A stretch of 61,982 nucleotides of DNA, counting the filler, from Squatina squatina (taxonomy: Eukaryota), in the NCBI GenBank assembly GCA_031763465.1. It is 3 parts of 3 records of this genome, joined end to end, with 100 filler letters (N's around TTAATTAATTAA, not from the genome) between each part and the next. Parts side by side here need not be neighbours in the genome. Positions count along the whole stretch, not along the records: positions 17,107 to 45,620 come from JARFOE010000192.1; 2 more parts are not named here. The stretch is one strand, 5' to 3'. The translations under genes and the position numbers were made by a program. How positions within the stretch are numbered: position 1 is the first letter of the stretch; each line of letters opens with the position of its first letter. Of this stretch, positions 1-61,982 are shown piece by piece. The notes under the pieces were generated by a model. That model did not search any database and was not told the DNA's origin. It worked only from the letters and a program-made list of their open reading frames with translations.

Positions 1-365
1 ATCTTCTACCTCAACTCCACTTTCCTGCACTATCCCCATATCCCTTGATTTCCTTAGTATCCAAAAATCTTAGTTTTGAATATACACAACAACTGACCAG
101 ACACCACCCTCTCGAGTAGAGAATTCCAAAGATTCACAACCCTTTGAGTGAAGAACTTTCTCCTCATCTCAGTCCTGTTGTTCTGAGATGGGGCCCCTAA
201 TTCTAGACTTCCCAGCCAGGGGAAACATTCTCCCAACATCTACCCTATCAAGCCCCTTAAGGATTTTATGTTCAATGAGATCACCTCTCATTCTTCTAAA
301 CTCTAGAGAATACAGGCTTAGTCTTTTCAATCTCTCCTCCGAGGACAATCCCCTCATCCCAGCAA
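1..365 (-). mobile_element. CR1-clade LINE, 3' end of ORF2 and 3' tail (degenerate)
   Basis: Minus ORFs give GMRGLSSEERLKRLSLYSLEFRRMRGDLIE..LKGLDRVDVGRMFPL and FFTQRVVNLWNSL, the typical CR1 ORF2 C-terminus. Confidence 0.85.
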
Positions 366-439
366 CTTTCTTTGGTCTTTCTGCAGTGATGGAAATTGTG
401 GGTGATCTTGCAGACATTCTATCCAAGCTGTACCTTTTA

Positions 440-712
440 CTTCACTCTAGATGCAAAATGAAATGCAAGTGTTTTAGAACAGAGTGCAAGAAAAATGTAT
501 TTACACAGAGAATTGAGAGGCTGTGGAATTCACTTCCAGTGATGGTAGTTGAAGCAGAACTGTCAACATTCAAGATTAGATAAGTGAGAAGGTGATCAAG
601 GGATTTGAGAATAGGACAGGTAAATGTAATTATCACTATTTGCTTGCGTGGAGGGTAAACGTCAGTATACTGATTGGACCGAGTGGTTCATTGAGATACA
701 ACTTCTATGTTC
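440..712 (+). mobile_element. CR1-clade LINE 3' end (degenerate)
   Basis: KNVFTQRIERLWNSLPVMVVEAE.STFKIR followed by a CR1-like 3' UTR. Confidence 0.7.
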
Positions 713-2948
713 ATGCGATGGAGTACCACGTGTTACTTTCTCTCCTTTCATTTACTCTATTGAAATGCCCCATTCCAGCTCACAGGAAAGTAGACTTCGA
801 GCTCCAATGATGTACCTACTCGGAGAACACTCTTTAGCACTGCACGGATTCCCCATTCCACTGGTGTAGCTATCAGAGCACCCACAGTTCAATTTCAATG
901 TCACCCTGCTTTAGCACAACAGTTCCCAAGCCATTCCTCTGGTGAGATATAAAAGTACAATTTCAAGAAAATCTCAAAGAAACTTCCTAACTTATGTCCG
1001 CCAAAGTGAAATTGGATATTCTCTTAACAAGGCTGTACGTCTAAACATGTTTTCCAATCTCCTTCCCCCCAACCCCCTCACCTCCACCCATGACAAACCA
1101 CACACTGCCATCCTTTTCCTCCCCCCGCTTCTGTTCTTTAACTTAGGCATTGGTTGTATTTTATCACCAACAGAAATTAAATTGAGGTGTCTGTTTCATG
1201 GTCTAATTAAGTATCACTCCCTTTTTCTTTGCTATAAAATTAGACTTCCTGTGTTAGGGACCTGGCGTGGACCACTGCCAAGGGTTTTTGCTGTGAAACC
1301 CTAGGGGCAAGATGGCAACACAAGCTCTCATTTATACACACACATCAAACACGCACACACAAAAACAGCTTTGCCGTGGGTTTCAAAAAATGCTTTTACA
1401 GGCTAGAATTATTTTTTCGTTATAAATTAGGTGTTCTGTAGATTTTATGGCTAGCAGGAAGACATTTTNNNNNNNNNNAACAGGGCTAGTCCACACAGGC
1501 TAGCAATTCAGGATCTGCGAACACTCTTATCCACATGTAAGGCTGAATTAAATAAAGTTTATTTCTGCTCTTTTATTATTCAGGCACTTCTGATAAAAAA
1601 AGCATTTGTCATTGATTTTAGTTGCTTGGAAGCAATGTGCTAATACAGTCACTAATGGGTTCTGAGTAATGGCTACTGATATTGAACAGGGCAGGCACTC
1701 AATGTACTGATACTGGATCCGTACTAATGTATAACATACGGCCTAGTACTAATCCTAGACCTACACTGGTATACACTGTTCTACTGATACTCGTTGGACT
1801 GGTACTGCTGTTAACTTTGCTGCATCACTTTCTTAAAGGGGACATCTCATTGAAGGGTACAGTTGGAGAAGACGCCATCTATACTCTGGTACCTCAGCCA
1901 CCTCTTCATTTTTCAGCCAAAATAGTGTGATTCTGTAAGCTGTTCAACAACAGTGTTCTTCCCCCAACCGCGCGCAATGTGTAAGCTTCCTATCAGGTGT
2001 TACTGCATAATGATCAGAAATGAGGAATTCAGACTTATTTATCTCTTTCTCATCAGAGACACCAGTTGTAGCACCCCAACTGCCATTCTTGGCTCAGATC
2101 AGGTAAGTAAGTTGAAAGCAGGGAGTGAGTAAGAACTTCTCATCTGCATGGTTCAGTGCCGCATCATACTTTGTGTTACCATGTTGTCATGTAACCTGGC
2201 GTGGCACTTGATTTTATACATATAGCTTTCTGATTGCCTGATCACTTAAGTTTCTCACAAAGAAACTACCAAAACTAATGTCGTTATTGCAAACATCATG
2301 ATAAAATTACAGCTCATAAATGACTGTTTGCAATATTGGCATACGAATGTTCTACGCATTTGGGTGAAGTTTGTTTGGCCTGCTCTTTTAACAGAGGGGT
2401 TAACCAGTATGAAATAATAACATAGCAGACAAAGGAATGTTACATTAATGCATTAAACATTCAGATGCTAATATCACAAACTAATGTGTGGACTCCAATA
2501 TTTAATATTATGAGGTAACGTTTCTGACTGGCATTGTTGTCATATGATTACTTAATGAGCTTGCACTAAATCCCTCTGTGCTATTTTTTAACTCGGGTGT
2601 GACCCAATTTATTTCTAAACACCCATTGGAAAACAGACCCCATTGAGATATCAGCTTCCATCCTTATTGGGTAACTATGACCCTGTACTACTGGCAGCGG
2701 CCCTTCTGCTCACCGGGAGCTCATATTGGAAATTCAGGCATAATCAAGTCAGAAAATCACTGCTTATATGTCTTGGTTATAATACTTTGTCACCTATTTG
2801 TTTGTGCTTATCAATATTTACAATGTTAGTGCTGGGTAATGGGACATGNNNNNNNNNNNNNNNNNNNNNNNNNNNNNNNNNNNNNNNNNNNNNNNNNNNN
2901 NNNNNNNNNNNNNNNNNNNNNNNNNNNNNNNNNNNNNNNNNNNNNNNN

Positions 2949-3496
2949 AGAACAAGTGGCACTCACCCGTACCAGATGAGGAAAGTCCCTGGCCTTTTTG
3001 TGTCACTGGGTAGGAGTCCGCATTTCCACAACCGATGCTGACACTTAAGTCCCAATGACCTACCAGCTGTCACGATGTACGGAGGGGGCAGCTCTTCTTC
3101 CTGAGGCAAGGAATCTCTACCCACTCCTCCTCTCCACCGAGGTCAGCCACATCTCAAGTGCCACATCACAAAAACGGAGGGTATGGTGCACTACTATAGA
3201 CATTTTTCGCAATATGCTCTCCCAGGAGCAAAGCAAGCTGCTGAAATATGAGCAGCCGGGCTACTTTTGCGAATCAAGGCAGTGAGAATGCACTTTTTTA
3301 CAGTGATGGCTCACATGGAAGTGTATTATACATTCAAGACAGCATTCCTACGGCATCTCCAGGCAGCTGACACGCCTCCAATAGTGCAAAAACGCGAACA
3401 AATTTTGGAGCTCCCTGGCGCTATTAACGCCGGGCGCTGTTTGGGCATTAATCAGTGCTGCAGCATTTCAAATGTGGCTACAGTCAGTTTCAGGCC
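2949..3496 (-). mobile_element. PIF/Harbinger remnant: decayed Myb/SANT-like ORF and terminal region
   Basis: Minus reading from 3203: MSIVVHHTLRFCDVALEMWLTSVERR...W*VIG..VS..VVEMRTPTQ*HKKARD then gtgagt, matching the Myb/SANT pattern RF.D..LE.L...V.RR / W..I / RT..QC.KK..D. Ends in a tttcaggccc TIR-like end. Confidence 0.55.
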
Positions 3497-3499
3497 CAC

Positions 3500-3668
3500 G
3501 GTCTTTTATCTCATTGCTCTTTGTGGGACCTTGCTGTGCGCATATTGGCTGTACTGTTTCTCTACATTTCAGCAGTAACTACATTTCAAAAGTACTTTAT
3601 TGGCTGTGAAACACTTTGAATTTCCTGAGGTTATGAATGGGTATATATGAATGCAAGATTTTTCTTTT
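3500..3668 (+). repeat. SINE 3' part with L2-type tail
   Basis: tgtgggaccttgctgtgcgca...attggctgtgaaacacttt...tatatgaatgcaag; related copies at about 20210, 29830 and 40570. Confidence 0.6.
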
Positions 3669-5747
3669 TTAACTGATACATTACAAAGCTTAACAATTTA
3701 GCAGAGTTGACAGGATTCCTTTGAATCATACATTAGAACAGGAACTGATACATAGGGCAAGAAGCCCACCAGAGTTATATATGGGAGCTACCCTGATGGT
3801 GAACTGGGTCAATGCAGCATCCAATGNNNNNNNNNNAGAACAGGCAGATCCAAGGCTCAGTCTCAGTCAATGCTGAGTCAGCTAATTGCAGCTGACATGC
3901 TATATTTGACCTGAGCTAGGGAGAGGCAAGTAAGTGACACTCTCAATCACTATCTAGTGAGTCTTGCTGGAAAATACATATCTGTGGATATTGAGTGAGG
4001 GCAGATGCACTGTTGCCCCTCATGGTCACACGCCAGGCACATGCATAAAGAGTTGGCCACACGGTTGAGATACTGGTACGTGGGCAACACCTTTGAACTA
4101 TGCATGAGCAAGAATCAGCCTCTTCAGGAGAAAAGAAAATTGGAGAGGAAAGGTAAGAATTTATTTCTATTAATCCAAAGATTTTAGGCAGGGGCTTCCA
4201 TCATCCCCTTTCTGCCTGCTCTATAATGCAGGATGCATTTAAGGGGTAGGTAGATAAGCACATGAGAGAGAAAGTAATAGAAGGATAGGCTGATAGGACT
4301 AGATGAAGAGGGGTCGAAACAGACTCGTGTGGAACATAAATGCTAGCAGAGATAAGTTGGGCTGAATGGCCTGTTTTTGTGCTGTAAGTTCAATGTAATG
4401 CTATAAGAATAACCCTCCTGTCAACTCAATGCAAAACAATATTGGTATCAGTGCAGAAGGGAAGGAATGGACAGCTCACTTGTTTACCTTATCAGTGAGG
4501 GACTTTAGGTAGAGAGATTCTTTGTTGAGGAGGGGGAAGAGCAGTGTGAGATCTGATAAAGAATGACTGGGAATAAAAGAGCCGGTGTTTGTGAGGAATA
4601 TAGGCCTGAGTTCCTCCCTGCATCTTGGTATGTTGAGTAGTGGGCCTCCATGCTCCTTGTAGAAATCAGAAGTTATGAGCTGCTGGACTCACAACAGTGA
4701 GACCTTTCCGTGAGTCATTGTAATTGGACGCAGAAAAACAGAAATGGCTGGCATCTGCAGATGATTTCAGCAACTATAAATCAGTTGTTTTTCTGCTATA
4801 TTGGCACTTCGCCAAAGTTTCCCTTNNNNNNNNNNAAATGAGAGGACTTCCCAGGTTTACGAGTTCTGTTGTGTTTTTCAATGCTTCATTTCAGTTTAAT
4901 TACTGAAAATACGCCTTTCTGCTCATATACTTTGATTGCAAAATGACATCATTACTCCAGGCTAATTTGTTTATCTGTAAGGTAGCAGGAGTTGGGGTCA
5001 CCTTTCCATCTTCCTCCAAATAGACACCATTTGGCTGAAGTAGTTTCTCCCCCCTCCCCCACCTCACCAGTCAGGTCAGTCTTTAAATGGAGATGGAGAG
5101 GGCGAGGGAGACAGGGGAAAATATAGTCAGAGAGAGGATGAAATAGAAATATGGAGAAAATATGGAGTGAAATATATAGATTGAGAGGTATAGTGAGAGC
5201 CATATGAGCAAACATCTCCAAACTGTATGTAGGAACTAAAGGGTGAATTCTACAGATGCCAAAAATCATAAGATATNNNNNNNNNNNNNNNNNNNNNNNN
5301 NNNNNNNNNNNNNNNNNNNNNNNNNNNNNNNNNNNNNNNNNNNNNNNNNNNNNNNNNNNNNNNNNNNNNNNNNNNNTTTATCCATAAACATTTGATGGAT
5401 GGTGATAAAACAGGATTAATCTCAAGAAATAAATCTACAGAACAGACAGTGGAGAGTAGAACGGTTTCTATTTTGCACCTGGAGGTCAGTGAAGGTCTTG
5501 TTTCCATAAGGGTAGACTGGATGGGTAAAGTACATTAGAGCACTGCTCTTTTGAAGTTTACTGAGGGAATCGACCAAATCAATCCAGGGAAATTGGTCAC
5601 TTAGGTTTGAATTCCAGGAAACACTAGTTAAAAATTTGGAAGTTAAGACTAAGAAAGGAGGGCGGGCAACACATATTTGCTCAAAGGATAACATAATTGT
5701 GGAAGCCCATTGAAAGAGGCAGCAGGAATGGATTAAAGGAACAGTTG

Positions 5748-6453
5748 GGGCCGAAATTCATTCGCATCCTGTTGGAGCACTTATGGGGGGGAGCCGGCAT
5801 TTCTCGCGCCAGCTCCCGTCCCGCATCACGCAGCGGCGCCCAGGCAGAACTGAAGTGGCTGGCCTTGTATATCGCTGACATGGCCTCAGCACCACGTCAG
5901 CGACATCATTTACGGCTTTTCAGTGCAGTGCTGACATCAGCAGCACTGCCAGGCCTCCTTTAAAGGGGAGGGCCACCGGCTATCCTGACAGCACCCCACG
6001 GCCCGACACTAGGCCACCAGCCTGTCATGCCAGTCGGTGTGCTAGATGGTGGCCCGATCCGGCCACGGACCGTCATCATTTGGCCGACAACAAAGTTAGC
6101 TGGCAAATAAAGATGGCGGCCGCAGGCATGCAGGCCCTCCCCTTGAACAGGTTTCCCTGTTGCTGCAACCGCCCGGTGCTGCGGCTGCATCCCGTGGGTG
6201 AATTCCACCCGCGGGACGCAAACAGGCCGCAAAGGGGGTTATGGCTGCACGGTGCGGGTCGGCGTGCATCTTTATGACGTCACGCGCCTACCCGCCATGG
6301 AATTCAGGTGACCAGGCGCAAAGGAGCTTGCGCCACAGCTGAATTCCCCGGGAGGCGAGATGGCCGCCTTCCAGCGCTGTGTTTTCCTGTTACGCCCCAT
6401 TAGCACCCCTCGGAGGTGCTAATGGGGTTCAACAGGAGATGAATTTCTAGCCC
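5748..6453. mobile_element. GC-rich non-autonomous DNA element (Harbinger-like MITE)
   Basis: Imperfect TIRs gggccgaaattca / tgaatttctagccc, flanked by ttg/tta. Internal inverted motif cctttaaaggggagggcc / ggccctccccttgaacagg. A related segment lies in the opposite orientation at about 10868-11020. Confidence 0.55.
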
Positions 6454-7849
6454 TTAGTGTTTCTGGAGAGCTCCAGTCATTGTAAAAAAAATTCAGAGGG
6501 ATCCTTGAAACGGCGTTAGGCTCCTAGTTAACATATGCAAGNNNNNNNNNNNNNNNNNNNNNNNNNNNNNNNNNNNNNNNNNNNNNNNNNNNNNNNNNNN
6601 NNNNNNNNNNNNNNNNNNNNNNNNNNNNNNNNNNNNNNNNNGAAGAGCATCACACCCAAAACTGATCCTGTCCTTGCTCTGTGTGCACACACGCACTTTC
6701 CAGCAGGAGTTGTGAGATAACGGTCAGCAGCAGCAAATCTGTCTGATTCCCCCTGTCCCTCCCACCACCCGCCTTCCTATTCCAGGGGTCATTGAGGCCA
6801 ATCGTAACACCCCTACAGACACGTCAGCTGTGATAGGAATCTCAGCACAGACCAGACATTGTACCTCAGAAACTCCTGTACTGAATGGCTCAGCAGCACA
6901 GATTGGCGCATTTGCCCAATAAGCCACTGGGGACGCTAGCATTTAGAAAAAGTACACTGAACGAGGCCCATTATTACTATTTTTTTTAATGGAAAGAACT
7001 AGTTTGACCCCTGACATAAACGTGTGCACTGCAGGAAGAGAACATTTGTGCACAAGAAGTTACATTAATTATTTCAACCAGATCCTTGCAGCATTGTAAT
7101 TAATTTGCAGCCACATAACTTCTAACATTCCTTCTAGCTTGCATTGCTCTCCCTCTCCCTGCGATAGGCAGCCTGGGAAAATATTACTCTAATATATGAG
7201 CTCGTAAAATAGTAAGCATTATTTTTCTAGCGTGCATCTGTATTCATGAACCACCCCTCCCCAGGCTATCCATCATTTTTATAGCGTGGCTGGAGAAAGA
7301 AAATTCTCACTAGTCTAATGGTGTTTGGTTTATTAAGCAACTGAATTATGAAATGAATATTATGTTCTCGAGACAGAGAGTATTCTCATCTAGCTCCGGA
7401 GTTGGGCAATAACATTATACATGTAAATGTGTGAGCATTACCTGGGCCATTTCTAATTGTAGCATTTCATTTTAAGTGCAGAAAACATTTGGCGCTAAAT
7501 AAATGTTTATGGCCACAATTAATCTATTCATAACTTTTCTTGAAGAAGTCTGAAATAAAACTTGCTTTTTTTTAGTAATTTCTGTCAGCAATATGGGGAG
7601 CAATAGCTCCTACCATAGGTTGGGAGGAGTATCTACTTTTTACAAACAATTTAAATGAATGGATGGAATCAGGTCCTGTGGGTCTGCAATTCCCCAGCCA
7701 CTGCTCCCTGCGAATGCTATTATGCCCCACGGGTGCTTACTGTGGAATCAGCCGTACATTACCTTGGGATTCATCTTGGAATGGCCACTTGAACCATCAA
7801 AACAGGCAGATGGAGCTTGGAGTTTAATGTCTCATCTGAGGGACAGCAT

Positions 7850-7979
7850 CTCCGACAGTGCGGCGCTCACTCAGTACCGCCCCTCCGACAGTGCGGCGCT
7901 CACTCAGTACCGTCTCTCCGACAGTGCGGCGCTCCCTCAGTACCGCCCCTCCGACAGTGCGGCGCTCCCTCAGTACCGT
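7850..7979 (+). repeat. 33-bp tandem repeat (about 4 copies, runs into gap)
   Basis: Unit ctccgacagtgcggcgctc(a/c)ctcagtaccg(c/t)c(c/t), directly visible. Confidence 0.95.
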
Positions 7980-10867
7980 NNNNNNNNNNNNNNNNNNNNN
8001 NNNNNNNNNNNNNNNNNNNNNNNNNNNNNNNNNNNNNNNNNNNNNNNNNNNNNNNNNNNNNNNNNNNNNNNNNNNNNNNCCATCCTCCCATCCATCCTCC
8101 CATCCCATCCCAACCCATACCATACCAGTAGAGGTTCAGAGTGAAGTAAAGACCACATCATGAAGCAATACAATGGAGCCTAATCTGACTGATCTCACTT
8201 GTGCTGCATTATCTGAGCTGAGGCCCATGTCAGGCGCCGTCACCGCTGGATTTAGTGCACACTGACACAGTGCAATTACGGACGGGCGGCCATTTTGGGC
8301 GCCACGCGCACTTATGACATCATAACACTGCGATTATGCTTCAAGCATTATGGGACTTGCACCCGTTTTGCGCCGGCATGAACGGGACCTGAATTTTGCG
8401 CCCACGTTTTCATGCCCAAAGTGGATTTACGCCTGTTTCACGCCAATTTCGCGCCAAAGGTTTACCTGCGAATTGGACGCCCTATGGGACCAAAATTCCC
8501 TTGTTGTGCACCTCCCATCGCGCCCGAGTAGTGCCCCCGAACCAGCCCCAGAGGGAAGTGGAGCGCATGACATTGCATTCCACTTCCTGTGAGGGGCGGT
8601 AACCGCAATTTCGCGGCCGGGGTGGGACTTACGCGTCGGGCGCAGGAAGTCTCTCCTCCCTCGGTTACCACCCCCAAACAGGCCGCAACCCAGTTTCGTT
8701 CCCTTTAGTTGGCGCAATGCCCTGAACATGGAATGGGAAATTCAGCCAGGTTACCCACTCCAAATTGCTAGCTAATGACCCAGACTGGAAAATGCACGGT
8801 AATCACGCCAGGTAAGGGCAGCATTGGCTCAGCCATGATGTGACCCTCGAAGGCTAAAATAGGCTGCAAAGATTTACCATCTCAGTTCACTTGTGAAGAA
8901 TGGTGCTGGTGTGAGGTGTCAGAAAGTCACCAGCACCATTGCAGCGATAACCCAGCAAGAATCAAGAATAGGGAGAAAAATGTGGAAAGAATGTGAGAGA
9001 AAGTGCCCCCAATAATGGAAACTGCTTATTAACTATGTACCGCAGTGATAACTGTTTCCCAAACTGGCTTGTATTAAGCAGCTTTATTACAGCAGCAAGT
9101 AATTTCTTTTTAAGTCCAATTNNNNNNNNNNTCATTAAAATGAGAGGCATCCGTGATCGGGGAATGGAAAATAGTTTGGCACTTTTTGCATTTGCTGTAC
9201 GGGTGAAGCATTACCAGGTTAGAGGTAAACATGACTGGGTGAACAAAAAGGGAAGTTAGTGGAGTGACAACCCCCATCCAGGCTAATGCCATCCGAAGGC
9301 CATTTCTTCAGATCTGTAGGTTAGTTCATGAAGGAGTAACAGTTGACCGATTGGGAATATTTTTTGGGAGGTAGGGGAGCAGGGGGGATGGGGTGCGCAG
9401 AAAGAGAGAGTTTGTCTTAGATTGAGATACAGCTCTGTAATTTCAGAACTACTGAATGTAAAACCCAGAGCAAATCTTTTAGTGACAGCAAACATAAAAC
9501 TTTTGCACCTATAGTTGCGTTTTTTTTAATAACTCACTTCCTTTTATTCTTTGTCTCCTGTATCATTTTCAGCGTAAAAGACTAGCGATTTAAGAAGGCC
9601 ATTAAATCAAGTGGCCCCTCGTAAATCTGACAAACACATGCATATATTTAATGGCATCTGGGCACCATAAACTTTGCACATAGCTGAGAGTCTGGTTTAA
9701 CGACGGGCTAACATAAAACCCCACCATACAGCAGGTTTACATGCGTCTTACAGACGATTGTTAATACTGGATTAAGGTTTGAGTAACTGATTACCTCTTT
9801 GCTGTGGCTGTTTCAGGAAACAGACCCCTCAGCACTTTCCTAATGCAGTCATTCCAACTGGTAAGCAGTTTGNNNNNNNNNNNNNNNNNNNNNNNNNNNN
9901 NNNNNNNNNNNNNNNNNNNNNNNNNNNNNNNNNNNNNNNNNNNNNNNNNNNNNNNNNNNNNNNNNNNNNNNNGGGAGGGCAGAATATCTGAGAGAGGAGA
10001 GATGAAAGGAGGCATGACAACAGGAGAGAGTGGTCAGACAGGGATAGAGAAAAGGAAAAGAGGAGGACAAAGTGGAAAAGTATTGAATGGCTCGGGTCCG
10101 GAGCGACAGCCAAAGTGTGCACATGAATGGACACAGGGGAAAAGCTCAGGATGCATAAGCCTTGTTAAATGTAATAATTAATGGGATACATATTTCCTGG
10201 TAGCAGGGAATAGGTTGGAGACAAAAGAGCACCGAGTGCAAATCAGTCGTCCAATTCCCTTCAACCATGTAATCTAGTTTCATAATTTACAACAAACAAT
10301 CCAGTTCTATATTTTAAATAAGTATATTTATTTTGCAAAATTTATTCACATAATTGGTACATATACATAAAGGAGGCAGAGTTACAATGGATGAGCATTA
10401 ATGACTCTCATACAATGAGGTACTTAGAATGATTCATCATGAAATATAAATGGATGCAGCAAACAGTTTGACAAGGAGTATAAATAGAGTGTAGAACACA
10501 TGCAGTGATGTGAGATTCTTCATTAATATAAAATTGATGTGCTGGATTCAAAGAGATTAGGCTTTGGACAGGTTCCAAACAGTCAGGGAAAGGCAGGGAG
10601 TTTGACAACTACAGTCTGCAACCCTTTTTAAGAGGATAGTAATGGATTTCATTGGAGCTTTGAGGGGCCATCTCACTTACTTTACAAGGAGTAAAAGAAT
10701 TCTGTACCTAAATTAATAATCACATGGTTTGATCAGTTGGGAGCACCAGATAAATGGAATCCCCTCAGAAAGTCCCAATTAAGTGACTCGAGCTGAAGTT
10801 ATACATCCACAATCTATCCATAGGCAATACAAGCAGCCAGAACAAGGAAAACCTGTCGCTGCAATGG

Positions 10868-11023
10868 GCCCCTTAAAGGGGAGGGCATCTGCGCCTCTGG
10901 CCACCATTTTTATTTATCGGTCAACTTCATAGTCGGCCGATAAATGGCAGCCCCTCGGCCAGATCGTGCCATCATTGCCTCACCTGGCACGCCGACTGGC
11001 CGGTGGCCCAGGGTAGCATGTTC
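10868..11023. mobile_element. Fragment of the same MITE family as 5748-6453
   Basis: Approximate reverse complement of 6010-6150 (ccttaaaggggagggc...ggccgataaatggc...ggccagatcgtgccatcat). Confidence 0.5.
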
Positions 11024-14000
11024 NNNNNNNNNNNNNNNNNNNNNNNNNNNNNNNNNNNNNNNNNNNNNNNNNNNNNNNNNNNNNNNNNNNNNNNNNNNNN
11101 NNNNNNNNNNNNNNNNNNNNNNNNNNNNNNNNNNNNNNNNNNNNNNNNNNNNNNNNNNNNNNNNNNNNNNNNNNNNNNNNNNNNNNNNNNNNNNNNNNNN
11201 NNNNNNNNNNNNNNNNNNNNNNNNNNNNNNNNNNNNNNNNNNNNNNNNNNNNNNNNNNNNNNNNNNNNNNNNNNNNNNNNNNNNNNNNNNNNNNNNNNNN
11301 NNNNNNNNNNNNNNNNNNNNNNNNNNNNNNNNNNNNNNNNNNNNNNNNNNNNNNNNNNNNNNNNNNNNNNNNNNNNNNNNNNNNNNNNNNNNNNNNNNNN
11401 NNNNNNNNNNNNNNNNNNNNNNNNNNNNNNNNNNNNNNNNNNNNNNNNNNNNNNNNNNNNNNNNNNNNNNNNNNNNNNNNNNNNNNNNNNNNNNNNNNNN
11501 NNNNNNNNNNNNNNNNNNNNNNNNNNNNNNNNNNNNNNNNNNNNNNNNNNNNNNNNNNNNNNNNNNNNNNNNNNNNNNNNNNNNNNNNNNNNNNNNNNNN
11601 NNNNNNNNNNNNNNNNNNNNNNNNNNNNNNNNNNNNNNNNNNNNNNNNNNNNNNNNNNNNNNNNNNNNNNNNNNNNNNNNNNNNNNNNNNNNNNNNNNNN
11701 NNNNNNNNNNNNNNNNNNNNNNNNNNNNNNNNNNNNNNNNNNNNNNNNNNNNNNNNNNNNNNNNNNNNNNNNNNNNNNNNNNNNNNNNNNNNNNNNNNNN
11801 NNNNNNNNNNNNNNNNNNNNNNNNNNNNNNNNNNNNNNNNNNNNNNNNNNNNNNNNNNNNNNNNNNNNNNNNNNNNNNNNNNNNNNNNNNNNNNNNNNNN
11901 NNNNNNNNNNNNNNNNNNNNNNNNNNNNNNNNNNNNNNNNNNNNNNNNNNNNNNNNNNNNNNNNNNNNNNNNNNNNNNNNNNNNNNNNNNNNNNNNNNNN
12001 NNNNNNTCAGTAATTACAGAGTCCAAGAAGGGGAATTCTGCTTGTAGGAAATTCACCTGGATAAGCCAAGGAGCATACATGGTTTTCTCTAGCTGCGCTA
12101 TTTTTCAGAGCTTTTGAATCTAGATGGATTGCAGATGCAGTACCTGCAATGTGCAGGAAACTAATGGAGGTCAATAAGGCCCAACTAGGATTTAGAGATT
12201 CTCCAAATTCAGGCCCAGAATAGATTGAGTTTGGTTAGACTTAATGGCTGTCAAGATGTTGGACCTAACCTCAAAATGTAGCCCAATTTAGTCTAACCAC
12301 CTAATTAAGTGAGATGAAGTACAACGACAAAAGATCATTGCCTTCTTTGTAACTGCCCAGTACATCTCAGGCAGTCAAGAATTCCAGTGACCAGGGTATA
12401 TTAGGTAGAGTACAAGGTTTTCAGCTTGCCTTCGCTTAAATGACTCCTGTTCGAAATCAGTATCCCATACCTTCTTGGAAATTTTAATACCTAAATTTAC
12501 CACTTCACAACAGAGTAGATAGTGCTGGAGCCCAGTCCTCGCCCTGAAGGCTGGTAGGATTTCCAACCTTTCAGAAGGTTTAGGCAGAGAGCTACATAAG
12601 ATCAACCATGGTTATGTACTTAGTAAATGATGTACTAGAATCTAGATTTCCATAACTAAAGTTATAGGGCAAATTCACTGATACCAGTGACTGTGCTCGA
12701 AAGGAGTGTGGATCGGAGATAGCGCTGATTCCCTGACAGACACTTCCTTTGAATGCTACATCTCGCTGGGGGTAAATTTATACTCATATTGCTATTTGAA
12801 GTGACGATTTTAGTTGTATAGGCAGTTTCTTGTCATGGAGCGGTTAAAGAGGCCCATCGTCGGGAAGGGCCCGGGAAGAAATGTCTCAGAGTAGGAGACA
12901 ATGGGATTAGTTATGATTTCGACACTGATGATGAAGGGAGGAGGAAGATCATTATGTGAGTTTTAGCCACTGGTATGAATCACTATAGGAGACGGATTAG
13001 ACACAGAGGTCAAGAAATGATTCGTAGAACTCAAACTTTTGAGGAGAAGGGGTGGAAGTGAAATAAATAAAAGAAAATTATGGGGAGGCAGTTTTAACAA
13101 TTACAAACTAAAATAGTTTCGAAGGATAAAGATGAAAAGATTTTTTTTCCCAAGCTAAGCTAAAGGTTATTCAAATACTGACTGCTTTGTCACGAGGAGC
13201 TACTGAAGACAAATCAATCACAACATTTAAAATGAAATTAGATAAACATGTGAAGAATATTAAAAATAAGAAAGAGGAATAGGCAAATGTGAGTAAATAA
13301 CTCTGACATGGAGTCAGTACAGAAACTAGCACGATGAGCTGAATGGCCTTCTTCTGCGCTGATATTTTATGGTTCTGTGATTGAAAATAAAAATAGTCAA
13401 AGCTCACATTTGCTGTGCAACAGCTACGTTACTTTCCACGCTTTTTTTTCTCTCATAAAGCAGGAGACACAGGGGCTTGCTGCAGTGAAACTACAGAGTA
13501 AAGGCTCTGTACATCAGACACACAGGAAAACCAAGGCCCTGGTAAAAATAAACCAATCTTCCCAGTGACAAGCAGTCAGTCGCAGTTAATTGCGGAGAAA
13601 AGGATGACACGTACTGTGAATTCTTTGATGTGCAATATGTTGTTTTCGCTCCACAAATCGACACAGGGTCTGCACACATGAATAATTTGAAATCTCTTTC
13701 TCTGGGTAAATGTATAAAACAAGATTCCCCACTGAGTGCAAAATAAATACTCTGGACATTGAAAGCATTGAGGAGGAGAAGCTGCCTCCTATTACATGAG
13801 CCCTAGCAACTGTTGGCAGCAGATATATGAGGTAATTTCTGGATATATAATAATGCTGCACAATGGTACCTGGTCATATACAGTAACTCTATTGATTTGT
13901 TTCTTGTGATATAGGAGTATGGAACAGAGTTTTTTTTTAAATGTCCGTTTGAACTATGCCATCTTCTCAGTGTACATTGAACCGAGGAACTGTTTTTAAT

Positions 14001-17000
14001 CTTTCTGTTTTATGTACTGTGTGATTGTCAAGATGTTGGCACTGGGGAATGGAATGCTATTCCATTCCAGGCACCCAGTGTCAACATCAAGCACTCCCAG
14101 GTCAGGTACTGCAAGGCTAGATGTGGAATTAAGCTCCCTCTACACTATCCCAGCAGAGTACCGCAGATCCGACCTTAGAACAGAACACTTACAGTATCAT
14201 TTCCATTTCCCAATCTAGTCATCCTGCTGCGTCTCTGAGTGAGGTTACCAATTTAGTGCCAGGTTAAGAGTAATTTTATGCTTTGGGCCCATGTCCAATG
14301 GGTTGAGACTGCCCAAACTCATTTCAAGCAGGACCCTTTCAGCGCCTCCTACTGCTCCAGTATCCCTGTGCATATAGAGTGGAGGCTGTTTTTTCTTTTT
14401 GGACCTAATTATTTGGTTATTTCCATCTCTACTTTTTTTAGGATTTCCCCATTCCCTGACTCAAGCCATTTATAACTTGCATCTGGCTATGCATACAGAT
14501 GTCGGTACAGATGTGACACAGACATGAGTTTGTCAAGGGAAAAAAGGCATGGATATTGATCTACGCACCAGTAAAAACTGGTACAGGGAGATTATTACAA
14601 CTATTGGCACAAGGAAGGGTACAGGAACAGGTACAGCCGCAGATACAGGTTGAGATGAAGAAGCCCATTTGATCTCCTCCTTCCAGAATACCAACCATAC
14701 TATCTTCCCACTGCAGCATTTGTCTGTTTCTTAAATGAGTCCAGTGTCCTGGCCTCAGCCACCTTTCCTAGCATCTGATTTCAGCTGCCAATCCCCATCA
14801 TGTCCTGGCCAATACTTGTCCCTCNNNNNNNNNNNNNNNNNNNNNNNNNNNNNNNNNNNNNNNNNNNNNNNNNNNNNNNNNNNNNNNNNNNNNNNNNNNN
14901 NNNNNNNNNNNNNNNNNNNNNNNNTGTCCCGCCTCCATTAAAACCGGAAGTGGGTAAGTTGGGGTCGGGATTCAGTTTATTAACTCTTTAACCTCCCACC
15001 CGACCCTAACCCACCCATTTTTTGGGGTTAAATTTCTCCCCAAAGACACCGGCAAAGTCATATAGTTACAGGGACAACTACAAATCCAGTCCCAGCCATC
15101 TCCCCACTCTCTCGCAGGGCTTACCTATTAATTGGAATTACTGTGGGCTGCCTTTTACACAGGTCACATGGATAAAACACACACTGCACATTCAGTAGAC
15201 ATTTTTCACATAATCCCATACAGTTTATCCTTGACACAAAGAGCGAACTATTTCAGGCTGCCATCTGTCCATCTAAAAGTGTTTTTATTCTATTTGGCAA
15301 CCAGAATAGCTCGAACATATTTGCAATATGATGAGATTGAAAGTGCGTGTATTTATGAAATTTTCAACATGTTTCTCATACATCCAGCCAAGCAGAGCTG
15401 TCAATCCAAACTTTCATGATTTGTCTACAAGCCTTTTACATTCGCATCGTGCTGCGTTACATAGCGGAGAGACCCATTTAAAATACATTAATGACTTTGT
15501 TTTCCATGTCTTGTTTGTTCCTTGTACGCTTTCTTGCAATCTGGGTTTTCTCTTCATCTGGGTAAAAATTCGCATTTNNNNNNNNNNNNNNNNNNNNNNN
15601 NNNNNNNNNNNNNNNNNNNNNNNNNNNNNNNNNNNNNNNNNNNNNNNNNNNNNNNNNNNNNNNNNNNNNNNNNNNNNATAAAATGTACAAGGCTATGGGG
15701 AAAGAGCAGAGGAGTGGGACTAATTGGATAGCGCACAGATATGATGGGCTGACTGGCATCCTACTGTGTTGTATCATTCTATGATTCTATGAAGTGAGGT
15801 TGTGGCAGCCCTGAACTCAACTCATTGTTGTTATAGGTGCACAGCAGAAAACCAACCAGAAATTGACATTGACTGGTAATTTCATTCAGAGAGGCTACAA
15901 AGGGGGTTAGTGTAGGAAATTGGCATCCTACAATAGTCCAATTGGGGCATATAATAAAGATTGAATCATTCTGATGTCTCAACACTCTCCATGCATTCAT
16001 CTATAAATACCACCTGGGAAATGGATTGAGGCTGCAGGCTCTTTCTATTTAGGACTGTCTTAAAGCCTTTAACACCATAATATGTCAAGTCCTAATGATT
16101 ATACTTAGTAGCTGCAGCAGTAGCATGGCTGACACTAAGTTGCTGGACTCACTCTCAAAGAAGACACATGGTCACTGCTGATGTAGGAAACCTTTCATAG
16201 GTGTCCCCAGCTACAAAGATTCAGCTCATTGGGTTAGTCTATGATGGGGCAAGCAAAAAGCCCATTTCTTACTCTTGAATGTTGATGAAGCTAGCTTACT
16301 CCATGCCAGGATCCACCCTTAGAAACACTAGAGATGTGTCGTTGGATTGTCAGTTGTTAACAAGATTGTGACTGGAACACCACCAGAACTGTGACTGGAG
16401 TTCAAACCAGATGGTCATGTTTTTACCAGGATCTCAAGAGCTGCATCTATTGCTCCTCAAACATATTTACCGGAAGAAGATCCACCAAGCCCGCACCATC
16501 CAGACAAGGTGCAGCCACATACATAATCATGTAATCTACTGGAAGAGGCAATAAATATCAGGAAAAATACTGAGAACTTCCCCCCTGACACCCTAAGACA
16601 ATCGTGCAAAGTTCCAAGAAACTCCGATAACCCATAAATCTTTCGATTCTCAGCTAAACTAAATTTAACACTATAACTGGAATTGTTCTCCTCTCAATAG
16701 AATTTGTCCACCACCCTTCTGAAGGACGGGAGGAAATCCATGCTCACCACATGGTAATCCACTTCAGAAGGAGTTGGCTCTCTGTGCAAAGAGATACTTT
16801 CTAAAATCTACCTAGTCCTTCGCTTAAGGATTTTATATACATGCCACCTAGTCTTACCATCCCCAGCCATCTCAATTAGCCTACCCAACTGACAGAATCT
16901 AATTATTATTCCTTAATTATTCTGTAATTTAAGAGGGAGGGTTGAGGGTTAGGCAAGTGTTGCACATCTCCTCAGACCAAGAAGCTCGTGAGATCAACTA

Positions 17001-17006
17001 ATAAAG

Positions 17007-17106
17007 NNNNNNNNNNNNNNNNNNNNNNNNNNNNNNNNNNNNNNNNNNNNTTAATTAATTAANNNNNNNNNNNNNNNNNNNNNNNNNNNNNNNNNNNNNN
17101 NNNNNN
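17007..17106. other. Artificial scaffold spacer N44-TTAATTAATTAA-N44
   Basis: Exactly 44 N, a 12-mer palindrome with stops in all six frames, then 44 N; identical at 45621-45720. Confidence 0.95.
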
Positions 17107-17475
17107 CGACCGATGAAGCCCAATAGCACTACAATGAACACCATATGACCACCAGATGCGTGATGGAATAAGCCATGCTGAAGATGCGCTTCAGGTGGCC
17201 TAGACAGATCTGGAGGCTCCCTTCAGTCCACACCAGCCAGGGTGTCCAGAATGATCGTAATGTGCTGCGTTCTGCATTGCGCCAGCAGTGAGGTTTGGGC
17301 CTGCAGGAGGAACAAGGCACAGAGCACAGATTGTCTGCAGACAATTCCGAGGAGAAGGAGGAAAACGAGGAAGACAAGGAGGAGGAAAGTGGTGAGGGCA
17401 ATGCAGCACCAGCTGCTCACATTGCCGCCTCAGATACCAGGGATACACTTATTATTGCAAGATTTACTTGCACCG
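17107..17475 (+). mobile_element. PIF/Harbinger DDE transposase C-terminal fragment (pseudogenised)
   Basis: HYNEHHMTTRCVME*AMLKMRFR / LDRSGGSLQSTPARVSRMIVMCCVLH followed by an acidic tail; HARBI1-like motifs with stops and frameshifts. Confidence 0.8.
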
Positions 17476-17699
17476 ATGTCCCCCCAAATGCCACTGACAC
17501 AAAACAGTACCTCAAACAACCTGCCATCTCTTGCACATCCCCCATTGGTCCCTATCAATTCATGTCTTCCCATTCATCGTCAAGCAAGATAAAAGGCCAC
17601 TTGCCATCCAGCAACTAAGAATGAACACAAGGAAAGTGGTGCAAGCTAATAAAATTTATGTGACTCTACTAAAGAATGTAAACTTCACAATATATTTCC

Positions 17700-18200
17700 G
17701 GTACACTCGTGTGCATACCCTACAAAACTACAATGGTGGTACTACTGAGATTTTTTGGTGGTGGCGATTGAAGTCCATATCAAGAATGCATTCTGGCCCT
17801 GGTTTCCCTTGAAACTTCCTCTGAGTGAGGTTCAATATGGAGGAGTATTGATTCATCAGTTGAGGAGGATGGTGAACGATGATGAGCAAGTTTATTTGAG
17901 CTGAAATCATGATCGTATGTTAAGGACTTGCAGGCTCACTTCCACCTGATTGTATATCACTGTGCCCGCCCTGTAAGATGGATCCATCCTGCCAGGGAGG
18001 AACAGAACATACCTGGTGTAAATCTAGGGTGTTGGCTGACAGACCGGATTCTGTAAGTATGATTATTTCAAGCTGATGGTTAAATAGTTTGCGGGATAGC
18101 TTTCCCAACTTGGGCTCTGGTCCTGAGATGCTAGTGAAGAAGGCTTTACAGTGTCAACTGGGCTGCGATCTGCCTTAGTCTTAGACTAATATCATGCCTT
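17700..18200 (-). mobile_element. CR1-clade LINE endonuclease fragment
   Basis: LGKLSRKLFNHQLEIIILTES resembles the APE motif xDIVILTES. Confidence 0.5.
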
Positions 18201-18209
18201 GGACGGACA

Positions 18210-18401
18210 TCAATTGCTGTTTGCGGAAGAGAGTTCCAAACTTCTACCACCGTTGTATGTAGAAGTGTTTCCTGATTTCACTCCTGAAAGGTCTGGCTCT
18301 AATTTGTAGACTATGCTCTCTAGTCCTAGCATCCCCAACCAGCAGAAATGGTTCCTCTCTGTCTACTCTATCTGTCCCCCTTAATATCTTAAAAACTTTG
18401 A
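18210..18401 (-). mobile_element. CR1 LINE 3' fragment
   Basis: Similar to 37420-37610 (gagagttccaaa...gaaaggtctggctctaattt). Confidence 0.65.
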
Positions 18402-18748
18402 NNNNNNNNNNNNNNNNNNNNNNNNNNNNNNNNNNNNNNNNNNNNNNNNNNNNNNNNNNNNNNNNNNNNNNNNNNNNNNNNNNNNNNNNNNNNNNNNNNN
18501 NGTTGATGCTTCACACGTGCCTCGTCCGATCCCTACTTCAGCTCACCCTATTAGCATATCCTTACTCCCGCATGTGTTTATCTAGCTGCCCCTTAAATGC
18601 AGCTTGGGAATATTTGGGTTAAGTTCTAAAAAATCACTTTTGAAACACACTCTCTCCCACCCTGTGCACTTTCAATGTCACCATTGTAACCTTTCAGACA
18701 CACGGATGGAAATGAAGTCAGCTCAAAGCAGACCTCTGGTTTGCTCAC

Positions 18749-19109
18749 CTGTAAGAAGTAGGAGTGGAGTGGGTTTTCCTTATTGTCTTCATTGTAGTAG
18801 AGACCACCAACTACAAAGATCTGGTTTTGCTTCGTCACCAGGCTGGCGTGGTTTTTGGGAATCTTACTGGAAACGGAGGCAAAGTAGCACTCATTGGTTG
18901 TGGGGTCATAGGCCACAGTGGCCTCTTCGTTGATCATGAAGATCAGGTCTTTCACGAACATGCCAAACCGCAGGTTTTCATTCAAGATGGCCGGGGCCAG
19001 CTCTTCCCCCTCCTTCGCAGCTTCCCCGCTAGTTGCGTCCCCTCCATCTTTCGTCCCTGCGTCTGACTTCTCTTTCTTGGTCTTTGCAGGGGGCTGCTTG
19101 CCCTCCTGG
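18749..19109 (-). CDS. KLHL40: Kelch-like protein 40, 3' part of large first coding exon (5' part lost in gap)
   Basis: PAILNENLRFGMFVKDLIFMINEEATVAYDPTTNECYFASVSSKIPKNHASLVTKQNQIFVVGGLYYNEDNKENPLHSYFLQ ending at a CAG|gtgag donor; matches KLHL40/41, and the neighbouring HHATL favours KLHL40. Confidence 0.88.
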
Positions 19110-19568
19110 NNNNNNNNNNANNNNNNNNNNNNNNNNNNNNNNNNNNNNNNNNNNNNNNNNNNNNNNNNNNNNNNNNNNNNNNNNNNNNNNNNNNNNNNNN
19201 NNNNNNNNNNNNNNNNNNNNCAAATAACTGAAAGATCTGCCTCTAATAAAGAGCACTGTGGATAGGGAAGGGTGAATGCACCGGAAGCCAGATACAGATG
19301 ACCGTGCATCATGGGCTGGAATTAAGTTACTGAAATAGGGTAGGGCAGTGCCTTGGAGGGATTTGTTAACAAAAACAAGAATGTTGAATTGGTGGTGAAA
19401 ATGGAGCCCGTGGAAGTCAGCAAGGACAAGGGTAATGCATGAGCATAACTTAGTGCGGGAAAGGATGCAGGTGATGGAGTTTTGGGTGAGAGGAGTTTGT
19501 ATAAGATGGAGCATGGGAGGCCGGTGAGGAGGGCAAAGGAGAAGCCGGTGTTCTATCTGGTGACCTAC

Positions 19569-19740
19569 CCAATGCCCAGTCGGAAAGGCGTGCCACCAGC
19601 TTCAGGTCTGAAGGTATGGTCAGAATGTAGAGGTAATGGAAGAAGACATCCACGATGATTATTACAGCAAGGTGCGCTAAAGCATACTTCCTGATGTTCC
19701 ACATCTCATTGTCTTTCCGAGTGAACTTCGGTTGGTTTAT
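19569..19740 (-). CDS. HHATL: Hedgehog acyltransferase-like (MBOAT) internal exon
   Basis: cag|INQPKFTRKDNEMWNIRKYALAHLAVIIIVDVFFHYLYILTIPSDLKLVARLSDWAL G|gtaggt; the FFH.YILTIPSDLK motif is HHATL-typical; in frame with exon 20407-20616. Confidence 0.9.
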
Positions 19741-20406
19741 CTGTGAGACACGAGACTCAGAATAAAAGAACTTCAGGAAACAGGAAACGTCATTAGAGGT
19801 CAACAAGCCCAAACCCTTTTGATCGATCTTAACTCTCATCCACCCACCTTTGCACCATAGTCTCGATTTTACAATGAGGTACAATCTGAGGCGGACATGC
19901 TCGTGGCATGGGACGTTAGACCCACGTTCTGAGATATTAGTTCCGTNNNNNNNNNNNNNNNNNNNNNNNNNNNNNNNNNNNNNNNNNNNNNNNNNNNNNN
20001 NNNNNNNNNNNNNNNNNNNNNNNNNNNNNNNNNNNNNNNNNNNNNNNNNNNNNNNNNNNNNNNNNNNNNNNNNNNNNNNNNNNNNNNNNNNNNNNNNNNN
20101 NNNNNNNNNNNNNNNNNNNNNNNNNNNNNNNNNNNNNNNNNNNNNNNNNNNNNNNNNNNNNNNNNNNNNNNNNNNNNNNNNNNNNNNNNNNNNNNNNNNN
20201 NNNNCAACATTACTAGATTATCTGGCCATTATCACATTGCTGTTTGTGGGACCAACCTGTGTCGCGTTTCCTACATTACAACAGTGACAAAATTTCAGAA
20301 GAACTTCACTGGACGTAAAGTGTTTTTTGGACGTCCTGAGGTGGTGAAAGGAGCTATATAAATGCAAGTCTTGCTTTAATCACCAAGGCGTTGTTTTAAA
20401 GCTTAC

Positions 20407-20616
20407 CTGAGCGTAGAACTGATCAAACGTCATCACAGGTCCAAAGAAGAAGAAAGGGAGGTAGAAATTGTATATGAGCAGGTCCAGGATCGAGTAGTTG
20501 CCATCTTTCCTCTCGGCATTTTCCAACGCGAAGCTCATGCATCGCATGATGGTGAAGCCGCTTCCTCCGTAAAACAGGACATCCTGGAGCTGGAAGGTGC
20601 CCGTCACAAACCCGGT
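20407..20616 (-). CDS. HHATL: Hedgehog acyltransferase-like (MBOAT) internal exon
   Basis: cag|[32 protein letters not shown]...[22 protein letters not shown]|gtaagc, 210 bp with canonical splice sites. Confidence 0.92.
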
Positions 20617-21057
20617 CTGGGACGAAACGGACCAGATACAAGAGTTCAGACAGAGCAAGTTTAGGTCCGTGTAAAACTATAACATTTCAGGACCAATTTC
20701 ACTCCGAGGGGCGCTAACGGGGTGAAAACAAAAAAAAAAAGTCGGGAGNNNNNNNNNNNNNNNNNNNNNNNNNNNNNNNNNNNNNNNNNNNNNNNNNNNN
20801 NNNNNNNNNNNNNNNNNNNNNNNNNNNNNNNNNNNNNNNNNNNNNNNNGGCTTCTGACTTATAAAAGGCATGAGTGAAGCCAAATGACTGTCCGATAATC
20901 ACCCAATTAGCCCAATGTCTAGTTTGTAATAGGCTGGTGCGATACTGAATTGTCTTTTTCTCTTTTGACCAGGTCTGTTCTCCAAATGCCAGAGCATTAT
21001 TTTGGATACCTCTTCAACACTAAATCAAGGAATGTTTCTTCAGCTGATGTAGCCGAT

Positions 21058-21214
21058 TTAATTTTTTTCTTTGTGCTGTCGAAGAGCCTGTAGAAAGACC
21101 TGCTTCACTTGACCCATCGTGTCATGATACAATTTCAGGTCTTCTTCTTTGGCTTTTAAAGTGCTTTGCAAAGCCGCCTTTAAGGCGTCATTCTCATCCA
21201 TCTGTATGGCAAGT
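21058..21214 (-). CDS. CCDC13: Coiled-coil domain-containing 13, terminal coding exon
   Basis: Not in the ORF track. tttcag|(R)LAIQMDENDALKAALQSTLKAKEEDLKLYHDTMGQVKQVFLQALRQHKEKN*, matching the CCDC13 C-terminus. Confidence 0.9.
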
Positions 21215-22108
21215 CTGAAATCAGAAAGAAACCACAGCTTTACATTCGGATCAATCCACCAACCGAAACTGAGAACTTGAATGGAAAAACATTTGCAGGG
21301 CTATGGGGAAAGAGCAGGAGAGTAGGACTAACTGGATAGCTCTACCAAAGAAACTGCACAGGCATGATGGGCCGAATGGCCTCCTTCTGTGGTGTATCGT
21401 TCTAAGNNNNNNNNNNNNNNNNNNNNNNNNNNNNNNNNNNNNNNNNNNNNNNNNNNNNNNNNNNNNNNNNNNNNNNNNNNNNNNNNNNNNNNNNNNNNNN
21501 NNNNNNCGGGGTGGACTTTCCTGCTGTGGGCCCTAACCCAACCCAACCCATTGTCCTGGGTCGGAGGCTCAGTCGTTATGCAGCCGGGCTCCCAGTGAGA
21601 TTCCCGCTGCCGTGAGGGAGCCTGCTAGTGCTGCTGCGGGAACATTGTCCTCAGTGTCTGGGGGTTACTGGACGATTCATTGGAGGTCGAGGTGGCTGCT
21701 ACAAGGCCCTCTCCCTACACTGGGAGGCTGCGGTAAGTTGAGAGAATTGTATGGAAATCCTCTGGGGACCTGGGCCCTGTCCTGACTCCCTCGCTGCTAT
21801 TTGCACGCAGCATTTTCCTGGTCGGCGGCTCATTCGATATGCAGCCGGGCTCCCAGTGAGGAAGGAGCTGATTTGGGGCTTGATAACTGGGAATAATCCA
21901 TAGATTCTGGATGAATAGGACCTCTTGAAGTCTGGCCCATGTTCTAATCAGACACTAAATATAATCAGTAGTCTTTGAATTGAAAATGTCTTCAATGTTG
22001 GAAGGACTGAAGGCTTATTTCAAGCCAATCACAGGCAGGTTCTATATAAGGTTTAAGACCATGGAGACAGCATCAAGTTACTGTGATGATCAAGCCCTAT
22101 TTGCGTAC

Positions 22109-22315
22109 TTTTAGTAACAGTTGCTTGACCTCTTCCTCAAGATCTTTCACTTTGGCTTCCCGCTCAGTCACCATCTGCTTCAGCTCTTTAATCAGGAAGT
22201 CCTGTTTCTGGGCGTCGCTGTTCAGCTGCTGGCTCAGATTGTGCTTGTTCTCCTGGTTCTTTGATTCGTGTTGACCCAAGCGGCCCACAATCTCCTGCAA
22301 TTGCTTCTGCTGTTT
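22109..22315 (-). CDS. CCDC13: CCDC13 internal exon
   Basis: tag|KQQKQLQEIVGRL...LSQQLNSDAQKQDFLIKELKQMVTEREAKVKDLEEEVKQLLLK|gtacgc, 207 bp, phase 0. Confidence 0.88.
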
Positions 22316-23020
22316 CTATAAAAGATCCGTGGTATAGGGAAGACTCAGAGTTTAATTGCAAACTTTTTGTTCTCTTTACCCATTGCAATCAAACTTTAAA
22401 GGGTTGATTTTAACAGTCCTGCCCGTTGGGAACAGTGTGCGTGTGGGGAGAGGGGCGGGGGATCCACACCTCACGCCGACGCTCATCATTTTTACTTGCC
22501 CGCCTTCAGCCATGGGGATGCCACCCACCCCTGAGGAGCGGGGGCCTATTTTAAATGGCAGTCGTATATTGATGACATTATTGGAACATGCATGCCATTT
22601 TTACCATGGCCTGACTATGGCCCATACGGTCTCAGTCCCGTCAGCAAGAGCCACCAGTGCAGTCACTGTTATTAATACAGCAAATTCTGGGCCATTGGCC
22701 TCCGATGGTAGAGTGGAAGAAGTGGTAGACAAGCAGCGTTAGAGGAATGGATGGCATGGATTGAGGCTTATGGTTGAAGAAGGACCGGTGGGAGGATTTG
22801 AAAGTGAGGATGGAGTATCCTGAAAAAAAATCAATTTGCTGGGGCACAATCAATATGATTATAAAAACATGCACCTCTCAAAAATCCATTGGAGGTCAAA
22901 CTGGAAGCTGCTTGTAGATTTTACATCGTTAGATGTCTTATTCTATTTTAAAACAGGCATTTGATGCAGTTTGTCTTTTTTTTTTAAATTCGACCTGTCT
23001 CCCTTCCCAGCTCCACATTA

Positions 23021-23201
23021 CACTGGGACCCCGCTATAGTTGGGCTCGCTATAGCGCAAAACCCGGTATAGCACGTGTCCGTCTTGGACCCCAAAAAGTT
23101 GCATACAGCTGAAAAACCCCGATAAAATATTTGACATATTCAGAGAATTGTGGATTTTTTGAATAATTGACTATGTACCACACTGAAAAATTGAGCATAG
23201 C
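23021..23201. mobile_element. Tc1/mariner (Tigger/pogo-like) terminal fragment
   Basis: TA followed by cactgggaccccgctatag..gctatagcgc..gtatagcacg..ttggacccc, a Tigger-like TIR architecture; the other end is not seen. Confidence 0.45.
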
Positions 23202-23301
23202 NNNNNNNNNNNNNNNNNNNNNNNNNNNNNNNNNNNNNNNNNNNNNNNNNNNNNNNNNNNNNNNNNNNNNNNNNNNNNNNNNNNNNNNNNNNNNNNNNNN
23301 N

Positions 23302-23750
23302 AGGCACTGGTCATGCTCAACCAGCTGCGTTGGGCAGATCACATCGTCCGCATGCCTGGTTCAAAACTCCCGAAACAAGCACTATATTCCGAGCTTCGTC
23401 ACGGCAGGCGACTTCCAGGAGGGCAGAGGAAACATTTCAAGGACGTCCTCATAGCCTCCCTGACAAAATGCAACATCCCCACTGACTCATGGGAATCTCT
23501 GGCCCAAGACTCCCTGAACTGGAGGAGAAGCATCCGTGAAGGCACCAACTGCTTCGAGCTTCTCCAGTGGGAGCACGTGGAGGCCAAGTGCAGAAGGAGA
23601 ACAACACGGAAACACAACCATCCCATCCACTCGCCCCATCAAACACCACCTGCCCCACCTGTGGTCGAGTTTGCAGATCCCGTATTGAACTTTTCAGTCG
23701 CCTCAGAACCTACAACTCCGGAGTGGAAGCAAGTCATCCTTGCCTAAGAA
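23302..23750 (+). mobile_element. RTE-clade LINE 3' end
   Basis: QLRWADHIVRMPGSKLPKQALYSEL..GRRLPGGQRKHFKD..WESLAQD..WRRSIREG, then a CPTCGRVCRSRI.L zinc-knuckle-like tail. Confidence 0.88.
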
Positions 23751-23754
23751 GGAG

Positions 23755-24865
23755 GGAAGCCAGTCAGAGTGGCAAAGACGAGTGCCTGCTCAGTAACATT
23801 GGCTTCATCAGTGGCAAAGTTGATACAATTGTCTGACTAGTCAAACAGGGTAACGGTGACCTGTGTGATGATTCTGTGGACAGCTGCTACAAATGTCTGC
23901 TGCAGATCCCTGGAAAGAGCTTGAGGTGAAGAAGTTGACGGCGCTGGTGACTTTGACAACCACTGGTGAGGTGTGTTCACCTGTTCCTCTGGGCTGCAGG
24001 TCTTGCTCCAGCAATGTGCAAATGTCTGCAACAACCGGGCGCGATAGCCTGAGCCTCCTTTGGTCCTGCTGCTCAGTCATGTTGAGGAAGATCACCCTCT
24101 GCCTGTATATCCTATGTTGGGGGTATCGCCTCTGGTACAGTGCAGCCCTGTGCTGATGCCCTCTGTCCCGTGCAGCATCAGGTGGTTCAGGAGAACGTTG
24201 TTGATGTTGCTGCTGCCATTGTTGTTGTTGCTGCTGGTGTGCCTGGTGCTGCTGGTATTCGGGCTAATCGTGGTCCGATTCTGAGGACCAAGGTCAGGCA
24301 CTATAAATGGCACCCATCCTGATGGAATAGATGGCAGGTAAAGTAGGGATGACCAAAGCGAACTGTCAATGACGTGATCGGTTCTACCAATGAGGTGTCA
24401 CTGGATGGTCACTTTGCTGGAACCACTTGCAGTTTCTAGAAAGCTAAATCTGTGCTGGCAATGCCGTCAGAAATAGCTTCTGCCTGAGGAAAGTGATGAG
24501 CTGTGAGGTGGGAGTTTTTATTGTACTTTCCATGCTGTGCACTAATCAGCTGGATCAATGGCCGCTCAACTTCTGTCTCAGGCGGACAGACATGGTTCCT
24601 GAGCTGCTTGATTCCCGTGGTCAGCCAGTGAGATTTCTACAGTAAGACTAAAAAGCCTCTGAAGGGTCGAAGAAGTACCTAATGATATAAATTTGCTCGC
24701 CCGTCTCTGCCATTTGGGTCACTGCCCCACCGGCAAACACGCCTGAGGGAAAGGCACGTGGGGGTGGGATGATGGCGGGTTCCTGACCCGCTTGTAGAGA
24801 TATTTCAAATTTCCCATCTGACCCGACTCAGTTTGTGCACGCACGGACCCCAGGAAATTCCAGCC
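23755..24865 (-). mobile_element. PIF/Harbinger element 5' part with N-terminal transposase fragment
   Basis: [27 protein letters not shown]...[23 protein letters not shown] / [13 protein letters not shown]; TIR-like end gaaattccagcc near 24865. Confidence 0.75.
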
Positions 24866-24965
24866 AATGTCTCTGAACCAGTAAAAACTCACCATCGATT
24901 GTGTCCCTTCTACACTTGGATTTCTCCTTCAGGCTTTGACTTTTCATCCTTCCCTCTCTCCTCAT

Positions 24966-25111
24966 TGGCTAAGGGACAGGAAGCAGAGAGTAGTGGTGAT
25001 CAGTTGTTTCTCAGAGTGGAGGGAAGTATACAGTGGTGTCCCCAGGGATCGGTGGTAGGATCACTGCTCTTTCTGATACATATTAATGACCTGGACTTGG
25101 GTCTAAAGGGC
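24966..25111 (+). mobile_element. CR1 reverse transcriptase fragment
   Basis: WLRDRKQRVV...PQGSVVGSLLFLIHINDLDLG. Confidence 0.75.
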
Positions 25112-25374
25112 NNNNNNNNNNNNNNNNNNNNNNNNNNNNNNNNNNNNNNNNNNNNNNNNNNNNNNNNNNNNNNNNNNNNNNNNNNNNNNNNNNNNNNNNN
25201 NNNNNNNNNNNGTAAACACAATTTGATGTTGACCAGGACACAGAGAGATAAGTGCCAGTTTCATTTATGTTAGTCAAATTAATCACACCAAACCAGAGTT
25301 GTTTTCAAGAAATTTCTTTGAAGTACTATGTTCCCCTGCCCTCTATTTTATTTTAAGTAAATAAGATTTCTTAC

Positions 25375-25551
25375 CAGTAATGCATCAACTAGCTCATCAT
25401 CGTGCTTCCCTTTTTCGAGAAGTGTCACCACTTGATTTTTCAAAGTCTTCAGCTCGTTGGACAGAATTCTGTTCCTGGCTTTTGATCCATCAAGTTTGTC
25501 CTTGAGTTCTTCATGATCTTTTTTCAGCTTCTCATAGTCACCGGTCATTTT
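25375..25551 (-). CDS. CCDC13: CCDC13 internal exon
   Basis: ttag|KMTGDYEKLKKDHEELKDKLDGSKARNRILSNELKTLKNQVVTLLEKGKHDDELVDALL|gtaaga, 177 bp; splices in frame to 22315. Confidence 0.9.
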
Positions 25552-26959
25552 CTAAGTAAATACACAAGCAAGTGCACCTTGTAAATATAACAGGACTTGA
25601 ATTTAAATTACTATTGGTGTGACAAGCTTTTATCATTAGGTAGTAGATCATCTTACATTGCTTGGGCTAGTATTGCCATCACCTCTCGCAGACGTTGCTC
25701 TATCCTACAAAGATGTTTGAGTGCCCTGACATACTGCCACATCCTCTTTTATTCTCTCTCTCTTTCCCCTGTCTACCGCCTTTCACTTGAATAACCATCA
25801 TCATATATCGAGAAGCTTTATCTTTCCTTCTCCCTACACTTTTTTGATTCCTCAGCTCTGCATCCAATTCTTTTCCCTTTGTCATGCTCTTCCATGTTGA
25901 AAACAACACTCATCACACCTTATCCTAATCTATTTCTAATTCAAAGATATTTGTAGAACCTGCTTTGTCCCTTTTTCTGACGTAGCTCCCATTTTGTAAT
26001 CTAGCCCCACCCACTAATTAAATTATTAACTCACTAATTTACAGCCCACGGGTTTTTAAGTTACCAGATTGTCACTTGTCCACCTTTTTCCTAGTTACTG
26101 GTTAACCTTGCTGTTCTGCAATACTGGCGTCAGCGCTTCAACTAGGCTTCTTGGNNNNNNNNNNNNNNNNNNNNNNNNNNNNNNNNNNNNNNNNNNNNNN
26201 NNNNNNNNNNNNNNNNNNNNNNNNNNNNNNNNNNNNNNNNNNNNNNNNNNNNNNTTATCCTTAACCAGTCCACAGACACACAGATGGAATGCACCACCAG
26301 GTTTAGTGATTGAAGCAGAGATCATGTTAACATTTAAGAATAGTTTAGATAGAAGGGTGATGGGAGGGGCAGGGGAGTAAAAAGAATATTGAAACATTGT
26401 ACGTGGGATTAGGATTACTGTTGACATGGAGGCTAAATTCTACATTGATTGGACTGAATGGCATGTTTGTGTTGTAATTTCTACACAATCTAGAAATTAA
26501 CAAAAAATCCAGAGCTCCAAAAAATGTAATCCAAAATATTAAAGTACAGCTACTTTCCTAACTTATGCTTTTACACAGACGTAGAATCATTATAAAGTGA
26601 CAAGTACAGAAATATTCTGAAATAAAATTGAAAATGTAAATCAAGTGTGTTTAAAGCAAAGGTCAATCCAATCTATGCTGAGTTAGCAGATTCAAGTTTA
26701 GGTGGTGGTAGGCACACAATTGGCCTAGGCTGGACAAGGGGTGGGCTAGAGGGGAACATGCAGGAATACTAGGCTTGAGGGTCAAGCTCTCCTTTCCCTA
26801 CTCACATAACCTAACAGTCTAGACTCAAGACACAGAAGAACGGCCAGTGCCTGTAGAACCAAATTCCAGCCATCGGTCTGCACCTTCAGAAGAATGAAAG
26901 ATGAGTGTTGCACTTTTGCATAACTGGTGTTGGATATTTATGCAGCAGAGACACAATCA

Positions 26960-27208
<249 letters not shown>

Positions 27209-27339
27209 TTACTATTTTTCCTGGAGTGAAGAATATTTTTTATTCAGAATATCATCAAATACATATTTTTAAAACAATCATGGAACTCTGCAAGCCAGTT
27301 CCTGTAATGCTTTGCACATTGGGTGGGAAAGAGAAGTTG

Positions 27340-27612
27340 AGGTCGAAGATCAGCCATGATTTTATTGAATGGCGGAGCAGACTCAAAGGGCCATATGGCC
27401 TATTCCTGCACCTATTTCTTATATACTCCTTACTCTGTAAAGAGCCAGCCCAACCGAGAACAGTAGCATAGTGGTAATAGAAACATAAAAAATAGGAGCA
27501 GGAGTAGGCCATTCGGCCCTTTGAGTCTGTTCCGCCAGTCAATATGATCATGGCTGAGCGTCTCATTCAGTACCCTGTTCCTGCTTTCTCCCCATATCCC
27601 TTGATCCCTTGA
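27340..27612. repeat. Two CR1/HE1-type 3' tails in opposite orientation
   Basis: gatcagccatgat..gaatggcggagcag..ggcctattcctgcacctatt (+) and aataggagcaggagtaggccattcggccc..atgatcatggctga (-). Confidence 0.7.
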
Positions 27613-27805
27613 GCAATAAGACCTNNNNNNNNNNNNNNNNNNNNNNNNNNNNNNNNNNNNNNNNNNNNNNNNNNNNNNNNNNNNNNNNNNNNNNNNNNNN
27701 NNNNNNNNNNNNNNNNNNNNNNNNACGTTTCAAAATATAAAAGGTTTGTGTATTTGCCCAGGGTGAATTGTTGTTTTTTATTGTTGCAGATTTACTGAAC
27801 ACTGT

Positions 27806-27824
27806 TCTTATTTTTCTCTTTCAG
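27806..27824 (+). other. Splice acceptor of ACKR2 coding exon (5' UTR intron)
   Basis: Polypyrimidine tract ttcttatttttctctttcag, 32 nt before the ATG at 27857. Confidence 0.65.
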
Positions 27825-27856
27825 CAAGGAAACTGAAGCTTTATTTTGCCATTTCT

Positions 27857-29070
27857 ATGACGATGAGCAGCCTTAGCTTGGAGGGGGCCTCCAACAGCTC
27901 CAGCGACTATGGCGAGGATTATAACTACACTGATATTGACTTCACTCCCTATCTTCCTTGTGCGAAGGATGAGGTTACTGCCTTTGGGAAGATCTTCCTC
28001 CCAGTCCTGTATATCACGGTGTTTGTTTTCGNNNNNNNNNNCTAATCCTCATGATAATTAAGTACCTCAAGTTGAAGACCATGACTGACATCTACCTGCT
28101 GAATTTGGCCATCTCCGACCTTCTGTTTGTCGTGTCCCTTCCCTTTTGGGCCACCTACGTGACCTCAGAGTGGATCTTTGGAAATGCCATGTGTAAAATA
28201 ATAAGCGCCGTCTATAGTGTGAATTTCTACAGTAGTATCTTCTTCATAGCCTGCATGAGTTTGGATATGTACCTCCAAATCGTCCACACCGTCTCCATGA
28301 AGAACTATAGGACAATCAGCAAGAGCATTGTCATCAGTGCTGCAGTTTGGACCCTGGCAATGGTCGTTTCAATCCCTGAACTCATATTCAGTCAGTCCAG
28401 GAAAATTGGCGATAGGTACACCTGCCTCAGTCACTATGGCGACGAGCAACTGGTCATCTGGAAGACAACCATACAACTCCAGGTCAACATCATCGCGTTT
28501 ATCATTCCATTCTTTGCCATGGTCTTCTTCTACGCTCNNNNNNNNNNNNNNNNNNNNNNNNNNNNNNNNNNNNNNNNNNNNNNNNNNNNNNNNNNNNNNN
28601 NNNNNNNNNNNNNNNNNNNNNNNNNNNNNNNNNNNNNCATGGTCTTCTTCTACGCTCGGATTGCCTCTGTCCTGCTCAAGTCCAGATCCTTTGGCAAGGA
28701 CAAGGCCTTAAAACTGGTCATCATATTGGTCACCGTGTTCTTCGTCTTGTGGTTCCCTTACAACATTGTCCTTTTCTTGCATTCCCTGGAAGACCTCGGC
28801 GTGATTGGCAACTGCGAGATGAGCAAGAGGCTGGATTACGCCTTGCAAGTAACAGAGTCTATCGCCTTCACCCACTGCTGTTTCAATCCACTCCTCTATG
28901 CTTTTGTGAATGAAAGGTTTCGGAGACACCTGAAGAGTATTCTGCTGAAGATTGTTCAGACGACCGGCTGTAACAAGGAACTGCGGATTAAGATACCCAC
29001 TGCAGAGCGTAGTGAAACCAGCAAGCAGCAATACTGCATGTATTCTGACGTGGAAATGACTGTGGTTTAG
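27857..29070 (+). CDS. ACKR2: Atypical chemokine receptor 2 (D6/CCBP2), single coding exon interrupted by two assembly gaps
   Basis: 7TM chemokine receptor: [46 protein letters not shown] (D6-like DxYLxIVH), [26 protein letters not shown]. Lies between HIGD1A and CYP8B1 as in human. Confidence 0.9.
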
Positions 29071-29569
29071 TAGTGAGTTCAGAAAGGGTATTGGAGACAC
29101 AATATCGATTAGAATTCAGTTTTCTTGCTTCAAATCATGTTGAATTGGATTTTCTCAAAGATATTATAACTTGTCAGTATGCACTGAGCGCTTGTGAACT
29201 ACTATTCAAACTAACCCAACCAAACCACAGTGAAACACGTCACCTTATTATTACCTAAAGGGAGTAACCTCCACTTCCTAGAAATTCTACCAAACACTGA
29301 AACGCCCATATCATGTGGGACACCATTCCATGCACCGATTGCAACAAATTAGACATGTGTCCTCCAGTCTAACCTACTTCGTTCTTTCCCAGGCCTTGCC
29401 TTACTCGGTCTTCGCTCACCCNNNNNNNNNNNNNNNNNNNNNNNNNNNNNNNNNNNNNNNNNNNNNNNNNNNNNNNNNNNNNNNNNNNNNNNNNNNNNNN
29501 NNNNNNNNNNNNNNNNNNNNNTGGGATGTTTTACCACGTTAAAGGCGCTATATAAATACAAGTTGTTGT

Positions 29570-29815
29570 TGTAGTCCTGCAATTTTTCCCCTTCGAGTAC
29601 TTATCCAATTCCCTTTAGAAAGTTACTGTTGAATCTGCTTCCGCTGCCCTTTCAGGCAGCGCGTTCCAGATCACAACTGGCTACGTAAAAAAAACCTCTC
29701 CTCTCTCCCCTCTGGCTCTTTTGCCAATTATCTTAAATCTGCATCCTTCGCTTATCGACCCTCCCGCCAGTAGAAACATCATCGTCTGATTTTCTCTATT
29801 AAAACCCCCTTATAA
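29570..29815 (-). mobile_element. CR1 3' fragment
   Basis: Similar to 43480-43720 (ccctttcaggcagc..ttccag..cccctctggctc..ttgccaattatcttaaatctg). Confidence 0.6.
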
Positions 29816-30088
29816 TTTCCTATAAGGCTTTTCTCACGCCCTCAGGAAGTCCTAAAGCGCTTCTTTTCAGCCAATTAAGTTCTTTTGGAAGTGTTGTAAA
29901 TTAGCAAATTTGCACGCAAGATCCCACAAACAGCAATGTAATAAATGACCAGATAATGTGGTTTTTTTTGTTAAAAAAATAGAGTTAGTGAATGCATTAA
30001 ATAGTGAGTGGTGCAAATATTACTTGGAATTTGTTAACAGGTAAGTGTGTGTGTTAAATGGGTAAATTTTTGCAATAAGACATTGCCA

Positions 30089-30396
30089 AGGGTGACCAGA
30101 TTTTAAGATTTCCAAACCGGGACCAAGTTTGCACGCGCAGTCAGGTCTCCGTCGAGTCTGCGCGCCTGGAATTGGGGCTCAGTTGTGATGCACAGTCAGG
30201 GTTCCGTGGAGACTGTGCGCGCGCAGTCAGGACTCCATCCACGTGGCCCATCAGTTCTCCAGTGAGTCTGCGCGTGCTCAGTCGGGGCTCCGTCTCTCGC
30301 TCGCTAGAAACCGGGACATTTTTATTTAAAGCAACTTTCGGGCAGTTGTCGGGACACCGGGACATTTGCTGAAAAGCCAGGAGGTCTGGTCACCCC
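30089..30396. mobile_element. hAT (Blackjack-like) MITE about 30 bp downstream of the CYP8B1 stop
   Basis: 11-bp perfect TIR gggtgaccaga / tctggtcaccc, repeated subterminal ccgggac motifs, internal gcgcgcagtcagg repeats; no clean 8-bp TSD. Confidence 0.65.
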
Positions 30397-30424
30397 TCAG
30401 TCATTGGGCAGGGGATGAGCCAGT

Positions 30425-32107
30425 TTAAAATCTCAGGCGGTATTTGAACTGTATGTCGTGGGTGGGCTGCATGGTGCCGAATCCCCAGCGGCTCCTGTCT
30501 ATGGGCGGGATTTCCTCCTCGGGGTCGAGCAGCTCGAACTCGAAGTGGCTGAGCATGAGGAAGATGAACTGCTTGAGCTCGTTGGTGGCGAAGAAGCGGC
30601 CGGGGCACATGCTGACGCCGGCGCCCCAGGGCATGTTGTAATACTTGAGGCGCCGGCCGGCCTTGTAGAAGTCGGTCTTGCGGCTGCCGTCCGGGTTGAG
30701 GAAGCGGTCATACCGGAAGGCTTGGGGCTCTGGGTGGATCTCGGGGTCCATCTGGGCCGAGAGGTAGGGGAAGAGGGCCAGCCGGTCGCCCCGGCGCAGG
30801 GCGTAGCGCCGGCCGTCGGCCACGGCGAGGGTGGTGTCGCGTTGCACGGCGCGGATCAGCACCGGCGCGGTGTTCAGGCGCAGGGTCTCCTCCACCGCGC
30901 TGTCCAGCACCGGCGTGCCGAGCAGCATGTCGCGGGTGAGGTTGATGGGCGGTCCTCCGGCCGCTGGGGGCGCCGCCTCTTCAGTGTCGCGGGTGAGGTT
31001 GATGGGCGGTCCTCCGGCCGCTGGGGGCGCCGCCTCTTCAGTGTCGCGGGTGACGGGCGGTCCTCCGGCCGCTGGGGGCGCCGCCGCCACTCGCTGCCCG
31101 CTCCGGCGCAGCACCCGGTCCACCTCGTCGCGCACGGCCGCCAGCGCCGGCGGGTTGCGCAGCAGGTACAGCAGCAGCCAGAAGGCCGAGGCGCCGGTAT
31201 TGCTCTGCGAGGCCCAGAGCAGCATGAACATGTAGCGGTTCTGCATGGCGGGCGGCACCCGCTGCTCGGACATCTGCTGCTGGCGCTCCCGGATCCAGCC
31301 GCTGACATTGTCCCGCTGCTCCTCGTCCACTGACAGCAGCCGCCAGAACATTCTCCTCAGGCGCTCGGCCTCCGCCTTCTCCGCCGGCGGCAGCACGGAG
31401 TAAACCAGGCGCGGGAAGAGGCGGTCGTACCGCCTGAAGTGGGCGAACAGGTGCTCCGATTGCTCGCGGTCCCGCTGCTTGGCCGCCTCCCGGTCCCGCT
31501 CGCCGCCGTCGCCCCGGGTGGGCTGGTTACCGAACAGCGAGAGGTAGCCGGCCCTGAAGACCGTGTTATAGCAGAAGTGGAACAAGCCGTCTTCCTTCCA
31601 CCGCCTCCCGCCGCCTTCCTCCTTCTCCTCCTGGCCCGAGCCCAAGCCGTGCAGCATCAGGTTCTGCAGGTTGTTCATCATGGCTTGGGTGAGGTCGACC
31701 AGCCCGTCGCCCATCAGGTGCTTGACGTTGACGCCCGCCATCAGTTTGTGGTCGTCGCCGCTGGTGTGGTAGCCGAAGACCCGGGCCACCAGCTCGGCGG
31801 CGAACTTTTTAAAGTCCAGCGTGGACCTCGACTCCTTGACCACCGCCCCGAACGAGAGCGGGTCCATCAGGAACGTGAAGTAGTAGCCGGCGAGCTGGAC
31901 CGTGAAGACGTCCCCGTGCTTCCGCTGCATGTCCAGCAGGAACTGTGCCGTGTCCCTCCTGAAGGACAGAATGTGCCCGAGCCAGGGCAGGTAGCCAGCA
32001 TCTAAAGGTGGCTCGTTGGGGCGCCTTCTTCTGAAGACGCCCAGGTAGTAAAGGATGGTGAGCAGAAGGATCAGCAGAGACAAGAGAGCAGACAGCAAGT
32101 AAGCCAT
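30425..32107 (-). CDS. CYP8B1: Sterol 12-alpha-hydroxylase, cytochrome P450 8B1, intronless, 560 aa
   Basis: N-terminal TM anchor MAYLLSALL..., RRRPNEPPLDAGYLPWLGH, I-helix LWASQSNTG, EETLR (ExxR), heme motif PWGAGVSMCPGRFFA. Intronless and convergent with ACKR2 as in human. True ATG at 32107, not the ORF-track start. Confidence 0.96.
   Translation of the reverse strand: MAYLLSALLSLLILLLTILYYLGVFRRRRPNEPPLDAGYLPWLGHILSFRRDTAQFLLDMQRKHGDVFTVQLAGYYFTFLMDPLSFGAVVKESRSTLDFKKFAAELVARVFGYHTSGDDHKLMAGVNVKHLMGDGLVDLTQAMMNNLQNLMLHGLGSGQEEKEEGGGRRWKEDGLFHFCYNTVFRAGYLSLFGNQPTRGDGGERDREAAKQRDREQSEHLFAHFRRYDRLFPRLVYSVLPPAEKAEAERLRRMFWRLLSVDEEQRDNVSGWIRERQQQMSEQRVPPAMQNRYMFMLLWASQSNTGASAFWLLLYLLRNPPALAAVRDEVDRVLRRSGQRVAAAPPAAGGPPVTRDTEEAAPPAAGGPPINLTRDTEEAAPPAAGGPPINLTRDMLLGTPVLDSAVEETLRLNTAPVLIRAVQRDTTLAVADGRRYALRRGDRLALFPYLSAQMDPEIHPEPQAFRYDRFLNPDGSRKTDFYKAGRRLKYYNMPWGAGVSMCPGRFFATNELKQFIFLMLSHFEFELLDPEEEIPPIDRSRWGFGTMQPTHDIQFKYRLRF
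30928..31085 (-). repeat. In-frame 57-bp coding minisatellite (about 2.8 copies) inside CYP8B1
   Basis: Units begin at 30928, 30985 and 31042 (tgtcgcgggtga...); the third lacks 6 bp; encodes AAPPAAGGPP(INL/V)TRDTEE. Confidence 0.95.
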
Positions 32108-32607
32108 GTCGCTGGATGTTGCTGTGCTTCGACAAGCTGAATACCCAAATCGGTAATGCCTCACAGGCTATGTGGTCTCGCAACTCTTTGCCACACTGTG
32201 CTGTGGGAGGAGTTCACTTGCCCGTTCACTATTGCAATAAAAAAAGTCTGTTATGAAATAAACTCCCTGCAGTAAATTTCCAAAGCCCATTTCACAATGA
32301 CCCTCTGTGATGCACACAAACACAAAAGCTTCCAACCTCCCTGAATTTCCTCAAAGGGACTTCAGTCAAATTTTAAAGCAAGAGGAGCATTTAAAGGTAA
32401 GACGGCTCATAAGCGAAGTCAAAAATTATTGCAGCCTTTGCAAAGGAATCCTGACTGGTATACCGCCAGCTGCCGCAAACAGCTGAAGGAAGCTACTACG
32501 GGAAGATCATCCAAAAGTGCCATTAATTAGGTATTTGGCCCAAGCATGCATGCCAGAAAATTCATACCAAGCCCCCCTCCTCTAATGCTACTTCTCCAGG
32601 TCAGTGG

Positions 32608-33865
32608 GATAAATCTTCATTTAGAAAGGCACGGATTAATCAAGGACAGCATGGATTTGTTCAGGGAAGGTTGTGTCTGACTAACTTGATTGAATTTTTT
32701 GAGGAGGTTTGATGAGGGTAGTGCGTTTGCTGTAGTCTACCTGGATTTTAGCAAAGCTTTTGAGATCCAAGATGGCAGACTGGTCATGAAAGTAAAAGCT
32801 CATGGGATCCAGGGCAAAGTGGCAAGTTGGATCTAAATTGGCTGAGAGGCAGGAAGCAAAAGGTAATGGTCGATGGGTGTTTTTGTGACTGGAAGGCTGT
32901 TTTCAATGGGGTTCCGCAGGGCTCGGTACTACGTCCCATGCTTTTTGTGGTATATATCAATGAGTTAGACTTGGATGTAAGGAGTCTGATTAAGAAGTTT
33001 GCAGATGATACAAAAATTGGCCGTGTGGTTGATAATGAAGAAGAAAGCTGTGGACTGCAGGAAGATATCAATGGACTGGTCAGGTGGGCAGAACAGTGGC
33101 AAATAGAATTCAATCCGGAGAAGTGTGAGGTAACGCATTGGGGGAGGGATAACAAGGGAATACACAAATAGTAGGACACTGAGAAGTGCAGAGGGGTGTT
33201 GGAGTGCATGTCCACAGATCCCTGAAGGTAGCAGGACAGGTAGATAAGGTGGTTAAGAAGGCACATGAAATACTTGCCTTTATTAGCCGAGGCATAGAAT
33301 ATAACTGTATAAAACACTAGTTAGGCCACAGCTAGAGTACTATGTGCAGTTCTGGTCACCACATTACAGGAAAGATGTGATTGCACGAGAGAGGGTACAG
33401 AGAAGATTTGCGAGGATGTTGCCTGGACTGGAGAATTTTAGTTATGAGGAAAGCCTGGATGGACTGGGGTAGTTTTCCTTGGAACAGAGGAGGCTGAGGG
33501 GAGACCTAATTGATGTCTATTAAATTATGAGGGCCATAGTGGCTAGGAAGGACCTCTAATCCCCTTAGCAGAGGGGTCAATAACCAGGAGGCATAGATTT
33601 AAAGTAATTGGGAGGAGGTTTAATTGAGATTTGAGGAGATCCAGAGGGTGGTGGGGGTCTGGAACTCGCTGCCTGAAAGGGTGATAGAGGCAGAAACACT
33701 CATAGTATTTAAAAAGGACTTGGATATGCATTTGAAGTGCCGTAACCTACAAGTCTACAGGCCAAGTGCTGGAAAGTAGGATTAGTCTGGATAGCTTTGT
33801 CGACCAGTACGAACATGATGGGCCAAATGGCACCTTCTGTGCTGTAAATTTCTATGATTCTATAC
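32608..33865 (+). mobile_element. CR1 LINE, RT domain to 3' tail (5'-truncated, frameshifted)
   Basis: LTNLIEFFEE, YLDFSKAF, GVPQGSVL..LFVVYINELD, KFADDTKIG, QIEFNPEKCEV; tail ttctatgattctat. Confidence 0.92.
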
Positions 33866-33869
33866 TTTC

Positions 33870-34060
33870 ACTTGCATTCCACTCTTACCTATCCGATTGT
33901 AGCCAGAACATATCCAGCAATGTCTTCTCTTCTTGACCCTGCACCGTTATTTCTGGAGTCCCCCAAGGATCTATCTTTGGCCCCCATTTCTTCCTCATCT
34001 GCATCAGGCCCCTTGGTCATGTCTTCGAACGACATGGGGATCAATATCCACTTCGATGCC
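33870..34060 (+). mobile_element. L2 LINE RT fragment
   Basis: HSYLSD.SQ...SGVPQGSIFGP motif. Confidence 0.55.
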
Positions 34061-34097
34061 AGCTCTGCTGCTCCATAATTTCCTCCAGTTAAAGATG

Positions 34098-35170
34098 TTT
34101 TATTATTAATTCACGGATGTGGCCGTCGCAAGCAAGGCCAGCATTTATTGCCCATCCCTAATTGCCCTTGAGAAGGTAGTGGTGAGTCCCCTTCTTGAAC
34201 CACTGCAGTATGTGTGGTGCAGGGACTCCCACAGTGCTGTTAGGGAATGGAGTTCCAGGATTTTGACCCAGCAACGATGAAGAAACGGCAATATACTTCC
34301 AAGTCATGATGGTGGGTGACATGGAGGGGAACTTGGAGGTGATGGTGTTCACATGTGTCTGTTGCCCTTGACCTTCTAGCTGGTAGAGGCCGTGGGTTTG
34401 GGAGGTGCAATCGAAGAAACCTTGGCGAGTTACTCTTTTGAGTAAAAACATATAAACAAATAAACTAAAAACCAAAGCTTAACAAAAAACCCCGATACTT
34501 AAATTAAAACCCGATTGTCCCCAGTGAGGATGCACTCCAGTCCCCGCGGCGCCCACCGGTCACGGAAGGCCTCGAGCGTACTGGTGGACACCGCGTGCTG
34601 CATCTCCAGGGACACCCGGGCGCAAACGTAGCCGCGGAAGACAGTCGGGGTAAACAACCCCCTTGATAACCCGCTGCCTGGACCTGTTTATGGCCAAGTT
34701 GGCCAGGCCCAGGAGCAGGGTCACGAGGAGAGCCTCCAACCGACCCACTGTCCCCTGCACCAGGTGCCCAAAGATCAGGAGGGTGGATACCTTGGCAAGT
34801 TGCTGCAGTGCACCTTGTAGTTGGTACACACTGTAGCCACTATGCGCCGGTGGTGCAGGGAGTGAATGTTTAAGGTGGTGGATGGGGTGCCGATCAAGCA
34901 GGCTGCTTTGTTCGATCTTCTTAAATGTTGTTGGAGCTGCACTCAGCCAGGCAAGTGGAGAGTATTCCATTACTCTCCTGACTTGGGCCTGGTAGATGGT
35001 GGAAAGACTGAGGAGTCAGGAGGTGAGTCACTCGCGACAGAATACCTCGCCTCTGATCTGCTCATATAGCCACAGTAGTTATGTGGCTGGTCCAGTTAAG
35101 TTTCTGGTCAATGGTGACCCCCAGAATGTTGATGGTGGGAGATTCAGCGATGGTTATGCCATTGAATGCC
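34098..35170 (-). mobile_element. CR1-clade LINE 3' end (interrupted by Tx1-like insertion)
   Basis: MEYSPLAWLSAAPTT motif; tail ggccagcatttattgcccatccctaattgcccttgagaagg. Confidence 0.7.
34432..34788 (-). mobile_element. Tx1/L1-clade retrotransposon 3' end with 13-bp TSD
   Basis: LLIFGH...LLLGLANLAINRSRQR...DCLP / GYVCARVSLEMQHAVSTSTLEAFRDRWAPRGLECIL; flanked by accttggcgagtt (34419-34431) and accttggcaagtt (34789-34801). Confidence 0.75.
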
Positions 35171-35189
35171 AAGTGGAAGTAGCGCGAAT

Positions 35190-35982
35190 GTTACTTGGGA
35201 AGACCAAAGCCATCGTCTTCAGCCCTCGACACAAACTCAAGTTCTTTTTCCACCAATTCCATCCCCTCCATAGCCAAACTCTCAGGCTAAACCAGACTGT
35301 TTGAAACCTTGGCGTCCTATGTGCCCCTGAGCTGAGCTTCTGGCCCCATATCTCTGATGAAGACCACCTACTTATACCTCCATAACATTGCCTGCTTCTG
35401 CCCCTACCTCGGACCATGTGCTGCCTTTGTTTCTTCAGACTCAACTATTTCAATACTCTCCTGACTGGCTTTTCATAAACTTCAACCCATCCAAAAGCCT
35501 GCGGCTTGTATCCTACCTCATACCAAGTTCCACTCAGCAATCACCTCTGTCCTCACAGACCAACATTGGCTTCCAGTTCTGACACTTCCAATCTAAAATT
35601 CTCATCCTTGTGTCTAAATTCCATCATGATCTTGCCTCTCACTATCTCTGTAATCTCCTTCAGCCCTACAACCTTCCGAGATGTCTGCGCTCCTCCAATT
35701 CGTGCCACCTGTGAGTCCACGATTTTCGTTCTTTCCAGCATTGTCGGCCGTGCCCTCAGCTGCCAAGGCCCTAACCTCTGGAATTCTCTCCCTAAACCTC
35801 TCCCAACTCTCTTTCCTCCTTTAACATCTCTTTAAAACTTACCTCTTTGACCCAGCTTTTAGTCGTGCCTCCTGACATCTGTTTCTTTGGCTCGGTGTCA
35901 ATTTTCACCAGGTTATGCCTCTGTAAAGTGCCTTGGATGTTTCCCACAATAAAAGTACTATATAACTGCAAGGTGTTGTTCT
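35190..35982 (+). mobile_element. L2 LINE 3' end
   Basis: GKTKAIVFSPRHKL, VGRALSCQGPNLWNSLPKPL, tail tataactgcaaggtgttgtt. Confidence 0.75.
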
Positions 35983-37394
35983 TTTGGGCACTTGCGGATC
36001 ACGGATGCATCTGTGCATCTGAATGGTGAGGCCTGAGTTGCCCCTGACACTGGGCCTTATATCCATGGAGAGCAACAGGTAGATCGTTGGCAAACTGCAA
36101 TTGGAGATCGGGCCGCTCGGATGCCCGGAGCAGCTCCCGGGTAAGTGTTGAAGGGGGGTGATGGGGTCGGGCAGGTTGCGGGCAGCGGGGGCGCGGGCTG
36201 CAGTGTCCCACATTCTTTCAACGTAATTTACCTGCTCCTCCCAGCTCCACATGCAGGTAAATATATTTTAAGAACTCACCTTGTTGGTTGAAGCTGAATA
36301 GGCGGTCCCTTTAAGGACTGCCTGTTAGGTCGCCTCAGGCTTGGTTTTACTGAGTGCAGGCAGTGCTGGCTGTCTCAGGGCAAACAGTCTTGCAGTGGGG
36401 TCCTCAAATGGGTTCGGGCCTGAATTCGCATATGTAAAGGTCCCAGCAAAAGGTCATTAACCTGAAACGTTAACTCTGTTTCTCTCTCCACAGTTGCTGC
36501 CTGACCTGCTGAGTATTTCCAGCATTTTCTGTTTTTATATTGTAACAGTCCTGAATGGCTGCTTCAGGCGTGAGCACAGCACTGATTTTTTGGCCTTTAC
36601 GACCAGTATGCCACATGGCGCACTTCCACAGGGACATAGGGACAGGAGGAGGCCATTGAACCCCAGAAGCCTTGTCCACCATTCAGTGAGATCATGGCTG
36701 ATCTGTGACCTCACTCCATATACCCACTTTTGGCCCATATCCCTTAATACCTTTGGTTAACAAAAATCTATCAACCACAGATTTAAAATTATGGAGCGAC
36801 TCCTGCACAAATTTAAAACATAATGGGCAAATTTTAAAAATTACGTTCACCAGCTCCGCAGTCAAGAGCCCCCAACCACACTAGCTTGCCAGAAAAGCAT
36901 TTTTAAGCACTCAGTAATTAGCATCATCGTTCTCCTGCGTTAATCTGCATTTTCCTGGGACCTTAAACTCCTGGAACTCATTCCCTCCCTCAATCCTCCC
37001 TTCCTCTGACAATCTACAGGTGTTTAAATGCCGAGCTTGGGGTCACCTCACCTCTCGTCCCTTCTCAACCTGTGAAGAGCCCTTTGCTCTTCACTCCGCA
37101 TTGTCAATTTCAGAACAATGAACCTATTTTGTCACTTGTCAGGGTTGTCAACACGGGAGCTGTTCGGAGAAACGTCTGACCAGAAGCACTGAGGCAGATT
37201 ACAATCCCGTTTCAGACAAGTGGCTCATACCTGTGGTGCATTCACACAATTAATAAAGTAAACTACAAATGAACAAGATTTCTTTTTATCCACTTCTTCA
37301 TTCCTCATTTTGGGAAGTCCGCCAACAATAAACAAAAAAAACACGAACTGTGCATGCGCAACGACTTCCAGATTGTTGGCAGCAGTCGAGTCTT

Positions 37395-39520
37395 TAAAAT
37401 GAACAATTGATCCAGCATCAATTGCTGTTTCAGGAAGAGAGTTCCAAATTCTACTACACTTTGTGTGTAGAAGTATTTCCTAATTTCATTCCCGAAAGGT
37501 CTGGCTCTAATTTTTAGGCTGTATCCTCTCGTTCCAGATTCCTCAGCCAGCAGAAATAGTTTCTCTCTATCCACCCTATCTGTTTCCCCTTATTATCTTG
37601 AAAACTTCGATCAGATCTCCCCTTAACCTTCTCTATCCCAGAGAATACAACCCTAATTTGTGTAATCCTCGTAATTTAACCCTTGGAGTCCTTGGTATCA
37701 ATCTGGTAAACCTATGCTGCACTTTCTCCAAGGTCAGGGTATCCTTCCTAACACCCAGAAGTGCTCACAGTACTTCAGGTGTGGTCTAACCAGGGCCTTG
37801 TATAGCTGCAGCATGACTTCTACCCCCTTGTATTCTAGTCCTCCAGATATGAAGGCCAGCATTCCATTCGCCTTCTTGATTAATTTTTGTACCTGCTCTT
37901 GACATTTTAATGATATATGTACATGGACCCCTTAATCTCTTTGAACCTTCACTGCTTCTAGCTTTTCACCATTTGGATCTATCCCTTTCGGGTCCAAAGT
38001 GGATGACTTGCTTATATTGAAATCCATTTTCCACAGTTTTCCCAATTCGCTCAATCTATTAATATCTCTTTGTAGTTTTGTGCTTCCATCTACACTGCTT
38101 ACAATGCTGCCTATTCTTGTGTCAGGCAAATTTGGATATGTGGCTTTCTATCCCATCATTAAGTCGTGATCCATACAGTGAATAGTTGAGGTGCCAAGAC
38201 AGATCCCTGCGGGACACCACTAGTCACATCCTGCCAATTAGCATACCTACCCATTATCGCTCCTCTCTGTCTCCTGCCATTCAGCCAATTTCCTAACCAG
38301 CTCAATAATTTGCCCAGAATTCCATGAGCTTCAACTTCAGCTAACTGTCTCTTATGAGAGACTTTAGCAAATGCCTTCTGGAAGTCCATATAAATAACAT
38401 CCATAGGCATTCCTCTGTCCACTACTTTAGTCACCTCTTCAAAAAATTCAATCAGGTTTCTCTGGCATGACTTACCTTTCACAAATCCATGCTGGCTCTT
38501 TCTGATCAGCTGAAGATTTTCAAGGTGTTCAGTCACTCTATCGTTAACTATAGACTGTCGTAATTTCCCAACAACAGATGTTAGGCTAAGGATGCCTATA
38601 GATGTTAGGTCTATAATTCCCTGGTTTCCTCTGATCTTTCTTAAATAGCAGAGTGACATGGAATTTTTGAATCTAAAGGAACGGTTCCTGAATCGAGAGA
38701 ACTTTGGAAGATTACAGTTAGGGCACCTGCAATGTTCTCACCTACTTTCTTTAAAGTCTTGGGATGAAAACCGTCTGGTCTTGAGGATGTGTCACTCTTT
38801 AGTGCCATTACTTTCTTCATTACTGTTAATTTGCTTATGTTAATTTTGGTGAGTCCCCATCCCTGATTCAGTATTCGTTTCCTTGAGATGTCTGGCATGC
38901 TATTCTCTTCCTCTACTGTAAATTCTGATGCAACGTAATTATTTAACATGTCTGCCATTTCCTTATTTTCATTTATATCAACATTGTAGTTTTTAAGGGA
39001 CCCACATTGCTACTAAGCACACCCTGCTTTTCCTAATAGTAAAAGGTTTTGGTGTTGATTTTGATATCCCGTGCAACTTCTTTTTCATACTTCCTTTTAG
39101 TAGCTCTTACTAACTGTTTTGTCAGCCTTTGCTCTTCTTTGTATCTTTCCCATTCACCATGATCTGTGCTATTTTGGGGATTTTGTATGCTTTTCTTTTT
39201 AGTTTTATGTTGTCCCTTACTTCTTCAGTTGTCCATGGCTGAAATAGAGTTCTTGCTCCTCAGAGGTTTAAATTGGTTCTTTCTCACATTCAATTCTTTT
39301 TTTGAACATCTCTCCCTGATCTCCTGTTGTTTTACCCATCAACAGATTTGCCCAGTTTACTGTGGACAATCCCTGCCTCATCACATTTATGTCAGCCTTA
39401 CCTAAATCTAGAATCTTTGGAGCTGTTTCGCATTTCTGCCTCTCAAACACATTAAACTCAATCATATCATGATCGCTATTATGCGCTGTTAGGCTGTTAA
39501 GTAAATCTGGCTCATTAATA
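37395..39520 (-). mobile_element. CR1 LINE, about 2.1 kb ORF2 remnant
   Basis: HNSDHDMIEF, LNNYVASEFTVEE, RPDGFHPKTLK, SLTSVVGKL, QHGFVKGKSC.RNLIEFFEEVT, YMDFQKAF, SGVPQGSVL. Confidence 0.92.
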
Positions 39521-42037
39521 AATTGACTGAGGCCTGACTCCTTGTTCCTCAACAAATTGTTGTTGTCAACTATCGTAATGAGTGGTTTCTGTGCACCATG
39601 TCGGAAGGCTTGGGAAGCCATTTAGAGCCTGTAAAACGGAATCTGCCTTCCCATATTTTGTAGAATTTGGGCCAGAATTCTCATTTTTGCCCACAGAGAG
39701 AGAGGACAAAAAATGGTGGTTTCTTTTCTCAAAAAGGACACTGTAAAACAGAAAGACAGAATCAAGACAGACAGGCTCCTTTCAAANNNNNNNNNNNNNN
39801 NNNNNNNNNNNNNNNNNNNNNNNNNNNNNNNNNNNNNNNNNNNNNNNNNNNNNNNNNNNNNNNNNNNNNNNNNNNNNNNNNNNNNNTATAGACAACCCCC
39901 ACCTATGTTTTCTGTTCCTTGAGGCTTCTTAGCTCCACCCAGACTGATTCTACATCTCTATTTTCTGCGCCAATATCCTTCCTCACTATTGCATTGATTT
40001 TGTCCTTTAATAACACTGCCTCCCCATATCTATACTATGAATGAACTCCCGATGAACTTTGTGCTCACCGCCAACCATTAGGGCTAAATTTGATAATTCG
40101 GATAAACTCCTTCAGAGCTGCTTTATTTTATTTTCATTCTGATATCGGGATCAATGCATGGCGGTCAACCTTTTAAATAGTATTTGTTGTTCGATAGCTT
40201 TCAATGGACTGACATGCTCTCCGACACAAAAAAGTACTCTACTGGCCTGAGGATGGGAGCACACTGATAATGTGAAGTGCCTGAGAGGAAACAGATGCTC
40301 TTATTGCATTCCATATGCTTTTTAGCTACAGTAGGGAGAATTTTGACTAACTCTTCCCTTGCAAACCAAGCACAATTCTTATGAATCTGATCCCTTTTCC
40401 CTGTGGGGTTTTTTTTTCAGTCTTGTTTAACTGATCCATTTAGTTGGACTAAGGATGTTTAGGAANNNNNNNNNNNNNNNNNNNNNNNNNNNNNNNNNNN
40501 NNNNNNNNNNNNNNNNNNNNNNNNNNNNNNNNNNNNNNNNNNNNNNNNNNNNNNNNNNNNNNNNNCAACATAATAAAAATAGATTATCTGGTCATTATCA
40601 CCTTGCTGTTTGTGGGAGCTTGCTGTGTGCAAATTTGCTGCTCCGTTTCCCACATTGCAACAGTGATTACACTCCAAAAGTACTTCATTGGCTGAAAGCG
40701 CTTTGAGATATCTGGTGAGTGTGAAAGGCGCTATATAAATGAAAATCTTTCTTTCTGAACTTCTGGTCCTCTCCTGCCCTATTTGCTGCGCTATATTTTC
40801 TGTCACATAGTATGAGGAGGACTGTGTGATAGTTTTGGTCAAAGATATACGCTTATGGTGGCTGCTTCCCAGTGCCTCACACCCCAGTGGACTCGAGCGC
40901 CAGTATTTTCTGGCACCAATCTACCAGCAACAGGTTTCCTCCACACCAAAATGCTGCCATTGGTTTAGTCAGATAACCGCACAGTGGGTCGACTTTCTCT
41001 TAATGCAAATATACTGGAAGCTACAGTGATTTTTTTTTTTAATCGGTTCAAATTTGGAGTATTTCAGTGCTCTGAAAAGGGAATTTAAAGCAGAATACTG
41101 CTGATAAGTTTTCACCTAAGCTGGTGTTGTCCCCTTTAAGTTGAATTTTAAAAAATCACTCCTTTTTTGGGATGAACATTTATTTTCCTGCGACAGTGCA
41201 GCTGACATTAAGCCAAAGAAGAAGAAAAAATGAAGTGCTGATGGAATCTGTGGGCTGGATCTCATCTGTGGAAGGAAGGATTTCAGCCAGTGTGGAAATG
41301 GAACAATGTGGGAGGCTCCATAAAACCTTAAGTATGGTTTGGAAAAAAAAATGTTGTAGCAACTGTTGTTTCTATGTTTGAGTTCACATGCTTGAGTTTG
41401 TATGTACATGCTGTTCAATTTGCTTGGCGTTCTAATTCCAGCAGTTTTGGAATTGTATGTGTATTTTAAAAAAGCTTTTATGTAGTTTGGGCTGCGATAC
41501 TTTCACTAACCATGATGAACGACGAACTGCATGTGCAATTCCTGTGCCTAGGACACTATCGTATGTATAAAATGTTCGCATCGTCCAGACAATGCTAAAA
41601 TGTACGTGTACTGCCGTCATACTTGCGCCTATCATTGCAGCACTGACAGCATTTTGGTCTCTGCAAATAGGAAGCTTCACTTACACTGACTGCTTACGTC
41701 ACTGTGGAGCAGCAGACAGGCAGAGCTTCGCGTTTGCATTTTCATCGATTTCCATAGAACACTGCTGACTTTTCTGTTGATAGAAATCAAAACGTTGGAC
41801 CCTGATTTGAGGGGAAAAAATTCTTTTTTTAAAAAAAAAAGGAAAGCGAGGTTAAAACGAGGGCTTTGCACTTTACCTGTATACAACTGTTTCCCAATAC
41901 AAGGCGAATTTAAGTGAAACCACCTCTCGAGTGTTTCNNNNNNNNNNNNNNNNNNNNNNNNNNNNNNNNNNNNNNNNNNNNNNNNNNNNNNNNNNNNNNN
42001 NNNNNNNNNNNNNNNNNNNNNNNNNNNNNNNNNNNNN

Positions 42038-42160
42038 CTCTTGCCAGCTTTGCATTGGGATCATCCGTAGTATCAGTCAATGTGTTGCTCACCGGTGCAT
42101 CAAACAGGTGAATCATGCACTGGTCAGATTGGCCGGCACTGTGGAAATGGTACCTCGGGT
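42038..42160 (+). mobile_element. PIF/Harbinger transposase fragment
   Basis: FALGS / ISQCVAHRCIKQVNHALVRLAG resembles the HARBI1-type HTH region. Confidence 0.55.
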
Positions 42161-42349
42161 GTCGGTTCTAAGTTGCAGCATGAAGGTGTGCTGTGCTGGA
42201 GTACGGGCATATATGCACGATAGGCAGTGAAAGATTGTTTGAGGAATTGGCAATAAACTGGGACAGATTTGACGTGCAGCACTTTGTGACATGCATACAT
42301 GGGCTGTGTAGCTGATTAATGGAGCCTGACAAATGGATAAGCTTAGCTT

Positions 42350-42575
42350 GGCAGGTTGCTTAAGGTGTGCCATCTTATTCTGTGTCTACTCCCAGTTCTA
42401 GTGGGTATTACACACAGAATTGAGCCTGGGCACTGTCTGCTACCAGACATGCTGGCCTGTCATTCTCTGGGGAGAGTGCGCTGGAGTTGTAAGCAGGAAA
42501 ACCCTTCTCATGCCCATCTCATTCATCAGCACTTCAACTTCACCGGCTGTCGAATAGTGGGGTTGAATGCTGTAC
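42350..42575 (-). mobile_element. PIF/Harbinger Myb/SANT-like ORF remnant
   Basis: PHYSTAGEVEVLMNEMGMRRVFL...QHVW*QTVPRLNSVCNTH*NWE*TQNKMAHLKQ. Confidence 0.5.
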
Positions 42576-43377
42576 TTTTCCATTACTAACCCACAGACTC
42601 TAGTTCGTGCCTCCACAATTATTGTGCTAGCCACTGAACCCCATTGCTCAAAGCATGAAATGGAGCCAATAAAATTGTAACTTAATGGGACTCCTGGTCA
42701 GAACCCAGAGACTTCTCATGAAGTTTAATGAGCTGCTTCAACTTTAATAAGGCTATTGAGAACATCTGAGGTTGACAAAAAAGATTGTGCTTTAGAGACA
42801 ATCAGGCAGCTCCCTTTGGCTGCATTAGTTCCATTTGGAGCCAAATGATATACTGTTTGATCCAGGGTATTATTTTGTGGTAAGCCTGCTCCTTTTCACC
42901 ATGACATTCAAGGCTGGAAACTTGTTGGATATCTCAGTGGTACATTTGTGCATGCTTGCAATAGATTGCAATGTTCAAGAGAAGGTTATAAATGCTTAGA
43001 GGAAGTTTTGCAACATGTATGGCTAGAACCTGCTGGTAACCTCGATATTGCAGAGGGCACGCATCTCATCTAAAATGTTTTCAAAGGGTGGAAAGGGAGG
43101 GTAGGGAATTGGCACGGGAGTGCCTGTCAAAATTTAGAATGCACTCACACACTTATCAGTCACACTCGTATGCACTTTCTCCCTGGTGAGGCTTACAGCA
43201 TAACAGGAAGAGACTGTCTTCTTGTGCTTGGTGATGTCCCTGATACGAAACTTGTTTTTTGGAAACTAGTTCTTGTCATCACATCACTAATGGTGTAATA
43301 TTGTGGATGCTGTAAAGTTGGAGCTATGCAGCAGACGAGAGGTTAAAGCTGAGCCTTATTTCAAGTAACTAAATGAT

Positions 43378-43925
43378 TCATAATCATAAAATCTTATAGT
43401 ACAATAGGAGGCCATTCAGCCCATCTTTGAAAGCTATCCAATTAGGCCAACTCCCCTGCTCTTACAAAGAGCCCTTCAAATTTTTCCTTTAAGTATATAT
43501 CCAATTTCCCTTTGAAAGCTACTATTGAAATCGGTTTCCACCACCCTTTCAGGCAGCACGTTCCAGCCCACTCACTGCGTAAAAAAAACTTCTCGTCTCC
43601 CCTCTGGCTCCTTTGCCAATTATCTTAAATCTGTGCTCACTGGCTATCAACCCTCCCACCAGTGAAAACAGACTCTCCCCCCCACTCCCCTTCTACTCGA
43701 CCAAAACCCTTCAAACTTTTGAACACTTATTAAATCTCCCCCGTAACTTTCTCTGCTCTGAAAGAGATTAATCTCAGCTTCGCCAGTCTCTCCACATAAC
43801 TGAAGTCCCTCATCCTGGTATAACTCTGGTAAACCTCCTCTGCACCCTCTCCAAGGCCTGGTCATCCTTCCTACAGTGTGGCCCCCAGAATGGGACACAA
43901 AACTCCAGCGGATACCCATCTGTGA
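43378..43925 (-). mobile_element. CR1 LINE 3' end
   Basis: Same motifs as the other CR1 ends (ggaggccattcagcccat; accctctccaaggcc; gtggcccccagaa). Confidence 0.75.
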
Positions 43926-44411
43926 TTTACAACGGTCACTATATTATCCACTGAATTATTTTTGTAACAGCGTTTATTTTTTAAATCCAGGATGTTTTTG
44001 AAAAATATACAAACACCTAATTTGTCCTGTTACTTTAACAGATTTTTTTTTGGGGGTGGGGAAAAAGGAAGAATCACATTAAAACCTGTTTAATATTGTG
44101 CGAGGGCTCCCTATGGGATCGTCATCCATCGTTCAAACTGCTCACGCCAAAGTACTTAAATCATTACTTCACGCCCATGTTATAGTGCAAAATACCCCAG
44201 ACACAACCCAAGTTTGAAAGGACAAACATCTATAATTGGACTACCAAGTCCTTTACACACTTCATTTAGACTTGGAACATCATTTGCTTTTTTATTTTAA
44301 AAAAAACAAACCCACTTATATAGTTAGCATTGCCTATAGGATTTAAAACAATCCCTGGGCCATCTAGGCCTCTTGGAACCCCTATTCTTTTGCCAAGCTT
44401 TAGACTCAATG

Positions 44412-44730
44412 ACAGCTTGTATTTATATAGCACCTTTAATGTAGTAAGACGTCCCAAGGCATGTGAACAAAATTTGACACTGAGCCATTTAAGGAGATAT
44501 TAGGACAGATGACCAAAAGCTTGGTCAAAGAGGTAGGTTTTAAGGAGTGTCTTAAAAGGAGAGGTTTAGGGAGCGAAGTGCAGTGCTTAAGGCCCAGGCA
44601 GCTAGAGACACCACCAATGGTGGAGCGATTAAAATCGGGGATGCTCAAGATGCCAGAATTGGAGCAGCACAGAGATGTGAGAGGACTGTAAGGCATGACG
44701 AAGTTACAGGAGGGGAGGGGGCGAGGCCAT
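44412..44730 (-). mobile_element. L2 LINE 3' end
   Basis: cttgtatttatatagcaccttt...ttggtcaaagaggtaggttttaaggagtgtc; reverse-similar to 35700-35980. Confidence 0.75.
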
Positions 44731-45620
44731 AGAGCCAATGTAGGTAAGACCCATTGGGAGAGGGGTAGAACAAACCTACAGCTCAAGACCTATATACACA
44801 ACTGATTAGTAGAAATGCAAGAGATCCCGCTGCCTCAATCTTAGCAACACCCACTTAGGACCCCTTACTAGAAAATTATTTAAAAGACTGCGATACACAG
44901 CGGTGACTACCTGGGTCTGAAGTTTGTGTTCACCATCAGTGGGTCAAGGGTCTTCTGAAGCATCACAACCTTGTAATGCAATCGTATGCCTCCATTATTC
45001 TAAGCATACGTATTAATCTTGGGCAGGTATCACGTTCTATGATCTCTTAAGCTCAATGACAGTACCTCCCTTACTTTCAGAGCAGCAATTACCAAAACAA
45101 ACAGAATCCTGAGCTATATTGCCAATTCAGTAGAGTAGAAGGATACATTTACACTGTAATTGTGCGAAGTGGTTTGAGATGCAAGCTAAATCCGAAGTCA
45201 GGTCCTAACCTGAGACCGGAGTGAAGAATAATGAGAGTCACTGGTGGTTTGCTCTGGAGTCAGTTCAGGCCTTAACTCTGGACTGACATTACATAAAGTG
45301 CCTTGCACTAATGCTAAACTTCCATGTGAATACTCCCAAAGTCTGTGGCTGTCATACTGACACAGCATGGAGCTCCAGTCAGGATGCACCTTGAATGCTA
45401 CATTCAATTCTATCATTAAAGTTAAAATGAAATAATTAAGCCCTAGAAACAGCACATTAAAGAACTACAAGGCTGATCTCTAGAGGTGGAAATTGGATAT
45501 GCACATTTTCAGGTTCCTAACCAGCAGTGCGCTAACAACACATGCCCCGGCCAGAAGGCCCAAGGCCAGCTCAAAATTGGTCTTCAGGCCTCATTATCAT
45601 TTTTCCACCAGTTGTAAAGT

Positions 45621-45720
45621 NNNNNNNNNNNNNNNNNNNNNNNNNNNNNNNNNNNNNNNNNNNNTTAATTAATTAANNNNNNNNNNNNNNNNNNNNNNNN
45701 NNNNNNNNNNNNNNNNNNNN
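45621..45720. other. Artificial scaffold spacer N44-TTAATTAATTAA-N44
   Basis: Identical structure to 17007-17106. Confidence 0.95.
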
Positions 45721-46842
45721 ACCCAAAATTCACAATAAGGTTGGTATCCCCTTGACAGTAGAAAAATCAAATGTTACAAACTAAATTTTCCCAACACAGC
45801 AGTGTACACGTCAGAACATTTGGTAAAGAAATGGACTTGTGTGTAAATTATTTATATTTATGGGAAACATATTAATTTATGGAAGAGAAATTTGTAATTG
45901 GAGCAAGATTTTCTGAGAGATTGTATACCAAAAATGCATTTTTCAGTGGCTCAAATAGATGAGCCCAATCTGTTCTTCTCTCATCGTTTGCTTTATAGTG
46001 CACAGTGATGGAAGGGGGATGGGTGAGTGCATCTTAATGCAGCACTTAGTAATCACCAACAACATTTTCATTATATGGAGGTGCTGCATCCAATCCAAGC
46101 ACCTCATAATTCTCCACAGTGTATTAGAGTGTTGTTTATTTATATTTATTTTAAAAACCTTTTCCATGAGCATTTTCTGTTCAAATGTCCTTTCTGTTTG
46201 TACTGTGCCCTCTGAGACCATTTCTTCTCAGCCAGATTGGTACAGAATTCTGAACTGCTGACCTGAAGACAGCCAGAAATAAATTAAGGGAGCTCTTTAA
46301 TATTTATTCAATCGCGCAAAACAACTGGATCACCCCATGTACACTGGTCCATAATCAAATTCAGTCCTGATTGTTGGTATAATGCTTGATAATTAATTTT
46401 TAATTTATATTGAGCAAAAAGATTGACTACTGCCACTGATTTTCTAGGAAAGAGTGTTCAGGACTAATACATTTATTATAAGTTAATTTCTTTGTCTCCC
46501 CACTTATCCAGAAGGATTCGTGTTGGTGTACCAATGTTCTTTATTCAAAACGTACTTAGTAGCTTCTTTACTGCTTGGTATCTCTTTATCTCTGAATAGA
46601 ACTTCAAAATTCCACAACCTAAAACTGCAATTGTTCATAACATGTTTTGTTACATGTGTTAGCATACAGTGCCCTGTTATGAAGGTGTTGCTTTTAATCA
46701 AAGTAGCAATGAGTCATATAGGCCAAAAGATCTCAAGTTTGATCCCTGGTCTGTTCTGAGTTGACTGATTTGAGCCAAAGGCAGCTGTTGGGATGTTACA
46801 GCTGACTTCAGTGCTCTGGGATACGAACGAGAAAAAATCAGC

Positions 46843-46918
46843 TATAGAAACATAGAAAATAGGAGCAGGAGTAGGCCATTCGGCCCTTCGAGCCTGCTCC
46901 GCCATTCAATATGATCAT
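46843..46918 (-). repeat. CR1/HE1-type 3' tail
   Basis: atagaaacatagaaaataggagcaggagtaggccattcggcccttcgagcctgctccgccattcaatatgatcat. Confidence 0.8.
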
Positions 46919-47669
46919 NNNNNNNNNNNNNNNNNNNNNNNNNNNNNNNNNNNNNNNNNNNNNNNNNNNNNNNNNNNNNNNNNNNNNNNNNNNNNNNNNN
47001 NNNNNNNNNNNNNNNNNNAGAGGAACTCAGTACTGAAATTTCTTGATTGTCTCATTAAGGGGGTTCTATTAAAGTCGAGCAGGAACAATTTGCATGGTTT
47101 ATCTTCTGAATCTGGATGAGGCTGAGATCAATTACATCCATTAGCTGGGAGACAGTTTTAATGTGATGAGAAGCCGAGAGTCTGCAGCCACAATGGAAAG
47201 GCTTGCTGCTGCTCATGGTGACATTCCTCTGCAGTGGATTATTTTACAGAAAAGCAAATGCTGCCATCCAATATCAAATAAATCAAGTTTAATGTTGAGG
47301 TACAAATTCTAAATAATAGACCTGGAATTAGTTCCTCACAAAAGCAAAATGCTTTGTGAAGAAAATTAATTAGTGTGATGGCAGCTTAGTTCAATCACAT
47401 AACAATGGATCTTTTTTGGATTGAAAAGGAAGATTTTTTTTTCTTTGCTCATTTAAATATCAAATCTTCTGCAATAAACTACTAGAGAGCAAGTGGAATT
47501 TTTACCCACTGTGTCTTTAGCAAATGTCTAAGCAGGTAAACACAAGGCAAGGTTTTAAGTAAATAAATTTTTTTAACAGATTCCTACAGTTACTTATATG
47601 AAAATCTACGTGAAAAAATGCAAAATACTTAATTTGAACAATGTTTCAGGGCTAAATATTTGTACTTGC

Positions 47670-47804
47670 ACATAAGAACGTAAGAACGAGGAGCAGGAGT
47701 AGGCTATTGGGCCCCTCGAGCCTGCTCCGCCATTCAACACGATCATGGCTGATCTTCTACCTCAGCACCATTTTCCTGCACCATCCCCACATCCCTTGAT
47801 TCCC
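47670..47804 (-). repeat. CR1/HE1-type 3' tail
   Basis: cataagaacgtaagaacgaggagcaggagtaggc...gatcttctacctcagcacc...tcccttgatt; same family as position 1-50. Confidence 0.8.
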
Positions 47805-48007
47805 NNNNNNNNNNNNNNNNNNNNNNNNNNNNNNNNNNNNNNNNNNNNNNNNNNNNNNNNNNNNNNNNNNNNNNNNNNNNNNNNNNNNNNNNNNNNNNNN
47901 NNNNATTCCTGTTTTTTAAAAAAAAAACAGTGGTATATGTATTGATGCTAGTTGCTAATAATCAGTCCTGCACGTGCTGAAGATTGTTTTTAACTTTCTT
48001 AAAAATG

Positions 48008-48116
48008 AACAGAAAATACTGAAAATACTCAGCAGGTTGGGCAGTATCTGTGGAGAGAGAAACCTCTGTCCACAGTTGCTGCTTATCCTGCTGAGTATTT
48101 CCAGCCTCCTCTGTTT
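48008..48116. repeat. Imperfect palindrome made of two inverted copies of a dispersed repeat terminus
   Basis: ctgaaaatactcagcagg..gcagtatctgtggagagag / ctctgtccacagttgctgc..cctgctgagtatttccag; single arms at 36455-36535 and 60268-60294. Confidence 0.7.
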
Positions 48117-50893
48117 ACATTTCAGATTTTGCCTTTGTACGTGTATTTTTATAGTGCCTTATCACATCTCTTTGAAGTATCTGAAAGTACTACTGAATTA
48201 ACTGGAAACATTGCTATGCAGGCAAACATTACCACCAACAAAAGTTGATTGTGGGTGAAAGAAAAGAAAGGTCAATAGGAATTTGAGAGTCATGTGAGAA
48301 AATACATTTTCCAACTAGGTTGCTTACATAAGCTGTTTCTAATTAATATAATTATCTCTGGTTACATAATGATTGACCCCACATGTTGCAAAGGCAGGAT
48401 GCATAGGTTTTTGAAAGTGAGGTCTGGTTTATGCTGCTGATGCTTCTTTCCTTCTCTCATATTTTGCCATGTTATACAGGCAGAATAAAAAGCTATTCAC
48501 CACTCATCGTACCATGTAATTATGAATGAATATCCTAATATTTTATCATCCTGATGTGAGGTAAGTATTTTGACATCCCAAGACTCTTTCCTAATTTGCT
48601 CACACTATACAAAATCAATTTGTCCATTAATCATTTATATCATTTGAATTGATTGTCTCTGTTGTGAAAACAACCATTCCCTTCTACATTGTGACCTAAA
48701 CCCCAGGAAGTATTTTGTTATTGAATTGCAGTTGATTTGCTAGATAAAGCTAATCTCAGTCTGATCTCTGTTGTGAAGATGGTGGAACTGTTAATTATTT
48801 ATGCTTCCATTATTCCTAAGATTTTGTGTGAATAACTGGATTGTAGAAGTTGGGGCAGAATTTTTTGTTATTCTTTCGCCTCCATTAATCTTCCACCTAA
48901 TACCAGCCGCAGGGGGCACCACAGACGTGGGAGAGCTGGCCTAAAACGCTCCCCCAGTGTCAATCACAGCCTCCTTCCAGCTACAAAAGGAAATATTTTC
49001 CTTTAGCAATCTATTTGGCAGCTCACTGAGATCCGTGCTAGAGCTTGCCTTGAGATTGCTGAAGCTGAATGAATACTGCCTTTAGGGCACATCTCTGTAG
49101 CTGGAGGGTCGATGGTTAGCTACAGATGGCATGTTTTTGACCAAAGTGCTTTTGAATCTGTGTTGGGACAAGAAGCTCAATGGTGATTGGGTGTGTGGGG
49201 AGCTGTGAGCTGCTGGATAAGCTTTTCTTGCATGTTTAATTCATCTGATCTTTAAGAATGCTCAGCAATTTTTAATTTAGATAAATGCCTTTTATCCACA
49301 GCCTATGCCTACTTTATCAGTTCCTGACACCAGGAATGAGTAACTTGATGTATTTTTCAGATGGTCTACAGGTGTACCAGGTCAATTGTTCTATTTTAGA
49401 AAGCAAATGAATGAAGAAATACATATTGCATGTGTTATTTTCCAGTATTTAATATGATAATGTTACTATTTGGTTGGGAAATGCAGTTTCAATTTCTATT
49501 TAATTGTTATTTCTCGATATCAACACTGTCACAGTCAAATTTAGTCAGTTTGGTTTAGTTTAGTTTTCTATTGTGTATCACATTATATTTAAGTTTATTA
49601 AGAAAAATAGCAGCATTCTATGGATTAGCCAAATGATAATATACTAATTTAAGTTTCAAAAGAGTTAGGGTAGCACATAGTGTATTTGTTAATCGTTTTC
49701 TGTCGTACATTGTATACACATCAATGCTATTTTCAAATATTCCATTTGTAACTGCAGTATTACTGTTACCGTTTAACAGAAAATTGATGCAAAAAAGACT
49801 CCTGTTGCAAGATCCCTCATTAATGTCTTATTTTTGAGAGATCACAGGATGGTCAGAGATGAGGAAAAGAATCTAGCCCATCAATTCTCCCATCAAGAAA
49901 GATCCAAAAATCTTCCCTTTCAATATCCAATGATTCTGAAAAGATTCCAGAATTGGTGCCTCCGTTACTATTCCATACATTGGTCACTCGTTGTGAGGGA
50001 TCTCCTGACGTCTGTCCTAAATTTATCTTTTATTAGTTTGAACCTGTATCCCCTTGTCTTAGTCTTAGGGGGGAAAATTGGGCTACTTTGCGCCTCCCAT
50101 TTGCGTCCCTGGGGGACGATCGGGCCTCCGGCTAAATTCATCAGGCAGTAACACGTTGCACCCTGCTCTGCTGCGCCCGGCAATGCTGACATCATCATTG
50201 TGCACAATACCCCGGTAGCGGTCCAGAACAAAAATTGGCCCTCGCCCCCTGGTTTTGCGCCTGACACTGACAACGACAGCTTCAGCAGTCAGGTATCAGT
50301 CAGATATCGGCTGGAGGAGCGATATTTAAAGGCGCCACCATCTGATTTACTTTTAGTTGGACAATAATGGTTCCTTCTTAGTTTCGCATAGGCAGACAGG
50401 CATTGGGATCAATTTTAGCGATTTGGAGTTGAAGGACTGTTCTGGCTCTTAAAGATTCCTGACCTTCATTGAGGACAGATTTGAAACTCCAACATTTATA
50501 TTATTTCATGGTGGCTGTGCTGGCACCGGACCTCGAGCTCCAGCATCACCGTCAGAGCAAATTAAGGCACAAAAAAAGACTGCAAAATGTGGCCAGAGGG
50601 AGGAGGGCCAACAGGGCTCTCAACAGGAAGCCTTAGCCTCCTAGTGTATTCCGGTAGCAGTTCTCCTGCATCAATTTCACTGAGGAACAGTGGGCCTGAA
50701 TTTGCGATCTCCCCAGGTGGGAACGATGTTCCCACGCACCCGGGGAGACATTGCAAAGGCCAGTTACAGGGCTGTTCATCGAAACCATTCGCANNNNNNN
50801 NNNNNNNNNNNNNNNNNNNNNNNNNNNNNNNNNNNNNNNNNNNNNNNNNNNNNNNNNNNNNNNNNNNNNNNNNNNNNNNNNNNNNNNNNNNNN

Positions 50894-52625
50894 ACTGGGA
50901 CAGGAAGGAGGTGTACTGCTGGGACAGGCTCCACCTGAACAGGAGTGGAACCAGTGGCCTTGCGGAAAGGATAACTACGTCTGTTAATACGACTTTAAAC
51001 TAATAAGATGGGGGAAAGGATCTGGTGAAAATAACATAAGTCTGAAGATAAAAGAAATAGGAGATGAGAGTAAAGGTCAGACCAAGGTAACAAACAAGGG
51101 TAAAATAAACAATCAACAAATACTATTAAAAACAGTAGAATAAAAGGACTGTTAAAAACAAAGTAAAAAGAACAACTGCCTGTAAAACAATGTACACAAC
51201 GTCCAAAATAAAATGGGAGAACTGGGGGCAATAATCCATAGTGAGGAACCAGATGTAGTTGGAATAACATAGGCTACATAAAGAACAGAACTGGCACCCA
51301 AAATTTGCAGGTTATATTGCAGGTTATAACATAATCAGAAAGGATAGGAAAGGAAGAAAGGGCTGTACTAATTAGAGATAACATAATGGCTGTAGAGAAA
51401 AGGGACACAACTAATAGAAGGTTAGAAACAGAATCCATGTGGATTGAAATAAAAAAGGGGCCAATCACACTAATAGGGATATACTACAGACCACCTAATA
51501 GTGGAAAGGAGGTGGAGAAAGAAATATGTAAGCTAGTATGTGAAATGAATAAAGAATAGAGAATAATAATCATGGGAGATTGTGACTGCCTCCATAAGGG
51601 GTAGCAAAAGCAGTACAGGGAATTGAGTTTTTACAATGCGTCCAAGACTTTTCTTACTCAGTCGGTAAGAAGTCCAACAAGAGAGGGAGTACTTATGGAC
51701 CTAATAATAGGAAATGAAGCAGAACAGATAAGAGAAGTAAGCATAGGGGAACATCTGGGCAATAGCGATCACAACATAATAAGGTTTAAAATACAGATTG
51801 AGAAGGACATAAGTAAGACAAAGACCAAAGTAAAAAAAGATGATTTTAAAGGGTTGTGAATGGAAATAGGAGAAATAAACTGGGAAATATTACTGATAAA
51901 GAAATAGAACAGTCATGGAAAAAAATTAAAATGGTGATTGTTAAAGTCCAGGAGAAATATAACCCACTAAAAAGCAAGAACAAACCAACGAGTAACGAAT
52001 AACACACCATAGGCGAATAAAGAAGCAAAGGCAAAATTGAAACTAAAGAAAAAGGCATGCACAAAGCATGTAGACAACAAAGAGTGGATGACAAAAGGGA
52101 ATATAAAAACGTTAGGAAAGTCAAAAAAATTTAGGAAGGCAAAGAGAAACTACAAAATTTAAATTTCAAGGAATATAAAAAGAAATAGTAAAGCATTCTA
52201 CAGACATATAAATAACAAAATAAAAATCAGGATAGGGATGGGACCAGGGATACACACAATAAACTCACAGGTAATGAGAGNNNNNNNNNNNNNNNNNNNN
52301 NNNNNNNNNNNNNNNNNNNNNNNNNNNNNNNNNNNNNNNNNNNNNNNNNNNNNNNNNNNNNNNNNNNNNNNNNNNNNNNNTATATTGTATTTGGAATTTA
52401 GGAAAGCCTTTGGAAAGGTACCATATGAGAAATTATTAGACAAGATTAAGGGGTATAGAATTAAGGGGAGGATAGTATGATGGATTATACATTGGTTAGA
52501 AGGGGGAAAACAGAGAGTAAGAGTAAAGGTCAGTTTTTAAGAGTTGTTGGAAGTGGGCAGCAGTGTTACAAAGGATTCCGTTTTGGGACCACTTCTGTTC
52601 ATTGTGTATATCAATGGTTTGGATT
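50894..52625 (+). mobile_element. CR1 LINE 5' portion: end of esterase-type ORF1, endonuclease, then RT fragment after gap
   Basis: WDRKEVYCWDRLHLN (DGLHLN-like), GIYYRPPNS, IIMGD, SPTREGVLMDLI, HLGNSDHNIIRF, YLEFRKAFGKVP. Confidence 0.85.
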
Positions 52626-54089
52626 TCAAAATACTGCTGATTTAACCAGCAACATTTTGATTATGCAAAAATGAGACTAATTTCAAAGGGCAAGCTCACA
52701 ATCCCCATGAGTCACTCCAGCCTTATGTATTATAAAGAATGGTTCCTCCTTCTGCTCTGATAAGAATAGATTTTAGAAACACATTTCTCCAGAAGCAAAC
52801 TATATTTCAGTATTACCAGGAATTGCTTTGCAGGACCTGTCTACTGTGAGGTTCAAAATAACTTTTTTAAATACAATCTACAACTGGAACGGCACGGCAA
52901 TCCTATAGATAAGAGCTAACAATGTAACTCGAGATTACTCACATTTTTAAGCATTTATTTTTGCATTTGAAACTAATTATTTTAAGGGATCTACCTTTTT
53001 TATCCTGTAAAATAAATTGTGGATGCATAGCAGAGTCTCATTCAATGTGACATTTAGGCAATGAACAGAACCATCTGAATAATGCACTAGATGGATCAAC
53101 ATCAAAATGCACCCATGATTTCACTTGTGCATTATTCAGTTGCATCTGCTTATTGTATAAATATCATACCCTGTTGTGCAGCCACTATTTATTTCACAGG
53201 ATAAAAAGACAAATAAAATGAGCGAAACATCTGTAAACATGACCAAAATTTTATAAGTTACCACTTCCCCATTTTATATAGAAATTTGTTTTGCAAAAAG
53301 AATAGCAGCATGAAAACTCAGAGAAAAAAGATAAACATTTATACAATGGGGGAAATCAAGCAACATTATCTCAGTGAGGTTGAAAGTCTATCAGTCTTTT
53401 TTTCCACTTCACCAAGCAATTTCACCCGGTCACCTCCTAAGGAAAAAGAAACAAAGGTAGCGGAGGGAACCATGTCAGAAACCAGGAGATGAAAAAGACC
53501 AGGGACAAAGACAAAATGCTGACATCAGGACCTCCTGCGGGAGCCATGATTTCTTTCAATTCCGTGGATATCCAAAATTAAAGACTGACGAGGTCCAGGC
53601 CGAGTTTCTCCAGCCTTTTTTGCAGATGTCCGCAGTATTTATGTAGAAGCCAGCAACTTGCTCCAAACCACTACCACAGTTAACCACGCACACATATGCA
53701 CATGCACTTATATAAACATACACACAGCCTAGACTCATTTTGCAACAAGAGTCATTGGTTTGCGATCAGGAGCAGTAAACCTGCCTCATTTGTCTTGGGA
53801 ATACCAAGGAAGGTTGGGGTTAACCGTCAGAAGCCCCTCGCTTCCCTTCTTGCCTCACTTGAGATCAGCTATCTCAGCTTGGCAGTGTGTTGCTTGCTTT
53901 TGGCTCTGTACCAAGCCAGATGTTGCATTTATCCACTGAGCCAGTGGCCACATCTGACATGAGAAACATGGGTNNNNNNNNNNNNNNNNNNNNNNNNNNN
54001 NNNNNNNNNNNNNNNNNNNNNNNNNNNNNNNNNNNNNNNNNNNNNNNNNNNNNNNNNNNNNNNNNNNNNNNNNAGAGTAGCGTGTTTAA

Positions 54090-54362
54090 ATAAACAACAA
54101 CTTGCATTTCTTTCGCACCTTTGATGTTGTAAAACATCCCAAGGTGCTTCACAGTAATATAATCAGACAAAATTTGACACCGAGCCAAAGATGGAGGTAT
54201 TCGGACAGGTGACTCTAAACTTGGTCAAAGAGGTAGGTCAAAGGAGCATCATAAAGGAGGCCAGATTTCGAGGAACACAGAATTTTTGGAGGGCTATAGG
54301 CTTGGAGGAGATTACAGAGATAGGGAGGGGCAAGTCCATGAAGAGTTTTGAACACAAGGGTG
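54090..54362 (-). mobile_element. L2 LINE 3' end
   Basis: aacaacaacttgcattt...aaaatttgacaccgagcc...ttggtcaaagaggtagg. Confidence 0.7.
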
Positions 54363-57300
54363 AGCTGTCAAATGTAACACCCTTATCCATGAATTATTTG
54401 TTCACTGCTTGTTTAATATTTAGTGAACTTTAAATAAAAATTCTACTTAGCAAAATGTTCCTGGGTGTGCTGTTTTGCAATTTACCACATATTCCCCCTA
54501 AAATTGTGTAAGATTAGCTTTGCAGATATTTTCTTATATCAGCTACTCACACATAGCAATTTGTAAGGGATTAACTAAAATCTTTAAAAGGGGCGTAACC
54601 AACATAAATTGAAGCACAGCTGCTACTTAAAAAATGTACACCTGCAAGCAAGTAATCAACGCTAATGGGAATAATGTAAGAATCAGTCTTCATTTAATTA
54701 TATGCAATCCACACTGAATATATCCATGAACCAAGTATGTTTATCCGAGAATCAGGATTTTCCTCATAATATCTTTCNNNNNNNNNNNNNNNNNNNNNNN
54801 NNNNNNNNNNNNNNNNNNNNNNNNNNNNNNNNNNNNNNNNNNNNNNNNNNNNNNNNNNNNNNNNNNNNNNNNNNNNNCATCCAAGAAACCTGGAGCATAT
54901 TCTCTCCCAGGTGGCGCTATTAGTCTGGCTTGTTCCAATCAGAGTGACTTCTACAAAGACTTCTACCACCTGTTCCAGCCACAATGCACCTCCCCTTTAA
55001 GAGGTGCAGGCTGGCTTTAACTCATGATAGACATCAACGATTTTCAGCCCACTGCTGAGGCATGCAGTCACTCAATAGCATGGTTAGTGCTGGCTCCATG
55101 CTGAAGTCATTGAAATGAGCTGGCAGCACAAAGTTGGCATACTGCCTGCATCACATTGAATGGGCGTGGGTTAATCACATGTTGTGATCCCTGGGCCTGT
55201 TTTTTGAGGGCTATCTAATTTAGCCCCCACCATGCTTTAATGAACAGGTGCTAGAAAAATATGTGGTGCTAATTTGGCAGTAAAGCTGACTTCAGTTTGT
55301 TTCTAGTGGTGTCGGGCAATAAAATAACCATAATTCTGTACAAATTGTCACTCTTACTCAGAGACAGCACAAAGGTACTTGATCTAAGGGTGGAAAGGTC
55401 ACTCTGGAACAGTACAGTGTGTTCTCCTGATGCTAATGTTGGGACACATTGTTGGGGTAGAGAAATTGGAGCGCTGACTGAGCATCTGTCCTATCTTATA
55501 CCTGATCTGAGACCCTATCCTAAGTCTGATCTACACCTGATGCTGGCACTGCAAGTCTTGATGAGCACAAAATTGATGTCATTCAAACATATTTTTACCC
55601 CACCATTCATTTTCTCACTGTCATCATGAAAAGTAACTATGCTCTGTACTCTAAGCTCAGCACCAAACATAGAAACTTCTATTCATTTATTTTTATTTGT
55701 ACCTGTCAGCCTGGTGATATTCTCTGTACCTGGTTCCTGATGATGGTGTGGCAGGGGAAATGTGACTGTATTCCTTGTTATTATCAGGGTGTACTATATG
55801 TTCGGTCTTTTGAGAAAAAAATGAGATATGCTTCCCAGTACTTGCTGATCAATGGCAGAAGTTTGTGTCCAATCCTCATCAGTCCAGGGAATAGAGTTTA
55901 TCGATATTCCCAAGTGCTCTTGTGAGAGCATGTTCAATCAGTGGCAGTCTGGTGGCAGTATAGCTGATTCTCAACAGTCAATAAAGGTATGGCCTTCAGA
56001 CTTCACAAGGACACTTGGATGTAGTTCTCAATTGCCGACTCAATATTGCTTTGAATAAAACTAGTTTCTGTCAAAACTAGGGTTAATGAACTGTAAATTT
56101 ACAAAATCATGTTTAGAATTAGTTAAAATGCAGAAAAAGCCTAATCATGTAGAAAACTAGAAACTATCTTATTAATTGGGAAAAGGCTGTGATGTGATTA
56201 TGAAGCGCATCACGCAATTCCTNNNNNNNNNNNNNNNNNNNNNNNNNNNNNNNNNNNNNNNNNNNNNNNNNNNNNNNNNNNNNNNNNNNNNNNNNNNNNN
56301 NNNNNNNNNNNNNNNNNNNNNNTTAAATATTTATTGGGCATTCCCAGCAACTCAAGGGTTCCCTACACCTGTAAGATCTGTCTTCCTCTACTTATCTTGT
56401 GGATGGTCACCAATTTCTTTCTTGCTACAGTATGCTTTTGTTCTGAACTGTCCAGCACTGTTTCTTGGCTGATCATATTCTGGAGAGTATGATCCAAAAA
56501 CTGCTTATTCTCTCTAATACTGCAGAATAGAGCAGATATCTGCACGAGCACTGGGACCCTCTATTCCAGAGATTCAATTTTCCAACACTCAGTGTGAATA
56601 TGCTGCCCTTGGATACATTAAGGATCCATGACGTCGCACATGCAGCATAAAGGAACCCTGTTGAGCCGTTTTTTTCTGAGCAAATTTATGCATAACTGAA
56701 TTCCCTCAATCATTTGAGAGGCTACCGAGATACAGCTACCGAAAACCTCTGCTGATCATTTATGTAGCCCCGCCCCTGTGCAAAAGACCAGCTCTGAGAT
56801 TCCCACATTTACACAAATAATGCACCGGCGTTGGTTTACATGCAAGATTTGGGTTTTGCATAGCCTGAAGTCACCTGATATCAGCATAACTGAGATCTGG
56901 AGTTTGATAACAATTTATTTTCTTTGCGATTTAAAAAAAATTCTTACTATATGCTGCACTGTACTTAAACATATTGCTGCCAGCCTTAGTGCACCCAAAT
57001 TTTTTGGCAGAAGACAGCAGTCCTATATATTTCCCCAATTGGAGGCGTTTCATTTGTGCTTGTTTTGCGCTAGTTTTTACATTCCCACGTAGGTAAATGA
57101 GCTCCGCCGGAAATTTGGGCAAAATGACCCAATAGCAAGATTGACACAGCAACAGGCACAAATTTTGTAGTGATTTCGATCCAGGAAATTCTACTCCTTT
57201 GTGTCTAACTTAAAAAAAGGGCGGCTAAATTCCTACTAGCATCAAAATTAATCTTGTTCACTTCACCGACTATCAATTTGATAAAAAGAAATTCCTGTCC

Positions 57301-60300
57301 AATGGCATCTCAAGGCAGCACTCCTACTGGCACTAAACTTCACACTCCTCTGATTTTTCACAATCTCCAGTCTCCAGTCTCTCGGTGCTCAAGTTATGGT
57401 AAAACTGCCGACTGCTATTTTGACAGTTGTATGTATTGGAGTGAATATAGTTTTATACAATATATTGGTAATATGCTTGATTTATATTTTGCAGTTGCAC
57501 CACACTAAATGGAAATTATGCCCATGGTCTAAGCTTTGTGAAGATGAAAGCTGGTGTTTAATGAGGTGTGATATGCTCTCTTACAATGCAAGGCACTGAG
57601 CTGTCATTTTATCAGAAACTCACTTCAACATCAACATAGTCATATAGATAGTATATATTAATAAAGGTTAAGTTTAAAATATTGGCCATAAAGGATATTT
57701 CCAAGCCTATATCTATTCCTTATCCTTTCAAATCTATGTCTACTTAGATTTACTGTGATAAAGGGATTTAAATCTAAAACATTAGGCACATTGATTCACT
57801 TTAGTGAATAAAAATGCTAATATATGCTTTGCTATGGCAGTTATATCAAAGAGAGCTTCTAATTACTGTACATCATACTCTTCACATCTCCACATTAAAC
57901 AATGTTAATTTAGTACCTCAACAACCACCACAGCCAATTACTACACACAATTTCANNNNNNNNNNNNNNNNNNNNNNNNNNNNNNNNNNNNNNNNNNNNN
58001 NNNNNNNNNNNNNNNNNNNNNNNNNNNNNNNNNNNNNNNNNNNNNNNNNNNNNNNAGTCAGAATGGCTCGAATTATACTTTGCAAAGTGACTGATTGCGT
58101 AGGCAGGGCGGTTCTAATTACACATTCCAGAGAAACCGCTGTGTCTTATCCTCCAAGGGGACCAATCAGTAATCAATCATATGATCAAGGGGACCCAATC
58201 ATAGCTTTAGGTGTTACAAATAAGTGTGTCCTTAAGCTTAAAGTGGCTCATCGTATATGTATATAGCGTCAGCCGCTGTGACAGTTAGAGAAAATCGTTG
58301 GTGAGTCAGCAAGCAATAAAGTGTTCATTTGGAATAAAGCCCAGGTTTTCTACTGAGTGGCTTAGACCAGAGAAGTAAAACAAAAGATATTACAAAAGAG
58401 TGAAGAGAGGGGTTATTAAAAATAAATACTGTGGGATGTGTCTGACAATAACACTAGTTAAAGAAAAATGTTCACTACACAAAACAAACAGTGATGGAGC
58501 CAATCAGAAGCTGAATCTACACCATTTAGCAAAACCTTTGCATGTCTAGTAATCTATCCTAATTAGTCTGTGTCATTGCCTTCCTTCACACTTTCATAAA
58601 TTATTTAATTTCACATTTTTACACATTCCCATTGCCAGAGCAGTGATATCAATGTTGCATATTAATCACTCAGCCCTGCTACAGAATGAGGAGCATACAG
58701 TACTTGATACTGTGATTTTCAGCTGAATTACAGACTGGGATCGTAAATTTTCATCTCAGTCCCTTATGAAGGCAAATAATTACAGGATAATAAAATATTA
58801 TTAACTTCCATTGAATAACTTTGAAAACCAGGAACTACGGTCCATTTACAGCTACACTAGTCACGAGGACTTAGGCATCCTCTCGGCCTTCTCTCTGAGC
58901 AAAAGAATAAAAGTGCAAAAATGAATCATAGTGTAACAAGCCAACACAGACTGCGAGAGCACAGTAAAATAGAAAGTAGGACAGCAAGGGAAAGCCCAGA
59001 GAGTAGGTAAAGAGAGCAAAAGTGCAAAAGAAAAGCCACAGTGCAGAAAGAACAAGTGATAGCAAAAGCTGAGCAAAAGACAGAGAAGGCAGAGCGGGTG
59101 ATAAATTGCAAGGAGGTGATTGTGAGTGCTATGAATGACGGCAAAACATTTCCTGATAATAGCACTGCAGGCGGGTATAGCTGGTACAGCTGGTTTACCT
59201 GGTATAGCTCAGTGCACTGCTCATTCAAAATGGTGACTTCCTTATTCATAGATGTTGCATCTATGGACAACTTGCAATAGACGGGGCCACAGTGAACCAT
59301 CCTTGATAGAGGTCATTGAGGGGGTGAAGGGTATGGGGGAAATGTAATAAATGTGATGTACATGGGNNNNNNNNNNNNNNNNNNNNNNNNNNNNNNNNNN
59401 NNNNNNNNNNNNNNNNNNNNNNNNNNNNNNNNNNNNNNNNNNNNNNNNNNNNNNNNNNNNNNNNNNGCGAAATAATGGAGCAGCGCAAAACGGGCGCTAA
59501 AATCACGCTTTTTGGTCCCCTTGCGTTTAAAACAGCGCAGTCTAATTGGATGCCCTCAGTCTATACATATTTTCATCAATTTGCATAAATCTCAAGCTGC
59601 TGATACGGAGTGTTCTAATTTAAAATTTATCCACTAGTGAGGCTGTATCACAAAAACAGAAAGACACAGCCCCTTTTCAAGACCACAAAGTTAAACAGGA
59701 GAAACTAGTGAATTCCATTTTTGCTGAAGAAATATTGATTTGTACCTAAAATACCAGGGCACTGGAGATTTGGTCACAGTCAACATAAGAAGCTTCTAAA
59801 ATTAAATGTCATTCAGATCTTAAGTGCCCTCAAATGTATGAGAACACAACTCTGCTATGCTCTAATTCTTTGAAATTGAAAGGTCAACCTCAATCTTCTT
59901 CTCAATGGTCCATGAGCATTGAACTTCTAGTATCTCCATTATCAACATGCATCAACCAGATAGCACCGGAGTTCCAAAGATGCATTTCAGCAATTTTTTA
60001 TATCATAGTAAAAAAGTCAAATAACAACCAACCGTTGTTCCCTTAAAAGAATTGCCTTCATTTTGAGACATTCCAATGACTCTGGCGTGCTTTTCACCTG
60101 AACCAAACTCCATAGCAGTTTCACAGGGTCAGTGTTCTGAATTTCTTTACCATTTGATAAATATTGAAGTGCCAGCTAGATTGCAAGTGCCTTACTTCTG
60201 TTCGCAAAGGAAGTGAAAACATGGAGCTCTTTCCCATCCCTTCGCCCAACTTACTGAAGATAGTACAAACAGAAAATGCTGGAAAAACTCAGCANNNNNN

Positions 60301-60394
60301 NNNNNNNNNNNNNNNNNNNNNNNNNNNNNNNNNNNNNNNNNNNNNNNNNNNNNNNNNNNNNNNNNNNNNNNNNNNNNNNNNNNNNNNNNNNNNN

Positions 60395-60455
60395 TTTTAT
60401 TGAAGTTTTGACAGTTCTTGACAGATCGCTGAGAACTGTCAAAACTTCAATAAAA
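60395..60455. repeat. Perfect 24-bp inverted repeat with 13-nt spacer
   Basis: ttttattgaagttttgacagttct / agaactgtcaaaacttcaataaaa. Confidence 0.95.
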
Positions 60456-61982
60456 GATACACCTACCTGATAGGCTGGGGCCTCTCCAGCCTCTTCCGTT
60501 TGACTTGCCCGGGAAACTAGAGAGCCCCGCTCCGAATCTCCAACTCGGGAGGGCTGAACATCGCAAACTCCTATGGATCCAGGACCCTTAGGTAACTACG
60601 TAAGGGAAATTGCAATCGGAGGCACCCGCACACATTGAGCCTCCGATCGCAATTTCAGGCCCATTATGTGGCACATGTTTAGAATAACAAAGTGCCATAG
60701 ACATATTTTATATTATAGTATATGGTTCAGAGAATGTTAAATTACATTTATATGATTCATACTTTTATTAAAAATGGTTCAGCAGCCTGTTTGAGCCTAT
60801 GTACTTTCCAACACATTTTGATTTTTTTTAACTAATCAACTCTGGCTACTTGATATAATAATCACTTACAGAACTACAGAAATCCAGAGGAATAGTGTCA
60901 ACATTTTGGGGGCTAGTAAAATATTACGTCTACATAAAAGGTTACCATGCAGCCCTTAGACTGAGCCTCTAACTATTAGATTGGAAGAAAGTTAAGACTG
61001 ACTGACAGAAAATCGATTGAACTTTTTTGCTCTGGACTTGCCTGGGCAAACATGCATTGCAAACATCTGTTACCCAATGGACGTGGTATTTTTGCACTTT
61101 TCTTGCTTTGTTCCTTGTCTTCGCCACTCACAGGTCTTTGCCTGTGGGATAAACCTTCTGAGGTATGTTGATTAAAACAGAGTCTTTGTGAATCTTCCCT
61201 ATCAATTTACATAACACATTATATGTGCCATTTATTGGTCCTTAAAATGATCTCACGGCATGGAAAAATATGTACTGCAGATCTAAAATACAAAAGAAAA
61301 GATAAAACATCATAATTTATTCATTATACAGTAGTTAACAATTTCAAAATATGTATTAAATTGTTCATTTGCTGTGCTCCCAGCAATCCTTCATGTTGCT
61401 CACACATTGCATCAGCTTTGCTCTACAAATCCCCATGGACATGCTTGTGATCCCAATTCTGTCATCTTGTTTATGCCATTCTTTTCTCAGAAAATGATGA
61501 GGCAGAATGAGAACAAGCACTGCTAAAGATGAAGTAATTCTCGGAGCTGACATCACTTGTCTCACTAGATAAAATCAGAGAAGCCTTTCAAAATAATGAC
61601 TTCAGAATGTGACAAAAGGTGCAGTGCAGAAATAAAGAACAATGGATACATAGGAAAGTGTTGCGGGCCAGTAACCCCATTATTGGTAGTTTCTGATGTG
61701 AGGAGTGAAGGCTAAGCGGTTTATACACATTAAGCACATTTGTCATGTCTTCTCTTATCACATATCTCCAGCACATATTGAAAAATCGAGAGGAGTATAC
61801 CTGTGATTTTTGAATACACACTGGTGGTACATGAGTACTCAGAAAATCTACACTGATATCTGAACCCTGAGGACATCACTGCAAACAAACACTGCTTCTC
61901 TTCGGGTAGTTGGCTTCCTTTTGGAAGTTACGATAAGGGTCCCCAGGAGTGTGTTGATATATACGGGGAATCTCCCCCACAG

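Follow-up and report, generated by a model that had tools for sequence, protein, structure and literature searches.

The window, i.e., the whole stretch of 61,982 nt from Squatina squatina that was analysed here, contains on its minus strand a single-exon ORF of 1683 nt without stops (30425..32107), which encodes a protein of 560 aa and displays a GC content of 66%, a GC3 of 0.90 and a CpG o/e of 0.93, compared to 0.43 across the window. On its sequence, structure match, single exon and motifs, this gene belongs to CYP8B1 (sterol 12-alpha-hydroxylase), as stated in the preliminary description. Using phmmer against solved structures, the best match was human CYP8B1 (7LYX, 542 bits), followed by PGIS (418 bits) and CYP7A1 (330 bits), and among the best 120 of the 786 matches of the homologue search, the top named ones were CYP8B1 and the top single-domain ones shark CYP8B1, with Pristiophorus japonicus coming first. 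In a tree built from 26 selected rows (without paralogues), the Squatina protein nests among shark CYP8B1 with Pristiophorus as sister (support 88/95, below the starred level), a pairing which points to a squalomorph shark, and its tip branch measures 0.23 when compared to 0.15 for this sister and 0.05-0.25 for other cartilaginous fishes. The catalytic motifs are intact, as previously claimed: W298 and N303 of the I helix (31199..31216, minus strand), which the alignment identifies as the equivalents of human W281 and N286, the ExxR motif (E407-R410) and the heme-ligating Cys501 in PWGAGVSMCPG (30605..30607, minus strand, from the alignment) are all present, with an agreement among homologues of 116/117 for W298 and 117/117 for both N303 and C501. 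In the human enzyme, W281 is important in catalysis (PMC9463588, partial text), and CYP8B1 is a single-exon gene in mammals (PMC6296402, partial text). Searching the Squatina squatina assembly with CYP8B1 provided one DNA match and seven protein matches, the six other protein matches being exon-sized pieces with motifs read as those of CYP7A1, CYP7B1 and PTGIS. CYP8B1 was thus detected once in an assembly that may be incomplete, and it appears to be a single-copy gene. Note that simple patterns for TATA, LRH-1 and HNF4 gave no match in the about 590 nt upstream of CYP8B1, a result which is uninformative, and that an AATAAA is located 98 nt past the stop codon.

As for other vertebrate CYP8B1, the neighbours are a chemokine receptor and KLHL40. 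The chemokine receptor (28051..29070, plus strand), identified by its motif at 1.4 kb from CYP8B1, displays DMYLQIV instead of DRY and has its N-terminus cut by a gap; from its position and motif it is likely ACKR2, although the matches listed for it did not include this receptor. The mammalian CYP8B1 locus has ACKR2 as a named member (PMC6296402, partial text), and such a neighbour would support the ancestral location of CYP8B1. Within this receptor gene, a 20-nt duplication across a 100-N gap (28518-28657, with MVFFYA on each side) is an assembly artefact; no other of the 42 N runs has an overlap exceeding 2 nt. On the minus strand, a KLHL40 (KBTBD5) exon with an adjacent peptide was found at 18746-19108 and 19570-19839 (KLHL40 E 1.4e-31), and this adjoining peptide, which we take to resemble HHATL, had no Pfam or PDB match.

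Inside CYP8B1, TRF identified a tandem repeat at 30928-31085 (period 57, 2.9 copies, score 267) that adjoins no N gap and leaves the ORF unbroken, in agreement with the 57-bp unit first described as repeated about 2.8 times in frame. The array, with a GC content of 77%, lies within an N-free stretch (29522-39786, the nearest gaps ending at 29521 and starting at 39787) at a distance of 1.4 kb from the nearest gap. A codon-by-codon reading in the direction of translation gives units of 51, 57 and 48 nt, all in frame and on the minus strand: unit 1 (AAPPAAGGPPVTRDTEE; 31034..31084), unit 2 (AAPPAAGGPPINLTRDTEE; 30977..31033) and a terminal unit (AAPPAAGGPPINLTRD then ML; 30929..30976), which continues into MLLGTPVLDSAVEETLR and holds the ancestral xAGGPPINLTRD entering helix J'. 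All three units have the same 30-nt core. The 6-bp deletion already reported for one copy is found in unit 1, where one substitution, absent from that report, also separates it from unit 2. An exact search of 1.5 Gb with the core 24-mer gave three matches, all within the array, and none for the reversed control; the array is far beyond chance. In addition, the junction 23-mer, with up to 2 mismatches allowed, matched the Squatina squatina assembly only at the two array junctions, which suggests that it is new sequence, such as a copying artefact would not invent. The units are arranged head-to-tail, within the 7 to about 100 nt of minisatellites, in a coding exon and with the frame kept; the repeat is a coding minisatellite, a known kind of element. 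A dispersed mobile repeat was rejected, since no copies exist outside the array in either search (24-mer exact, 23-mer with 2 mismatches) and the unit consists mostly of sequence native to CYP8B1. Folding of the 57-nt unit was not better than that of shuffled sequences (z -0.21), which argues against a hairpin-driven origin.

When compared to orthologues, the net insertion amounts to 41 aa (residues 341-381; 30965..31087, minus strand, with a register that is ambiguous within the repeat), i.e., 123 nt composed of 51 + 57 + 15, close to the flexible insert of roughly 40 aa initially proposed. Among these residues, 25/41 are A/P/G, the net charge is -4 and Lys is absent. The nearest orthologue has 509 aa, and the rest of the length excess comes from changes of +6, +5 and -1 aa elsewhere. 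The spacing between the I-helix Trp and the K-helix Glu (W298-E406) reaches 108 aa here versus 67 aa in 120/124 homologues, with 66 and 68 aa in one homologue each (66-68 aa in 122/124), in an alignment of 125/127 proteins (the two fused models P0002 and P0003 being left out). The Scleropages/Scophthalmus CYP8B1 models P0011 (119 aa) and P0074 (113 aa) display exact internal helix duplications, which are likely errors in public annotation or assembly; the same Scleropages gene has a normal spacing in P0088. This alignment with chondrichthyan and other CYP8B1 bears out the expansion as first described: the insert is absent from 16/16 other cartilaginous-fish proteins aligned (14 named and 2 unnamed), the named rows of which include no squaliform or angel-shark sequence. 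It was likewise absent from all 14 matches of a region search with residues 318-412 and from the 7990 candidates of a search of shorter proteins, and no report of a repeat insert in CYP8B1 was found in the literature searched on CYP8B1, sharks/elasmobranchs, scymnol and P450 coding minisatellites. A PEST degradation signal was also rejected, both candidate segments scoring 0.0 for a criterion of >+5 in our own approximate implementation of the formula.

The structure was predicted with AlphaFold2 from 118/127 sequences (nine fused, duplicated or N-extended ones being omitted), and this model (mean pLDDT 87) superseded an earlier weak one built from 25 sequences (pLDDT 73.9). Compared to human CYP8B1 (7LYX), it gives a Z of 49.6 and an rmsd of 1.6 A over 455 residues, with residues 341-382 unstructured (pLDDT <50). 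In line with the flexibility originally supposed, the insert is predicted to form a disordered loop between helices J (residues 319-335; 31103..31153, minus strand, from the model) and J' on an otherwise normal CYP8B1 fold. Since the last unit holds the ancestral lead-in to helix J', the insert would belong to the J-J' loop and be separated by J' (392-396) from helix K (399-412), which carries the ExxR motif (both helices within 30872..30934, minus strand, from the codon table and the model). The initial placement thus holds for the J/J' region as the proposed reductase site, but not for a position directly before K, because J' intervenes. Indeed, alphaJ/J' is the proposed reductase interaction site 1 (RIS1), with 21-22 residues in class II structures and more than 35 in just 0.5% of entries (PMC3224734, partial text), and it would contain about 62 residues in Squatina CYP8B1. 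It is possible that an insert predicted at this place affects enzyme activity. Note that the J-J' loop varies within the CYP7/8 group: that of human CYP8B1 is shorter by 3 aa, and that of zebrafish PGIS, an enzyme working without reductase, by about 13 aa.

Four sequencing runs were listed as matching, none of them with half of the query words, and the list gave no RNA run with such content, which is uninformative as to expression. One of these runs, X2, belongs to another study and provided 5 contigs at the 85% threshold. Its 81-nt contig (depth 4.41) covers 31004-31084 with 0 differences (81/81 identical), displays the 30-nt core at both ends with the novel junction inside, and contains the 51-nt unit, thus matching unit 1 and the next core. 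As both the 51-nt unit and its novel junction occur in X2, the assembly did not invent the repeat, and the earlier claim of a real expansion rather than an assembly duplication stands. We conclude that the in-frame repeat is real, its exact copy number and the 57-nt unit being those of the assembly; the 57-nt unit was seen only in the Squatina squatina assembly, as the X2 cover misses its junction and the distal part of unit 2 (30977-31003). A second X2 contig of 154 nt (30823-30976, depth 3) has 5 differences, of which T408S, a silent change at A404 and T391I are listed, and these differences show a different haplotype. With about 3% divergence, well above the within-species diversity of 0.002 in the epaulette shark (PMC10587355, partial text), X2 likely represents a related species. 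This run is mixed and thinly covered, since two other pieces are teleost-like CYP8B1 and its shark repeats are about tenfold shallower than those of X1. The latter, also about 3% diverged (46 differences/1558 bases in 8 listed pieces), has no cover over 30765-31763 and therefore says nothing on the repeat, while X3 and X4, with 2 and 4 partial reads less than 90% alike, are uninformative. In a k=31 simulation, an allele with 51-nt units only gave a loop contig of 81 nt without breaks, together with an exit contig having the core as its start (the 154-nt length of which was set by the chosen slice end), and the fully covered allele of the Squatina assembly broke into pieces of 61/49/49/48/135 nt. 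This hints that the X2 array may be differently built than that of Squatina; missing cover or bubble removal would look alike.

Two further loop expansions were observed in CYP8B1, at residues 153-172 (31590-31650, minus strand; SGQEEKEEGGGRRW) and 194-220 (31450-31530, minus strand; GDGGERDREAAKQRDREQ, with a duplicated RDRE). The D-E loop reaches 19 aa versus 9-17 aa in others (n=117), and the E-F stretch 20 aa versus 12-20 aa; all four indels relative to the nearest orthologue keep the frame. The lengthening of two other loops in this GC-rich gene points to slippage tolerated in surface loops, and when loops lengthen gene-wide, tolerated slippage is favoured over a tuning device. On the other hand, the loop length remains strongly conserved among homologues, which suggests constraint, and neutrality is thus not assured. 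Departures from the consensus affect 6/182 highly conserved columns, compared to 1-8 in 15 full-length other cartilaginous fishes and a median of 2 over all rows; at least 6 departures occur in 17/125 aligned rows, and two of the six seen here, G302S and P306A, flank N303. Of the 11 listed differences to X1 and X2, 6 change an amino acid and 5 are silent, numbers too small for strong purifying selection to be demonstrated. Cartilaginous fish typically have scymnol sulfate as their bile salt (PMC3540847, partial text), a compound which bears a 12-alpha oxygen (PMC2977710, partial text), so that a working CYP8B1 is expected.

In our opinion, the repeat is probably an in-frame coding minisatellite by which the predicted J-J' surface loop gains 41 residues, which arose by tandem duplication likely to be near-neutral, and which is tolerated by a likely working enzyme. 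The history of the array would have started with a gain of 15 nt in the loop, after which the GC-rich segment that encodes AAPPAAGGPPINLTRD was duplicated and a few filler bases were newly added where the copies meet, leading to the 57-nt unit, which slippage or unequal crossing-over would then have copied, one copy losing 6 nt. As the gene is single-exon and apparently single-copy, selection for the frame would have let only multiples-of-three changes survive. Since the terminal unit retains the native J' entry, a normal packing is predicted for helices J, J' and K, and the extra units would loop out to the cytosol, possibly with a small reductase-docking cost. The repeat loop is most likely a tolerated oddity of one gene, and what is notable is its site, namely a loop on the reductase side of an enzyme domain, with a conserved length.

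Selection could instead have kept the insert for what it does, if an acidic flexible stretch in the J/J' reductase-contact region lowered or tuned electron delivery and if the array length set the share of 12-alpha-hydroxylated bile alcohols. We find this unlikely, even though the location in RIS1, the rarity of such lengths at this site, the net charge of the insert and a repeat shared with X2 at about 3% divergence would all fit, together with the 81- and 154-nt contigs of X2, which match the expectation for a 51-nt-only allele and hint at a different array. However, the whole J-to-K segment has a net charge of -2, inside the homologue range (-3 to +2), the X2 pattern is equally well explained by missing cover or bubble removal, and loops away from the reductase site were lengthened as well. 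It is just as doubtful that 12-alpha-hydroxylation in a squalomorph shark group is set by a length-variable acidic loop serving as a genetic dial, with 51-nt versus 57-nt arrays in relatives. A relaxed selection on CYP8B1 in this lineage, with the insert as an early sign of decay, has precedents, since some mammals have lost the gene, inactivation being described for naked mole rat, elephants and manatee (PMC6296402, partial text); the four indels, the somewhat long branch, the 6 conserved-column departures and the 6/11 amino-acid-changing differences could be read in the same way. Such decay nevertheless seems improbable for a gene without stop or frameshift, in which all catalytic residues are retained, the GC3 and CpG o/e are as high as given above, and about six independent length changes are all in frame, roughly 1 in 700 if random (a hand estimate, codon-like repeat slippage being biased to threes).

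We regard as very unlikely that the array is wholly or partly a product of the assembly, with a wrong copy number or a wrong 57-nt middle unit. The assembly is fragmented (1,152,659 contigs), the neighbouring receptor gene displays its 20-nt duplication across one gap (1/42 N runs), two of the 124 database homologues (P0011 and P0074) carry artefact-like exact duplications, and half of the query words were reached in no listed run. Nevertheless, X2 independently has a 51-nt unit flanked by two cores, the bases of the junction occur nowhere but in the array, the units are unlike each other, and the array lies 1.4 kb from the nearest gap with a longest exact repeat of 69 nt; even with a wrong copy number, an in-frame insert remains. 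A repeat spliced out as a newly gained intron, leading to a near-normal loop, is the least credible and to be considered highly improbable: with one in-frame GT..AG pair (31090-30977, 114 nt), the loop would still exceed that of orthologues by 3 aa, but by eye its donor (CGA/GTGGCG) is far off consensus and its acceptor has no pyrimidine tract and ends with GAG, and none of the seven in-frame GT..AG pairs gives the exact orthologue length.

Taken as a tolerated coding minisatellite, the repeat can be compared to known systems. The Squatina protein resembles CYP8B1 of human (7LYX, PMC9463588) and of the sawshark Pristiophorus japonicus (P0004, 76% identity in the alignment) by its single exon, fold, W281/N286 equivalents, heme Cys and ExxR, and differs from vertebrate CYP8B1 by the +41 aa J-J' repeat, +6 and +5 aa in two loops and -1 aa near residue 262. 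As in protein-coding VNTRs (Mukamel et al., bioRxiv 10.1101/2021.01.19.427332, partial text), an in-frame minisatellite lies in a coding exon, and the ACAN unit also has 19 aa; however, ACAN and LPA are many-copy repeat domains with proven length variation, whereas the Squatina array consists of 3 units in a globular enzyme domain and in one assembly. The insert also shares its structural site, and the 0.5% class above 35 residues, with P450s having a long RIS1, entries given as biochemically uncharacterised in PMC3224734 (partial text), while the Squatina extension belongs to a well-known family and stems from a recent DNA repeat. Provided that the enzyme is functional, a microsomal P450 would tolerate about three times the usual length at the proposed reductase-contact site, the length of which is otherwise nearly constant from sharks to birds; this bears on P450-reductase docking, and the J-J' loop would become a possible site for tags or fusions. 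In addition, the repeat is a candidate for marking a lineage of sharks. If the loop altered activity, a coding repeat would be linked to bile-salt chemistry, and a length-variable dial, if true, would be a natural experiment showing the extent to which a microsomal P450 can lengthen its J/J' region.

Two other repeats were observed in the window. A 33-nt tandem repeat (7850-7978, 3.9 copies) runs into an N gap, and just beyond the CYP8B1 stop, a short element (30330-30395) matches numerous X1 and X2 contigs whose flanks differ, and is thus a dispersed repeat.
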